Of a DNA stretch of 64,000 bases, positions 1 through 64,000 are shown one piece after another. Below the pieces are notes generated by a model. It saw nothing but the letters and a program-made list of their open reading frames with translations. It did no database searches and had not been told where the DNA came from. Both the position numbers and the translations under genes were made by a program. This stretch comes from Styela clava (taxonomy: Eukaryota). The first letter of the stretch is position 1. Each line of letters opens with the position of its first letter. The DNA lies in contig NC_135261.1 in NCBI RefSeq assembly GCF_964204865.1, forward strand, positions 18,724,001 through 18,788,000, written 5' to 3'.

Positions 1-200
1 ATCGGAACGTAACATGGGTAACAGGTTAGGGTTAGGCGATAATTTTTTTCCAATTTTCCTATTTTAGTCCTATTATCAGTTCGAAGACTAGCCAAGAGCC
101 TCCCGTAGTATTTATACCTAAAATTATGGCCTAACCCTAACCTAGTACACATATTACATTCCGATGTCCGCCATCTTGGTTCGCATACTTCGGGAGCCCC
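1..200. mobile_element. Palindromic MITE family A (left end cut by the window edge)
   Basis: GGTTAGGGTTAGG...CCTAACCCTAACC and a terminal CCGCCATCTTGGTTCGCATACTTCGGGAGC, homologous to 1901-2137. Confidence 0.8.
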
Positions 201-1900
201 ATTTAAGTTTTATTTACCTAGTTCCATGTAATTGATATGTATTGAAACATTTTCTATCGTATAAATATTTCCATTTTTGAAACATTAATGCGCAAAAGTG
301 AGTTGTTTAACGTTAAGAGCCACGCATTGCTTGTAATTCTAGTTTTTAGATACATTATCCTTGCGGAGAAGTCGGGTTGTTTTCTATACTAAAAATTAAT
401 ATGCTACATATCAAATGGCTGGGAAATTTCGGATTCAAAACCTACTTCAAAGGAGAAATTGTATACTGCGGACTTTTATGTCGAAATCTTACACACTATA
501 TAAAACTATGATAAAACTAAAATAATATTTTACAGTATTTGTATCGATAAATACGCTCTGTTGGTAAAAAAAAGTCTAGTGTTCATGAAATAAATATTTT
601 TAAAATACGCTTTGAATTTTATAAATACTATTCCATTGCTATGAACTCCACAACCGCTTGGCTTTTTTCTACGTGTGCGACCAGAAGTCACTCAGTTTTA
701 AGTACAAGCCCCCGAGCTAACTTCAGTCTTTGCTACCAATATTACGCCAGAATTGACCGGAGATTTTATTTGATCGGGACCGGAAAATAGGATTTGGATT
801 TATGCGTAGTTTTACAGATTTGTCGTTGAGCTCAGGAATCAGTTTAGTTTTTTTTCACTTTAGATGGTTAGGTGATTCTTCTTTTAAATTGATAATAGAA
901 ATAATTGAAAATTACTTAGAATTGTGAACTGATACATATATATATTAGTCTATGTGAATAAAAATAACAAATAAAATACAATAATAAGTTTTTGATAATT
1001 GACATACCGGTAAGTAAATAGAACTAGGAATTGCCTGTTTTTTTCATTCTATTGATTATTTATTTATTTATCATATTTTGACTACGTTTGGTGATTCCTA
1101 GTAAATAAATTTGTAAACTTGACAAGTATGTATTATACCGCTGATTTGACACGTTTTCTTCTGATTATGAAACTGAAAGATTTAAATATTCAATAACACA
1201 GATTTAAAACAAAATTTAGTACCAGAATCAATATATAGTTGAGCGTATGAGTGATTGAAAGTTAAAATATGTACTGGGAAATGGGTATGTACGCAAAAGA
1301 TTTTTATGATAAAAATTTTATTCATTTCCTTTCCAAATATTTTGTGATTTAGATTTTTGCAGAACTCTTTCTTTACTATTGAAAAAATATTGGTTTTCAC
1401 AAAATTATGAGATAAAAATTAGGTTTTCTCAATTTTTTTCGTTATACGCTGAGTACCTGGTATTTTACGACCAAATTTCAAAATGTCGATAGTTTTGGAA
1501 TGTTTAAATACATTTATGGATTTTTGAAAAATTCAAATTTTTTTTACAAATTTCATTTCAAGATCCAAACTTTTCTTCGCATTCAATATTAGATACTTTA
1601 TATAAAGCAATGACATCATCACTTTCGATGTATATGACGCAATAATACCTCCATATCATTTTAATATAATATCACCAGTGATATAAATTTCAAAGTAAAG
1701 ATCACACATATTTGGTTGCATTCTGAAAATAACTAATATTAAAAGAAAATGTAAAATAAACATTTTTCTTGTGTAATTCGGAGAATTTTCTAGAACCCGT
1801 TTTGTAAAAATGTATAGCGCCAAATAGGAACTGTTTTATATAATGTCTATAATAAGTTAACTTTATATAAGCTATTATGTAGGGTGTTTGTACAATTTTA

Positions 1901-2137
1901 GGTGCTCCCGAAGTATGTGAAACAAGATGGCGGACACCGAAACGTTGTATGTGTACCAGGTTAGGTTTAAGCCATAATTTCAGGTACAAATACTACGGAA
2001 GTCACCTGGCTAGTCCCCGAACTCGTAATAGAACTAAAATAAGGAAAATTGGAATAAAATTATGGCCTAACCCTAACCTGGTACACATACTACGTTCCGG
2101 TGTCCGCCATATTGGTTCACATACTCCGTGAGTACCC
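1901..2137. mobile_element. Palindromic MITE family A, full copy
   Basis: About 80-bp imperfect terminal inverted repeats (GGTGCTCCCGAAGTATGTGA..CAAGATGGCGGACACC..GGTTAGG / CCTAACC..GGTGTCCGCCAT..TCACATACTCCGTGAGTACC). Non-coding. Confidence 0.88.
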
Positions 2138-5100
2138 ACATTTATATAGCCGAAATCGGAAATAAATCGCGTGCAACCAAACGAAGTATTGTCCAACTGT
2201 TGTTAAATTTTGCTCTCGAATACAATGGACACTATATAGATATGACATACGCATTATAGATGAACATCACTCAAATTTCTTTACTTTATTTTAACGTGAT
2301 AATTTGTAAGCGTTTTGAATTTCGATAGTAATCTGATACATTTTGTCCGGCTAAAATAGTAAGAAAACGAACCACACTTGAAGACCATTGGAATGAATTT
2401 TAACTTCTTTGAACTAATTTAATTTCAAGACATTTATAGTAGAAGTATGTTCAAATTTTACTGTTCCGTATTTTGCTGCTTCACTGTTCCAAACAGGCTA
2501 TATATGTATGTGTATATGTATGTACAATGGGTTTAGTTTTGAAGTCATTACTAGGCGAGGTACTTCTAGTTTGTAAGATAAAGTAAAATTAATCAATATT
2601 TATTATCTATTGTTTGATCAATGTGCTACCTTGATCGCAATTGACCTAGTGGTAACTATTACCAGTTTGGAAAGTTATGTCTTATATCAGGATTTACCTA
2701 TCACCACTCTCATACCCTACTGTGATTCTAATGCTACTGCTAATGGTTAGAAAATCTGCTAATCAATAAGAAAATTAGTGAATAAACTTAAAATATGCTT
2801 TTAGCAAAAATGGGAATATGATGGGAATAGGAATATGATAAATAAATCCATATAGAAAGCTGCTTCATTTTCTATGTGTTACATCATTGTGCTCGTGAAT
2901 AATGTATTATAATTTGACACTCTTCGGTGCATAGATTACCTTTATACGAGGTCATATTTGGAATGCTGTAGAATATTTTCTTAGAATATTTTATTTTTTT
3001 GTTTGCTTTTGGAACTTTTTTAAATTTGATTGAAATGGAATTTGAACTTCTATGTTTGGATAATGATATAATATTTAAGCTGGCTTCTAATCAGTTTTCT
3101 CAGTAAAACATCCAGAATAGGAACTTTGCTAGCGGTTGGTTGAGTTAGATTTTAGAGCAATACATTTTTTCTGATTCGATATACCACAAAAATATATATT
3201 TATATTCTGTTCGACTGTGTCATATTGTTTCACAATTTGAAGGAATATGTACAAATATTAGAAGTATTTTCATTTTCTTGAACTAATAAAGGAATTCAAA
3301 CCAAGACAACCAAAGCTGATCGCCAAGGCTTTGAAATGAAATTTGCGCTTTTATTTAAGCCTCTGAGCTCGATTATCGACGAAAACAAAGAGAAATAAAC
3401 AGAAAATCAAACAACTAAATTAAGTTAATTAAAAAGCTAGTATAGACATTATTAATTCCGCCAAATGCTTGCTAATACGCGGATCACAAATAAAATGTTC
3501 TTTATTAGAGCTTTATAATGGACGGAATCACAAAAGTCAAACTATTTGTTTCAATGTGATTCAAATGATTGCAAAATCACAATAGTTTTTACAATTTTTA
3601 GCAGTGTACATAAAAGTTCGAGATTGTTTATGAGATCGCCAGGTGATTTTGTTGTCTGGAACGCATTTCGTTGGATCCGTGTTCCGGTGGCACGAATTTT
3701 TTCGTCGTTGTTTTGTTATGTATATAAACTATCGGCGTCTAAGTACTGTACGTGTAATGCAGAAGAACTGGCCGCGAACCTTATCAATTTATTTCATAAT
3801 TAGAAAGGTAGCTTGACTGTGACGCAAGCGAAAATTGAGTTGTTTTTGCCTAATTTAGTTCTATAAAAACACATTAATCTATTAATTGCAAAACCTAAAT
3901 AAACAAAACGAAAATGATTAAAAATGGTCACATTTATTTTTTCAAATTATCGTTTTTTAATCGATAAGTAGATTTTTTGTAGATCACTGTGAATTGCGCA
4001 GATCACAATTGAACGAATTTGTTTTTCTTCATTCGTTAGAGATTATGTTCAGTCTTCAGTATTGTTAGTAATAAAATATTAAGTTCGAGCGTCACCTTGA
4101 GAAAAACTTAGACCAAAATTACATTTCGTTTACCTTCATTTAGCGGTTGTATGACTAATTTGTCCTTGTTGGTTTATTGCATATAGGTTAGTTGAGGTGA
4201 GATTTTTGAATTCCAATCTCTCAAAATATTTTTTGTTGTTGGTAACCATATTTTTCAAGAGCCCTTGTTAACATGTCACAAGTTATGATTCATCCACGTA
4301 AGGGATATGGATAAGTCTCACATTCTAAGAAACTCCTACTGATACACCGTACATGACCGATATATGCACAACAAGCAATTAATGGAGTCGAAACATGTCA
4401 TAGAAACAATGTTATTTTATGAAACCATCGTCACACGCTAACGTCATCAACATGTTTCGGGCGCGTATAATCTATTCAAATCACGTGATTTTTTCACTGA
4501 AATTTTGAAAATTATATTACATGCAGCATTGACCGAGGTACTATATACAGAGATAAACAACCTCAAAGAAACAGATTTTACTGCAAGATCATGTAAGAAA
4601 AATAGCTTGAGAGGTGAAAATTTCTCTCTTACATTGTCTATTGTGCCGTTACACCCTGCCAAGGATATAGCGAAGATAAATCTGCCATGAGCTTGTTCGC
4701 ACGAATTCGGAAATAATCAAAGATGTATTTAGGCCATTTATTCCTATATTAGCTTGTACTTGACCGCTATATTGTCAAATCTGAAAAATGTCACTTGCCA
4801 AATTTCATCATAGATCTTTTGAAAATTTTAGGTGGTAAACTTTTGATATAAGGTTAGAAGAAAAGAACACAAACGATACCTCATCCAACGTTTTATTACT
4901 ATTCTTTAACATAAAATGAAAAAGGCTTTAACGTACAGTGATCAATTGTCTTAGTTGATGAGAATGTTGAGTGATAAAACACCATCTTGTGCCCTCTGTG
5001 CATGTCTTTTCTCCATTTTCCAAAAAAGGTTTTGGGCTAAATAACTAGATTGTTAGCTAGTTCTCATTGGTAATATTCGTACTTCGTTCCCCCAAAGTTT

Positions 5101-6619
5101 CATAGGTTTCGTTTTTGCCCATCTATTTATCCGACTGGGAATACAATATTCTTTAAAACAATTCCAGTCGATATTTAGTATGTTATTGTTGCTACAATAA
5201 ATGCATGTGTAGTTCTAAGCACGTAAGTAGTTTGTAACTTTTATATCAGTAACGTTTCAACTTTTTGAAGAAGCACCGTAACTTTGTAAAATAATAAAAT
5301 CTAGCTCGATGTCTCTGGTTGAAGGCTTTTTAATCTGATGGCGCAATATTTGAACCCCCATTTACTGTCGAATGCGGGTCCCGGTATTCCATAAAATTGG
5401 TGAAATTTACGCAATGTGAAAATTTCGTCATTATTGCAAAAGTGTATCAGAGAATTGTGTGTCCATATTATAAATTGTTTTAATTCCAATCGTATATAAA
5501 TTTCTTCAGGTAAAATATACAGTATATACAGCAAATACCTGACATCACGCGATTTTGTCTTAGTATTGCTTGGTCGTAGAAAAAGTATACCCGTGCCATG
5601 CACAAACGATGATATTTATCGGCTTTGAAGTAGAAACATTCAGATTTCCGAATTAGACTGTTGTTGATATAAAGACAACGTTAAGTACTTTATTGTATTT
5701 ATTTGCCACCCTATGCTTGATTCAATATTTTGCGAGAAAATGAAAATTCATCTTGGCATGCTAAAATGACACACATTGTGAGTAGAATTTATGCTGTTAA
5801 GAAACTGCAATATCATTATTAATTTAAACTCAAAGTGTGCCAAAATAGTTGAAGACACCATCATGTTATTTACGAGGAACTCGGATAATTTAATATTATC
5901 ATGGCCTACAATTTTCGAAAAGTGTTACTTGACCAGTGATCTTGGTACAATTTAAACGAATCACTGATCACGAATCACTGTTTAAATTAATTTAATATCA
6001 AATCTAAGAAGCATTCATTTTTTTGTAGAGAAAATGATTAAGTCGGTTGGTATGGTTCAGAACTAAAGTATTTCACACGAGGATTTCAGTGAATTAGCTA
6101 AAATTTTAAAATTGAAAATGAAATGTGTCACGTCCGCTATCAAATTGTGATATTATATTTTACTCATGACTTATGAAATAATATCCAAGTGTCATAAAAT
6201 TATTCGATTAAAGTGTAGAAAACAATAATATTGAATTACAATGTATACTTTCGATATGGCGAAATATAAGATATGAAGAATATTAACTTACGTAATGCCT
6301 GATCAGTAATAATTTTTGAAAAGAAAACGCCGCCCACTGTTTATTTGGTGGTTCGTAGCAGACACAAACATAAACGGAAGGTACATATATATGTCTATCT
6401 ATAGATTGTTTACTTGACAAAAAGTATTGTATGAGCATAAAATGGAATAGTTGAAGTATTTTTGGAGGCAAGAATCATAACAGTTTCTATATAACTTTCA
6501 TAATTGCGTTCTATTGTATTTTTCGTACCTTACATAGTTTTATGACGTACGAAGTCTATCTTACGCCCTTTTCTATTGAAAGGTGAAGAAAAATTTCAAA
6601 CTTGGATTTAATGACCACT

Positions 6620-6725
6620 TTTATTGGTCAGTGTGAAATAGTTAAATATATTTCTGACGATTGCTTCTGATTGGAGGCGAGAATGACGACACGGAGTACG
6701 TGATACATGAAACTCCGCCAATACA
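6620..6725 (+). promoter_or_regulatory. Candidate Wnt6 proximal promoter with three CCAAT boxes
   Basis: ATTGG at 6623 and 6670 and CCAAT at 6718 (47-48 bp spacing), in a locally CpG-containing stretch about 300 bp upstream of ATG 7014. Confidence 0.35.
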
Positions 6726-7013
6726 CTTCGAGTTTGTTTGCAATAATTCATATGTGGATATATGCATTGCTGAGTGAACTAAGTCGTGGGGACTAAAAAT
6801 TGAGTTTCCCTGCTTTCAGGTGGAAGAAAGACTTAGAAAACAAAAAGGATTTTGGCGATATCGACGACGCTCTATGCTGAGATTTTAATTACTGCGTTAG
6901 CTAAGTGAAGCTTCTAGACACAGACTAACGACGCTTGTTTTCAAATTTTGGAATCTTGTTCTGGTAACTTATCCCAGGAGACTGTAAATTACAGCGGAGT
7001 TAATCAGGTTGAT

Positions 7014-8158
7014 ATGACTGAATTAGTTCCAACTTTTTGCAGTCGGTATACGCGCTCGTCTGTCAACACTAGTAAAGGGAAAGTTCAGGCTCGAAGTTCT
7101 TCCCCTTTACAACATGATGTCAGATGTTGCAAAGAGCTTGCATTGTTTATTGGAAACCACATCCCTGAAAAACTGTCTAGTCGAGAATTAGAGTGGTATT
7201 GGAAAGATGAAGAGAAAATGCTGCACTCGCAACTGCAGGATAACATAAACTTCAGATATCAGTCCTCGGATCAGTCGGGTGCCGTTCGCGGTTTGCCGCA
7301 AGATAATTTTAAAAATTTGCGGCAAACGTTATCAACCACAAATCAACTATGGTGCGTTAGATGCGGTGGAATGATACCAATGCACTCATCAACCACCACG
7401 ATTCGGAAACCTTGTCCGGTTTCCGAATCCAAATTTAACCGTGACAAACGCACATCCATCAAGTTCATAAAACAAAGTACGGAAAATGAGAAATCTTCAA
7501 GAACGAACTGTCGTTTGCAGAAAAATTTCACTTCAAATTTGGCAGACAAAAGCTTGTCATTCCAAAATCAATGCGAGAGCATATCAGAAGAAATTTTTTT
7601 AAGTCGAGGGACAAAAGACTCTAAAAAGTTTGTTGAAAATAAATGGCACAATTGCAGCAATATGTGTAAAAGAGAAAGCGAAAATTTTCAATGCCAAAAA
7701 CACGGATATAAAAATATTTATCAAAGGGAGTTTATGAAAATAAACAAATTAGCGAATGAATTTATCAGTTCAGAATCATCTGGAAGGTCTACAACTTCTG
7801 GCAAAAAGGCTAAGCTCAACAAAAGTTTAGTATCGTCTACAAATATTAAAGGTTCTCAAACTTTACCAACAACGACGTCCAAAAGCCTTCTTAAAAACAG
7901 GCAAAATTTAAGAACAAAATCCCTTTTTAAATCGGATTTACAAAATCGTAATAAAAAAGAAAATTTGAAAACTATTCAATTATTCAATCTATCACGTCTA
8001 CTTATGACTTGGATTATTGCATTACTTGTCGGTTTTTTGAACGCTGGACGAATTCTAACCGGAACTATCATATCTCATAAAAATTCGAAGGGATTAGTAT
8101 CGAGGCGTGCTGTATTTGTGTTGTGGACATTGATCGTTTTACCTGGAGATTCAAAACG
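7014..8158 (+). CDS. Wnt6: Wnt6 exon 1: long N-terminal extension plus two hydrophobic segments
   Basis: A 404-codon stop-free frame (6948-8162) in very AT-rich DNA, with the first in-frame ATG at 7014. It ends at a consensus donor CG|GTGAGT (8159) in phase 2, matching the acceptor at 17550. The end of the exon encodes LLMTWIIALLVGFLNAG and AVFVLWTLIVLPG. Confidence 0.7.
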
Positions 8159-11100
8159 GTGAGTACAACTTTATTTTCATTATTTATAATTTTTTCCAGC
8201 ATGCAATTCAAAATTGATGTGTTGAAATATCAAATACCTTCACAGGTGATTCTGATAATATTTCGCTTACAATTTCTACGTGAAATAAGTCAAATAGGCA
8301 AAATAAATATGGTTTCAAATGACCAAGAATGACATAACAAACACTTCGATGTATATGCAATAATAATTTTAATCAATGTGTTATTATCAAATGTTTGGTT
8401 CCTTCTCAAAAAAATATTAGGCTTGAAATGAAGTCATGAATTTATAGCGATAGAAAAGCAATGTCTCGTCTCACCCGCCTCACATTTTACTAGTGAATCA
8501 TAATAGCAGTAATCATATAGCTTTGTCTAGTGCTATCCAAGAAACTTACTTATTTGCACCGATGCTGTTTCTTTAAAATAAACACCGAGGACCTCACGTG
8601 TATTAGCCTGTGATATTCTAAAATTTATACCACAAATCTGGTTTTTGGCGAGAAAAAGTATATAAGCGGATTAGATTTGATAAAATCTAGACACAGTTTG
8701 TCACTATAAACAATGCTGATAACATTATGTAATGTCTATGTAGCAGATTACAGAACAGCTTATAAAGTTTAACTAATTTGAATACCTATGAGATGAAAAT
8801 AGATTTTGAGTAACCGCTACATCGTTCTTACCACGCGTTCTTCCGTATCCGTTGGCAATTTCAGCCTTCCATTTTCGGAGATTTCCAAATAAAAACATTC
8901 CAACATTCCTTTCTGTCAATAACTCTACTCTTCGGGACCCTTAAATGAATTTATTTGTATCAACTGAAACTTATTTGGTGAAGTAAATGCTGATTATATC
9001 TTTCAACCTTGGGTTGGGGTAGTTGATACCAGAAAATATTATCTACTAGAAGCGTAAAACATTTTTTTTTAATTTCATGGCGATAAAAATTGTTATGTAA
9101 ATATTGGAAGTGTTAGTAATTTTTTAATATGTAGAGAGACTGGGATGTTTCCCAATTTCATTCAAATCAGCTATCACCTATGTAATTAACGATTGAAACC
9201 ATGCATATCTATTGGAAATTTCCACCAGTCAGTGTACGTGCAAAATTCTAACGAAAAAATGAAATGTATTCAAACGTAGACGTTAGTGGACGCAATTTCT
9301 AAGTAGGCATAAATAGGTTTATAGGTGGGAATAGGTATCCTAGTTCGATTTGATCAAATACTTATAGGCTATACAAGCATCCTAAATTTTAATCAGAAAA
9401 ATATCTCCAATAAAACCTGTCAGTACTTGTGTAAATAATAAACCGTCTTATATAGGAATTGGCAATTTACTTCAGTCAAAGCTTCTGTCAAACTGTTTCT
9501 AGCGTTTGAGACCTCTGCAAACGCAGTGAGCATACTCAAAACATTCTGGTTTCGTCTGTGGTGACATGCAGCTTTTTTAACTACGCTATGAAATTCAAAA
9601 GCCACGTCAGTGTGTGTGTATACATGTTGTATTCCTCATTGACTGATACTTAACTATAGCTAGAGTACCTTGGTTATATTAGTGTGGAGATCTATGATCA
9701 AAACAAGAAATAAGGATAACATGATGCAGTCAATCATCACTTCTAAATCTCTATTTCCGGAAGCTATGTGTCTTGAATCGTCCCCCGAATTTCCCAAGGG
9801 AATGAAGCTTAATTTACAACCTACTATTAACAGTGACGACATGTTTCTGTGGTCGCTTCGGGACACATTTAAAATCTGGCTGTGTAGTGGTGTAAGCTAT
9901 ATACTTACCAAGAATAAAATTTATATATACTCTATTTACAAATGGCTTTGCTACGTTACAACTCAAACGCGTTCAAGATATATTTTGTAGTGCTATTCAA
10001 CACTATTTACATCATTAATATTGAACGCAAATTACCCGCGGTATTGCATCTTTGTTTATGAATTCACACTAACCGTAATAAACAATATCTAGTTAGGGAC
10101 GAATTTAGACAATGAGAGGCCCTGGACCATGGAGGGGCATATTTTATGAGGATCCTCTTTAACACCGACGTCAATTTGTTTTATGGAAATCCATTGTGGC
10201 GCAATACTAGGCTTTTCATGATCCATATAAATTGATTAAGACGTCATGAATAAATTTTACAGGCAAGGTACGGTGCTCTAATAACCTAGGCAAAAATACT
10301 GAGTTGATTTGAACAACACTTTCAGACTTTAAGTTAAGAAACTCAAGGCTATACCAAAACGTCCAGAGGACCGGAGAACCAACGTCATGATACCCGATTC
10401 TAGTCGCGAGAAGATGTGGGGGTGCTGGGGTTATCATTGCCTAATTACTGATAAATAAACTTAACATTCCAGCTTTTTGACATGAATGGTTCTGCGATAA
10501 AATGATCCCAAATTAGGTGAAAAAATACAATGATTCTAAGATTCATTGTTTCTTTAATAAATGAGTATAGCTTTATATCGATAATCACCGTACCATCATT
10601 CAGATAAAAACTGTTCAATTAATTCAAATTAGCGTGTTTTGTTTTTAAGATAAATGAGTAGAACTTTTCAAATTGAGACAATTTTAGTTTTAGACCTTTT
10701 TAATGGCAAATAGTTTTTAAAAACACCTTGAAAATGAATGACCGTTCATAATTGATAATGTCTAATTCAGCAAACCTTCCCTAATGGTGAATCCAGCTCT
10801 AGTTGTAGTATCAAAAAACTTGTCATACGCAACTTCAGCAGTCGTGTTTCAGTCAAGTGAAAGCCCGTTTGAAAAATATAACAGCTTCACAATCAGAGCT
10901 GATCAAAATTTTCATTTTACAATTTTGTTTTGCTGGAACCACGCTCTCAATTTGAAGGTAGTAATAATTTGATTAGTACAAAATACTGCATGTGTGAATG
11001 CTGTAGGGCGGTAGGTGAACTATGATCTACTCAAGTTCAAAGGTTATTATCGCGATTGTCGTCCGCGTGAACGACTGAGCAGCTTTTAGTTTTAGGAAGA

Positions 11101-14100
11101 CCATGACTGCTACGGTGAAGCTGCTTTTTGCTGCAATGGTTTTACGAAAAATGAAACATCTGTAGTTTTCGAGTACTTACGTGGATAGAAATTCATTGAA
11201 TTGGTTAGAGAGCATTAATGTGGTAATTTATATAAAAGCATATACAGATGAAGTGAAACAAACATTCCTCCAGTCCTACTCAGTTTAGATTGAATTCCAT
11301 TCTTCTTGTATCAAGCTTAGGTCATGACGTGTCACTGTAACCAGTTAATCCCAAAGGTATTCCGGCCTAGAATTGAGCTTTGGTTTGCCCCTGGCCATAT
11401 TATGTCTATACATTGTAAAGATTTGCGCTAAGTGTTTTAATTCTTTGGCGAAAGTTGTAATATGTCTACCGGTACCTTTTTTATGATCGACTGTACTCAG
11501 CGACACCTGTTCACTTCAAAGGGTTTCTGGTTTGATATTGTACGTTGTTAAATTAAAACTGCTGTTAAGCTGCTCAATGTTTGTCCTAATCCGCAGATTG
11601 TTTGAAAACAATATAATGTAAACACGATTGTTGCTGTCGTTCTGTTCAACCAATTGTGTCAAATTGTCCCAGAGTTGTAACACTTGAAAACCAAGAAAAC
11701 TTTCAGTAGCTTGATGATAGCGAACATTCTGTGTACAGTGTATTATACATTATTGCAGATTCTCACTTGTTAAATTTCGAGTATTTCTGTTCTAAAATAG
11801 ATGGATAACACAAAAAATGTACATATTTGAGTGTTTGAACTGCAGTAGTGAGATTGAAATTCCCCAAACACAAAGTTTTGAAATCCCCGTTACATTGAAT
11901 GATTTTAATCGGTATGCGCAATCACAATGTAAGAATGCTTTCAAATCATATGTATTACGTAATCGAATGAAATAGTTCTTGAGGTATTTCTTGCATCACA
12001 ATATTTTTAGAGTATTCGATGCCATCAAAGAAATTCTTCACTTCAATTCACAATTATTTTTTGGAAAACATTATTTTGAAATTTTGCACTCGGAATTCTA
12101 AATTTATGTGTGTGGTCTGTCACGGTAAATCGGAAACGATTTAAACTTCAAAAATATCGTGTCGTTAGTGCAGTAAATTATACTGAAATCAACACTAATA
12201 CATGACTCAGCGTTTAAAAACTAAAAAGATGCTTAAATTAGTTTCTAAGAAATCATGCATTTGATATAGGTATGATAAAATTGCGGAGTCAGAAATGGTC
12301 ATTTGTCGAGCACATCCAATGATCACCCAATCCAAGGTACAATCTGATAGGTCTTTAACTCATATTATTTAGCAAATGTAACTAGCAGTGTGAGAGTTCA
12401 TTAAATCCATAAGCAGGCATAAAATTCACTGAAGTTTTTAATATACCCAGACTTCACAACGTTATAATAAACTCATGAAATTGACTATTTATGAATAAAG
12501 ATTCTTATAATTTGCTTTATTGAAAATATTTAAATTTTAGTGAACGTATAATTGCAGATAGTTTATGATTAATAAATAGTAAAACTGAAACTTTTGGATA
12601 CAATCATATGCAGGTCAAGCGTTAAATTGAATATAAAAAAAATTGAATGAAGTACTTTTTTTTCGTAGATGTAATTAGGAAATTTATGGTTCTACCTTTT
12701 GATTTCAAGATAACATCTTTGAAGGAAGATACATGAAAGGTTTCATATGTTATCACTGAAATCAACCAGTCATATACGAGGTTTCGCATACAAATTTTAC
12801 ATATGTGTCATAAAAGTGTGAGAAATTCACTTTATCAAATACTTTAACTTATCGCAGCAAAGCTACATATTTTGTATCGTGTCCAACTTTTATCTTGGTA
12901 TTAACAACACAAAAATATGGTGTCTTCAGCCCGGGGTGTTTATGATTTTGTATCCGTCTGCTACTGTTTACTCTCGTTCTAAAAGATCGTAATTGCATCT
13001 TCAGAAGCTGAAAACATTTCACAAATTCAACGCGTTATGTTCTAACGTATATCCACAGATGATATCTTGCATTTATATTTAGTAAAGTGGGAGTGATACA
13101 CGACCACTGTCGCCATGGTGTGTTCAGTGGCAGTGACTAAGATAATATAATGATAATTTACAAAAAATTGTCAAATACTTCAAACACTGGAAGGTACGAT
13201 ACCTTGGTCCGATACACTGCGGGGACACTCAGTAGCCGAGTAGATTCACCATTGGTTAGGTTATGTCCTAGATCAGGGTCGTCCAACCCGTGGCCCGCCG
13301 AAGGTTTTCGATTGGCGCGCGCGGTATTATTCGAATCCTAATGTCTTTCACAAATCTGAGCCCTTATAGAAACCTCTAATAAAAAAATTGTCGTTCAAAC
13401 GCGCGAGAAGCATCACCTACAAGCTATCGAAAGCTAGTGAGACATGCTTGAATTTATTTTTATCGTCTGCCATGTATTTCAATCTGTTTTCCAGTCTTTT
13501 TTCTGTGAAGAGACAATTTTATGACCCCAATATTTGACAGCATTTACTTCTACGAGCAAGTTTTTTCACGGATGAACCATGTAAAATCCCCTGTGATACA
13601 CAAATTTTTGATAGCCACGTAAAAAATCCGTTCCGCATTGATACATCGTCCATTGCACCTACTATTGACAAACTTGTCGGATAAACGCAGTGCTGTCTTC
13701 CCATTCAAATATCTATGTGTGGTAAAAACTTTTGACTTTACTGTATCTTCGCATTTCTATTGTTCTTATAATTTAGGTGCTTTGTTCGATTTTCATTGTA
13801 TTGTCGTCGGTGTAGTGAAAACTAGAACATGACTACCATGTCAAGTGGCCCCCGCAATCATTTGTAAACTAAATGTGGTCCTTCGTCCAAAAAGGTTGGA
13901 CTACCCTGTTCTAGATGTATATAGTAGGATGTTTATTCAATTGCACATTCATGGCCTGGAAACGCAATAAACTTCGTTTTATTTTAGCGTTCAAAAATAA
14001 TTGATGCAGTGAAATCACTTTCGAAAATGGAAATTGGTATTATGGATATATAACATAATTTTCTAGTTCTAGTAACATTCTGCCGTTCTGATTCCAGGCT

Positions 14101-17100
14101 GTTTAGTTGATTTTGTGAAGACAGATAGAGATATAATTAAGTTCAATACTTTTCTAAAATGTTTGAATCTTCGTCGCAAAATTTACACCACGCAAGTTTC
14201 TGTCATAATTCCTTATAAAAGCAATGTTAATTGCTTAATTGTTTGACACGAAATGTACAATGAATTGTTTTTCAAAGTACTTGTTCTTAACATTGGTGTC
14301 GTTGTTGAGGTTATTGTTACGAAGAAATGTTTTTTACCAAAACTAATGGGAGAATCGTATTTAAAATTTTCGGTACGACATAGCTCAGCCTCAGTTTTAC
14401 TGTGGCCGATATGAATTGCTACAAAAATGGGACTTAATTTAAAATTTTTATTCGAAACTTTTAAATGATCAAATAACAGATTCCCGTGTAGGTCGCATAA
14501 GCTAATGGAACTGCAGTTAGTCATTACACCCTAGCTTCCACATATGTGAGCTTTGCTCTCTTGTTTTATCTTTCTTCAAAAACATTTATGATTGAGCCAT
14601 CGCTATATATGATGATAGGTACAATAGTGCTGAAACACAACGCCACTGCAGTTTCCTATTTTTATATTCGAGTTTAAAAAAGATTGCTATGTTTCAAAAA
14701 TTGCACAGTGAATTTTAAACAAAACAAAAAAAAACATAATTTCAGCAAATTGTAGAGTGATGAATGATAGACAGGTCAACGTTCTTGACTCTGCAGTCTG
14801 ACATAATATTATTCGGCACTTTTCAAGTTGCCCTTTTACATTTAAGTCATTCAAATATTTGAAATAAAACAATTGTTTCCGACTACTTTATAACCTTTAC
14901 CGAACGCCCTCGAGCCATAATACTTACCATATATTTGTACCGTAAACAGATACAACGACTTTTTTGCTCTAAACCTTGGAAACACAGTACAAAATTATTT
15001 GTGATCACGAATTTACCATTCATATATGCAAGTTTTTCGTTGATATTTTTCATCAATTTTTCACAAGATAAATAGCTCTTTTGAACATTAATAATTTTGT
15101 GTTTTGCTGAATTTAAATAAAAAAACTAAGACTACATGTTACCAACTTATAAGTGAGTGAAAAAGGAAAAAAAAGCAAAGCAAGGACAAATATTTAGGTT
15201 CCTCCATTTCATTATAACGACCGAAACGCAGTAGCCTATACAAGTATTGAATAAAATTTTCTTTTGCGGTCGAGTCTCGAGGTAAACGCACCATGATCAC
15301 TTTGTCAAAAAGCATCGCACAATATAAAAACAAATAAAAAGGATATTGAATCTTCCATTCTATTTGTTTCTGAGCGAATTATCTGTTACCTTGTAGTAAT
15401 TCTCTACAGTGTCAAATGAGTCTCACATTACGAAGGAAACTTGACAAAATTGCGCTCATTCCGGAAAAATACCAGTCGACGTGTGAGCTATTTTTATTAA
15501 TGCGGCCTGAGCTCTTGCAGAAACAAAGGCTGGATTGTCAGTTTGAAAAAGTTGAAAATTTAATCGATGACGATTAAAGATCACTGAAAATATTGCGGCA
15601 TCGTAAAAACAGGTACTTAAGTGTTAAACTTAACCGCAACTGCCTTGGTGGTACAAATTGTCTTTGATAATTTCAACACTCACTTTTTTAAGCATAGCTT
15701 AGCTCCTAAACTCCGTATGGTGGCGATTATGTCTGTACACTACTCATACATCGCATTGCAACATAGCAACGCAAAGATAGTGAATATATTATGCTCTCCT
15801 TTGGTCCCTCGTTATATTGGATTTATTTTACATTGCACTGTATTCCCATTACTATATAAGCGTATATCATACAAATATACTATATATACGTTACAAGAAC
15901 GGTGAACATAAAACAAGAATGCGAGGTGTATAAAATGATATATTGAATATAAATTGCGGAATAGTTGAAAAAGTAGTTAAACTAGGCTCTGACAATGCAA
16001 TGATATCTTTATGATTATTTTGAAAACATTTATACGGGACATCAATTCAAGTTACTATTATTTTTGTTTCAGCATGATATAGTTGTCTGTGTTTTTATTT
16101 TATCTACGAGCATTGCAATAAACATCAAAAATATACCAATCAACAGCGGTCACTTTACAAGCCGATATATTTAAAACGGTTTCATTGTGTTAAACTGTTG
16201 AAACGCGTTGTTAAATTAACCGTTACTCTTTCTTTGGGACTCGGAAGACAATTTCATAAAGTTTACACTCCAAATACCATTTTAAAAATAAAGATTTATT
16301 ATTTTATCTAAAAACGTGTATTTTATGAAGCACGTTCAAATGAGAGTAGTATCCAGTTGAACCTCAAAATGTACACAGATATTAAATTTGCAACTTGCTA
16401 AAACAGAAGCAAAATAAAATGAAAGCAGACTGCATGTAATTAGGTGAAGTCTTGTTGAATATTTTTTCATTTTTTTTAATTAAACAAAAAGGGAAAGTGA
16501 AACTGTATCCAAAATATCAGCTAGGAGAACCTAACCACGCCAATCCTTTTCTCGGAGCGTCCGTGCCATAAGGACGTGAAAAATAAGGTTTGGTGAAGTA
16601 AAGAGAAATTTATAATATTCATGAAACAAGCACCCATCTGTTTTTCAATTTTGAAGCAATACTAATAAATCTTTTCATCTCTCACAGTATATTTATATAT
16701 ATATATGGAAATGTTGAGATTTTTTAAGAGCCTAGTTACTGTATTTTGAATCTCAACTTTTTATTAAAAATTCCATCATCATATGGCCTCCAAGAAGTAT
16801 TTCTCCATGGTTGTCCTGGTGAAAAATCACAAATATCAAATTAATGAAGAACTTACATGCGTGGGCTGTTATGAATTTGTGATTAAAAATATCGAATCAC
16901 AGCTATATTAAGTTTGATGTGGATTGGACGATACAGTACCGTCTTGAACGTTTTATGCAAAAAAAAAACACTTACTTATTTGTGAGCCGAATTTCATGTT
17001 GGCTCTTTCGGGCAAAAAGAGAATAATTTTACGTAACAATACATTGCTAGAAAACGATAGAAAAATGCTAGTAAAAAATAAATAAATATTCAAGTAAACC

Positions 17101-20100
17101 TAATTTTTTTTTATTTGTGTATTGAAATATTGTTCAAAAAGCCGATAAGGATATAGACGATGATCTGTCTGTCTGTCGGTCAATGATATATACATGTCGG
17201 GTATGCAAATTGTTTAGACTTTAAAAATAAATTAATATTAAATAAAAAACTAAACAAACTTCAAGGGTCAGATCGAATTCGTAACCGTATAACATCAGTT
17301 GTCATGTGTATCATGTATCATCAAGGCGGTATCCAGACTCTGCCAAAATTAAATTCATAGTTCTGAAATACTTCTTCACCAATAATCATTCATGCTCTTA
17401 AAATCCGACACAAAAATTAACAGTGAAGTTTTTGTGAGGGAGACTAGAAAAATCACTCAATTCCGTACAATTGTATTCCCTTTCGCAATAATTTGCATTA
17501 TTAGATTTTTTAATATCTCTTTGAATATATATATTTTCTTTATTTTTAGAGTCTTGGGAAATTCATTACTCGTAACGCCAAGTCAATTTTGCACAAGAAC
17601 AAGGTTTTTAAATGCAAGACAACAAGAAATTTGTAGGAATCATTCCCATATTTTAAAATACGTAAGTAGAAATTATAAGAATAATAGAATTTTCACACAA
17701 AGAAAATTTAAGTTTTAGATTCATAAAGTCAAGAAATCTGCTTGCTATTTAATTAATTTCTTTGTTTGTTATTTTTTACACGCTCCCATGTTTAGTATAG
17801 AAATTAAAAATAAATTGTAAAATTTGGGAGACTCTTTTATGTACAACATTGTACACACAATATTACATTAAATCAACTCTCTAACCACCAAACTAATCTG
17901 AAATGCTCTAATTTCAAAAGAATTGAAAGATTTAAAGTTCTGTGAAGAACGATATTCGTCGTATTTAAATATTGATTTCGGATTTCTCGTTTCATGGGCC
18001 ATGACAGTCTATAAAGATCATTATAAAAGTGTGTTGAAATTGTGCATGTTATGATTTTCATTTTCTTACTCGGCCATTCATTAATTTTGCATACCAATTT
18101 TATTGGGTCGAGGGCCATTTGGAATAAAATGAAATACTACAGATCTAAGGCAAAAATGCAATTACTTCTAAACTTCCGATAGACTTGAGTGATATATTGT
18201 TACGTGTTCTATCTAATCAAGGAAAATATTGCAGGTTGAAGAAGGAATAATTCAAGGTTCACATCGTTGTCAAAGAGAGTTCCAGTATAATAAATGGAAC
18301 TGTTCGAGATCTCCTAAAACATATTATAGTCGCTTGTTGAATCAAGGTTAGTCAGATATTTTTACCTGTAGTTACCGGCTTTTAGTAATTTGCTATCTAA
18401 ATGTACTTCGCAAAAGCCACACTCATACGAAATTTCAAGCAGATGTGCCTGGCCAAAAGGTCATGCGTTTCCATCTGTGTAATTTTATCTTCATTTTACA
18501 TCGTATGATGTTTTGATTGATAAACATTGAATTGATTTTTGTTTAAATTTGTATAGTACAAAACACACAGTGTTGTTGAGCACATTTCACTTGTTTCGTG
18601 CCTTCAAACTAGCTATAATTTCAACTACAATATATTCGATGTTTTTTATTTCTCCTATTTAGGCAGATGAAAGTTGTCTTGTAAAAATATGCGTGTGGAA
18701 TTTAGTTGTTTATTTGTCTTACTGAGATTAAGAGCTACCAATGTGTTAATCCGCCAAGTCGTTTGTTTTCTATGGCTGGATAAATGTGGGCCTTGATTAA
18801 AACAGTTTTCAAATAGGCGTAAACACTTTTAAAACACGATATTATCTATGGGTGTCTCCGGGAATAAGATTTAATAAACTAAATTCATAATATAAAAAAT
18901 TAATTTGTTTTCCTAATCGTCACGATTTGACTAAAAATATGTGTCGTCGATTTTTACTTTTAAAAATAAATTCCCCACGAAATTATTATCATTTAGAATC
19001 GATGTCTTGAGCCACCTGCTTAAATTTGATCAAATCATTTTGACATGACCTACGACCCAAATGGATAATAGATTGTCCATTTGTTGCAGATTTATAAAAA
19101 AAAATCTTAGAAGATATAATTTGAAAAATTGTTTATAATTGGACTAACTAAACTAAAATATCATTTTAGATAGTTTTTATTTTCGTTGTGAATACATTAC
19201 ATCGCGCAATTAAAAAACAATTTTATCTCAAATCTTGGAATTTACTATATAGGTATAAGTGTATGGAAACCTAATTAAGTTTATTATGTGTATTTGATGT
19301 AAAAAGTGAAAAACAACAAAATTTTGAGCATTGTTCACATTGTACATTCTATAAACATAAATAAAACCCATTAAAAGATTTCTAACAGAAATTGTGGTTA
19401 GTTATATGTCAAGTTGTTTAATGTATCGTCTCCCAGAACAAGATATTTCATATTTTTAAGACCACCTATAATGTTTGGAGTGAGATCCAATTTCGATAAA
19501 TATTTCTCAAATATAATACCATCGCAAATAAAAATATTTCTAAATACTTATCATTTTGTTGTTCCGCAGAATCGTTTATGCTATATCTTGTTTTTAGAAA
19601 CACGAGTGCAAAAAGCGAGATAAAAATATTTTTTTAAAGAAATGAAAAGCACGTAATCGTGAATTCCCTTATATAGAACATATTTTATTATTATTTTTTG
19701 TGGATTTTACCTTTTTATGTGATAGAATGTCTTTAGTTTTTTGATTCAATCGCATCTGAAATTGATGTTTATCAATTATGTAAATTTATTTTTATGGGAT
19801 TTTGGTCAGCTGGCAATAGAACCTGACCGCATCATTGTTGATGCATCATTCAAAAAGGTACAGTATAGGACACTTCTAGTTGAAGCTAACAAAATAACTA
19901 AATATTATTATGCGATTGAAATACGTTCAATTGCAGACCCACTTTATACCTGTATATTACTGAGCCAAGACCAAACTACTTAATCACAAAGTTAAGCTAG
20001 ATCACTTTTAGGTCGAACCTAAAACTTATAAAGTTGATTTATATTTCATGGAGTTTTTATTCAATGAAATGACTATCAATATTCCCAACTAATAAGATTT

Positions 20101-23100
20101 TTTTTCAAAAACTTATGACTCAAATGAAGTAAAAATATCTGTTTGCATGCCTGGATCTTCATATTTTATTTTTTAAATAAACTACTGATACCATACTTTA
20201 AAAGTCACTCTACATTAAAAAAATACCATTGAAAAAGATAGAAACCTGAAATAATTTTTGATAAAATTAACCGCATGCAGAAAACTTTTTATCATATGGC
20301 TGGTTTTATGGTTCATAAACAATAGTGACCAATGGTATTGACTATGTTAACATAATATTTTTTTGTTAGCGAGTGAAATATTTCAGACAAGAGACTATTT
20401 TCAAAACGGACAGATGGAAGATGGTCTATTGTTTGAATTTATCGCACATATTGTTCACTGATTAACACGAGATAACAATAATTGGAAATGGAAGTTGTCG
20501 ATCATTATACATTAGTAATAGTGACATAGAATAACCCCAATTATATTATTCATCAATCATTACCACACGGAAAATCCCGAGTCATAAAGTGACATAAATC
20601 ATGTTATTATGAAATGGCATTTTTATATCGCTTCGTTTGGGAAAATTCAAAACGTATTGATGAAAACTTCTTGTAAAGCTTAACAAATTAATTTCAAAGT
20701 CAGCTAATTGTTTTTGAGACAATTGCGCGCTACCTTATTCTTAATTTGTATCCAAAGTGAATAAGATGTTTGGGGATGTGTTGAGTTTTTCTATAAAATT
20801 CAGCGCATATCACACACATTGATAATAAGAAAGATCTATTTTATCGTTCAGAATTTGCCAATGATTATGTATCTATTTTATTGACTGCTAACGAGTGGTA
20901 ATAATTAAATGATCGAAAACTAATGTGTGTACGTGTACTGTAGACACGTGTATTTTTTGAAATGACATCATCAACGCATTTCAAATTTATAAGATATAAA
21001 TCACACAAAAACTAGTTTTGAGTTGAATAAGCTGGTATTTTTGTAATGTATGAAATTTTAAAGGCGCTCCAGAAGTTTGTATACCAATATAAATTTAACT
21101 AATTTTGCTCGCCTACTTTCCATTACGTTGTGTAAAGGGACTGAAACCTATGGACAGGGGGTATATTCACTTGGCTAAAACACACAGTCCCCGACTTCTA
21201 ATAGAACTAAAATAAGGAAAGCGGAATAAAATTATGGCCTAACCCTAACATGGAACACATACTACTGGAGTACCATTTTAAAAGTATACATTAAATCATG
21301 TTTCATGAATATTAGTCAATGATATATAATAGGTGTAATAAATTTATATCAATTTAAAACATCTGTGACTATTTTTGTCGAGAAAGTTTTCCAACATTCG
21401 AGACAATTCTGAAAAAAAAAACCAACTATTTAAATATAAAATAATATGTAGATTTTATCCGACATACTCAACGACGACGAATTGTAAGCACATGTATAAT
21501 ATCCTCGTAAGTGTCATTTTGACAAAACTAATATTGACGGAAGGAGGGTTTTTAAAAGACACCTCTCAATCACATGTAAATTTCTTGGTCCGCAGGTGGT
21601 AACTTTGTGACAGCGATCATTTTTGTAGCTGAACGTTTCAATAGAGCTTCACCCTGTATTGGAATCTGTTTGAAAAGATGATTAAACGATTGTAATAGAT
21701 TTTAATCTATGTCTACAAGTCATTTTATATTTATATAAAAAAAACGACAATTTATTTCTTGTTTTACTGAATTGTAGGGTGAACCTTGCAATTGAGGAAA
21801 CCATAGAAATATTTTGATTGAAAGTCACCAACCAACCTGCTAAAAGATATTCTTATTATTCTATTCTATTATTCTTTCAGGATTACACTAAATAAATAAT
21901 ACGTAACATAAACTTGATTTCTAGTGATTTTCTAAAAGCAATATAAATGTTTGCTAATGTTGAACAATGCTAAATATTGTTTTGAATCATCGTTTTGGCA
22001 AATGTTACTTTTTTTTATTCAATATCACCAAAACAATTCAAATGTTTAGTCATTTTCAAATCAGAAAATTACTATTTTTTGTTTTTTTAATAAAAATTAC
22101 TTAATAAGGTATATTTTTACATATTCATGCATAGCACAAATCAAATATGTGCGATTCTATTCAACAATATAAAGTTTAATTTTTTATTTGATGCGCTAAA
22201 GATTGTGACGGATTCGCTATTTTTTCAAAGCCATGCTCACTTTTGAGCATTTCACATAATCATTAAACTAACTTGAAAACCTAATTTAAACTGTTTCCGA
22301 AAAGTAACATCTTAGAATAATTGTCACGCCATTTTGAAAATTCTAACTTATGTTGGGCAGTTTTTTTTATTCTTTCATTCTTTTGTAAATGTTTACAAAA
22401 TGGATGCCATAACCTGGAACTTTGGAAAAACAATGAAAGCAAAGTCATGTCCCAGTAAAACCTGTTAATTATTGTAACGTGCATACTTGAAATGCAGCAA
22501 ATAAAAGATGAAATATGCGTCATGTTCACAACACAAATATTGGTGTTAGGATTTACTTTTCTACAAGTTCCTTTTGTTTCTCGTATTAATAAACCTGTAC
22601 AGTCATCTACATGGTTAATTTGCGACATCCTGTCACGCTTAATTATAATTTGAATAAATGGTATTGTCCTAAGCTGACACGTAATTTTATTTTCTGGGGT
22701 TTTATTTATGTCTAGAGATCTTTCAGATTTCGGTCTGTTTATCTATAGGAAATGTGCAATGAATTGAAAAAGATTTATGTCTTACTACACTATTTTATAA
22801 ATATGTCTGAAATATAGAACTCATTTGTCATATTTATGTCACTTCTTGTCGAGAAATTTCCTCAAAATTGTAATAAATTAAATATATATGGAGAAATTAT
22901 TTGATTTTTTAAACAACTTTGCACCTAACTTTAAATTATATAAATTTAATTTTCAAATTTTTACAGATGACTTATGACCACAACATTAGTCTAGACATCT
23001 TTCAGTTCTTACAAATTCGAATTTCTATTTTTCACGATTTTTCGTCATAATGAATGACTAACAGAATATATGACGTGTGTCGCTTGTGTGTATGTGATAT

Positions 23101-26100
23101 TTTCCTCATAAAATATAAAAAAAATTTTGATCATTTCCGAATAAATGAATAAAAATTTGAAAAGCAGCTTTTTATTTTCTTCAGTCGTGTTTGAGTTCAT
23201 CCAAAGGTTTTATTAAGACATTTCTGCTGGCAAAAGAAAAAATATTATGTTATAAATATTAATATTAACCAATATCAATTAATAATAATTTCAGTATAAA
23301 TAATTTTGAAGGAATAATATAAATTCGAAAGTTTGCAAATATTTGAAACATGTTTTTAACGTATCTTTGTAACTCAGACGTGTTTTGTATAAGCATATAT
23401 ATTTGATACGACTTATTTATCTTAAAACATTAATAGACGACAATATATGTGGTGTAAAACATTTTTTATAGTATATCGGTATCAATTTACGTAAAGATGT
23501 ATATAATTCCATAAAAGTTTGTTAGCGTTTAGGCAAGTTCGTTTCACATTTGTCATTCATGGGTTATTGAATAGTCGATTTTGATAAAAGACAAATCATC
23601 CACCATTATACGAGGAAAAAATAAATCGACCAACTCTTAAGAGATTCATACAGAATGATAGCATCGCAGTCATATAATTTTCTACCACGCTGCTCTTCAT
23701 TTTTACCGATACTGCGATTGATTATCGCATGCAACTTCAAACAGAGTTGGGTCTTCCTCACTGAGTGCTCGTGACCTGAATTTTAAATTATTGTTATTAT
23801 ACATATATTGAAAGGCTGTAAACTTGCTTCTATACTCGCTCATCCCTGATTCTTATTGGTTCAATTTTGTTTAGATATTCGAGAAACTGCATACGTTAAT
23901 GCAATGATGTCAGCGGCAGTAACTTACGCTGTGACGTACGCGTGTTCGAAGGGCGAAATTCCAGATTGCGGATGTGAAGAGAATTCGATCACAAGTTACG
24001 AATTACTCAAACAAGTAAGTTAGAATATACATCTGCTAAATTAAGGTCAAAGGCCGAACGTTTTGTTTTTCACCTGTCATGGTGGCACCCAAAATCATTC
24101 GATTGAGTATTATTTTAAAGTATACAAAATTATATCCATGTTTATAGGAAGCTATAAAGCGCAATTACAAAACTACTGAGGAAAATCTTCGAAAAGTTGC
24201 AGCAGAATTTGAATGGGGAGGTTGCGGAGATCAAATTGAATATGGAGACAGAATTTCCAGACTTTTCACAGAAAATTTTGGCAGAAAATTCCAAAGTAGT
24301 GACCTCAAAGCTAAAATTGAAATACACAATATGGAAGCTGGAAGGCTGGTACGTAGAATTATACTTTTCATTCAAACATATTGTCATAGTATACAATCGT
24401 GAATTATAATTAAGGAGCATACAATATTATTTCAATTGAAAATTGAAGTTTCAAACATTACCCTCTTTGGATGAAGTGTTTAAAGTAGAGGTTCCCAGTC
24501 TTTTATGGCCCTTATCCGACTTTCATCACTCATGCCGCCCCTGTTTAAAATTTTAATGGTATTTATAGTGTTGTTTTTATTGGTAGATTCCAAATCCCAT
24601 AACGTTCAAAATATTCATACTCAACAAAGTAAAAACACTCGGTGAAATAACCTCATCAAGCAACAAAACTAAAAAAAACGAGCAGTTTTCTTGGTAAAGG
24701 TAAACCGCGCCCAGCATTGTGACCCCCCTTAAACTGCTTTGTGTCCCTCTTGGAGGCCACGGGCCTCCGGTTGGGAACACTGATTTAAAGCATAAAATTT
24801 GATGCTATCGTATGGCATTTTTATGAACGCGAAAGATTTCGAAATACTGCATCTAAATAGGCTTTCAAATTGATAATTTCCGTTTTATTTTGACGGTTTG
24901 AAATCTATTAACACGTTCACAAAATAATATTCTGTACTTGGAATTATGATACTTGATACTCAGTTAGGTATGACAGGATCGAAACGTGATATAAATCATG
25001 GAGACCGAATAGTAATAATAATTTTATCAGACCAAAGCAATGATTATGATTAAAAATTTGGGCTCAATTACAAATTTTATATATATGTTTGTACTGGTAC
25101 GTTTTGTTGCATCTTCTATGTTTAGTAAACGTGCTACGCCAGTGAAAAAAAAGATAAAAATAGTCGGGGTATGCGAAAAATGTTACTGATCACAAGTTTA
25201 TTCATATTTTACAAATATTCAGTATCACAACAAATACTTTTTAGTGTGTATTATCAGATATATAGTAGAGATAATTTCCGTAATTTTCAAAAAAAGAGAA
25301 TTAGGAAAGAGAGTGAACATTGCAAAAAAAAATTTACGCCGATAATTAGGAGAAAAAAATGCTTCGTGTACGAGCCAAATTTGATGTCGGATCTGATGTT
25401 TGAATGGAGCAAATTCATTTTATGAATGAAAGAACATTCATTCTAGTGGTGTGGCATTGTGTAATAGATTGACCAGTTTTGAAAATAAAATGATAAAAGC
25501 CAGTCAATTTCGGGCTCAAATTCGCCTTACCATATAATAAAAGATAGCCTAGAACGCCAACATGAATATTTTTTTTTAATTTTTGCATTTCATTTCAGGC
25601 AATAACAAATCACATGAGAAGAGATTGTAGATGCCACGGAATCACAGGTACTTGTGCATTGCAAACTTGTTGGGATAGAATGCCGAAGTGGCAGGATGTT
25701 GGTAACCGATTACGAAACCATTTCGATGGTGCGGTTCGGGTACAACTGGCAAACGACGGCCGTTCTCTGCTACCAAAACGGAAACAACGAATTGCACTAA
25801 AACAGTATCCATATCCGAGAAGGCCTTATCCAGATGCGACATTGAACCGGTATAAGCGCAATTCTCCAGAAATTTATACCACTCGAACCAGCACCGGTGC
25901 AGCAAACATAGAAAGACGTGAAACAGAGAGACGAAGACGACGAAGAAAATTTAAGACTAAGGGTCTGAGACGTCGAAGAGGCGGAGATCGTGGGAGCGCA
26001 CTTGAGGATGAAAACCTAGTGTACTCTCAAGAATCGCCAGATTTTTGTAAGAGAAATCGGAAAAATGGAAGTTTGGGTACCATAGGTCGAAGATGTATAC

Positions 26101-26264
26101 CGAATTCTACAGGAGCTGGGAGTTGCGAATATTTGTGTTGCGGCAGAACTTATCAAGAACACGTTATCACAGTAACGAAGGACTGCAATTGCAGATTTGA
26201 ATATTGTTGTAAACTAGTTTGCGATAAGTGCACGTCGCAAGAAACTGTTCATACTTGTGACTGA
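7014..26264 (+). CDS. Wnt6: Wnt6-like secreted signalling protein, 6 coding exons: 7014-8158, 17550-17661, 18235-18346, 23875-24014, 24148-24348, 25599-26264 (791 aa from ATG 7014; 461 aa from the alternative ATG 8004)
   Basis: The exons join in frame through GT-AG introns (phases 2,0,1,0,0). The translation has 24 Wnt-pattern cysteines and the motifs CQREFQYNKWNCS, DIRETAYVNA, FEWGGCGD, HNMEAGRL, CRCHGITGTCALQTCW, NDGRSLLP, LVYSQESPDFC and CEYLCCGR. DIRETA, GGCGD, SRLF and NDGxxLLP match recalled vertebrate WNT6. The start codon is uncertain. Confidence 0.9.
13274..13908. mobile_element. Non-autonomous hAT (Charlie-like) element
   Basis: 15-bp TIRs CAGGGTCGTCCAACC / GGTTGGACTACCCTG and 8-bp TSD TCCTAGAT/TTCTAGAT (NTCTAGAN-type target). 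Confidence 0.85.
17550..17661 (+). CDS. Wnt6: Wnt6 exon 2 (VLGNSLLVTPSQFCTRTRFLNARQQEICRNHSHILKY)
   Basis: TTTTTAG acceptor and GTAAGT donor. Encodes the first two Wnt cysteines, similar to WNT6 AVGSPLVMDP..IC...QAELC. Confidence 0.9.
18235..18346 (+). CDS. Wnt6: Wnt6 exon 3 (VEEGIIQGSHRCQREFQYNKWNCSRSPKTYYSRLLNQ)
   Basis: TTGCAG acceptor and GTTAGT donor. Contains the Wnt CQxxF..WNCS motif. Confidence 0.92.
21063..21274. mobile_element. MITE family A, subfamily B
   Basis: Same termini and GAACTAAAATAAGGAAA..TTATGGCCTAACCCTAAC core as family A. Reverse complement of the copies at 33654 and 63567. Confidence 0.82.
23875..24014 (+). CDS. Wnt6: Wnt6 exon 4 (DIRETAYVNAMMSAAVTYAVTYACSKGEIPDCGC...)
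   Basis: TTTAG acceptor and GTAAGT donor. Contains the RETA..A...A...AVT.ACS.G...CGC Wnt motif. Confidence 0.95.
24148..24348 (+). CDS. Wnt6: Wnt6 exon 5 (...FEWGGCGDQIEYGDRISRLF...IHNMEAGRL)
   Basis: TATAG acceptor and GTACGT donor. Contains the WGGC and HNxxAGR motifs. The reading frame differs from the listed ORF 24197-24409. Confidence 0.95.
24486..24782. mobile_element. hAT (Charlie-like) MITE in Wnt6 intron 5
   Basis: TAGAGGTTCCCA / TGGGAACACTG termini and TSD GTTTAAAG/ATTTAAAG. Confidence 0.72.
25599..26264 (+). CDS. Wnt6: Wnt6 terminal exon 6 (thumb hairpin, expanded linker, cysteine-rich C-terminal domain, stop)
   Basis: TTTCAG acceptor. Matches ORF 25614-26264 and ends at TGA 26262-26264. 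Confidence 0.97.
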   Translation, partial: AITNHMRRDCRCHGITGTCALQTCWDRMPKWQDVGNRLRNHFDGAVRVQLANDGRSLLPKRKQRIALKQYPYPRRPYPDATLNRYKRNSPEIYTTRTSTGAANIERRETERRRRRRKFKTKGLRRRRGGDRGSALEDENLVYSQESPDFCKRNRKNGSLGTIGRRCIPNSTGAGSCEYLCCGRTYQEHVITVTKDCNCRFEYCCKLVCDKCTSQETVHTCD

Positions 26265-26756
26265 TATGGCACTGGTTAGCAAAAAGGACAAGAACAGAAC
26301 GAGAAAATGCGTGCATCGCATTAAACGGAACGAAGCGTCAAGCCTTTCGATAATGAAGGAAGCAGTTATCGTCTCTCTTGTAAACAAGTTGAAAGTGGAC
26401 ATCTCATCGAGTGACGATTTGGATGCGGCAAGATGGCCATTGTCTGGTTTAAGCAAACGCGGTTGAAGGATTTTATCCCTTTGACTGTTCCTTCGTGATG
26501 GAAATATGTTCTAAAGGCCTGGACGCCGTGGTAGTTTGTCAGAATCATAGAAAACTAAAATAATAGCATTGAAATTACTAATTCAAACGGTATTCAAATA
26601 TTTGGATCAATGCAATTATCAGATGGTAGTCGAATAGCTAGCTAGGTGCTGCTGCACTCCAACAATACATTTTTTTGACGACTTATAAACTTAAAGTAAA
26701 TTATTTAACATCAGCATTCGGAGAAATCTTATCTGTATCGGTGATCGACACATAAG

Positions 26757-26762
26757 AATAAA
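26757..26762 (+). other. Candidate Wnt6 polyadenylation signal AATAAA
   Basis: First AATAAA I found downstream of the stop codon. The hexamer is common in AT-rich DNA. Confidence 0.3.
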
Positions 26763-28419
26763 TCTTTTCCAGGAAGGGGTTTTATAGTTAAAGTATGAGC
26801 ATTTGAAGTAAAATATCGTACATATTCTTGATTCACTTAAAATGAGAATTTCGCCCAAATTATTTATTTGTTTTTGTTGTAACGGGGTAGTAAACAGTCA
26901 CGAAATGCAAAAAGGGTAAACTGCATGAAGAGTCTGTATTATAAATGAAGACTGTATGAACTATATCACGGTAAACTATTGATCTGAATTTTATTGTTCA
27001 TAGTTAAATCGTTTGGGCATTTGAATCTATCCTGTCAACATTCTGCCATATCTAGAAAGAAAAACAAATTATATAAACTTGCCTTCTCAATCAACTTCAA
27101 AACTTACTCTAGCGCCAATCTTATTGTTGAGTTTCCTTCGTAGATCAGGCTATACACAATCTTGCTTCGCAAATAATATTGTTTATGAAATATAGTTTAT
27201 GAGTATGCTTACAGTATTCGAATTGACTCATATTGCATCAAATGTGAGTTAAGGTGGAAAGGAGATATTGTCATATTGATTTTGACTACATGAGAACCAA
27301 GATGAATTAAATCCACAGCAACATAGATGCACATTTTGAGTTTCATCACGCTTTTTTGTTGTAAGTGGGGTTATAAGTTACCACAATAAGTACTATTATG
27401 AAATTATTGTGGCAACGCAATCTTTTAACACATCATTTTGAATACATAATGTTACTTTTTTATTTAAACGATAAATTGCCAGACTAATACGAACTAGTTA
27501 GTTTTCTTTACTTCCGTTTACGACTTGTATGATATTCGAGTTTTTCATAATTGCATTGTTGAATGACGTACTTTTCTTTTTATTTATTTTGATTTCAATT
27601 TCCGTTTACATTATTTCTTACTTTGAATTCATCTTTACTTCTAATATTGTAATTTATTTTCGACAATGACTGACAGCTTGCTTGTGACATAAAATATTAA
27701 AACAACTCAATACATCGCATTTATTGGCTGAGAGTGTCAAAACTGGTACTGTGTTACGCCTTTATGTCCTCTCCTCATACCATTGATTTTTAACATCAAT
27801 ATAAGCCGTATATTGTTATGGTTGTCAAGAGTAGAATACCGGTATGTAGGTAGGTATTTCCACCTTACGGAAGATTGCTTACTTTCCTTTTTGTTGTTGT
27901 TTCCTTATCGTACAAATCACACACTTTTGGCTATAGAAAAGGTCGCAATATTTTGTCATGGCATATTATTCCAATGTTTCAATATTCGCACCAAGGTAGG
28001 TAAGATGTACAGGGAATTGAGTAGTTTGGCAGGTATTTAGGAACATAAATATCATGTGGACGGGAGAGACAGATGTTTTTTGATCATCTTCCTGCTCTGA
28101 CAACACCAGAACTGTGAATAAATGAAACGCGTAAATATTCATGGTACATAGTTTATAGCATAGGTAAATATTTTCGGGTTTATTCTCCAAATGTAAACAA
28201 ATATGTGTGACTATATACATGCATGAGGCTGTACACGCATGCAGATAAACCTCCGAACGCTGAAAGTACGTTTTATAGTATTTCACATTACACAAGCCTC
28301 GCAATTGCGCAGAGACAAATTTGAGAAGAAAGGCGGTGGACGACAGTGGGGCACGTAAGTGAGTGAGTAGTGTATTATGTACGTAGCTAGGCAGGTTCAG
28401 TTGTTAGACTCACAGTATG

Positions 28420-28967
28420 GAAAACTTTGACTTTAAGTACAATCAAATGCTTATATAGGACCATGTTCGGAGAGAAATCAGTGAATAAACGTCGTATCAA
28501 AAAATGACTCGTATAATCATACGCAAACAGAAGTTCAAGCGCAAATTGAATTGAATTATTTTTTTGGACATAGTAAAGAATTTTTTGGTTTCCGTTTTCT
28601 AGATAACCCTGAATTTCTAGAAGCGAAAATGCACCACTACCATTGGGTTTATACTTTCAAACTCATGTTCAGTGTTTCATCTTTTTGGGAACAGAATCAA
28701 ATTGAAAAATTCTCACGAGTGAGATCGGTTTAAAAGTTTTTTATTGCTCTTGCCAGCTCATTCTTGGCAGAGCGAGACTCAGGACAGGTTTTGACTGAAA
28801 AGAAGTCAGATATTATCAAGCTGGTGGCATTTCACTAGGCTCAACCTTCACATTATACTAATGATAAATGAAGAATAAAGTTGCTTTGACTTTTTTGTTA
28901 GGGGGGCGTGTGCTAGTTAAAAAGTCGTTCAAGGGGGCGCTGGCAGAAAAAAGTTTGGGAAACACAG
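28420..28967 (+). pseudogene. Degraded hAT (Charlie/Buster-type) transposase 3' end with right TIR
   Basis: The frame of ORF 28551 continues FWEQNQIEKFSRVRSV*KFFIALASSFLAERDSGQVLTEKK, resembling the hATC dimerisation motif FW...IAFPSSYLVERGFS...LTKKR. It is followed by the TIR-like AAGTTTGGGAAACACAG. The left boundary is uncertain. Confidence 0.6.
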
Positions 28968-29270
28968 CTAAAGCCTCTGCCGGACTGTCAGTATCAATAG
29001 GTTCATTAGATAGAATGTCATTGTTTGATTGCCCCACAGTTAGAGCTCCCTATGTATTAGCGTTTATGTTTAACATTATTTTTCAATCTTCATGGAACTA
29101 CGCGATTAGGAATCAAATGACGCTCTACTCGCGAATGTTCGATGAATACAAGTTATGGAAGAATTTATCAGTACTGTGTCATCAAAGGCCGTTTCCAAAC
29201 TGAGGTAGATTTTCGTTGAAGCGGTTTTCAAAAATTCATTAGTGTAAAAAAACTGAGTAAACTCCATGTA

Positions 29271-29467
29271 ATCGTGTGGCGCATCGAGTTAAGCGCTAGG
29301 AATACGCTTGCCACTTCACCTATGCTCACCCTGCGTTCGCAATCATGCGCGAGAGGATTGCTGGACTTGCGCCGTAGGGTGGTTCACGAGTACGAGGCCG
29401 TTGTTCGCCATAATAAAGTCCTCTTAACGCTTTTTCTTTGCCTCAGAATAACTATGTAAATCCTATT
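29271..29467 (+). mobile_element. Degenerate, internally deleted tRNA-derived SINE
   Basis: Head GTGTGGCGCATCGAGTTAAGCG.TAGGAATACGC, core GAGAGGATTGCTGGACT and tail TATGTAAATCCTAT are shared with the 32163 copy. Confidence 0.75.
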
Positions 29468-29924
29468 TTAAAAGCGGTGATAAGTAAGATCAAATCCAAG
29501 GCTGGGGATAAAACTCAAAATAAAATTGATTGGGTTTTGAAATCAGCCCATAATTAATGTCTTCAACAGCTGTCGCTGATGTGAACGCACAGGTACTAGA
29601 AATATAAAACTTTGATATCCGGCGACCTCTTTTTTATACTTGCAAAAAACGAGGAAGAGCGGGAATATAGATTACCAACTTTAGGATATCGCCGCCGAAA
29701 CAATCGCGGTGACAAAGACAATCAGCGAATATGATAAAATTAACCAATAACATTAACCAGTAAAAAAACGCTTTATTACCGACTTTTCAATGTTTCTATT
29801 AATTTCCAAAGGGAGTATCGACCTCCAACGTTCTGGATCCCTGTTATGTATAAAAATATTCAAATTAATCAATTCGAAAAAATATTAGATTTTGCCCACC
29901 CTAGCCATTTAATTTGGCTTTGAG

Positions 29925-31377
29925 GGCGCGGCGGTGTGGCTCAACGGGTTAAGCGTTAGGAATACGCTCGCCACCGCACCTCTAATTACTCTGCGTGGGT
30001 TCGCAAGTTCGATTCCCATGCAGGGATGGTTATGTGCGAGAGGATTGCTGGACTCCTCGCCGTCGTTGGGTGGTTCACGTAACCGCTTGTCGGTTACGGC
30101 TTCCTCCACCACCAAGTCCATGCTTCCGAAAACAAACAATACAGCAGTATGTTCCCCAGCTTTTCTCTTTAGGGGGGGTGTTTCAAAATTTAGGGGGTGG
30201 TAAATAATTTGCTATTAGAGATAAAACTAGGCTATTTGTATTCTTAAAAAAATGGTATGTATTTAAGAAACGATGTACATGGGGGGGCCCCAAGTTGATT
30301 GACATCAAGCCAAAATCCAGAGCAGAATGAAATTGTAGGGCCAGAAAAGGGGAGCGAGGAAAAGTGCGGGACGACACGGCTGGGGTTCAGGGCGCGCTTA
30401 AGCGCCCTGAGAAAATTTTGAGAAATAGGCACCAAAATAGGCTCTAAGCTTGATTTTAGATACACCTAGCATCGCAGTTTGTTATGTAATAAAATCAATA
30501 ATTATAATATTTACCTGATAGAATTCTCGGGGAATAGATAACAAGCACGGCTTTCAACCGTAAATATATACTACCACGTTTCAACAAGTAATTTGCAACT
30601 GATAGTGACTAATGAAGTTACTTGCTCATCTGACATTGTATGAATGGCTACTTATGGCTTGTTTTGTTACACATTTCTAATTGTTTTGAACATGTTTGTT
30701 TGACTTTTGTATGAATTAAATTTTGAAATACGCTCGTCAACTGATCATAATGTTGTATTCCTTCAGAACTGAAATATTTTGTAAGGAGACAAATCGCTGA
30801 AGTTTGATTCTTTTCAATAAAGAAATGAAAACGCTGTCATTCATCTAAAAAACGTCTGTTTTCAGTTCCTAGTTTTCGTTTTGTGACATCTTTAAGCCTT
30901 CTTAATATATGGCTGATATCTAAAATACTGCAGTGTGTAATCATAATACCCATACCTATACATAAGATACCGGAATAATTCAATTGTTACGAAATAAACG
31001 TGCTTAAACTGTGATAATGATGTAACAATAAACGGTATCTAAACTCAAAAGGTACCACATGAAGGGTTAAACTATTTCACTCAAGTTCGGCGGGCCATTT
31101 TAAATCGTCACGCGGGCCGTAATTGGCCCGCAGACTGCGGTTTAGAACCCCTCAGTGTGGAATCGCACCTCAAAATTAGGGGGGGTGTTTGAAATTTTAG
31201 GGGGGGTGTTCACCCCCTATAGGGGGGGTGTAGGGAAATCACTGCAATACAGTATAACTAACTAATCCCATACCCGACTTGGAATGGTAACCGGACGAGA
31301 GGCCGTGGTTCGCCATATGGATAAGCCGTCTTATCGGCTTTCCTCTCCCCGGGGATAAATATGTAAATCTAATCCTA
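29925..31377 (+). mobile_element. tRNA-derived SINE split by a nested DNA transposon
   Basis: 29925-30144 matches the 5' part of SINE 32163-32511 and 31245-31377 matches its 3' part. Confidence 0.88.
30145..31244. mobile_element. 1.1-kb non-autonomous hAT element inserted in the SINE
   Basis: Exact 8-bp TSD CAATACAG (30137-30144 and 31245-31252), imperfect TIRs CAGTATGTTCCC / GGGAAATCACTG, and G-run subterminal repeats. Confidence 0.85.
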
Positions 31378-31938
31378 AATTGATTTATATTAAGTTTGTC
31401 AAAGCGGGTCGTAATCGTGGAGGATGCAAGGTGCAGTAGCTGGTTGAGATGATCGCCAGATATTTCGGGACTATATTCGATTACTGAAACAAAATTAAAA
31501 TGCTCCAGAAATTAAAATAATCATTGGGTTTTTGATTTATACATAATATTCGGAAATGCGACAAAAACTGAAAAATCCACGAAAGTGAGCCAGTGAAACA
31601 GACATGTCTAAAATCTCTTCAAATGAAAAGTGTCGGAGTGGCCGCGAAAACGCTTACTGTTGCGTCACTTTTGCATATTGTAGATTAGTCAACGCTACGC
31701 AAATAAAAACGGGGGAATCCACTCGGCTAACTGATAAACTACCGCATTTTAATTTCAAGTCAATGATTAGTTTTCAATAAAAATTTTTCTTTGAAAGTAT
31801 TTGATTTTTAAAGCATTAACTAGATCCGCAGGAAAGGTTGAAAAGCCTAGTTTGAGAATCACCCCAGAGTTAGAAGATCCATCATGGTTTACTAGCGCCG
31901 CAAGTGTAAGTCGTATATTTCTTAGCTACAGCGAAAGC

Positions 31939-31952
31939 GTTGACATGGTAAC
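31939..31952. promoter_or_regulatory. RFX X-box (GTTGACATGGTAAC) in the likely CFAP65 promoter
   Basis: 14-bp imperfect palindrome close to the X-box consensus GTTGCCATGGCAAC. It lies in a CpG-containing region 2 kb upstream of the ATG of a motile-cilia gene. Confidence 0.7.
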
Positions 31953-32162
31953 TAATATATCGCAGTCGGTGTATCAACAACACCACTGCAGCAATAATGC
32001 GATATCAAACATTGAAATTTTCTGTTATTCTGTCAACTTTAATTTCGCGACATACTCCTATCTTCGCAGAGGAATATCACGGTATCGTCGCGTATCAGAT
32101 TGTCAGTGTTTTGTTAAAGTATCTTACTTATGTATATCTACAATTTCTGAATTTAGACTTTA

Positions 32163-32511
32163 GGCGCGGCGGTGTGGCTCAACGGGCTATGCGTTAGGAA
32201 TACGCTCGCCACCGCACCTCTAATTACTTTGCATGGGTTCGCAGGTTCGAATCCCATGCAGGGATGGTTATGTGCAAGAGGATTGCTGGACTCCTCGTCG
32301 TCGTTGGGTGGTTCACGTAACCGCTGGTCGGTTACGGCTTCCTCCACCACCAAGTCCTGAAGTCCATGCTTCCGAAAACAAACAATATACCTAATCTCAT
32401 ACCCGACTTGGAATGGTAACCGGACAAGATGGCCGTGGTTCGCCATATAGATAAGCCGTCTTATCGGCTTTCCTCTTCCCCGGGATAAATATGTAAATCC
32501 TATCCTATCCT
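32163..32511 (+). mobile_element. Full-length tRNA-derived SINE (about 350 bp)
   Basis: A-box TGGCTCAACGGG (32175), B-box GGTTCGAATCCC (32244), internal hairpin GTAACC/GGTTAC, 3' hairpin AAGCCG/CGGCTT and a (TCCTA)n tail. Multiple copies occur in the window. Confidence 0.9.
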
Positions 32512-33653
32512 TATACTGTTAATGTAAAACCCGCCAACTTCTTTTGCCTTTGGTAATTTTTAAAGTAAATCCTCATTCCTCTGATTCTGTTATCATCTTC
32601 AATCGCGCAGTCTAATATATTTTTTTACTAAAAAAATCACCTTTTTTCAAAAAAAATGACACTTCGTTTTTGAGCCGCCCAAAGCGTTAGTTCTACCAAC
32701 GAAAACTTTGTCAAAATATCGCAATTTGATAAAGGGTGTTTTCAATGTATGTAAAATATTAGACTGATCTTGTTATGCCAAAGGAGATTCGACGTGAATT
32801 GAAAATTCAAATAAATAAATTTTATCAAAATAACAGCATTTTATGCATTCGTTGAACTTGAAGTAACCCCGATGTTGATGACTATTTGCTCACTTTGAAG
32901 CTGACATCATGTTGCATATCTGTTACAGATTTGACATTGAGACATCGACGGGTTAGCGTAGATTTGAAAATAGCATCGAAATTCTTATGATTTGATCAAA
33001 ATTGTTTAAATATACACATGAACAGTTTTCTGCATATCTACGTATGTGTGTGTGAATTAATTTATATACTTTCGGGTTAAAAAAGATCTTTGAAATCTGG
33101 TATATTGGTCTTCGGGTTTGGGGTGATGTACCACCTAAAATAAAAAATGTTCAGCTAATACATTCAACAAGAATATGGAAAAGATCTTGTTGTCCAAGTA
33201 CACAGATGTGTATACTTATGCCTGATATATTGTAATAGTAAATCTGTTAATTTAGATTATGTAATATGTTATGAAACCTTCATTTTACTATTACATAATT
33301 AATTACACATTAGTATTTCATTGTTTTATTTTTGAGTTTATGTAACTTCTTCTGAATGTGGGAGTTATTCTTAGAATCTGAGAACTCTGTCATACTGTAT
33401 TTATGGAATGTTTTATACTACCTCAACTTGTCATTTGTAAACTAATTCTGGAGCAAGTTTTTTCCGCGAACATGATTTGTCTAATTTTCTCATTCAAAAC
33501 AAGAATTATACTAATGCTTTGCTAATATTGTGATTTTATTCAATTTTTTCAATTTTCTGGATTAATATGCAATAAGAATTAAATCATTATCATTGCTTAT
33601 TATGTAATTTTTCAATAGAATACCTAACACAGCAACAGTAAATAATGATTAAT

Positions 33654-33866
33654 GGGTACTGCCGTAGTATCTGTACGGGGTTAGGGTTAGGCCCTAATTT
33701 TTTTTCGATTTCCCTTATTTTAGTTCTATCAAGTGTTCAGGGACTGTCTTTGTTAGCCAAGTGGATATACCCCCTGCCCATAGCTTTCAGTCCCTTTACA
33801 CAACTTGATGTAAAGTAGGCGAACAAAATTAGTTACCTCCATATTGATACACATACTTCTGGAGCG
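33654..33866. mobile_element. MITE family A, subfamily B
   Basis: Closely similar to 63567-63781. Lies about 100 bp upstream of the CFAP65 ATG. Confidence 0.85.
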
Positions 33867-33963
33867 ATTAATGTCTACAGTGTAATGTTACAGATATGGA
33901 TGGTCTAAAGTTAACTAGTAGTTTTGTATTTTGAGTGCATTTGTACATAAAAAGCATAATTTC

Positions 33964-36900
33964 ATGATGGCTTCAGGGATGATACTACCAGAACAATCTG
34001 GATTAAAACTGGGAACTAGCTTCAATGAACCTTTTCCAGTTAAAGTAAGTAGTTAGTATTTATTTCATTGCAATAGTTTAATGATATCCATGTGACCAAG
34101 TAGTTTTTAGTTTTTATAAGTTTTGTCTCTTTATACTTGCTGGAATGAGTGAAAATATGAAAAGAAAAGAGGTTTATTTGAATAAGGGCAACATGGGCTT
34201 ATGTCTGTATGTAATATGACACTAATGACTGGGAGTTTGTGATATGAATAGGACTCCCTACTAGTGTTGAAATAGTCTTTTTGTTATAACTATTGCCTAT
34301 CAGTCCCAACTATCCTCAATCATAGTAAGCTGAAATTAAAAAAGAAACAGAAAGATCTTTGTATGGTTAGGTTTCAACAAAGCTAGTTAATCAGAATTTA
34401 CTTATCTATGAAAAATTAAATTAATTTCTTGTAAAATCAGTTTTGTCAAATTTTCAATGTTTGTATAATAAGAATATGAGATGCAATCTTACAGGTGGTC
34501 AATCTATCATGAAATAAGCATGAAAATATCCTCCTTCTTTTTTGTCAGTAAACAAAATTGGGACCTCCTGAAGTATGTGCACCAAGATGGCGCACAACCT
34601 GAACATGTACCAGATTAGGGTTAGCGACATCTTAGTGCGCATACTTCAGGAGCACCCAAAATCATGCTTGTAGATTAAAACATACCAATGACTCTAGATT
34701 TTTGCACATGATTTATTTTACTATAATCTTATTTGTTTTATTCAAACAGTCTGGAGTTATCTCAAAGACATTGAGTCCAGCTCCGCCACCAGCATCTGCA
34801 GCTCGTACTGCACCTTTGTCAAGGAGATATAGAAAAAATCTGGTATCTCAGAATAGGTGAAAAATATTATAGGATATTTCATTTCTATTGAACTTATATA
34901 AAAACACTGAAGTTTCAAAAGCTTCATAGATATTTTACAATATACACATTATAAGTCAAGCTTGGAGTCTCGTGTCACTCATCATTTACTGGACCACAAT
35001 AAATCTGTATCTGTTTCACTATCTATCGGTATTCCAGTTCTATATTTCTTCTTTACTTCTGATGTGAGACCTTAATAATTTGCGTAAATGCTCTTTTAAA
35101 ATATTTACAGTGATATTAGGTGTATTAAATTTTAGATCAGAGCATCCCACATCAAGACAAAGATCTTTAATAAAATCCAGTGCTTCAGCGAATACACAGC
35201 CACTGGGGTAAGATATGTTATTTTTTTGTTGTTTGTTCAAAGAATTTATTTTCCACCAAACTTGAAAAGTGTGATTTTTGTGCGATAATACATTAAGTGA
35301 AATTGATATTTTAATAACGAAATTGGCCCCATGTAAATTGAAATCATGATTTATATCAAATTTTATAATTCAGCAGCAGTTGCTCATTTGTCTAATTATG
35401 TTAGCTCGAGATTTTAGATTACGGTAATGCTTTGCTCTGTCTGCCTGTTGACTGGTGTCACTACCTCACACAGATTGTATCAACCTATTAAACTAAGCAA
35501 GTTATGCTAAAGCATAAAGATCCTGGCTCGGCGGTGTGACGCATCATGCTAAGCGTTAGGGATACGCTCGCCACCGCACCTCCGATTATCTTGCGTGGGT
35601 TCGCAGGTTTGAATCCCATGCAGGGATAGTTATGTGCGAAAGGACACCTCGCAGCCGTAGGTTGGTTCACATAATAGCTGGGTGATTTTGGCTTCCTCCA
35701 CCATCCTTCCGAAAACAAATAACTGGCTAACTAATCCCATACCCAATATGAACTGGTAACCCGATGAGCACCCTTGGTTCGCCATATGATTAAGCTCTGT
35801 CTTAATGACTTTCTTCTCCCCCTGGATAAATATGTGAATCCTATCCTATCCTGGCCCTTTCATATTTTTGTGAATGCTTCTATAGAAAATTGGGTGCTCC
35901 AGAAGTATGCGCACGAAAATGTGGCACAAACTGAATCCTAACCGGTACACACATACCATGTTCAGGTTGTGCGCCATCTTGGTGCGCATACTTCTGGAGG
36001 TCCGAAAAATGTTCCTATCCTAACTTTGAATCTTTTTGTTATATTGAACTTATAGTTTCAAGATACAGGTTTACATACAAGTTCAGTGACTCAATAATGT
36101 CTGTATCATATAGGAACATGTATATTTATCCAATTACAGAGGACTTGGCTTAGAAGTTAAACCAAATGAAATAATATGGCGAGGATGGGAACCTGGAGAA
36201 GAATATACTAAAAGTTTAACTCTAAAGAATATTCACATAAAAACACAAAAGATAAGGTACTGTGATTTAAACGCCATGCAAATGAAATTTAATTTATTTG
36301 TTCCACGACTTAGCTTGTATCAAGTATGAATGTTTTACCCTTTATCATTATGATCAGGAAGTTTGTATAAGAAGTAAAATATCTGAATTTATGTTTTTTT
36401 TACCAGTGTACCTGTATTTTCCATTTAAGACCAATTAATACCCGGTATGTAAATTATGGTAAATGATTCATTTGAACATTTAGAGTGCTTAGTGTGTCCC
36501 TGGAACTATGCTGTTATCCTAGTTCATCAAAGAGATTAATTGTTGAATAATATGTGACCCAAAGAAGTTCATGGCTATTTATGCTATTTTGAAATTTAGT
36601 AACTCTCTGTCTATGTGTAATGATTCTCTGTAGGCCTATAATGTTTCGTTTAGATCCACCTAAGAAATAAGATATTGACTTCGGGCTTTAAATTTTGTTT
36701 ATTGAAAAGTATGATATTTTGCATGTCATCACAAAATCCCAAAATTTTGGTTTAAATTGATCTTGTAATATCTTTTTTGTGGTCAAGGTTTGATATTTTA
36801 TTCATATGAATAATAATATTCTAATAATAATGAAGTACAAAGTATGGTAAAATTTTTAATTTAAACATTATCGCTTACACAAATTTACACAATGTGTCTT

Positions 36901-39900
36901 TGTTTCATTCGAATATTTTATGAAAGGTTTTTGAACTACCGGTAGGCATGTCATGGAATCGTTTATTGCAATAAATAGAATATGCCAATCTATTAAAAAA
37001 AAGGTTTCATATTTAAGTTAACTTGCAGATGCTGGAAGTATCTTTTTCAACCCAATGCTTTTATCAATACTTCCCATTTTATCTAGATACAAAGTTCCAT
37101 CATCTCGATTCTTCAGCACATTATTTCCTCAAGTTATTGTATTAAGTGCGGGCACAAGTTTTACATTGCCTTTAACTTTCAAACCCCTTGAAAAGGTATG
37201 TTATGGCCAGTGATCTATTTATGTATATATTGATTTACTATTCGATTAAGATTTATGGGGTCGGGGTATTTAAGTTACCAAAGTTCTGTTATCTTCAGCA
37301 AATATGGCTTTGGCAAGCTGGGATGTTCAGAAGTTTATTAAATGAAATATAACAATCTTTAAAAAACTATTGATAGAGAATTTGAATAACCAATATTTTT
37401 TTTGAAAAATTTACCAATAATGTTTCAAAAGTTTGAATTTTTACAAACTTGTAAGATAAAGTTTGCCACATACATTGTTTTTCTGTAATATGAGGTTATT
37501 AATAAGATCAGCATTTCCCAACCTATAAGTCTCGAACCGCCAACCCAAAGCTAGGTGCCTGAAAAGCAGCTTAGGTCGCTTGTTTTTTTCAACGAAAACT
37601 CGCGGACATAAATGTACTACATACGTTTAGTATTTGAGCATATCCTCGGATCGTTATTTTTTACAAAGTTAATTTTTTTTTTAAATTTGGGCCTTTCACA
37701 ATAATGTTTGGTGCCACTAATCTAGATTATACAAAATCAAATTTGACTTGAAAAATCTCAAATCCTTTAGATATGATTGGAAGGTAACTAGAAATACCAT
37801 TATATAATATTCATTTCTTCGAAGATTGCCTATGATGACAGGATTGAGTTTATCACTTCAGAAGGAACTTTTTCAATTGTGCTTCGAGGTCTCCTGCCAG
37901 AAACAAACCTTCATCTGCCAGAAAGTCTGCACTTTGGTCTTGTAGCTGCTCATGATAATTTGGAAATTATGTTTGAATTAAAAAACATGAGGTTAGTATT
38001 TTTCACAATAATTTGTTGTTCGTGTAGATATTTTTTTTATAAATCTTTCTATATTTTTAAATTGATGGCTTATGTGCGAATTTTTATTGTTAAATTTTGC
38101 ATATCGATAATACGATTTCACAGTACATTTAGGGGATATACCACTGATGTGAGTTAGTTTGTTCCATGTCAAGGCCTTGTGTATAGATAAGGTGATGGAC
38201 ATGCACCCCTTTGCTTGAATGTTATTTGAACATTTTGTAATATGCGCCATAAAAAAACTAGATTTTTTGCATGCAAGTTATCATTGCAAACTCACAAAAT
38301 GCTAAGCTTGAAAAATTCTTTTCGTTCATACTATATTGAATGTAGCTGTTTTTAAATGTCATATCGAAATCTGATTTCGTTCAGTCATACATACAGCATA
38401 CTTGCTGTCTGATGTTTTGAGGTCCTCATTGGATCAAATTTCAAATATGGCTTTATTCTAGATTGTTGTAGAGCTTTGTTGCACACTAACACAAATGCTG
38501 CAGGATTACAGTGTGCAAAAAAAATTAAAATTCTGCTTTATTTGTGCTGTAGTACTATAAGTGAAGTGAGAGAATCCATTATTGGAAAGGCATGAATAGG
38601 GGAAGGATAGCTAGTTAGTCTTGCACAACCCCAACTGATAGTTAGTAAAGCCTTATTGTTATTCTATTTCTGATATATTCTTCTTATATTATTAGCACGG
38701 AATTGATGACAAATTTTTCTTGGGAAGTTCCAGAACCATTCACTATACTTCCACCAACTGGCTCTATACCACCACGGGGCTCATGCAGCCTAAAAGCTAT
38801 TTTTCGACCACTTTCCGCATCGGTTTTTGAAACACATGCAATTTGCTGCTATGGAGAGGATAATTTACTCAAAAAAGTGAAACTGGAAGGAATAGGTATG
38901 CGTATATGCTATTAATCACCATCAATTTCATGCTTCCAAACAAATAACTAACTAATCCCATACCCGACGTGGACTGGTAACCGGACGAGAGGCCGTGGTT
39001 CGTGTGTTTTGATTAAGTCGTATTATCAACTTTTCTCTCCCCCGCGATAAATATGTGAATCCTAAATAGAATTTATGTTTTCAGGCAAATATCCTCATTT
39101 GTTGGTTAACACCTCGGATAAAGCAATATCGAAATATCATGATGTGGCGGTACTAGATTTCAAAGAAGTTCGAGTACATGATACAGCTGTTCGACCAATG
39201 ATATTAAAGAATTTGTCACATGGTAAATTAGAATATAATTTTTAATTGGGGTCTTAACGTCTTCATTCTGATCAAGGCTCTAGATTAGGGTTTCCACATC
39301 AGATAAGACACAATTCCTGATAAATTTATGCCAGTTATGATTACCTATTTTTGCGAGTAAAACACTTTTATTATCCCAAATGCATACGAAATCAATACTA
39401 CTGTCATTTTCCGTGAAAATATGGTTGATACAGAACAAAATGAAAGCATCAAAATTGATTCAGTTTACTAAACCAAATACCTGTTGTTTCTGAAAACAGC
39501 AACATTTATCTAAACATATATATATACCACAGAATTAATACACAAGAGAGCATGAAAGGCAAATTCCACAAATAATGAATTGATTTATAAACAATAGTTT
39601 CTTAGACTTTGCATATTTTTACGAACGTCTAATCTTTTAATCAATAGTATTATCGACATTTTTGGTTAAAGAAAGTGTGATTGATTAGTGCGAATGGCTG
39701 CTCTTTCTCCTCACTGAGATTAAATCATGTCGGCAATTCTGTGTTTTTGGATTCTTATATTATTGTGTATTAAATTTGATAAATTGCTCGTTGGAAATTT
39801 TATTTTTATGAAAGGGGCAATTAAACTTTTTGTAATTCGATCTAGGAGTAATGATAATAAAAATTTGTGACCACTGCAATCTACGGTAAGACTGACAAAG

Positions 39901-42900
39901 TTCAATTATTAATAACACAAAACAAATCTTACTCGAAAAAATGTCAGATTTGAAAACATTTAAAATTTCTAAGCTAACAGTAGTAAACGCACTATTAAAA
40001 AAATCCAGGACATTCAGGCCCTTTTTGACATTGATCCCTGATGGAGATTTAGCCACTCAAATCCCACACATGTCTGAGAAAATGCTGACCTATGGTAACC
40101 CTACTCTAGAGATGCAATTACTGAAATGTATGGAGTTACATACTATTTATTAAAAATCATAATCTTTTCTGTTTTGAATTTTGTTTCCCCCATATTTCTA
40201 AGTAACTTCATAGGCTTAGGGCTTACTTAATGAATCCTTGTTGTTACTTCAATAGTTATATATTTCTCATTATAATTTTTTCCTAGTTCGTGTTCCCTTC
40301 AAGATACAACTTTCAAGTTTTACACCTGATATAGACAGAGCTTTCATCTGCGCTATGAAGGAAGGAATTGTTCCACCAAGTTCCAGTATATCAATTCCGG
40401 TAATTTGTGATTTGATTAAATTCCATTTAAAATCTATTAATTATTTTTTACATTTAAAGCTGTTTTAGTAGTACTATAGTTATCCATATTTATGTTTTTC
40501 TTTAATTTATTTTTGTAAGTTTTGTCAAGACAACATTGGTTGGCCATTGTATGACCATCCTCCTCCAGACATTGAGTCTCGCACCTGAAACTGACAAACT
40601 GGCGATTTTGACACATTCCCAATATCAACTACAGACATTAAATGACGTTACACACTTCGACAGAGTTGGACGCCAGATAAATTTATATTTTAAATTGTCT
40701 TTAATGTAGAGTAGAAATCAAGTTATTGCATCGTTTCTATGGTTGTTAGCTTGTTACTAACAATTCTTTTTAGAAGAGATGTAATGTGGTGTATTTCTCA
40801 TTACATCATCGCATGAATACTCATGCAATTATCTTTGCTTTACACATTGGTCCTCGCCACAGTTTCTGGCCACAGTCGTGGTATTTATTTGATAAGTAAA
40901 GAAAGTCGCTATTATTGTCTGATTACTGGGGGTGGGGAACTTCAGGGAAAACACTTTAACCGTTAACCGAGTAAAATTACCCAGTTAACCGCAGCGTGAG
41001 ATTTGATGTAATAATTTATAATTTTAGCTTGTTATGTCACAATGGTTACAAAGCAATTTCACGCGATCTTATCCCGGTATCTCTCAAAATTATTCACGAA
41101 TAGAGATAGTTTCGTGATCGCTCTGCTGCAAGAGATATGCAGCGTGCTTCGGACATATGGAAGTATCTTAGTAAAACCCGATTTCGTTATTAAATGTCAT
41201 TTATGTGTCAAATTTTCAGTGCTCGATTTGCAAATCCTACTTTGAGATATCATAAGGAAAAACAGAATCAACTGCACATTGAATAGACGATTTTGCAATA
41301 AAATCGTGAACAATATATTTTCACTGAAACTATTGGGTTCTTACCACTACAGTTAGTGATATTCTTTTGAATTAAACGCCACAGAAGATAAATTTGCGAT
41401 GACGTAATGATTTTTGAAGAAATTGTACATTATAAAGATGATTTAAACCTGAGATGTCAGTTAACGGTTATAGTAAATCGTAACCGTTAACTATTCAAAA
41501 TCAGTTAACCGGTTAACCATTCCCAGCCCTACTGATTACATGTGTACTTGTGTTTAACAAGAAATTTGAATCAACTCAAATTCTTTTCTTTTTTATAGAT
41601 CTGTTATAATCCGAATGTAGTTGGACAAGCCAGTATCGATTATTTTGAAGTTTCTCCGATTGGTATCAGCAGCAAATCTATTGTTAAATGCCAAGGAAAT
41701 TGCAAAGGTGTGTTTCTATTTGTTATTTTCATTGATGATTTGATTGTAATTGATGAGCCGTAAGCCGTTATATGCCGTCACTCTCAACAAATCACAGTAT
41801 AAACAGCAATTTATATGCAAGAAGCTAATAATTTTGGGATGACTGGAACTTTTCCTGTTCGGCATTGTTTATTCAATTTATTATACCTATGATGAGGGCA
41901 TATGGGGTATGAATCTGAAATTTTAACCCCATATTTCCAACCTTTATAATAAGGTCCAACGCTCTTGCCACTAAGCTCACGTAAATAAGTTTTCTTACAG
42001 TATAACTTTATTTGGTAGTCCTGTAGTATGCGAACCAAGATGGCGGAAACCGGATTGCAATGTTTGAGGTTAGGGTTAGGCCATATTTTCAGGTACTTGT
42101 AATAGAACTAAAATAAGGAAAATTGGATTAAACTGATGGCCTAACCTGGTACACATATCACGTTCTAGTGTCCGCCATTTTGGTTCACATACTTCTGGAG
42201 CTCCCTTTATTTATATACTAGAAATTTATATTGGCTAAATTCGCTAATCGTTTTTGTTAGTTCAGTATAACAGTATTTTTTAAATCCATTTTGTTACTTT
42301 AGGACCTGCTGTTTCTCTCAGTCTCCCACTGTTGAACTTTGGACTAGTATCATCTGAAAAAGAAGTCACAAAAACTATTGATATCACAAACAATTCAAAG
42401 TGTGAAGCAGTTTATCAGGTATTATATATTACATACTGTACGAGATAAATCTTAAATAGGAAGAGAGCAAATGGATATGTATTTTGTTTTTGTCAGTTAT
42501 TTTATCGCCTGTTATGCTGATTATGTAGTCAAACAAACTTATATACTTATGTACAACATATCGATAGATAAAAAAAAAATAAAAATAAAATAGTTTTCAG
42601 GGAGGACATGAATTCCAAGTTTACATCTCCCTTTCACCTCACTGTGTGTAATAAATGTGGTTGGCAATATCTAACCATAAATATTCTGGACCTTCGAGAA
42701 AAAATAGTTTTTTACATACCAATTGCTGAATCTTCAGTCTTCTATGAAGTAAAATATTATGTCAATATTTTATGAACCTCAATCAAGAATAAACTTGCCA
42801 CCACATTATCTAGAATTGGTTTCACAGATTTATATTTTTTATGCGCTGTTTATTATTCTGTGTAGGGGACTTTCTTGTAACAGTATGGATTTTGATACAA

Positions 42901-45900
42901 AGACTGTTACAATCTGCTCTTATGTATAGTAATGAGCGATATGAAACTTGGTCGCCATGGCCTAGCAGTCAAATCGCTGAATTTACCTGTGATGGAATTA
43001 CATATTACACTAACCTGCATTCAAATCCCGTGCCCATCACCTCATCCAGGCTTTCATAAATTGGGTAGGCAATGCCAAACGATGCCTTGTTCAGAGCAAA
43101 ATGTACAAATAAGTGCTGTATAAAAAGCAAAAACTGCATACCACTTTCTCTGCAAAAAATTTTAAAAACAGAAATCTATATTAATTCTTTGAAAGAATAA
43201 TTGTTACAGACGAAATATGAAATTCACCGATTTTTTTAAAAATTGAAACCATTCCAGATTCTTCTTGATCCCGATTCCACTGTATGGCACACAAGTCAAA
43301 TCAGCGATGTTTTGAAATCTGGTGAAACGAGAACATTACATGTTTGTTTCACTCCGATTCATCCGATTAATTATTACAGAAGGCTTGTGATTCTTGTTCA
43401 TGACCAGGTATATCTTGTTGTTTATTTGTTTATCTTAGTTAAACTTATATGTAATTTGGTTAAGTGGACATTGAAAGCTGTTATAATTGGAATAGGTAGC
43501 TTTTATCTTGGAAATATCGCAGTTTATTAAATTTATCATACAATTTCATGATGCGTCATCAAATTTAAAATGGGTTATTTCAATATCAAGTTACAATTAA
43601 TACATACAACAAACATACTATGGATTTTTGCTGTAATCAATCAATGTAATTTCATTTTTCCCAAACAGTGCAACAGTGCATTATGAAATACCAATTCGTT
43701 AACTAAAATATTTCATCATTTCTGCCTGTAGTTTTATGTAAAATTATCAAATATGTTAAAATTTATCATTTGAGAGAAGTATGGCGAGCAATATTAGATT
43801 ATTAGCCACATTATGATTTGTTTTCTAAAACAAGTCCTAGTATTGCATTGACTAAATGTATCTATATATATATTTAAATTTATATATTACAAGACTTTTT
43901 ATTGTCTTGATTTGATAATAATGATAATAATATGAAATTTACTTCCCATTATGCCATGATTTATTATGGAAATTAAATGAGTCTCAAAATTTAAAAAAAA
44001 ATGGGAACCTCTGTTTTATCTGAAAAGGAACTTGAATTTATAGTAAAAAATGTCATAAAATCAAGTCGAAATGAATACCAAAATATTGTTATTCAAAAAA
44101 TCTTTCTTGAAATCAGATTTTTAAAAGTACTGTTTTTTGTAAGACTTACCATTTTCAGTGTAAAATGATTATGTTAAAAATTTCAGAATTTTGATATCAA
44201 ACTATACAAATATGGGCATTCTCATTCCTAACTTTATTTAATGTTACAGCTATTTCACTGCCTTGATTATAAAAGTCACAAATTCTATGGATTATGAGTG
44301 GCATGTAGTTGTCTGTCCATAGAATCATTTGATTTTCCTTACATTGTTATTTTACACCCATCTCATACTCAACGACTTGTTTCCTGCTCGTCAAGAGGGA
44401 AATTAAAGCTTTTCGAGTGTCATTATGTTGTTATTGAGTATATTCAGTTGCCATCTTCGACTTTCAAATCAATTTTTGCTTTTCTCGGTCCGCAGTTGAA
44501 TTGTGTTTATACAAAGAGTTCTATCTATAGCTGATACATGGCCGAATATAATTTAAAATCACTTTCAATTTATCTTTCCCTAATCAAAATTTTTCAGGGG
44601 CCACTATACGTTGATTTGATTGGAACATGTCACAGTGGAGAATCTCAACCACCGTTGCTAAAACCTATTCATCTCGATAAATATAAAATACACTCACAGC
44701 GAGGAATTAGCTTTTACTCACCGGAAATTCTCTTCAATTTGTTGCAGTGAGTACTTTTTAATTAAGATAATTAGTGTTTCAATTGATTCTAATGTGGTTG
44801 TGATATGCTGGTAATAATGTATCAACATCGGGGTAGAAATGTAAAAATTTATATTTGAAGAGGATAACTTGGTAAAATATTTGGAAATCCTACTTATAAT
44901 TGCATGTTAGATAATATTAGCCAATAAATTTCATTCTACAAGAAATGATAATTTATTATGTAATGAATTCCTATGGTCGAATAGATGGAAGAACTGTTTG
45001 TGAAAGACTGGGTAAATAAATGATTCGATAGTTTCAATTTTTTGTTATTCTGTTATTATTTTATTTCATTGTATAAGAAAAGGAAAAATTTAACCAAAAA
45101 ATTAAAAAAAAATCGGATTTTTCAATTCCAAAATCAACTTTTGCTCTTCTGTGAGTTATCAATCATTACCATATTTCATGAGTGACACAAAAAATGTTAT
45201 TTCATTATTTCAGGGGAAAACAAATCAAAGTAGACGATAGTGGATGTCTAATGTATTCATCGGATGAAAATGAAGAATCCGTTTATAATTCTGATCCTCC
45301 ACTGACTGAATATTTTGATGATGCTCATAACTCAGAAATAACAGTATGTTTCTGTTTTTTTTTTTTTTAATTTTGATATATTTTTTTACTATTATAACTT
45401 TATTTGTATTTCTGGAGTAGTAATTTTTTCGAATATTAATTTAATAATTTTTTTCTGTAGCAATTTTACTCTCAACAAAGTGCCAATCAAGTAACCACAT
45501 GAATATATAGAGTTTCCAGGTTTTGAAGGACTAGTATCTTTGTGATTTGGCATATTTTATTTAATTTTTTGCATGGTGGCTTTTGGTGGTTCTCCAAAAT
45601 AAAACAGCTTAACTATGAGATTTGCTTGAAATAATGCCAGCATAGGTATTTTGTGGAAATTATTCTTTATGAATATAATTTTTAGGATGTTCTTTCACTT
45701 CTTCCATCTGAAGGCTATAAGCAAAGATCCACCAACTAAGTGTTTCATTTGGTTAGTGGTAATCCGACCAGGGCTCCAACCTGCAGCGCTAACATAGTTC
45801 GACTAGCAGACTGTCCATTATGGCATTACACCATTGTTTTATTCTCAAGCACTAAGTCTTTGCATCTGAAACGAATATTTGGTTAAGTATTTTTATACAC

Positions 45901-48900
45901 GACTTGGACTGATAAACAGCCAAAAGTTCATGGTTTCTAATATGATTGAGACGTCCTAACGGCTTTCATCTCACAAGGATAAATATGAAAATCTATTCTA
46001 TCTTATTTATTTTACACATAAGATATTGAGTTACACTTACAGATTCTATTTCTAATCATTGTGTCTGTTATTGATATAGTTTTAGAGGAATGTCATTCAA
46101 ATTCAATTACCGATAGTTGCTTAGCACTTTCCGTACCTAGTCAGTTTTTTAATTTCCACCATTGAGAGCTACTGTGAAAACGAGCGATCTTCTCTCCTAT
46201 TTATTCTCTCTGGTATTTCTTTTTTCATTCAATTGGAAAAGGGGCAAATGTAGTGATGTCATCAGTTTTTGGTAACTTACCATAGATACACCAATCATGA
46301 GGGGATTATCTAATACAAACCAACTCATCAGTTAAACATAACTGTTTAACACAGACAAATCTACCATATGTTTTGGCGATATCGTTTTGTGGGTCGCGAC
46401 CTTATAATAACAAAATTTGATGATAATCTTTACATTTATTGCTTTTTTCTTTTCAGCACAATCCGCCTCATGTTTCTTTGGACAAGTTAGAAGTTTGGTT
46501 AGGACAACAACAATTTGACATGGATAGTGAAAATGAACCTTGTCATGCTACTTTGAGAATGACTAATCACACCAAAGGAAAAATTACCGCAATTTGGATG
46601 CAAGGTTTGTTTTCTGCCGTCTTTTTTTATTATGGTTGGAAGGTGTATTATTACATTGTTTCTTTGCTTTAACTATTTATTTTAACTATGGATGTTTAAC
46701 TGCTCCAACAGGAAAGTTTTCACAGAAATACCCAAACTGATTGTTTAATTTACTATTCCGAATGCATTTCAAAATATTATATTTCAATTTGCGAAATTGA
46801 TAGCCTAGCGGTTTATGCGCTTAAATTATTAACAGCGTTGGCATCACTAATTTCACATCTCGGCTTTAAGTGTCCACTAAGCGTAATAAATAAGGTGGGC
46901 AATGCTGAAACGAAATAATTTCAGACCCTTTCGACTTAATGGTAGAGGAAGCCGTGAACGACCAGCGGTTACGTAAAGCATCTTATAGCGGTGAGGAGTC
47001 CTGCAATCATAATTAACCCCCGCATGGGATGCGAACCTGCGAACCCATGCTGGGTAATCATAGGTTCGGTGGTGAGCGTATTCCCATTGCTTAGCATGAT
47101 GCGCCATACAGCTCGAAACATCATGTCAACTGAGAATTTAATATATTTGTTTCAGATCCGACTGGAGTTTTCGAATTAATTCCATCATCATGTGACATAC
47201 CACCATTGAAATCTACTGATTTCCGTGTTGTTTTCCGACCAAATGTCCCAAATCAATTTTTTGGAGCTGAACTAGAATGTTATGCATCTTACAAGGTAAT
47301 GATACTGTTCTACTGGTCATGATGATTTTTTTATTTTATACAAATCCAAAATTGTCAAATATTGTTTTACTTTTTATTTTGTTCACAGAGTATGCGAGAC
47401 TACAAGCTAGTTGATGACACAACCATTACTCCACCATGGTGTTTGACAGTGTCTGTGAGTGGACATACTTTCAGTGGAAAAAATAACACTTTTCTTCCTA
47501 ATGTAGAAATTGGAGCTAATGAACTGGTTAGTAAATGTTTCGGGTTATAGGGAAGATGTATGGAGAATCAGGATAAATTTGTCTCAACTGATCACTTTTC
47601 TTAAAAAACGTTTTTTTTACCTGGAATTGCTTTTTTATTTTGACAATATTTGATCTTTAACCTGAATGATGAAAAAAACAATAACACATAATATTCTGTT
47701 GTGCAAATTTTTATTTTAAGAACCTATCGATGAGTATCAAATTGAACCTTTTGCATTTTTGTGAAATATATTTATTCATAGTTCATTATTGTTGTCTGAC
47801 GTCGATGCGCATTTCCCATTTTTCAAATACTGCATCTGCCAAATATTGCGGTGACCACCAAGCAACCTGACTTGATTAATATATTCTTTTAGTTCTTTTT
47901 GCCTGTTTTGTTTTGTTCGAATTACTTACATAACTGAGAAATATTTACATTCTGAATCACAATTTGACTGTCAACAATATTTTTAGACATTTGCTGCAAC
48001 TCCTGACAATGAAGACTCTTACAGAACAATGCTGCTGAAAAATAACGGAACTACTCCTGTGTTATATCAATTCAATCAGGTAAGAAAATTTTGCTATATG
48101 GTTAAGTCGTTTTATCACCTTTCCTCTCTCTCGGGATAAATATGTAAATCCTATCCTAATATAGATAAAATATGTCACCTTAATCATAAATATACTGGAT
48201 ACGAAACTGTTAATAATGTTTCAATAAATTATCACATACTTCCATGTTTTCAGAATTCTGAGGAATCCAGTTTCACGATAAAACCACAGCAAGGAATGAT
48301 GAAATCCAAATACCATATATCAGTGTGTAGGTTAACACCAAGAAAAGTAGAAACTTACGAGTCTAAAGTTACTCTACGATTGAACGACAATGGAACACAT
48401 GATGAGGTAGGTTATGTAACCGCTGGTCGGTTGCAGCTTCCTCCACCATCAAGTCCATGCATCTGAAAACAAATACTGGTAACAGAATAACTAATCCCAT
48501 ACCCAACATGGACTGGTAACGTGGACTGGTAACTGGCTGTGGTTTGACATATGATTAAGCTTTCCTATTACTTTTCTCTGCCCCAAGATAAATATGTAAA
48601 TCCTACCCTAAATCATAATTGTTACTTGTTTGGTTACATGTCCCTGTCTTCTTGTACATTACAGCATCTAACTCTCATTGGAACTGGGGAACAGCCTGAA
48701 TTACTTCTGTCAAATTCTGGGGAAATGTATTTTCGACCAACTTGCATAGGAACAATGAATACAAACAAATACACTGTACAAAACACTGGTCGTCTTCCAC
48801 TAGGATTCATGTGGAAATTACAAAGCACTGACTTGACAAGATTGTCGGTGGAACCAAAATCAGGAGTCATCTATCCGAATGAAATTCAGGTAACAAAGAA

Positions 48901-51900
48901 AAGATATTTGAAGCAGCAATGGACAAATTTGACAAATTTTTTTATGATGATATCAAATACATTCAAATTGATGCAGTTTGAAAAACACTGTACTAATCAA
49001 TGCATATGCATAAAAATTGAATAAGATAATATGGAAAAACCAACCCAACAAACCTGGTTTTATTATTTTCTGTAGTTGACAGAAAACGTATAATTTGATA
49101 CTGATTCCCTTAATACTGTTTTATGAGAGGTTTTAAAAAATGGCATTTATCAAATTTGTAAATTATTACCTTATTCTTTCAACCATATTCATGGATTTGA
49201 AACATTTGCTGACTGTTCCTTTAGTATAATATGAATATTCCCTCTCTTGTTCTGATTATCGAGACAAATAATTTTACTTAACACTATCGCTGTTATGTAA
49301 GGAGCTAGTATTTTTGTATGAATTTATCAGCTTTCTCAATTTATTATATATTGGGGAGGTTAAAATGGGGTTTGAACCCAAGATCTTTAACCTGCCATGA
49401 CAATATAATCAGGTCTAACGCTCTACTACTAGGGTTGCCACCCATAAGGTTATAGAGACATCCACAACGATTTTCTCTTTGAAAAGTTTCTATACTCGAT
49501 TGCCATCTTCATTTCTTTCTTTTCATATTCAGAACCATACTTGGACTTACTCACCTGACATTCCAGAAAAAAGTTTATTCAAACCAGTTTGTTACACTTG
49601 GCCCCATAATAATGGCTCAGCAGAAATTACGTCGGTTGTTGATATTCCCATCAAAAATCGAAGAAAATTCACATTGAGAGTTATTGGAGAAGGACATACG
49701 GGAGAAATAAGGGTAAGCTTGCTTTGCTTCACTACACTGGTCATTTTTGCCTCATCGTGCTAAGCGCTAGTCATACACCTGCTATCGTATGTTTAAATCG
49801 AATGGCGGAAATTTTGTATGATAAGAGTGATAGACTCCTCGTAACTGCTGATCAATTTTGACTTCATCCACCGATAAGTCCATGCATTTATGACAAACAA
49901 CTAACTGATCAACTATTAAATCCATGCTTCTGAAAACAAATAACTGGCCAGCTAATCTCATACCATCCCATGGAATGGTAACCTGTCAAAGGCTGTGGTT
50001 TGCCATATGATTAATTCGTCTTACCGACTTTCCTCTTCTCTAGGATAAAGATGTAAATCCAATCCTATTAGCAAATTTGGCATGCAATGTAACTAGATGA
50101 GAGACTGTGGTTTGCTTTGTGATTGAGTTGTTGTATTGGTTCTCCTCTACCCCAGAACAAATATGAAAATCCTATCCTATGTGAAGAAAAAGTGTAATAT
50201 TGTATCAAATAAATCTTGTAAATTAGTATTTTGGTGCTTTACAGTATGAAAAGGGCTCAAATTTCATAATTGATTATAAGAATGGTTAGCTTTGGCTTTT
50301 TGTTTTAGGTAACTTTATATATGGTATCTTTTGAATTCAGGCTGAAAGATCTTCCATTGATTTCTCCTGTGTTATTTGTGGATCATCATCTACTAAGACA
50401 TTAGTTCTTCACAATGTGTCAAACTGTGATGCCAGATTTAAACTCTCTATCGAACAATTTGTCAACAGTCAGTATGGTGAAAATCCTGATGAAAAGTGAG
50501 TATTTCCATCAGTATATTCTTACATGTTAGAATGCGGGTGCGAGCGATGGCTTAGTGGTTAGAGCCTCTAACTATATTGTCATCAAAGGTTAAATATCTA
50601 GGGTGCAAATCCATGCCCAGCACTTCACCCACCTTGGAAAAATTGGTTAAAATGCCCAATATAACAAATTTTTCAAATGAAAATCATCCTGAGTCATCAT
50701 TTTGAATGTATTTGAAAATTCTGGATGTCCCTGGTTGGCACAAATTACATGTTATAAATCCTAATCAAGAATTAATTGTGTGCCTTTTTGTTTCTTACAT
50801 GATAATTTGGGAATTCGTTCGAAACGTCCTGATAAATTTTTGGTATACCATTTTGTAAAAGAAATATTTCAAAGTAATACACTTTTGTATTGGTGCGTAT
50901 GTGTGTTATGCAGTGAGAAATACAGTGAAAGACACTGATCTATGAGTGGATGAAGTTACTGCTTACTGGCAGCATGGATGGCCATTTCCGAATACTAAAC
51001 TATTCCGAATACATTCTAAAATAATGTTTTCGAATCTGGAATTCCGAATACATTCTAAAATCGAAAATAACTCATTTTTGTTTTAGTTTATTAAAACGCA
51101 GTATATTAGGAAATAAGCTTCAATAGAAATATCAGGATAAAGTCACAAACCAACAGTATATGTACACAAAGTAATTGATAGTTTATAGCCATCAATAAAA
51201 AATAATAGCAACTTTTGACACAGTCAGTTTATTAAAATTATTCACTTTGTACAAATGACCATATGAAAAGATAGCCACAGCAATCTGTGCCTAAAAGTAC
51301 GAGATAAACCGCCTGATGTATTTAATTTTATTACGTATTTTTGCAATCTTGCCAACTCGGTATCGCCGTTAGAAAAATCTCAAATAATGATATTAAATTC
51401 TGTTAAGTGTAGTGTATAATTCATTTCATACAATGAATATACATATGAAGTTTAGCAGTAAATTAAAAATACATATTCATCGCCGCGATTATGCCATCTG
51501 TTAAAAGAGTCGACTTTCACAACAAATGATATAACAATGAATATATATTTTTCTGTTGTGCAAAGTGATGAATTCGTGACCGATACGGGCATATTTAAAA
51601 TGTCTTGCTTTATTAATTTAATTGTCTTCAATTTAACCTGCGGTTGCGTCGACAAAATAAAATCCTCACCACTCTTATATACCATTGCAAACCGCGATCA
51701 TAAGAATAAAACGTGTGGTAAACTGCCCGATTAAATAATGTTCAGATCCATATTTTGCGAATTCGGCAAATATTTAGATGTAGGCCTACTTGTTAACAGT
51801 GACTCCGCTCAATCGAAATGCTGACACTCTGATTATTTTTAGATAAAACCGTTCGAAAAATCCATAAATCTGCTGTAACATCTCAGGGTAAAATTTATTT

Positions 51901-54900
51901 CATCACAATAAAATTGTTTGAATATACTTTAGATTAATTATATTATATACATCCTCACAACCCGGGAAAAAGTCGCGTTTCAAACCTTGTATAATGTTAA
52001 CACAAAAATATTCGACGGCAATTTAAAGTAATGAATAATCAGGCAAATCCCGCCCTCAATTCGTGACGATATGTTTCTAAACACCCGACCAAACATAATG
52101 TGTACGGTAGGCCCACGCAATTTTGCGATTTTCACTGCCTAGAAAAGTGTTTTATAAATTTTCGCGGGCCTCAATAAAACCTATATTGTTTGCGGTTTTA
52201 TTTTCAGTATTTTAAATTGCCGCTTTGAATGTTTTCATTCAACGGAAACGTCTTGGAAGCGGCGTCAAAAATGTGTGACGTCACACAAATATTCGATATT
52301 CTTATGAACGCTAATTCCGATATTCTAATGACGAGATTTTCGAATACATTCGAATAGTTTATTCGAACTGGCCATCCCTGACTGGCAGCCACTGAAATGT
52401 GATAAGCTATTGAGACTGTATGAATATATAGAAATAATATATATTATATGTGATAGTTTCAAAGTAAATTGAAGAATTGAACTTTTACTTTTTATGTGAA
52501 AACCAATGTGAAATGTGAAACTCATGTAAAAATACTTTTTTTCTCAGTGAAACCATTGCTCTATATCTGAATAAATCAAGTGATGTTCTTCCATCACATT
52601 CACGTACTACGATCAATATCAAGGCTAGACCTCATCGACGTGTCCTGTATACGTGGTCATTGTATTATGAATTGATTAATGAAGATGGTATGTAAATAGT
52701 TGTCATAGGTAGTAGCCAACAGTTGTAACAAGTTTGAAATTAACGATTCTCCAAAACTCAGTTTTCGAAAAATTACATACCATTACCAGAATTAATTTTT
52801 TTTGTAAGTTACTTTTAGTATTAAAATGATAGAATTTAAAACTCATAAACGTCTTTTCTTATTTAAAATTTTAGATTTTTGGCATGAAACGATTCCTTGT
52901 GCAGCAGAATCGTGGTATATGCTAAATTCACTTCATATTAAATTTTCAATAATTTCACATTCCATCGAAATGTTGATATAAATCAGCGTTTCCCAACCTT
53001 TCTTGGTCACGGACTATTTTCTCATCGGCGAAAACCTTTGCGGACTCAAGGTGCGTTTATTGCAACCGTACTCTGTGTGAAGGAGCAATAAAAGCAAACA
53101 CAACTGAATTTTACCGAATTTCAACAATGGCCTTTTCTGTCGAACAAAATTTAATCCACGACAACGACGAGAATTTAAAATGTTTTTCTATTTTAATTTA
53201 ATTGTGTTCATGGTAACTCGCGGTTGCGTTGACGACAAGATGAAAGCATTACATCTCTATAATGCAACGGCGATCTGCGAACATAATAATGTGAGAATAT
53301 ATTGCCCGATCATATATATTTAGTTTTGATACATATTTTTTGCGATCTTGCGAATTTGTTATCGCCGTTAGAAAAATCCTAGTATCTGTTATAAATTTCC
53401 AGAAAGTACAACTTCATTCAGTACTTATAAAAAATATATTTAAAGTATACTAGTAAATCAAAAATATATTCATTGCCTTGCTTTATTATTAATTTAATTG
53501 TGAGCTTTTTAATCTGCGGTTGTGTTGAGGAAATAAAAGCAATCCAACTCAGAAAATATGATGACAATCCATGAACGCAAAAATGCGTGGTAAAGTGCAC
53601 GATTATATTTTGTTTTGATTCGCATTTTTGTGAATTCGACAATTCTGAGCTGTTCGTACAACACCCACGGCAGTACTGTACGTATCAATGTGGAGGCAGT
53701 AATGCAAAGAATCCTAAGGGAAAATGTCCTGGTACGGTAGCATTCAAAATTTTGGATTTGCAATGTCTAAAAAAGCGCTTTTAATTGGTCGCGGACCATC
53801 ATAAAACAAAACTCATGGTGTTCTCCCTTTTATTTTTACTATTTTGTATTGCCACTTTTCAATTTAAAAAATTTGGCTTGCCATCATTGACACCTACCAG
53901 AAAAAAAAATATTCCTCGTTGTTCGATTTCGCGAGAAACACCACTGAGGTATCTATCGAACCGTGTGCAGACTCGTGTTTTCGTCGGAAATCCTCAAGTG
54001 AGTTGTGAAATTCAATCGTCTGATTAAGCGCAAGTGACCTGTCGTGCCACCTGTTACCAAATTTTCGAATAGTAAATTGCTATTCTAATAGTTCAATATT
54101 CAAATATGTATATGCCCAGCCTTACTCAGTAACCAGTCATTATTGACTCGATTAATGTTATGTGACTAAACTTGCTTTTTATATTTAATGTAAATTCTAA
54201 CATAAATCGTAACTGGCTGATACTAAAGTTTCGTAAAAACGTCTGATTTTTTGTTGTGGACTCATTCAAACGCTCCGCGGGTTGGGAAACAATGATATAA
54301 ATATATATTTAGGAAATAATTTATGTTTACTTATGTATGGTAATTCTTATTAATTAACTTTTTGTCGTTTTTATTTGCAAGAAATTTTTTCCTATTCATT
54401 TTGTTAATTTTGTCTTTTAGACGAAGCTATCGAACTAAACAACAGAATATTATTGTGTGAACTTAGTGCAGAAGGCGTTTATCCAAATCTAGAAGTAATA
54501 GGTAAGTTCATAAAAGCAGTCTCTCTATTCAACTAGTACATCCAGGCGATTCAGAGCTGAAGAAATTGATTTTAGAATAGCTTACTGAATTAAATAATAA
54601 TTCAATCAACATATATTTCAAGGTATTGGTTAGAAAAGAATTGTCAAAAACTCAAAAGCAACTAGAATATTCATATAACATATCCAAATCTGAAACTTTT
54701 AAGGTAGTTAGGACGGATGGGAGTTTCAGGGAAAACACTTTAACTGTTAACCGGCTAAAATTAACCGGTTGACCAAATCGTGACGTTTGACATATATAAT
54801 TACATTGTATCTAGTATCCGATTGACCATTCTCAGCCCTAATAGTTGGCTATGCACATTTTGGACCTAGACTTGCAAACATTGTTTAAAAAACATTGGTT

Positions 54901-57900
54901 TATCATATGATTAACTAACTTATATTATTGTCTGTATCCGCCATAGAGAAATACTAGCATCATCCTTATTTCTGATTCATGTTAAAAATAATTTATAATT
55001 TCTCTAGATGCCCGTACATCTGGTAGTGGTGCAAGTATAAGTAAAACACAACTATGGAGATGGTTTAGTTTGGATAGCTTCAATTCATTCCTTGATGCTG
55101 ATCCTGAAAAGCAAGAACTTATCTACTCTGTTTCAACAAGAAGAAGGTAGGATTTATTTTTTATTAGTCATACAATGCAGGTGTCGTGTCGGTTAGTTTA
55201 ATAGGTTTTTCTCATGGTAAGAATAGGTAAGAATAATGGTAAGAATAATAGGTAAGGTAAGAATAATAGGTAAGAATAATGGTAAGAATAATCTTTCAGC
55301 ATAGATAGAATATAGGGCAGTGACAGATGGTTAGTACAATTGCTTGTCTTTGTTGGTAGGTTACGGGTTAAAATTATTGAAGACTTTGAAGTTATGCTAG
55401 GTACAACTAGGGTTGTTCAAAGTATTTAGTTCAAATACCATTTAATATTAATAATATACAAAAATCTGCAATTTTTAAGAATATAATTAGGAATGTTCTG
55501 CAATTCATTTTCAAATTTTATGTTGCAAACTTTGGCACATATCACGACTTCACATCACAGTGGTAGCAAATTGGGTATGCAGTGAAGAATTTGGGAGATT
55601 CCTGTCTTTCCAAACCTTTGTAGATTTTATCTGTAGTTGGATGCTTGTAAATAGTCGTATTATAAGTGACAGTATGGAAAAACGTTGAAACGTGAAAAAT
55701 ATCTTCAACAAATGATAATCGAATCTTAAATATCAATCAAAATAACATTCTTCATTTATATTTCATAGCACAAGTCGACAGCCAAGCGTTCATACTCGAT
55801 CTATTTTGGAATTTAATTTTGGTGCTGCACCTCTTGATTCTGAATCTTGTTTTGTGAGTTTGATGTTACGCAATACCGGATCTGTTGTCTCAGAATGGTA
55901 CGAGATTTATTGGATATGTTTAAAATAACATGTGTACAGACATGTAGCTGAAAATGATTCTAAGTACTACTATTTTAAAATCTCTTCGTTTAATTAAAAT
56001 AATGCTAACTCATTTTTATCATGAGTGATTGTATTAATTTTTTATATATCAATTCTTAATTTGTATCAATCACGCTTTTAAAACATGAAAAAATTAATAA
56101 AAGTAAATACAAAGGAAATATCAGAAACACATATATTTTTTTGTTTAGGATATGCATTGCTAGACTATATTTTGCATGAAAACTGATGAAATTATTGCTA
56201 AGTATATCTTTATTAAAATTCCTTCTTTTTAGGGCTTTCCTTTTCCCAAAAGATTTACAATTACCCATGGATTATTGGACGGAGACTGGTGTTTTTGATG
56301 CTGATGAATTACATGAATTACATATACAAGATAACAAGCTTTTTACAGGTTTGGTTATAAATTAGTTAAAGTCTAATCATATTTTCGATCAAAAAGTGTT
56401 TGACTGAACTATCCTGGCATCGCATGTCTAAGGTTAAAACCCAATGCCCACTATCCAACAATGCAGAGCCTGAAAGTTTTAAATTCTTTCCAAAATTGTA
56501 AATTCTTACTTATCAGTGAGAGCCTTTCTCAGAGTCGAGGGAATATAGAAACTATTCTGACAGACTATTAGACAATATATTCATGATATGTGAGGCACCA
56601 GAGGAAGTCAGATAAACTTAGCATGACTGCTCCACCAAGGTGTTATGGAATATCTGCATTTGAACAACTTCAAAATTGTGATGTTTATGAGTTTCTGTTT
56701 GACATTTGAATATATGCAACAAAAATCAGGATCAATGTAAGCATCCACCATAATCCACCTTATTTTATGGTGATTGAATATGTTTTTAGTGAGTCCAAAG
56801 AAAGGAAAACTGAATCCGGGACAAAACCAAACAATATTACTTCAATATAAACATGATATCGCTGGAACTCATCGTATTCCTGTCTTATTTAAACTTGAAA
56901 ATGGAAGAGAAATTTTAGTAAGTTTTTCATGTTATTTACGAGCAAGTGTTCTCTTTAGCAATCGTCTGTAACTTTTCTCAGATTGGGGAAAGGCAAAAAA
57001 ACTAATTTTGTTTTCAGGGCAGCGACACTTTGATCTCTTTTACAATGGGATTGTTATGTTTTAATTGCTTTTATTAAAATTATTTTCAACTCCATTTTGT
57101 GGAATTCCAAATTTCTCATGGTGCCACAACTGGGATTTGAAACCCATCTCTCTAATACAGTAATTCTCAAATGTTTTGAGCCGCGCCCCCTTTTTAGAAT
57201 TTTATTTTTATTTTTAATTAGCGTCACGCCCCCTCAAAAATTGTCTTCACCCCCTTGTGGGGGGTGCCCCACCGTTTGAGAACCACTGCTTTAATGGGAT
57301 CAATTAATCTGGTAACTAATGTAGTGCCAACATGTACATAATTTTTCATGTACAAAAAATTTAATTTTTGTTACTTTTATTCTGAATATCACCTGTAAAG
57401 AAAAAAACTGTGTGATCATTTTTTTTTATGTTTACTGCCCTGTATCTCTTCAAATTAACAACCGATTCATGTTTCTGAAAATTCTTTATTTTTTCAGCTC
57501 AATTTTGTTGGAGTCACAGTTGAACCAAATCGTCGATACATCCATTTCCCCGGCAGCAAGCACAGCTTTACTCCAGTGCCAATTGGTGGTCCCACTCCTC
57601 CACGTCAAGTAAGTATAAAAGGCTTTACAAGCCTTGCAATAATGCTCTTTCATTGTTACTCACTAGATAAAACTTTATTGAATAATTATTCAGGCTAACT
57701 CCAGACAACTCTTTCATACATTTACTCATGGCAATACCTACATATATTAATGGTGGTAAAAGTTGTATTTGATCATTGGGTATATGAACTGATCTGCCAT
57801 GTCAAGGTGTCATGCAATTCATTCGCACACGATCTACCCCACGGGAGTTAAAAACTGGCACTGTCCGAAATTGGTTTATATCTATGACGGGTGAACATTT

Positions 57901-60900
57901 GGCTGAAGATATTTTGCATATCTGCCCTGAACAAGTATCTAGACCAATGGTTCTCAGCCTTTCAGTGTCAGAGCCAAGTTTCAAACCCTAAAGTTGTAAG
58001 GAGCCGCATAAAAAGCAACACAAATCAAAATAGCAACAAAACAAAACTAATATAGCCTATGTATTTTGAAATAACAACATCAACAAAATTCGGGGTAAAA
58101 ACCAATTTAACGCTGAATTTGAAATTGGTTTTTAATTCTGAAGTCTTTTAATTCTGAAGCATTCTTCAGCAATATATATAACAATAGATAGCTTTATATT
58201 TTCATAATGATATCTATTTCAATTTGAAAATACTTTTCTCTTCAATCACATTGAAACGCCCGATTATATTTATAAAGAGTTTGAGCTTTTTTGAAGGTTT
58301 GCTTGAAATTTCGTCTTGACAAACTAACAAATAAATATTTTGTACAAAAACACCTGAACTTTATACACTGTACAGGATAGCCTTCTTGTGATTACTGAAA
58401 ACAATGAAATCAGAGTACTGGAACGTAGGCTAAACATTGAGGGGAAAAACACTATGACATCATAATAAACGTTGAAAAGTTGCATTCAAAACGAACTAAT
58501 AGCTGTGATGACACCAATTCAACTACTGCACTTCAGTCTTTCAATTTCAAGTCATTGATTAATTTTCAATGAAAAATGTTTAATGAAAAGGATTAATTTT
58601 CAAAGACGAGAGCCGCATGTGGCTCTAAGAGCCGAGGGTGAAAATCACTGCTCTAGACAAGCAACCATTCGGGCATACAACCCCGCCATGTAGGAGAGAA
58701 CTGGAACATATTCACTTCGATACCCATGATTTAGGCTGGCCACTGGACAGACCCCTTCAGAGGAATTATATATACTAAGATACAATTTGAATATACCATG
58801 TTGAAACCATGAAGCCAATCATAAAAATTTGTGTTTTTCTTTTAGTTATATGAGATATACAATGGAGGTTCAATGGCAGTCATGTATGAACTAAATGTTG
58901 CACCACTCGTAGAACTACAAACTGCAAATTTTGATCATCCTATATTAACTTGTCTGAATCCACAAGGAGAAGTATTGCCCGGTACATGCACCAATGTCGA
59001 ATTCATTTTCTCTCCGTTAGAAGCAAAGACATATATGGTATGTATATTCCAATGATTTTAAGTGATATAATTCAATGTAAATTGTTTTGCCTGAAGTCTA
59101 AAGTTTTGATTGACTGAGTTTTATTAGATTAGTTTTGCTTGATCACCAATGCAATTGAATACCAGTAAACTTGATTCTGTGAGGGCTATATTTGTTGTCA
59201 AACAGTTTTCTATATGTTCTGCTATGTACAATTTTGTTCTACATTTGTCAATTGAAGTTTGACAGTCATAATTTCAATTAGACATCATCTGCCTTCTTTT
59301 GATTATCAAATGTTATTGTCAATATTTCTAACTATTACTATAATAGGTGTACTTTATCTTAAATTTTTATTCAAAACTTCACGATTGTTTCTCTCTATCT
59401 AACTGAGTTTAAACAATTTTAGGTTGATATACCAATACACATTGTTGGTGGTGATGTGGCATTAATATCATTCAGTGGTATTGGTTATGATGCTCGTGTT
59501 ATTGGATCAAATATGCCAATGCTCGATCAACCGCCTGAATTTTCGGGAGTACCAAAAACTCAAACAGTTCCTGTACCGGGTCAGGTAAGATACTGATATT
59601 TGTAGATACAGAAATATATGCAATCATTGCAAAATAAAATAGTATCGAGTGACGAGTTATGAAGACTGTAGCGTTGATTTTGTATAAGTAACATGTGGTC
59701 ATCTGTGATACAAGTGGGTTAAAAGTTATGGTGTCGGAGAAATCATAGTCTGACTCTCAATTCCAAACTAATTAAAAAGTAAACTTTTATCTCTGGATTG
59801 GCAAAAATTTTATTTCAGCTTTCTGACTGCATCACAGACAGAAAAACTTGTTTTGGACTAATGTTTGTTCTATTTGAACTGAAAATTTTGACGATTACTC
59901 CTAAATTGAAAAAATCTGGAATTTTGCTTCTTAGTCCCCTTTCAAATGCGAAAAGTATCTTTACTTTTTACTATTACTTTTAACTTTTAGAATAATTCTT
60001 GGACTGAGATGGCATATGTATGGTTTCCATAGTATATTACAACTAATATTGTCCTCAATAACCCCTTCCATTAATTCAATATCTTCAATTTTCATATTAT
60101 TCACTTTTTTTCAATATAACAACGAATGTATTGTGTAACAACAACGTTGTATTCTTATTCATTTAGCATGTCTTCTTATCAGAAGAAAGAATAAGTTTTG
60201 GAAACATTCCATTATTCAGTAGAAAGAGACATGTGTTTTTCCTTACAAATAAGTCGACGGATAGACCAATGAGATTTTCATGGCACGCCTCATCTGAGAC
60301 AGTCAATGATGTGAGTTAACATATATATTTTGAGCACATAGCGTATTCTAGAACAAGGTGATACAAGTTTTTTTAGCCAGATCTCGAAATCCCAAGTCAG
60401 ACAAACTTGGTTGTTCTTTGACGGTAGCAGCACTACCCTGCTTACTCTGCAAGTTATAACGTTAGTCAAATATAACAATTCATCACAAAAATGAGTGTCA
60501 AAAGAAAGGTGATGAAGGAAAACTGTGAGGAAACATATTTCCATGCCCACAACTACGGTAAATCACAGTGTCTGGTGTGCTTTAAAGTAATATCTGTCAC
60601 TGAAGAAGATAGTTTGAAGCGACAGTACAAAACCAAACACGAGAAAAGATATGGAAAATACCACGGTACTTCTCAGGAAGCAATTTTAAAATAACTGAAG
60701 GCTTTATATGTCTTCCTTAAAGTAAAAAACACCACCCGCATAACAATAGGCTGATTAGAAGGGTGAAATCTCATTCTTCAATATATTTGAAGTGAGTAAT
60801 CATACAATATTTTGATCACTCTTGAGTTTTCTCCAAATGCGGCCTAAAAGTTTTTGCGGCCCTTCAATCTTGCAACCTTAGACCACCCTGTTCTGGAAGA

Positions 60901-63900
60901 TAGAAAATAACAAGATAGCATAATAAACCTATGGCATAATATTGAACGACGGCCTATTGTCTGGTTCCAAGCCTGTAACTGCAATAAAACTAGTTGAACC
61001 TTTCTGACTATAATATGAAAAGAAGTGGAGAAAATCATGACAGACTAACCTGAACAACTCTATGACGTCCAACAACCTGCGTTAATTGCCTGTTTATTCA
61101 AACCACGGTTACTCTACAATGAATGCTTTTGTTAAAAATTGTTTGTTATTGATCTAAAATACCGAAGACTTAAGATTCATGTCAAATTATATAAAAAACA
61201 TTTGCATATATCATGTTACAACTGAACAAATGGGTATTTGTGAGGAAAGATGGGCACTTTAAAATTCCATTCATTATTATACCATCATTTCATTTCATAT
61301 TTAGATACTAAAATGTCCAATCCCCATACGAATGGATACGATTAGATACATTTTACATGTTTTTGTTTCATTATTTGTAAAGGTATTGCGAATTGAACCA
61401 GTTCATGGTAGATTGGAACCAGGTGAACATAAGCTGACAAGAATCACGTTTTGTGCTGCAGGACAACCTTCATTTTATGATTTGGATCTAATATGTGAGG
61501 TATGATATACTTACAGTATGCTTTAAAACAAGTGGAATGCAATAAGATTTTCATATTTATTTCACGGGAGAGGGAAATCCATAAACCAGGTAATCGTATG
61601 ACAAACCATTATCCATTGTTTGGCATGAGAATAGTTACCCAGTTATTTGCTTCACATGTATCGATTTCATGGTGAACGAAGCTGTAACTAACTGACTACC
61701 GAATATGGTAATCAACCTAATACACGAAGAGTTTAGCAACTTTTTTCACACATAATTGTCAGCCATGTTATTTAACTTGAAGCTTGTTGACAACACTTAG
61801 CATGATGCCAGCAGGCATGTGTATTTCATGATCAAACTGATTCAAAACGATAGCATATTATAATGTTTGACGTAGTTGGCAAATCCTATAATCATTTATT
61901 CATAGAGGAATTTTTTTTGCCATTTTATGCTGTGGGAGAAAAAAGCCAAGATGGTGCATTTATACTACACACAGATTTGACCCTGGGTATTTTGAAGGGT
62001 TATCAGTCTAGCTCTAAGTTCAGGTAGTAAAGTAAGTAAAGTAATCATTTAACCATTCCAAATTAACTGTTGCATGGCTTGGTCAGATTTAACTTTGTTA
62101 CATTTAAAATTATGAACATTTTTATATGCTTGCACACCATTTTGCCAGGTTATTGATGAAATAAAAATGCAAGAATATCATGCTGAATTATTGAGTTGGG
62201 AAGAAGAAAAGGCAAAACAAGAAGTGGAATTTACAATCACTGATCAAACTATTGAGGTTTGTGATATATTCTACACTATTCAAGTTATTTTGAGTGGTTT
62301 TCCATAGTTTGAAATTTTAGGGTTTTTCCTTTTCTTTTTGAACATTTAGAATCAATTTGTACTATGCTTAGCACAACAACTCATTTTCCTGTTTGGCACA
62401 TCCTATCTATCTACTTCCAAGTTGAAGATGAGAAGGTAGTCAAAACAATAGTTTTGCTATGCCACATATTCAAATTTTCATATTCAAAATCTTAGGCATA
62501 GTAATGAATTTGGTTTGCTATGTTGTTTTAATTCTCTCCCATAAAAATATGTAGGAAGATAGGATCAAATAATTTAATTTTTAAATGTCTTGAATGTGTG
62601 ATTGAGGAAGTCTTCAGTTGGCATTTATGTTGACTATCACACAATGACAAACAGTCCTTTCTTTAGCACAAGATTGCAAAATTCATAACTTTGTTATTTA
62701 ATTGTGGTATTCAGTTGTGACTTGGCAAGAATATTCTTAACATGTTATGTGAATCAAACCACCACACACAGGGTGGGTGATTTCCACTGGAAGATTTCTG
62801 GTCCTTCCAAAAATAGTAGCCTTGTTGCTATCTGTGGCAGCTTATTTAGAGTCTTGTTAGGAATGGCACAGTAAAACCTCTTTTAAAACGAAACTTAATC
62901 AAAAAGGAACCCAATTGAGCATGTTTATAATAAATATATTTTTGAAGTGGTATTTAATATATTATAATTTCAAATTCAGGAAGAACTAACGCAGCAAGCA
63001 ATGCAAAACTCCTCGTCACAACAAACAATAGAAAAAACATCACCACGACGACTCAATCTTGAAAACGTTTTGAACAAAAATTTATCTCCAATGAGATTGA
63101 CTGAGAGTGTAATGACTAATAAACATACTCGGGTATGCTATTTTCAATTGTTATTTTTTATAATAATGTTAGAATTTGTGAGCGAATTTATTCTTGTGAC
63201 CGTCTACATTATTTGCATTTTTCCATTGGTAAAAGATTACTTATTGCCCTTGTTTTCAAAAAACTATTCATTGATTTTATCTTTTACAGTCAGAGACAAA
63301 GAAGTACAAGACATTGCCCCCAATCAGATTTGAAGATCCATTACATTTACCGAGTGATAGATCTCGAGTGAATAGGAAGATAAACATGGTCTTACGAGGT
63401 GACAACAATGAGGAATGGCCTCAGCCTCTTCCACCAGAACCATTTGTCAGCCATCTTGGAATTACAGCTAGAACTCATGATATCAGTGAATTCAGAACAA
63501 ACTTTCCTCACGAAGGAAATAAACATTACATTGATAGGTGAGTTCAGATCTTTGTATACAATGTTCGGTACTCCCGTAGTATATGTACCAGGTTAGGGTT
63601 AGGACATAATTTTTTCCCGATTTTCCTCGTTTTAGTTCTATTACGAGTTTGATGACTTTCTGTGTTAGCCAAGTGAATATAACCCCTGCCCATAGGTTTC
63701 AGACCCTTTATACAACTTGATGTAAAGTAGGCGAACAAAATTAGTTACCTCCATATTAGTACATACACTTCTGCAGTGCCCAAAATTGAATCATAATATT
63801 CTTCTGTTTTTGAATTCTAGAATGCTCCAAGTGAATCATCCGCTACCATCCCGATCAACATCTGAGCAATATTTACTCACAACTTGTGATAAAGAAGAAA

Positions 63901-63937
63901 AAGATACTGTTATTATGATCATGTCTAAAGTTATCAG
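33964..63937 (+). CDS. CFAP65: Cilia- and flagella-associated protein 65 (CCDC108), 3'-partial; 37 coding exons in the window (about 1690 codons)
   Basis: Phase-consistent GT-AG exons: 33964-34044, 34750-34856, 35136-35207, 36140-36256, 37087-37195, 37825-37991, 38696-38895, 39085-39222, 40287-40399, 41599-41707, 42303-42418, 43258-43407, 44598-44746, 45214-45343, 46457-46604, 47156-47295, 47389-47526, 47987-48079, 48254-48406, 48665-48889, 49533-49712, 50341-50495, 52548-52687, 54421-54501, 55008-55146, 55769-55897, 56233-56348, 56790-56917, 57498-57608, 58846-59037, 59423-59584, 60167-60310, 61383-61499, 62149-62256, 62980-63132, 63290-63537, 63821-63937. Peptides WRGWEPGEEYTKSLTLKN, FSTLFPQVIVLSAGTSFTLPLTFKPLE, CDIPPLKS, LNFVGVTVEP..FTPVPIGGPTPPRQ and FIFSPLEAKTY match recalled CFAP65 with its repeated ASH/MSP-like Ig folds. 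The first three exons are less certain. Confidence 0.92.
34560..34657. mobile_element. Short palindromic derivative of MITE family A
   Basis: CTCCTGAAGTATGTGCACCAAGATG...CATCTTAGTGCGCATACTTCAGGAG inverted termini. Confidence 0.8.
35525..35852 (+). mobile_element. Full-length tRNA-derived SINE
   Basis: Colinear with 32163-32511, including the (TCCTA)n tail. Confidence 0.88.
35892..36003. mobile_element. Short palindromic derivative of MITE family A
   Basis: CTCCAGAAGTATGCGCAC...GTGCGCATACTTCTGGAG inverted termini. Inverted relative to the 34560 copy. Confidence 0.8.
38917..39064 (+). mobile_element. 5'-truncated SINE
   Basis: CATGCTTCC..AACTAATCCCATACCCGAC..GATAAATATGTGAATCCTA. Confidence 0.8.
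39286..40103. mobile_element. Non-autonomous hAT element (Blackjack-like termini)
   Basis: TAGGGTTTCCA / TGGTAACCCTA TIRs and TSD CTCTAGAT/CTCTAGAG. Confidence 0.78.
40927..41531. mobile_element. Non-autonomous hAT (Ac-like) element with GTTAAC subterminal repeats
   Basis: Exact TSD CTGATTAC, termini TGGGGGTGGGGA / TTCCCAGCCCTA, and clustered GTTAAC(CG) at both ends. Confidence 0.83.
42014..42205. mobile_element. Palindromic MITE family A
   Basis: GTATGCGAACCAAGATGGCGG..GGTTAGGGTTAGG..CCGCCATTTTGGTTCACATACTTCTGGAGC. Confidence 0.83.
45730..46003 (+). mobile_element. Highly degenerate SINE copy
   Basis: GACTTGGACTGATAA..TGGTTTCTAATATGATTGAGACGTC..GGCTTTC..GGATAAATATGAAAATCTAT tail. The 5' boundary is approximate. 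Confidence 0.55.
46941..47113 (-). mobile_element. SINE 5' half in antisense orientation
   Basis: The reverse complement gives TATGGCGCATCATGCTAAGC..GAATACGCTCACCACCG..GGGTTCGCAGGTTCGCATCCCATG..GGCTTCCTCTACCA. Confidence 0.8.
48411..48610 (+). mobile_element. 5'-truncated SINE (a tail-only fragment also lies at about 48092-48158)
   Basis: GTAACCGCTGGTCGGTT..CTTCCTCCACCATCAAGTCCATGC..GATAAATATGTAAATCCTA. Confidence 0.82.
49368..49441 (-). mobile_element. Second tRNA-like repeat family (partner copy on + at about 50547-50615)
   Basis: Both copies share AGTxGTxAGAGC..TATATTGTCAT..AGGTTAAA.ATCT.GGGT.CAAA.CC, with A/B-box-like ends. Confidence 0.55.
49740..50180 (+). mobile_element. Degenerate SINE with duplicated internal and tail segments
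   Basis: Eroded head GCTAAGCGCTAG, two TCCATGC blocks and two tails ending AATCC(A/T)ATCCTAT. Confidence 0.7.
50973..52380. mobile_element. 1.4-kb non-autonomous hAT (Ac-like TIR) element
   Basis: Exact TSD ACTGGCAG, TIRs CATGGATGGCCA / TGGCCATCCCTG, and repeated subterminal (T/C)CGAATA motifs. Confidence 0.88.
52984..54294. mobile_element. 1.3-kb non-autonomous hAT (Charlie-like TIR) element
   Basis: Exact TSD ATATAAAT and TIRs CAGCGTTTCCCAACC / GGTTGGGAAACAATG. Confidence 0.85.
54709..54840. mobile_element. Internally deleted copy of the 40927-41531 hAT family
   Basis: Shares TTCAGGGAAAACACTTTAAC..GTTAACCG and the ACCATTC.CAGCCCTA end. Confidence 0.75.
55215..55292 (+). repeat. Minisatellite of GGTAAGAATA(AT/ATA) units
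   Basis: Seven GGTAAG copies at 55216, 55226, 55238, 55251, 55256, 55269 and 55281. Confidence 0.9.
57158..57288. mobile_element. Small Charlie-like MITE
   Basis: CAGTAATTCTCAAA / TTTGAGAACCACTG TIRs and TSD CTCTAATA/CTTTAATG. Confidence 0.75.
57945..58650. mobile_element. Non-autonomous hAT (Charlie-like) element
   Basis: CAATGGTTCTCA / TGAAAATCACTG termini, GAGCCG subterminal motifs and TSD ATCTAGAC/CTCTAGAC. Confidence 0.82.
60354..60890 (+). mobile_element. Deleted hAT (Charlie/Buster) element retaining the transposase N-terminus
   Basis: TSD TTCTAGAA/TTCTGGAA and right TIR CTTAGACCACCCTG. The internal ORF 60491-60694 (KRKV...YF...GKSQCLVCFKVISV....LKRQYKTKH) resembles the BED-finger N-terminus of GTF2IRD2/EPM2AIP1-type transposases. 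Confidence 0.8.
61545..61812 (-). mobile_element. Degenerate antisense SINE
   Basis: GATTTTCATATTTATTT..GGAGAGGGAAA is the reverse complement of the SINE tail, and CTTAGCATGATGCC is the reverse complement of the head. Confidence 0.6.
63567..63781. mobile_element. MITE family A, subfamily B
   Basis: Homologous to 33654-33866. Fills most of a CFAP65 intron. Confidence 0.85.
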
Positions 63938-64000
63938 GTTTGTTTGTTTGCTTGCAAAACAACAAAGACCAGTCAATGTTTGCAATCATGCCTGAAAAGT

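What the first reader, a model, noticed from the sequence alone, without database searches (positions are those of the whole stretch)
7014..8158. Wnt6 with a ~330-aa N-terminal extension before an internal hydrophobic segment: candidate membrane-anchored Wnt
Seen: exon 1 is an unbroken frame of over 1.1 kb in DNA where other stop-free frames rarely exceed about 120-160 codons, and it splices in phase to Wnt exon 2. From ATG 7014 there is no N-terminal signal peptide. About 330 Ser/Lys/Asn-rich residues (with WCVRCGG and other Cys) precede a basic patch (RNKKENLK..SR), hydrophobic H1 (LLMTWIIALLVGFLNAG) and a shorter H2 (AVFVLWTLIVLPG), ending SKR where WNT6 has LWW. Established: Wnts are usually about 350-400 aa with a cleaved N-terminal signal peptide, and basic residues N-terminal to a hydrophobic segment favour type II signal-anchor topology. 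Inference: the long isoform could be a tethered Wnt with a cytosolic tail, released by cleavage at SRR/SKR. An in-frame ATG at 8004 (MTWIIALLVGFLNAG) would give a conventional secreted isoform from the same gene. Topology is ambiguous, because H1 and H2 could also form a hairpin.
Basis: partly seen in the sequence, partly recalled or inferred. Interest (0 to 1): 0.85.

Follow-up and report, generated by a model that had tools for sequence, protein, structure and literature searches.

The report
Wnt gene with long translated leader
A Wnt signalling gene carries, in its expressed and correctly spliced first exon, about 330 extra species-specific codons ahead of its secretion signal, so the signal is internal; whether the protein stays tied to the membrane is untested.

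Summary
Window 6918-8159 (+) is a 414-codon stop-free frame, the longest in the window; about 2e-8 are expected by chance. It is single copy and not repetitive.

Contigs from three separate RNA-like studies cover the exon only. All stop at 8158 and continue with the first 30 bases of exon 2 (17550). One 2827-nt contig runs from 6580 through the whole open frame and on for 1248 nt, which matches the 1231 nt to the Wnt stop codon. So the extension is in the mature mRNA, in frame with an intact six-exon Wnt of 791 aa with 24 cysteines.

The 330-aa extension has no detectable relative among 1.84 billion representative proteins, no Pfam domain and a low-confidence fold. Within the species it looks almost unconstrained (12 nonsynonymous to 4 synonymous changes, pN/pS about 0.8). 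One DNA sample carries an in-frame 9-bp deletion and a probable heterozygous 1-bp frameshift.

H2 aligns with the ordinary signal peptides of paralogous Wnts. H1 is the only segment long enough to span a membrane.

An extended precursor is likely. Membrane tethering is only one of several possible fates and was not tested. This makes it a new variant of a known kind. Human WNT2B isoform 1 has already been proposed, in silico, to be a type II membrane Wnt.

The parts
6580..7013 (+). Minimum 5' untranslated leader of exon 1. It holds six short upstream ORFs, and all of them end before 7014.
   Evidence: The RNA-like contig of X3 covers 6580-8158 and X1 covers from 6716. There is no RNA cover in 5800-6579. 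uATG list.
7014..8003 (+). N-terminal extension of 330 codons. It is an orphan, basic (net +29), rich in Ser/Lys/Asn, and predicted to be mostly disordered or low-confidence helix.
   Evidence: Stop-free frame. No homologues. No Pfam domain. AF2 pLDDT below 50 for most of it. Covered by RNA contigs.
7521..7525 (+). A5 run that is A5/A6 polymorphic in DNA sample X10. The A6 form is a probable heterozygous frameshift allele inside the extension.
   Evidence: tables 4 and 8: a 55-nt bubble with arms at depth 12.4 (A5) and 7.3 (A6). The insertion is absent from RNA runs X1 and X3.
7592..7600 (+). 9-bp in-frame deletion polymorphism that removes three codons (Ile-Phe-Leu region).
   Evidence: table 4: left out in X10 at full depth. 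Phase checked.
7998..8048 (+). H1, LLMTWIIALLVGFLNAG (aa 329-345). It is the only candidate membrane-spanning segment. ATG 8004 lies inside it.
   Evidence: KD19 1.82. A crude position-independent Hessa-scale sum is -0.1 to -1.0 for 15-17 residues. It lies inside the one confident AF2 helix (mean pLDDT 72-90 over aa 311-350, peak at 331-340).
8109..8147 (+). H2, AVFVLWTLIVLPG (aa 366-378). It is a signal-peptide-like core preceded by the basic stretch HKNSKGLVSRR, and is the presumed ancestral Wnt signal peptide.
   Evidence: KD11 2.86. It aligns with the signal-peptide cores at the exon-1 ends of three paralogous Wnts.
8159..8164 (+). Splice donor GTGAGT of intron 1 (phase 2).
   Evidence: Contigs of X1, X3 and X9 all leave the genome at 8158 and continue with the sequence of window 17550-17579.
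17550..17661 (+). Exon 2, the start of the mature Wnt (VLGNSLLVTPSQFC...).
   Evidence: Junction sequence in RNA contigs. Frame and splice sites.
18235..18346 (+). Exon 3 (…RCQREFQYNKWNCS…).
   Evidence: Motif scan and splice sites.
23875..24014 (+). Exon 4.
   Evidence: Pfam wnt match in the own-genome search. Splice sites.
24148..24348 (+). Exon 5.
   Evidence: Pfam wnt match in the own-genome search. Splice sites.
25599..26264 (+). Exon 6, the C-terminal half of the Wnt domain plus the stop codon.
   Evidence: PF00110, E = 1.1e-47. Model closes at 791 aa.

Best explanation
This is a genuine, expressed Wnt gene whose first exon carries a lineage-specific 330-codon extension of the reading frame upstream of the ancestral signal-peptide region.

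Shown here: the extension is in the mature mRNA and is spliced in frame to an intact Wnt.

Inferred:
- Ribosomes start at ATG 7014 (or at a nearby in-frame ATG) and make a precursor of about 791 aa. Its only ER-targeting elements, H1 and H2, are internal.
- The extension stays in the cytosol as a basic, disordered leader. Its exact sequence is under little constraint. Selection mainly keeps the frame open, because a stop there would end translation before the Wnt domain and expose the mRNA to nonsense-mediated decay.
- H2 has the position and build of the normal Wnt signal peptide. It threads the Wnt domain into the ER and is most likely cut by signal peptidase after ...VLPG.
- The result would be an ordinary secreted Wnt plus a left-over membrane-associated N-terminal fragment.
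- Permanent tethering through H1 is the main alternative fate.

The confidence given is for the whole chain, including cleavage after H2. The first step alone (a translated long precursor) I put at about 0.65.
For: - The frame is far beyond chance: 414 codons, about 2e-8 expected, with 11-29 stops in each of the other five frames.
- It is single copy and not a repeat.
- RNA-like contigs of three studies cover only the exon and show the 8158/17550 junction. One contig spans 6580-8158 plus 1248 nt, against 1231 nt from the junction to the stop in the model.
- No RNA cover continues past 8158, and the frame's only stop (8160-8162) lies beyond the donor. The ORF therefore cannot be a stand-alone gene.
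- The six exons all have GT..AG sites and give 791 aa with 24 Cys in the Wnt part and a Pfam wnt match at 1e-47.
- 23 ATGs precede ATG 8004, which has a weak context. The six uORFs upstream of 7014 all end before it.
- H2 aligns with the signal-peptide cores of paralogues. Their first exons are conventional: Met, 12-15 residues, a hydrophobic core, and an end in WW.
- The orphan status, low pLDDT, weak codon-position bias and pN/pS of about 0.8 fit a leader selected for openness rather than for sequence.
Against: - There is no direct evidence of translation: no ribosome profiling or peptide data.
- Contigs cannot show transcript starts. A shorter mRNA starting near 7950 may coexist with the long one, and a de Bruijn contig can merge overlapping transcripts.
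- DNA sample X10 carries a probable heterozygous 1-bp insertion at 7521-7525 that breaks the long frame. Either the extension is dispensable or that allele is a tolerated loss of function.
- H1 emerges from the ribosome first and is hydrophobic enough to act as a signal anchor. In that case the basic loop and H2 would sit in the lumen, and cleavage after H2 is not guaranteed.
- How a 330-codon frame arose in 33% G+C DNA is unexplained.
- No sequence from a related species could be obtained.
Confidence: 0.4

Rival explanations
1. One reading: a natural type II membrane-anchored Wnt. H1 inserts with the 330-aa extension in the cytosol. H2 and the Wnt domain lie in the lumen or outside the cell, and the ligand signals while tethered or after a later proteolytic release.
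For: - The long precursor is supported by the RNA and frame evidence.
- H1 is the first and longest hydrophobic segment: 17 residues, KD19 1.82, a crude Hessa sum at or below 0, and part of the one confident AF2 helix.
- A long N-terminal domain forces an N-in orientation. H2 has only 11-13 hydrophobic residues, too few to span back.
- N-terminal extensions are known to turn signal peptides into anchors in NPR and C1QL proteins (10.1101/2024.02.16.580719).
- The engineered Neurotactin-Wingless fusion shows that an N-terminal type II tether is compatible with Wnt function (PMC6563952, PMC6703709).
- Human WNT2B isoform 1 has been proposed to be such a protein (PMC12264420).
Against: - The charge balance around H1 (+3 N-side, +5 C-side) does not favour this orientation, and it would put a +5 loop in the lumen.
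- H2 keeps every feature of a working cleavable signal peptide and sits at the paralogues' signal-peptide position. That argues H2 is still the element that is used.
- H1 is short for a stable anchor.
- SKR and SRR are not furin consensus sites.
- Near-neutral polymorphism and a probable frameshift allele argue against a cytosolic tail with a sequence-specific function.
Confidence: 0.2
2. Only the conventional product matters. The working Wnt is made from ATG 8004, either from shorter transcripts with a start inside exon 1 or by re-initiation. In this case H1 lies at the extreme N-terminus and H2 is cleaved. The upstream frame is translated wastefully or not at all.
For: - ATG 8004 gives a 461-aa protein with a hydrophobic N-terminus.
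- The extension is an orphan with pN/pS of about 0.8 and weak codon-position bias.
- A probable frameshift allele segregates in sample X10.
- Contig depth rises slightly towards the 3' end in X1 (5.9, 7.0, 8.4), which leaves room for some shorter transcripts.
Against: - A 330-codon frame that is in phase and stop-free in AT-rich DNA cannot persist without selection against stops. Stops occur at 5-7% of codons in the other two sense frames.
- No RNA contig starts near 7950, and at least about 70% of the X1 depth is already present upstream.
- 23 upstream ATGs and the weak context of 8004 make scanning to it from the long mRNA unlikely.
- Paralogues with ordinary first exons have only about 15-20 open codons upstream of their start.
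Confidence: 0.25
3. The frame belongs to a separate upstream gene or is an assembly chimera. Its junction with the Wnt would then be read-through or artefact.
For: De Bruijn contigs can merge overlapping transcripts (warning). The extension has no similarity to any Wnt or to the N-terminal regions of paralogues.
Against: - The frame has no stop before the donor, and RNA cover ends exactly at 8158 in all three RNA-like runs. A stand-alone mRNA would therefore lack a stop codon and a 3' UTR.
- The same junction is seen in three studies.
- DNA contigs of another individual confirm the genomic arrangement.
- The locus is single copy.
Confidence: 0.05

Closest known systems
Human WNT2B isoform 1 (Q93097-1), proposed type II transmembrane Wnt
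   Same: A Wnt whose hydrophobic targeting segment is preceded by extra N-terminal residues. An alternative N-terminus gives a conventional secreted form. The literature predicts either a membrane-type ligand or release by cleavage just after the hydrophobic segment (PMC12264420, citing Katoh 2005).
   Different: The WNT2B extension is about 34 residues before a single hydrophobic segment, is conserved among vertebrates and arises from alternative first exons. Here the extension is 330 residues and an orphan, lies in one exon with several in-frame ATGs, and is followed by two hydrophobic segments. Neither case has been proven experimentally, as far as the text I read shows.
Alternative-start proteoforms of neuronal pentraxin receptor and C1q-like proteins
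   Same: An upstream in-frame start adds an N-terminal extension that converts a signal peptide into a membrane anchor. The downstream start gives a secreted factor (10.1101/2024.02.16.580719).
   Different: Those extensions are short, often start at non-AUG codons and were shown experimentally. Here nothing is known about which start is used, and the extension is ten times longer or more.
Neurotactin-Wingless (NRT-Wg), engineered membrane-tethered Wnt
   Same: A type II membrane protein fused to the N-terminus of a Wnt. It shows that this topology can carry Wnt function (PMC6563952, PMC6703709).
   Different: It is artificial. The natural gene here may well be cleaved and secreted.
Drosophila Wnt5 (DWnt-3) and other Wnts with long N-terminal regions (from my own knowledge, not checked here)
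   Same: A Wnt of about twice the usual length because of a long, poorly conserved N-terminal region.
   Different: In Wnt5 the extra region follows an N-terminal signal peptide, so it is luminal and is removed as a pro-region. Here it precedes the hydrophobic segments. Two other Wnts of this genome (L002, L003) seem to have that Wnt5-like kind of insert.
Long signal peptides with a second life, such as MMTV Rem and arenavirus GP-C (from my own knowledge)
   Same: An extended n-region ahead of a cleavable core. The cleaved leader persists and acts elsewhere in the cell.
   Different: Those leaders are 58-98 residues long and conserved. This one is about 378 residues and looks barely constrained.

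Membership tests
Wnt family (Pfam PF00110) | Significant match to the Wnt profile | tested here: met
   Last exon E = 1.1e-47, 163.5 bits against a cut-off of 20.3. Exons 4-6 also match in the own-genome search.
Wnt family (Pfam PF00110) | About 22-24 conserved cysteines in an uninterrupted coding sequence | tested here: met
   The six-exon model has GT..AG sites and no internal stop. It has 24 Cys in the 413 residues after ...LPG. Their positions were not aligned one by one.
Wnt family (Pfam PF00110) | Serine at the Porcupine acylation site (CHG-x-SGxC) | tested here: not met
   The sequence reads CRCHGITGTC, with Thr at that place (note s1-819897). Whether Thr is acylated cannot be tested here.
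Canonical secreted Wnt | Cleavable signal peptide at the N-terminus of the primary translation product | tested here: not met
   From ATG 7014 there is no hydrophobic segment in the first 320 residues. From ATG 8004 the N-terminus is hydrophobic, but that start is preceded by 23 ATGs on the observed mRNA.
Wnt6 subfamily | Orthology by phylogeny with named Wnt subfamilies | not tested
   The database search returned only three unnamed fragments at 24-52% identity, so no reference set was available. A second Wnt lies about 80 kb downstream on the same strand. That fits conserved Wnt clusters but does not name the gene.
Type II signal-anchor membrane protein | A single uncleaved hydrophobic segment of about 18-25 residues | tested here: inconclusive
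   H1 has 17 hydrophobic or neutral residues, KD19 1.82 and a crude Hessa sum of -0.1 to -1.0. A second segment, H2, follows 20 residues later.
Type II signal-anchor membrane protein | More positive charge on the N-terminal flank (positive-inside rule) | tested here: not met
   Counted from the sequence. The N-flank of H1 is net about +3 and the C-flank loop is +5. For H2 the rule is met (+5 before, +1 after).
Type II signal-anchor membrane protein | No cleavage, with the N-terminus cytosolic and the C-terminus outside | not testable with these tools
   This needs protease protection or glycosylation mapping. No SignalP or DeepTMHMM was available.
Dual proteoforms by alternative translation start (NPR/C1QL type) | Two in-frame starts, one upstream of the hydrophobic segment and one at it | tested here: met
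   In-frame ATGs at 7014, 7218, 7371, 7380, 7662 and 7734 lie upstream, and ATG 8004 lies within H1.
Dual proteoforms by alternative translation start (NPR/C1QL type) | Both starts are used in vivo | not testable with these tools
   No ribosome profiling or raw-read 5' ends were available. Only contigs could be laid.

The most novel reading that the evidence does not exclude
A natural membrane-tethered Wnt. The 791-aa product would stay anchored by H1, with a 330-aa basic cytosolic tail and the Wnt domain outside the cell. It would be a native counterpart of the engineered NRT-Wingless, possibly switchable to a secreted form through ATG 8004 or proteolysis. Its tail could signal backwards into the producing cell.
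Probability: 0.2. Interest if true: 0.85.

Novelty: new variant of a known kind. Interest (0 to 1): 0.6.

Why it matters
Whether Wnts must leave the producing cell to act is a long-running argument. So far it has been fought mainly with an artificial tethered Wingless. A species that naturally places its Wnt signal sequence 330-365 residues into the protein offers a native test case for three questions:
- Can a Wnt be made from an internal signal sequence?
- Is it cleaved or tethered?
- What happens to the leader?

Even the plain outcome (cleaved and secreted) would be a striking case of a reading frame kept open without conservation of its sequence, and of a very long internal signal sequence on a morphogen. 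For annotation, the gene model should start at 7014, not 8004. Gene predictors that demand an N-terminal signal peptide will truncate it.

Tried and rejected
- Homology of the extension found nothing. phmmer against 1.84 billion representatives gave 0 hits at E <= 0.001. The ESM Atlas gave no usable hit. Pfam gave only DUF7571 at E = 0.19, below its cut-off. BLASTP against the N-terminal regions of two paralogous Wnts gave E > 3.
- Repeat or transposon origin is rejected: no tandem repeat, and a single locus at both DNA and protein level.
- A stand-alone gene is rejected, because the frame has no stop before the donor and there is no RNA past 8158.
- Structure: AF2 without an alignment gave mean pLDDT 46. 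The only confident stretch (mean pLDDT 72-90, aa 311-350) is the helix that contains H1. No fold search was attempted on such a model.
- A search with the last exon gave only three hits, so no subfamily tree was built.
- Literature searches for a natural tethered Wnt gave only the WNT2B proposal and the engineered NRT-Wg.
- Codon-position composition of the extension is only weakly periodic and does not settle whether it is coding.
- The joined spliced protein was not sent to any search tool. Exons were searched one at a time by reference. The joined coding sequence was only translated inside a script to check frame, length and cysteine count.

Full report
**What is in the sequence.** Window 6918-8159 on the + strand is a stop-free frame of 414 codons. 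The first ATG is at 7014, giving 382 codons. It is the longest open frame in the 64-kb window. The next is the Wnt last exon at 232 codons, and after that nothing exceeds 158. The window has 33% G+C and stop triplets at 6.4% of positions, so about 2e-8 frames this long are expected by chance. The other two sense frames of 7014-8158 hold 18 and 27 stops, and the antisense frames hold 11-29. The stretch has no tandem repeats and is single copy in the 377-Mb genome at both DNA and protein level.
- No hydrophobic segment lies in aa 1-320.
- H1 (LLMTWIIALLVGFLNAG) is aa 329-345 and H2 (AVFVLWTLIVLPG) is aa 366-378.
- A basic patch precedes H1, and an in-frame ATG at 8004 lies inside H1.
- The exon ends ...DSK-R at cg|GTGAGT, with a TGA overlapping the donor.

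**Is it expressed and spliced as claimed?** Yes.
- One search for sequencing runs found nine RNA-like and four DNA-like runs of the same organism. I laid the contigs of one run from each of four studies on 5800-9200.
- The DNA run (X10) covers the whole stretch. The three RNA-like runs cover only 6580-8158 (X3), 6716-8158 (X1) or scattered parts of it (X9), with nothing upstream and nothing in the intron.
- All three leave the genome at exactly 8158. They continue with AGTCTTGGGAAATTCATTACTCGTAACGCC, which is window 17550-17579, the start of exon 2. This proves the contigs come from spliced RNA and that the 8158/17550 junction is used.
- In X3 a single 2827-nt contig holds 6580-8158 and then 1248 further bases. 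My six-exon model needs 1231 bases from the junction to the stop codon, so this contig should carry the whole coding sequence.
- The frame has no stop before the donor and no RNA continues past 8158. The open frame therefore cannot be a separate upstream gene.
- Caveats: contigs do not show transcript starts, and an assembler can merge overlapping transcripts. A coexisting shorter mRNA is not excluded. In X1 the three contigs have depths of 5.9, 7.0 and 8.4 from 5' to 3', so most of the signal is already present upstream.

**The gene.**
- The exons are 7014-8158, 17550-17661, 18235-18346, 23875-24014, 24148-24348 and 25599-26264. All have GT..AG sites.
- They give 2373 coding bases and 791 residues, with 24 cysteines in the 413 residues after ...LPG.
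- The last exon matches Pfam wnt at 1e-47. From ATG 8004 the protein would be 461 aa.
- I did not send the joined protein to any search tool. Exons were searched by reference, and the joined sequence was only translated in a script.
- The 'Wnt6' label is untested. The database returned only three unnamed fragments at 24-52% identity, which shows how divergent this Wnt is. A second Wnt lies about 80 kb downstream on the same strand.

**Which start is used?** On an mRNA that begins at or before 6580, 23 ATGs precede ATG 8004. That ATG has a pyrimidine at -3 and A at +4. ATG 7014 has G at -3, and the six ATGs before it open uORFs of only 3-29 codons, all ending before 7014. By ordinary scanning rules the long frame is the main ORF of the observed mRNA. 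This is inference, because there are no ribosome or peptide data.

**What is the extension?**
- It is an orphan. There were no hits among 1.84 billion representative proteins, none in the ESM Atlas, no Pfam domain, and no similarity to the N-terminal regions of paralogues.
- Its composition is 13.9% Ser, 10.9% Lys and 8.5% Asn, with net charge +29 and 11 Cys.
- AF2 without an alignment gives mean pLDDT 46. The only confident stretch (mean pLDDT 72-90 over aa 311-350, peak at 331-340) is the helix that contains H1.
- Codon-position bias is weak.
- Polymorphism read from the contigs of X1, X3 and X9 gives 12 nonsynonymous and 4 synonymous differences in 7014-8003. With about 782 nonsynonymous and 208 synonymous sites, pN/pS is about 0.8. 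That is not distinguishable from neutrality with so few sites.
- The H1-H2 part has one difference, and it is synonymous.
- DNA sample X10 lacks nine bases at 7592-7600, which is in frame. It also shows a clean assembly bubble at the A5 run 7521-7525, with A5 at depth 12.4 and A6 at depth 7.3. This is most simply a heterozygous frameshift allele.

A frame this long cannot survive in AT-rich DNA without selection against stops, yet the residues look free to vary. My reading reconciles the two. Once ribosomes start at 7014, any stop or frameshift abolishes Wnt synthesis and invites nonsense-mediated decay, so openness is selected while sequence is not. The frameshift allele would then be a tolerated heterozygous loss of function, or would be rescued by downstream in-frame ATGs. 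It is also the best single argument for the rival view that the extension is dispensable.

**H1, H2 and topology.**
- Other Wnts of this genome have ordinary first exons: a Met, 12-15 residues, a hydrophobic core and an end in WW just before a phase-2 donor. Only about 15-20 codons are open upstream of their Met.
- Aligned at the exon end, H2 falls on those signal-peptide cores. H2 also has the classical build, with the basic n-region HKNSKGLVSRR, an 11-residue core, and P-G before the exon end. H2 is therefore the ancestral signal peptide.
- H1 is extra. It has 17 residues, KD19 of 1.82 and a crude Hessa sum at or below zero, whereas windows around H2 are unfavourable for spanning.
- Net charge is about +3 before H1, +5 in the loop and +1 after H2. 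The loop 'wants' to be cytosolic, which fits H2 acting as an N-in/C-out signal. It fits less well with H1 as a type II anchor, because that would put the loop in the lumen.
- On the other hand, H1 emerges first and a 330-aa basic N-terminal domain cannot be translocated. So three outcomes are possible, with my odds for each:
  - H2 is used and cleaved, giving a normal secreted Wnt plus a leader fragment (about 0.35-0.4).
  - H1 anchors the protein and the Wnt stays tethered (about 0.2).
  - The working protein comes from ATG 8004 (about 0.25).
- SKR and SRR are dibasic sites, not furin consensus, so the proposed release step is speculative.

**Comparison with what is known.**
- A 'transmembrane-type' Wnt is not a new idea. 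Human WNT2B isoform 1 has been proposed in silico to be a type II membrane protein, or to be released by cleavage just after its hydrophobic segment, while its alternative isoform is secreted (PMC12264420).
- N-terminal extensions from upstream starts convert signal peptides into anchors in NPR and C1QL proteins (10.1101/2024.02.16.580719).
- The engineered Neurotactin-Wingless shows that the topology is compatible with Wnt function (PMC6563952, PMC6703709).
- Two things are new here: the size (330 residues, about ten times longer) and the orphan, barely constrained nature of the extension. The RNA evidence that it sits in the mature mRNA is also firm. I rate it a new variant of a known kind.

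**What could not be done.**
- No collection of related animal genomes was available, so conservation across species is untested.
- Only the one read-laying run returned contigs, not reads.
- No signal-peptide or topology predictor was available.

Noticed in passing
window 25626-25655: The Wnt has Thr where Wnts carry the acylated Ser (CRCHGITGTC). This was already noted by the scan as s1-819897. I only confirmed the letters.
   Followed up: partly
window 25776-26012: There is a long, highly basic insertion (…RRETERRRRRRKFKTKGLRRRRGG…) between the two halves of the Wnt domain in the last exon. The scan noted it as s1-819920.
   Followed up: no
L002:3035-4141 (G000:C16:18831034-18832140, about 80 kb downstream of this gene, + strand): The neighbouring Wnt has one open exon in which about 290 Pro/Arg/Gln-rich residues with no hydrophobic segment precede the first Wnt-domain motifs (…CDEIKLTRKQRKLC…ECQHQFRFERWNCS). 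The frame opens right after a possible acceptor (ttgcag). Its signal-peptide exon was not found within 3 kb upstream.
   Followed up: partly
L003:1687-2098 (G000:C16:4047686-4048097): Another Wnt on the same chromosome has a 137-codon first-exon ORF. About 105 Ser/Lys/Asn/Thr-rich residues precede the signal-peptide core (…FLKIVLFAHIFFLFLQFNSCRASPKWW|gtaagt). This is a smaller version of the same oddity, with a chance of about 0.001 for that many open codons. It has no sequence similarity to the extension studied here. Its next exon also carries about 145 extra residues before the Wnt domain.
   Followed up: partly
G000:C10:8809000-8993000: There is a tandem array of at least ten compact Wnt genes on both strands. 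The two whose first exons I looked at have conventional short signal-peptide exons ending in WW. The genome as a whole has at least 20 Wnt loci. This may be the cluster in scan note s1-813322.
   Followed up: partly
window 6007-6027: DNA sample X10 differs from the assembly by a dense knot of six substitutions and four small deletions within 21 bases upstream of the gene. Overall differences of 1.1-1.4% between individuals point to a highly polymorphic species.
   Followed up: no
window 48551-49024: A 157-codon open frame (…GEMYFRPTCIGTMNTNKYTVQNTGRLPLGFMWKLQ…) is probably an exon of an unrelated gene downstream of the Wnt. It was not examined.
   Followed up: no

Follow-up and report, generated by a model that had tools for sequence, protein, structure and literature searches.

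An arginine-rich linker of conserved charge in Wnt6 of Styela clava and other ascidians

The Wnt6 protein of the ascidian Styela clava carries between its N-terminal and C-terminal domains an arginine-rich linker (NC-linker) of 79 codons, located at positions 25776-26012 of the window and flanked by the NDGRSLLP strand and NLVYSQESPDFC. The window is the whole stretch of DNA that was analyzed, 64,000 nucleotides of contig NC_135261.1 (positions 18,724,001 to 18,788,000, forward strand). The basic linker of ascidian Wnt6 is real and lineage-wide, and it is apparently undescribed. With a probability of about one half we regard it as an ascidian-wide, Arg-rich segment conserved in charge, which likely acts as a retention loop for heparan sulfate or other sulfated polyanions and whose distal Arg cluster may be clipped by a convertase.

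The host gene is Wnt6 (LOC120329347), in which six exons with GT..AG ends join into a frame of 791 residues. The last exon matches Pfam wnt (PF00110) with an E-value of 1e-49 and shows a full-length match to a RefSeq/UniRef protein of S. clava. The features of the gene are as follows.

7014..8158, + strand: coding exon 1 of Wnt6, a hydrophilic extension of ~330 aa followed by two hydrophobic segments; start codon tentative
17550..17661, + strand: exon 2, matching P0002
18235..18346, + strand: exon 3, matching P0002
23875..24014, + strand: exon 4, splice joint in contigs
24148..24348, + strand: exon 5, both junctions in contigs
25599..26264, + strand: last coding exon, with the end of the N-terminal domain, thumb, linker, cysteine-rich C-terminal domain and stop
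25644..25646, + strand: Thr codon (ACA) where the lipid-attachment Ser of Wnts is located
25776..26012, + strand: arginine-rich NC-linker of Wnt6, 79 aa (+68 aa relative to the standard) by residue counts; kept in spliced contigs
25848..25859, + strand: proximal furin-type motif RYKR↓NS, present otherwise only in the closest relative P0118, as RYKR↓AA
25929..25949, + strand: RRRRRRK run within a predicted charged helix; sequence not conserved
25968..25979, + strand: distal Arg cluster RRRR↓GG, a position-conserved candidate convertase site 11 residues ahead of the C-terminal domain

The 791-residue frame differs from P0002 (S. clava LOC120329347) at ten positions, eight of them in the N-terminal extension and none in the insert. 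Exon 1 comprises 380 codons, with the hydrophobic segments at residues 329-343 and 362-376; from its sequence, Met 331 could be the start of a short form. A long extension before a hydrophobic segment occurs in all five full-length orthologues (Styela, Clavelina, both Ciona species and Phallusia), and no homology was detectable between the extension of Styela and those of the other four. In Clavelina, Ciona and Phallusia the WW of the mature Wnt is immediately preceded by a small-x-small site at the end of the hydrophobic segment, an arrangement that reads as a cleavable signal.

Three further segments of the window were noted. Positions 23978-24215 include a second ascidian-specific segment, which follows CGC, measures about 30 residues, is conserved in sequence (E-A-x-K-R/H-N) and is predicted to form two helices. 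The intronic repeat at 24540-24680, to which many divergent high-depth contigs match, is a dispersed element and probably transcribed. A single contig of one run indicates a possible GT..AG intron of 118 bases (26527-26646) within the 3' untranslated region.

The insert belongs to the transcribed coding sequence. Each of three studies has one contig that spans it completely with 0 gaps and no joint inside. In runs X1 and X5 the same contig also joins 24014 to 24148 and 24348 to 25599 at GT..AG, and in X6 both joints are found on a second contig, separate from the one spanning the insert. That the runs are RNA is a guess; splicing is shown by the joints themselves, and contigs can drop rare isoforms. 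Run X14, from another organism of study P3, did not cover the Wnt6 region. Allele differences among contigs within the insert comprise a synonymous change at 26012 and, in a single run, a replacement of Phe by Leu at a non-basic residue (position 25950). The concern, raised together with the sequence-only reading, that the insert might be an unrecognized intron is rejected for the major transcript on the basis of these ungapped contigs.

The linker contains 27 K/R (20 R, 7 K) and 9 D/E, giving a net charge of +18, and no Cys, with 12 Cys before and 12 Cys after it. Its Arg residues are specified by all six different Arg codons within a region of 33% GC. Between the Trp of the TCW motif and the Leu before Y-x-x-x-SPDFC there are 114 residues in Styela versus 46 in 108 of a further 111 hits, most of which carry the name Wnt6 (47 in two and 40 in one); the Styela linker is therefore exactly 68 residues above the standard Wnt6, and the short NC-linker of ~11 residues expected of a Wnt6 is absent. 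The figures of 79 residues, 27 K/R and an insertion of about 68 aa that had been read from the sequence are borne out by codon count and landmark spacing, and RYKR, RRRRRRK and RRRR are located where that reading had placed them.

An AlphaFold2 model based on 85 sequences has a confident Wnt core (mean pLDDT 84.5, pTM 0.79), with the linker in blocks at pLDDT 54-60 and one charged helix at 81-82. All ten significant Foldseek matches are Wnt structures. The linker is predicted to be a surface loop on an intact Wnt fold; model and fold matches agree with the earlier placement of the insert in the linker between the two domains, outside the folded core. The model puts the distal site in a low-confidence surface loop, where a predicted helix of mixed confidence ends.

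First homologue searches delivered no ascidian orthologue beyond Styela itself. A profile search and an HMMER search of 1.84 billion representatives gave seven relatives whose matches extend across the linker: the Clavelina lepadiformis Wnt-6-like protein, the proteins of Ciona intestinalis and Ciona savignyi, 'Orphan Wnt e' of Phallusia mammillata, and P0118, P0147 and P0224. Together with Styela they make up the eight orthologues of the ascidian clade. P0118, P0147 and P0224 are single-exon fragments, and the eight rows are related by descent. Tests on these rows excluded the model P0113, which has no insert, as well as the redundant isoforms P0002 and P0255-P0259, and the linker table leaves out 22 of 375 proteins without regex landmarks. 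In a tree built without the linker (45 rows, 138 columns) the eight ascidian rows form one clade (100/97), which falls inside the Wnt6 group with modest support (92/71). The profile hits are overwhelmingly named Wnt6. 'Orphan wnt e' of Ciona has been equated with wnt11-1, which is expressed in tail-tip muscle (PMC3458022); as the Phallusia protein of that name is a Wnt6 in the tree, this expression pattern was not transferred.

All eight orthologues possess a long basic linker of 56-92 residues with 28-50% K/R and a net charge of +11 to +29, and all 111 further hits have a short one. Judged from these sequences, the long basic linker is common to ascidian Wnt6 as a whole and no peculiarity of Styela, a point that the sequence-only reading had missed. 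Such a linker was found in none of 11 other Styela Wnt loci with the linker in one exon (44-53 residues). The exception among the Styela Wnts is a Wnt9-like gene 87 kb downstream, which also has a long linker.

This Wnt9-like gene (L010:2285-2761, G000:C16) is located on the same strand as Wnt6, and its own long linker is partly basic. The segment LIRLRRS (RLRR↓S, a furin-type site) is common to the Styela gene and the Clavelina protein P0161. A Wnt9-Wnt6 linkage is reported for Ciona in the available text of PMC6060547, and the Styela neighbor fits it. At 8.81-8.99 Mb of G000:C10 (L001-L003, L005, L007, L014-L016, L018) Wnt last exons are repeated in tandem, with at least 11 copies, some of which have diverged (lost Cys; two with stops); the array is consistent with the Wnt5 expansion in stolidobranchs given in the same part of PMC6060547.

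The charge of the linker persists while its sequence turns over, as indicated by linkers that cannot be aligned across orders and yet keep 28-50% K/R. Compared with shuffles, the Styela linker aligns with z-scores of 7.4 to P0118, 4.5 to P0147 and 2.4 to P0224, and against Clavelina, the two Ciona species and Phallusia z is between -0.1 and 1.2, i.e. without sequence homology. High Arg content is maintained across three ascidian orders. Identity between the Ciona species is 21 of 28 at basic and 12 of 34 at other residues, and between two Ciona entries 29/29 and 31/35, respectively, values to be read with the preference of aligners for abundant residues. Arg:Lys is 149:51 in the linkers versus 107:60 in the flanks (P=0.04). 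Clustering of basic residues in 8-residue windows did not exceed that in shuffles.

Polybasic segments bind heparan sulfate. A heparan-sulfate segment is expected to have exposed Arg/Lys clusters with a high net charge that is conserved; the high net charge is found in all eight orthologues, the basic residues are preferentially kept, and strong polyanion binding by the Styela linker is plausible from its sequence. Secreted Wnt6 would bind heparan sulfate or other sulfated glycans through the polyarginine loop, to judge from its charge, and the bound loop would hold the protein near its source and shorten its range. The expanded linker may also alter the contact with LRP5/6, the linker being the LRP6 site in other Wnts. 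Convertase P-domains are encoded at several loci of the Styela genome, and RYKR↓NS and RRRR↓GG, in a loop predicted to be exposed, may well be cut in part by a convertase; such partial cleavage would give a non-covalent two-chain Wnt with a C-terminal domain uncoupled from the basic tether.

A loop serving retention is favored by the presence of the basic linker in all eight members of a clade recovered on a linker-free tree, by an insert unchanged against P0002 next to an extension with eight changes, and by the recurrence of long basic linkers in 19 other retrieved Wnt rows, seven of them without a furin motif. Against it stand the descent relationship of the eight orthologues and the fragment status of three, and the hint from the distal motif, discussed below, that selection acts on the cleavage; were the majority of molecules cut at both ends in the Golgi, there would be no retention by the loop. 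Basic motifs in the linker of Wnt7a are moreover described, in the accessible part of PMC11633749, in a different role, that of coatomer binding and vesicle loading.

The principal alternative is that the linker was selected as a convertase substrate. A distal cut would then produce a two-chain Wnt6 that is switched on, switched off, or converted from short to long range, with an additional cut at RYKR in styelid-like forms. We consider this possible and clearly less probable than retention. Furin sites of the type R-X-[KR]-R favor a non-basic, non-aliphatic P1' residue. Under this rule the pattern occurs twice in Styela (RYKR↓NS and RRRR↓GG). Chance alone would produce such motifs in a linker of this basicity: 82% of shuffled Styela linkers contain at least one, and three clusters were observed versus 1.29 expected (P=0.08). 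Over all eight linkers there was no enrichment (13 clusters versus 11.6 in shuffles, P=0.36), and this total at chance level counts against a selected substrate.

The position of the motif speaks in its favor. R-X-[KR]-R is located within the last 20 linker residues in all eight orthologues versus 3.5 expected (P=0.0005-0.0007), in a window picked after inspection and among related rows, with 6-8 of 8 at windows of 12-30 residues and only 4 of 8 (P=0.13) at 10, which weakens the case. Without C. savignyi the count is 7/7 (P=0.002), and with a local shuffle P=0.005. The same test at the proximal end gave two of eight. A distal site with favorable P1' occurs in six of eight versus 1.65 expected (P about 0.001) and in one of eight in a mirror-image control; it is lacking in both Ciona species, and the favorable P1' may reflect a neutral spacer that closes every linker. 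Seven decoy motifs of equal basic content reached 5-8 of 8 (seven for the reverse motif, eight for [KR]-X-R-R), so the distal signal may be nothing beyond an Arg cluster. The motif is also present in the linker of 45 of 338 other Wnt rows.

Further support for cleavage comes from P0118, which has both RYKR and RR-GG in common with Styela but only 16 of 52 non-basic residues, from the predicted exposure of a Cys-free loop between two sets of 12 Cys, and from the RLRR↓S kept by the neighboring Wnt9-like gene in Styela and Clavelina. Of the conservation that the sequence-only reading had looked for at its basic sites, RYKR falls short, with two of eight orthologues (Styela and P0118), and the distal R-X-[KR]-R holds in place in all eight. 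What the linkers show at their distal end is a position-conserved Arg cluster fitting the furin consensus; selection for cleavage there is suggested. No disulfide is known to connect the two domains of Wnts, and the halves of a cut protein would accordingly stay held non-covalently.

Proteolytic processing of the ascidian linker is plausible from sequence. A tentative and slightly less probable extension of this reading is that the distal cut, in Styela together with a second cut dropping a basic peptide of 40 residues, turns a precursor of ascidian Wnt6 that is bound to the matrix into a ligand that is split or has two chains, and that its range is set by proteolysis and charge instead of by lipid, in a lineage with a relaxed lipid Ser. 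The palmitoleoylation Ser of CxCHGxSG is replaced by Thr in Styela, P0147 and P0224 and by Cys in Clavelina; the other four orthologues have Ser, as do 346 of 364 rows. Thr at the acylation position also occurs in two other Styela Wnts (L004, L017).

It is improbable that the linker, as a tolerant loop of a gene that evolves fast, merely expanded neutrally. Between Wnts few stretches are conserved less than the linker, according to the part of bioRxiv 2022.10.21.513178 that was available, and that of ascidians is unalignable across orders. High Arg content in three orders, the preferential retention of basic residues and the use of six Arg codons at 33% GC, unlike a simple slippage tract, argue against neutrality.

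Equally improbable is a cleavage that releases the 94-residue Cys-rich C-terminal domain to diffuse without lipid and bind Frizzled, the N-terminal half being tethered. The piece after RRRR↓GG would have 10.4 kDa and 12 Cys, the acylation Ser is replaced in half of the orthologues, and unlipidated mini-Wnts bind Frizzled weakly via the index finger, as stated in the accessible part of PMC5458758, citing Janda 2012. Such release requires dissociation of the domain interface in addition to cleavage, and the model keeps this interface intact. The N-terminal domain is conserved as in other Wnts, and the tethered N-terminal half that had been proposed finds no support in Clavelina, Ciona and Phallusia, where a signal-peptidase-like site precedes the mature N-terminus.

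Marginally less probable again is an expanded trafficking signal for coatomer binding and extracellular-vesicle loading, as reported for the Wnt7a linker. In the available portion of PMC11633749, K/R motifs of the linker send Wnt7a and Wnt3a to vesicles, and a comparable disordered loop of Wingless carries KR and KK motifs; the motif reported there is di-lysine, whereas ascidian linkers are dominated by Arg, and they are far longer than an 18-residue signal requires.

An unrecognized intron, or a nuclear localization signal of a non-secreted form, is hardly credible: the C. savignyi UniRef model P0113 lacks the insert, but it also lacks the second ascidian-specific loop while its sister model P0264 has both, which points to an artefact of homology-guided modeling; in-frame GT..AG pairs exist in the insert, but in poor splice contexts and against the ungapped contigs; and the long extension ahead of the hydrophobic segment may recall a non-secreted form, but all 24 Cys of the mature domain are kept as in a secreted, disulfide-bonded protein, making the earlier idea of a nuclear signal unlikely.

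The range of Wnts and the means of their retention have long been in question, and the choice of co-receptor depends on the NC-linker. The ascidian lineage is the sister group of the vertebrates. Its Wnt6 represents a natural experiment that combines a polycation linker, an N-terminal extension and the loss of the acylation Ser in half of the orthologues, and that lends itself to direct tests in cell lines and in embryos of Ciona or Phallusia. Should the distal site be cut, a proprotein convertase would mature this Wnt within its core, a case for which literature titles and abstracts yielded no example. If it is uncut, the linker would be a lineage-wide retention module, like the basic linkers that arose separately in other Wnts. 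No description of the ascidian Wnt6 linker was found in literature listings outside the subscription journals, and the word 'insertion' is absent from the main text, as distinct from the alignment files, of the chordate Wnt survey PMC6060547.

With the Wnt6 subfamily the Styela protein shares the fold, 24 Cys, the exon-encoded motifs, the best-hit names, the place in the tree (92/71) and a Wnt9-like neighbor. Ascidian Wnt6 differs in a linker of 56-92 aa versus ~11, and the Styela protein additionally in its long N-terminal extension, the extra helical loop after CGC and Thr at the acylation site. The NC-linker is the LRP6 contact in other Wnts (Tsutsumi et al., bioRxiv 2022.10.21.513178, text available in part), and the ascidian segment resembles the linker module for LRP6, Reck and coatomer in its position, flexibility and subfamily specificity (Tsutsumi et al.; Gurriaran-Rodriguez et al., PMC11633749, as far as their text was available). 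As described in the same parts of these sources, the known linkers are short and sequence-conserved within a subfamily, whereas the ascidian one is about 5-8 times longer and conserved only in charge.

The large insert of Drosophila Wingless and the long linkers of arthropod Wnt1 and Wnt10 are comparable as independent expansions at the same site, often with basic runs; they belong to another subfamily and origin, and the retrieved insect Wnt1 inserts are mostly rich in Asn, Gly and Ser and lower in charge. Linkers of at least 25 residues with at least 28% K/R occur in the 19 other retrieved Wnt rows mentioned above, e.g. decapod Wnt1, beetle Wnt10 and a flatworm Wnt. In SOD3, VEGF-A189 and PDGF-A/B a basic matrix-binding cluster doubles as a convertase or protease site and controls spread. 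In its presumed action the ascidian Wnt6 linker would come closest to these proteins, as a basic cluster that is a candidate matrix binder and protease site. The segments of SOD3, VEGF-A189 and PDGF are tails, either terminal or encoded by an exon, and the core stays whole once they are removed, whereas that of Wnt6 is internal and a cut would give two chains.

What the first reader, a model, noticed from the sequence alone, without database searches (positions are those of the whole stretch)
25626..25655. Porcupine acylation-site serine replaced by threonine (CRCHGITGTC)
Seen: the thumb hairpin reads CRCHG-I-T-G-T-C (ACA at 25644, ACT at 25650). Established: the family consensus is C[KR]CHGxSGSC, and the first Ser (S209 in Wnt3a) carries the palmitoleate needed for Wntless transport, Frizzled site-1 binding and Notum removal. 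Inference: this is either a natural Thr-O-acylated Wnt with altered PORCN/Notum kinetics or a poorly lipidated Wnt. Two Ser-to-Thr changes in one motif make a single sequencing error unlikely.
Basis: partly seen in the sequence, partly recalled or inferred. Interest (0 to 1): 0.75.

Follow-up and report, generated by a model that had tools for sequence, protein, structure and literature searches.

The report
Threonine at a Wnt6 lipid site
A sea-squirt-type Wnt6 signalling gene really has threonine instead of the usual serine where Wnt proteins receive their lipid, but the same swap is common in its closest relatives, so it is a mild natural variant.

Summary
Window 25626-25655 (+) reads CRCHGITGTC, with ACA at 25644 and ACT at 25650. 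Independent contigs, one of them a spliced transcript contig, carry the same letters.

The motif lies in the last exon (25599-26264) of an intact, expressed Wnt gene (Pfam wnt, E 5.2e-49). This exon falls in a well-supported clade with named ascidian proteins: Ciona NP_001071795, Phallusia "Orphan Wnt e" and Clavelina "Wnt-6-like". That clade groups with Wnt6.

Threonine is not peculiar to this gene:
- In the clade, 14 rows have a readable site: 7 Thr, 6 Ser, 1 Cys. That needs 3-4 changes on the tree.
- Three other Wnt paralogues of the same genome also carry Thr.
- The second Ser-to-Thr change in the motif is commonplace.

The site admits only Ser, Thr or Cys over about 17 substitutions per site of tree length. 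The genome also keeps Porcupine and Wntless homologues. I therefore judge that this Thr is most likely O-acylated like Ser. That is inferred, not shown, and altered kinetics are untested.

Verdict: real, conservative, lineage-recurrent and of low to moderate interest.

The parts
25644..25646 (+). ACA codon: Thr at the position of the Porcupine acyl-acceptor Ser
   Evidence: Aligned with the Ser of CKCHGVSGSC in Wnt-5a chain 9z67_A. No variant in 4 runs.
25626..25655 (+). Thumb (hairpin 2) motif CRCHGITGTC
   Evidence: All four cysteines of CRCHGITGTCALQTC, plus H and G, are kept. The Lys of the usual C-x-x-K-x-C is Gln here.
25650..25652 (+). ACT codon: second Ser-to-Thr change, at +2 from the acceptor
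   Evidence: Thr or Ala at this place is frequent in other Wnts.
25599..26264 (+). Last coding exon (221 codons plus TGA stop): thumb hairpin, linker and C-terminal cysteine-knot domain
   Evidence: Pfam PF00110, E 5.2e-49, profile positions 152-304 of 305. Acceptor AG at 25597-25598. Covered by the spliced contig of run X5.
24349..25598 (+). Intron (GT..AG). It holds a very high-copy short repeat at about 24557-24663.
   Evidence: Joint 24347->25598, 'skips 1250, GT..AG (cut +1)', in an X5 contig. Depth up to 170331 in the bin 24505-24605.
24148..24348 (+). Preceding exon (..FEWGGCGDQIEYG..HNMEAGRL)
   Evidence: Open segment. X5 contig piece 24148-24347. tblastn with the ascidian orthologues.
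23874..24000 (+). Exon (..ETAYVNAMMSAAVTYAVTYACSKGEIPDCGC..). The ends are approximate.
   Evidence: Boundaries were not confirmed by reads.
18217..18345 (+). Exon matching the RWNC region of the ascidian orthologues. The ends are approximate.
   Evidence: tblastn with P0011, P0034 and P0038. Not confirmed by reads.
25776..26012 (+). Arg/Lys-rich linker insertion shared with the ascidian-type clade
Evidence: Alignment A2. Not studied further.

Best explanation
This is the thumb hairpin of an ascidian-type Wnt6 ligand. The acyl-acceptor Ser has been replaced by Thr through a one-base change (TCN to ACN). The change is fixed, transcribed and lineage-recurrent.

The most likely mechanism is the ordinary one. 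The genome's Porcupine homologue transfers palmitoleate to the Thr hydroxyl in the ER. Wntless then carries the lipidated protein, and the lipid inserts into the Frizzled CRD groove.

Shown: the residue, its homology to the acceptor Ser, its recurrence among relatives, the constraint on the site, and the presence of Porcupine and Wntless homologues.

Inferred: that Thr is actually acylated, and any quantitative difference from Ser. A secondary alcohol would be expected to be acylated and hydrolysed more slowly.
For: - Sequence and reads.
- Wnt family.
- Placement in a clade with named ascidian proteins: support 99* in a 158-row tree, 100/95* in a 39-row tree and 99/95* in a 40-row tree. In the last, a 97/92* split puts the 14 clade rows with 9 of 10 Wnt6-named rows, apart from the Wnt1, 3, 4, 5, 7, 10 and 2-like rows.
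- Site states among the 14 clade rows with a readable site: Thr 7, Ser 6, Cys 1. The fewest changes are 3, or 4 when the site's columns are left out of the tree.
- These 14 rows span 17.0 substitutions per site, yet only nucleophilic residues occur. A subclade whose 5 readable rows are all Thr spans 6.8.
- By contrast, two paralogues of the same genome that have lost the site carry Lys (CVCHGLKDSC, CKCHGLKESC).
- Flanking hairpin cysteines, H and G are kept, and all 12 C-terminal cysteines of the last exon are present.
- The genome has a 502-aa Porcupine homologue (E 7e-87, covering 10-462 of 464 of chain 7URA). It keeps the residues aligned with catalytic H335, N300, W299 and S331 (numbering from passages of PMC12612157).
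- The genome also has a Wntless homologue (E 2.8e-129).
- Precedent in the same enzyme family: bullfrog ghrelin carries an octanoylated Thr3, and mammalian GOAT acylates Thr3 at a reduced level (passage in PMC8316800).
- Recalled, not seen here: mutagenesis papers (Rios-Esteves 2014; Miranda 2014) reported that Ser-to-Thr at this site remains acylated by Porcupine while Cys does not.
Against: - No direct evidence of lipidation exists for this protein or for any natural Thr-site Wnt that I could find. The papers on Thr tolerance were not held, so that point rests on recall.
- The clade is strongly derived. It has a long branch and an Arg/Lys-rich linker insertion. Gln or another residue replaces the Lys of C-x-x-K-x-C. 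Tyr or Phe replaces the fingertip Trp. Lipid dependence could therefore be relaxed.
- One orthologue (Clavelina) has Cys at the site. By my recollection Porcupine does not acylate Cys.
- Ser, Thr and Ala are among the commonest exchanges in general. Three or four changes that all stay within Ser/Thr/Cys are therefore only moderate evidence of selection for a nucleophile.
- GOAT handles Thr less well than Ser.
Confidence: 0.65

Rival explanations
1. The Thr is poorly acylated or not acylated. This ascidian Wnt6 lineage then works with reduced or no lipid, as Drosophila WntD does, perhaps relying on its basic linker or its long leader for trafficking and surface retention.
For: - Derived features of the clade: linker insertion, loss of the C-x-x-K-x-C Lys, and a changed fingertip.
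I did not test it.
- Cys at the site in Clavelina.
- GOAT acylates Thr less well than Ser (PMC8316800).
- WntD is secreted without lipid (passages of PMC10112924).
- The same genome tolerates Wnt5-type copies with Lys at the site.
Against: - Only Ser, Thr or Cys occur at the site over about 17 substitutions per site. A subclade with 5 readable rows keeps Thr over 6.8. Free drift would be expected to bring in Ala, Asn, Gly or Lys, as in the Lys-site paralogues.
- The CHG and hairpin cysteines that frame the acceptor are intact.
- Porcupine and Wntless homologues are present and look functional.
Confidence: 0.27
2. The Thr is used for a different modification, such as O-glycosylation or phosphorylation in the secretory pathway, instead of acylation.
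For: Thr is a good acceptor for mucin-type O-glycosylation, and the motif has two Thr residues. There is no direct evidence.
Against: - The position toggles freely with Ser and sits in an otherwise canonical Porcupine hairpin.
- Nothing in the flanks resembles a known kinase or glycosylation context that I tested.
- No tool here addresses the question.
Confidence: 0.05
3. Artefact: an assembly or sequencing error, or a decaying pseudogene copy.
For: None found. Raw-read depth at the site was low in the one raw-read run (X15, about 2.3x).
Against: - Identical letters in contigs of three runs from three studies, including a correctly spliced transcript contig.
- The exon is open, with all conserved cysteines and a strong Pfam score.
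- Relatives carry the same Thr.
Confidence: 0.02

Closest known systems
Canonical Ser-acylated Wnts (Wnt3a Ser209, WNT3 Ser212, WNT8A Ser186; passages of PMC10112924)
   Same: Same fold family (Pfam wnt). Same hairpin framework C-x-C-H-G-x-[acceptor]-G-x-C, with the acceptor at the aligned position. The same machinery, Porcupine and Wntless, is present in the genome.
   Different: The acceptor is Thr, not Ser. The Lys of C-x-x-K-x-C is Gln. The fingertip Trp is Tyr. A basic insertion lies in the linker.
Ascidian 'orphan Wnt e' / Wnt-6-like proteins: Ciona intestinalis NP_001071795.1, Ciona savignyi H2ZB89, Phallusia mammillata CAB3267762.1, Clavelina lepadiformis XP_076822536.1
   Same: Same clade. 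All share the basic linker insertion, and these proteins have long N-terminal leaders.
   Different: The named ones carry Ser (Ciona x2, Phallusia) or Cys (Clavelina) at the acceptor. Thr is seen in the window's gene and in six unnamed relatives: P0005, P0008, P0021, P0076, P0079 and P0177.
Ghrelin Thr3 octanoylation by GOAT, another protein-acylating MBOAT (PMC8316800)
   Same: A natural Ser-to-Thr switch of an MBOAT acyl acceptor in some lineages, with the modification kept.
   Different: A different enzyme, lipid and substrate. The mammalian enzyme handles Thr less efficiently. Nothing comparable has been measured for Porcupine in any paper I could read.
Lipid-free Wnts: Drosophila WntD (PMC10112924) and the Lys-site Wnt5-type copies of this same genome
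   Same: Departure from the consensus acceptor Ser.
   Different: Those have no hydroxyl or thiol at the site. Here a hydroxyl is kept and is conserved across relatives.

Membership tests
Wnt family (PF00110) | Significant match to the family profile | tested here: met
   Last exon: E 5.2e-49, 167.8 bits against a cut-off of 20.3, profile positions 152-304 of 305. Upstream exons match profile positions 61-101 and 95-168.
Wnt family (PF00110) | Conserved cysteine framework of the thumb hairpin and C-terminal domain | tested here: met
   Four cysteines in CRCHGITGTCALQTC and 12 in the C-terminal part of the exon. These columns are invariant or nearly so in alignments A2 and A3.
Wnt family (PF00110) | Ser as acyl acceptor in C[KR]CHGxSGSC | tested here: not met
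   Thr (ACA) stands at the aligned position. Ser is not universal in the family. The 138 motif matches among 152 relatives were Ser 130, Thr 7, Cys 1. Among 107 further proteins they were Ser 89, Thr 3, Cys 1, with 14 showing no motif.
Wnt family (PF00110) | N-terminal signal peptide / secretion | not tested
The first exons were not analysed here.
Wnt6 subfamily | The nearest named relatives are Wnt6 | tested here: met
   After the ascidian-type rows, the named top hits are Wnt-6 or Wnt-6-like: Aplysia, Myxine and Tubulanus, and many more in the profile search. Wnt-1 follows.
Wnt6 subfamily | Groups with Wnt6 in a tree that holds other subfamilies | tested here: met
   A 97/92* split puts 14 ascidian-type rows with 9 of 10 Wnt6-named rows, apart from the Wnt1 (6 rows), Wnt4 (5) and single Wnt3, 5, 7, 10 and 2-like rows. 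One mite 'Wnt-6-like' row falls on the other side. Limits: last-exon region only, no Wnt2, 8, 9, 11, 16 or A references, and the 158-row tree leaves the relation open.
Wnt6 subfamily | Synteny with Wnt9 and/or Wnt3, as reported for Ciona (PMC6060547, passage) | tested here: inconclusive
   A second Wnt gene lies about 82 kb downstream on the same strand (C16:18831913-18837060). Its subfamily could not be settled with the sequences on hand.
Porcupine substrate | Disulfide-framed hairpin with CHG before the acceptor and a hydroxyl residue at the tip | tested here: met
   The hydroxyl is on Thr.
Porcupine substrate | The enzyme and its partner Wntless are present in the same genome | tested here: met
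   Porcupine homologue L034:1180-2685, E 7e-87 to 7URA, with the residues aligned to H335, N300, W299 and S331 kept. Wntless homologue L040, E 2.8e-129.
Porcupine substrate | Actual palmitoleoylation of the acceptor | not testable with these tools
   This needs labelling or mass spectrometry.

The most novel reading that the evidence does not exclude
Ascidian Wnt6 has switched its lipid acceptor repeatedly among Ser, Thr and even Cys. The tunicate Porcupine would then have a broader acceptor specificity than the mammalian enzyme. The Thr ester, being more hindered, would tune how fast the lipid is put on and how long it survives. This would matter most if the genome truly lacks a Notum-type deacylase, as the blank hints.
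Probability: 0.15. Interest if true: 0.55.

Novelty: new member of a known kind. Interest (0 to 1): 0.3.

Why it matters
The acyl-acceptor Ser is usually treated as invariant in lipidated Wnts. Here natural Wnts carry Thr at that place, and one relative carries Cys. The cases are this gene, three further paralogues of the same genome, half of the ascidian Wnt6-type relatives that could be read, and a jellyfish Wnt.

Together they form a ready-made natural panel for asking what Porcupine, Wntless, Frizzled and Notum tolerate at the acceptor. They also warn annotation pipelines not to call a Thr-site Wnt lipid-free. The change is conservative and most probably functionally silent, so the biological weight is modest.

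Tried and rejected
**Sequencing error.** Rejected.

**Pseudogene.** Rejected. The exon is open, the gene is spliced and transcribed, and the cysteines are conserved.

**Thr unique to this gene.** Rejected.

**The double Ser-to-Thr change as a special signal.** Rejected. Thr or Ala at +2 is common.

**Literature.**
- All 10 paper searches found no open paper stating that Porcupine acylates Thr, and none describing a natural Thr-site Wnt. That is the full extent of my claim that I found nothing in print.
- The key papers were not held: Rios-Esteves 2014, Miranda 2014, Lee 2019, Asciolla 2017, Liu 2022 and a Resh review whose id I had guessed. What I say of them is recall.
- The two tunicate Wnt surveys (PMC6060547, PMC8220140) do not contain the words serine, threonine, palmito-, Porcupine or lipid.
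- The renaming of "orphan" ascidian Wnts is in Additional file 1, Table S1 of PMC6060547, and the clusters are in Table S3. They could settle the Wnt6 name and the synteny.

**Word-index protein searches.**
- With the single exon: only 3 hits among 42 candidates.
- With the full-length ascidian alignment: 6 hits among 4175 candidates, and not even all of its own members came back.
- The profile of the clade's C-terminal parts worked better.

**Other attempts.**
- The species of the unnamed relatives (P0004 and others) could not be found.
- The neighbour gene's subfamily stayed inconclusive.
- PDB holds no Wnt6, so it could not classify the protein.
- The Notum-family search was blank. The search runs exon by exon in six frames and cannot show absence.
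- The organism name Styela clava comes only from other agents' notes. My results fit a stolidobranch ascidian: the nearest named relatives are ascidian, and there is a tandem array of at least a dozen Wnt copies on contig C10. PMC6060547 section 7 describes Wnt5 tandem arrays in that order. I tested neither the name nor that the C10 copies are Wnt5.
Full report
**Observation.** The window reads TGT AGA TGC CAC GGA ATC ACA GGT ACT TGT at 25626-25655 on the + strand, which is CRCHGITGTC. The motif lies 9 codons into an open exon that starts after an AG at 25597-25598 and runs to a TGA at 26262-26264.

**Reads.** I laid four runs on 24000-27000. None shows another letter anywhere in 25626-25655.
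- A 394-nt contig of X3 covers 25549-25942 with 0 other letters.
- A 2117-nt contig of X5, from a different study, covers 25598-27000. It joins 24347 to 25598 across a GT..AG intron, so it is a spliced transcript. Its three other letters are at 26012, 26694 and 26924.
- A 151-nt contig of X14, labelled as another organism, covers 25553-25703 with 0 other letters.
- The only raw-read run (X15, Hi-C) has about 2.3x depth there, below the 3-read listing threshold, so it adds little.
- X3 may belong to the assembly's own project. X5 and X14 do not.

The codons are therefore real, and the gene is transcribed and spliced.

**The gene.**
- The last exon scores E 5.2e-49 against Pfam wnt, profile positions 152-304 of 305.
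- Upstream exons were located by the genome-wide family search, by open segments and by tblastn with three ascidian proteins. They lie at about 18217-18345, 23874-24000 and 24148-24348.
Every search used the last exon alone or alignments headed by it.
- All four hairpin cysteines, the H and G, and all 12 cysteines of the C-terminal part are present.
- In a solved Wnt-5a chain the Thr aligns with the Ser of CKCHGVSGSC.

**Which Wnt.** A full HMMER scan of 1.84 billion representatives found 1991 proteins at E <= 0.001, of which the best 150 were listed.
- The best hits are unnamed fragments. Among the named ones are Phallusia mammillata "Orphan Wnt e", Clavelina lepadiformis "Wnt-6-like" and Ciona intestinalis NP_001071795.1. 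These are followed by Wnt-6-like proteins of Aplysia, Myxine and Tubulanus, and then by Wnt-1.
- A profile of the clade's C-terminal parts found 268 proteins at E <= 1e-15 among 2052 candidates. Most named top hits are Wnt-6.
- In a 158-row quick tree the window's exon sits in a 15-row clade (SH-aLRT 99) with the three named ascidian proteins. Its relation to other groups is open there.
- In a careful 40-row tree with named references, a 97/92 split puts the 14 ascidian-type rows with 9 of 10 Wnt6-named rows. On the other side are Wnt1 (6 rows), Wnt4 (5) and single Wnt3, 5, 7, 10 and 2-like rows. One mite "Wnt-6-like" row also falls on that other side.
- Several subfamilies (Wnt2, 8, 9, 11, 16, A) had no named reference, so I hold the Wnt6 label as well supported but not exhaustive.
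- PMC6060547 reports a Wnt9-Wnt6-Wnt3 cluster in Ciona (passage). Here a second Wnt lies about 82 kb downstream on the same strand, but I could not name it.

**How common is Thr at the acceptor.**
- In the clade, 14 rows have a readable site.
  - Thr in 7: the window, P0005, P0008, P0021, P0076, P0079 and P0177.
  - Ser in 6: P0004, P0011 Phallusia, P0026, P0038 Ciona intestinalis, P0172 Ciona savignyi and P0192.
  - Cys in 1: P0034 Clavelina.
  - Six further rows are cut before the site.
- The nearest relative of the window's protein, P0004, has Ser (CRCHGISASC). It is 54-61% identical, depending on the columns compared.
- The fewest changes on the careful 39-row tree are 3. With the site's columns left out of the tree they are 4. 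Thr therefore arose at least twice, or arose once and reverted.
- The 15 other Wnt6 rows and 4 Wnt1 rows in that tree all have Ser.
- Among the 152 proteins held after the first two protein searches, the motif pattern matched 138 times: Ser 130, Thr 7, Cys 1. Fifteen proteins had no match.
- Among 107 later proteins the counts were Ser 89, Thr 3, Cys 1, with 14 showing no match.
- Thr also occurs outside tunicates, for example in a jellyfish "Wnt-2-like" protein (P0127/P0171).
- In the window's own genome I read 17 distinct thumb motifs: Ser 11, Thr 4, Lys 2.
  - The Thr copies are this gene, C3:8.005 Mb (CRCHGLTGTC), C3:5.356 Mb (CACHGATGGC) and C18:9.294 Mb (CKCHGKTGSC).
  - The two Lys copies lie in the tandem array on C10.
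- The second change of the motif (Thr at +2) is ordinary. Ciona's orthologue, P0007 and the paralogue at L014 have Thr there, and others have Ala.

**Constraint.**
- The 14 readable clade rows span 17.0 substitutions per site on the tree built without the site, yet show only Ser, Thr or Cys.
- The five readable rows of one subclade are all Thr over 6.8 substitutions per site.
- The site does change, but only among residues that carry a nucleophile.
- Where this genome's Wnt copies really gave up the site, they hold Lys.
- This is moderate evidence that the hydroxyl is needed. It is not strong, because Ser-Thr exchanges are common everywhere.

**Machinery.**
- The genome has an open 502-codon Porcupine homologue on C14. 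It scores E 7e-87 to human Porcupine 7URA over residues 10-462 of 464.
- In the printed alignment the residues aligned with W299, N300, S331 and the catalytic H335 are kept. The numbering is that of passages in PMC12612157, and the 7URA chain is offset by 9.
- A Wntless homologue on C18 scores E 2.8e-129 over 1-504.
- A six-frame search for the family that holds Notum (PF03283) found nothing. That search can miss genes with short exons.

**Literature.**
- I read passages, not whole papers.
- PMC10112924 states that the Wnts analysed so far are mono-palmitoleoylated on the conserved Ser, except WntD, which has no lipid.
- PMC8316800 states that bullfrog ghrelin has Thr at its acylation site, and that human and mouse GOAT acylate Thr3 at a reduced level.
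- My recollection is that two 2014 mutagenesis papers found Ser-to-Thr, but not Ser-to-Cys, compatible with Porcupine acylation. Those papers were not held. None of my 10 searches found an open paper repeating the point or describing a natural Thr-site Wnt.
- The two tunicate Wnt surveys do not discuss the lipid site.

**Reading.**
- The simplest account is a conservative one-base change of the acceptor codon in a fast-evolving ascidian Wnt6 lineage, with the lipid still attached to the hydroxyl (confidence 0.65).
- The main rival is reduced or absent lipidation in a lineage that has changed in other ways too: a basic linker insertion, loss of the Lys after the hairpin, a changed fingertip, and Cys in one species (0.27).
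- Another modification of the Thr (0.05) and artefact (0.02) are unlikely.

**Limits.**
The species of the unnamed relatives, their codons and a structural model are therefore missing.
- The organism name Styela clava comes from other agents' notes only.
- Supplements of PMC6060547 (Tables S1 and S3) may settle the Wnt6 naming and the synteny. They were closed.

Noticed in passing
G000 C3:8005236-8005694 (L008); C3:5356124-5356627 (L013/L021); C18:9294476-9294766 (L018/L020): Three other Wnt paralogues of the same genome carry Thr at the acceptor: CRCHGLTGTC, CACHGATGGC and CKCHGKTGSC. L008 pairs (support 100) with an unnamed relative, P0072, that also has Thr.
   Followed up: partly
G000 C10:8922062-8922445 (L011) and C10:8903224-8903421 (L029): Two copies in the large tandem Wnt array on C10 have Lys at the acceptor (CVCHGLKDSC, CKCHGLKESC), so they have no lipid site. 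L011 also lacks the usual fingertip cysteines.
   Followed up: partly
P0034 (Clavelina lepadiformis XP_076822536.1) and P0216 (unnamed): Cys stands at the acceptor position in the Clavelina Wnt-6-like protein (CKCHGLCGSC; 4 cluster members, under two kinds of accession, XP_ and CAK) and in an unrelated unnamed Wnt fragment (CKCHGICGTC).
   Followed up: no
window 24557-24663 (intron): A short interspersed repeat with very high copy number. Summed word depth reaches 170331 in X3 against about 450-700 in the flanks, and many loose ends start at 24557 and end at about 24600-24663.
   Followed up: no
window 26190-26215 and alignment A2: The fingertip reads CNCRFEYCC, with Tyr where Wnts usually have Trp. 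Across the clade this residue is Tyr, Phe or another. Four relatives (P0005, P0022, P0026, P0192) have lost the fingertip Cys-Cys pair.
   Followed up: no
window 26012: A>G in X15 (3 of 3 reads), X3 and X5. It is the third base of a GAA codon and so synonymous. The assembly carries the allele that these three runs lack.
   Followed up: no
G000 C14:7744674-7745540 (L034) and C18:18261815-18262606 (L040): The Porcupine and Wntless homologues each lie in a single uninterrupted open frame of 532 and 554 codons, so they look intronless.
   Followed up: no
G000, whole genome: There was no six-frame match to PF03283, the family that includes the Wnt deacylase Notum. This may be a true loss or a miss caused by short exons.
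   Followed up: no
G000 C16:18831913-18837060 (L015, L025), about 82 kb downstream of the gene: A second Wnt gene on the same strand has a canonical CKCHGVSGSC and its own basic insertion before the C-terminal domain. Its subfamily was not resolved.
   Followed up: partly
P0009 (Glandiceps talaboti XP_077998206.1): A 692-aa hemichordate protein made of two tandem Wnt domains. Both have CRCHGFKGC at the thumb, which is one residue shorter and has no Ser or Thr.
   Followed up: no
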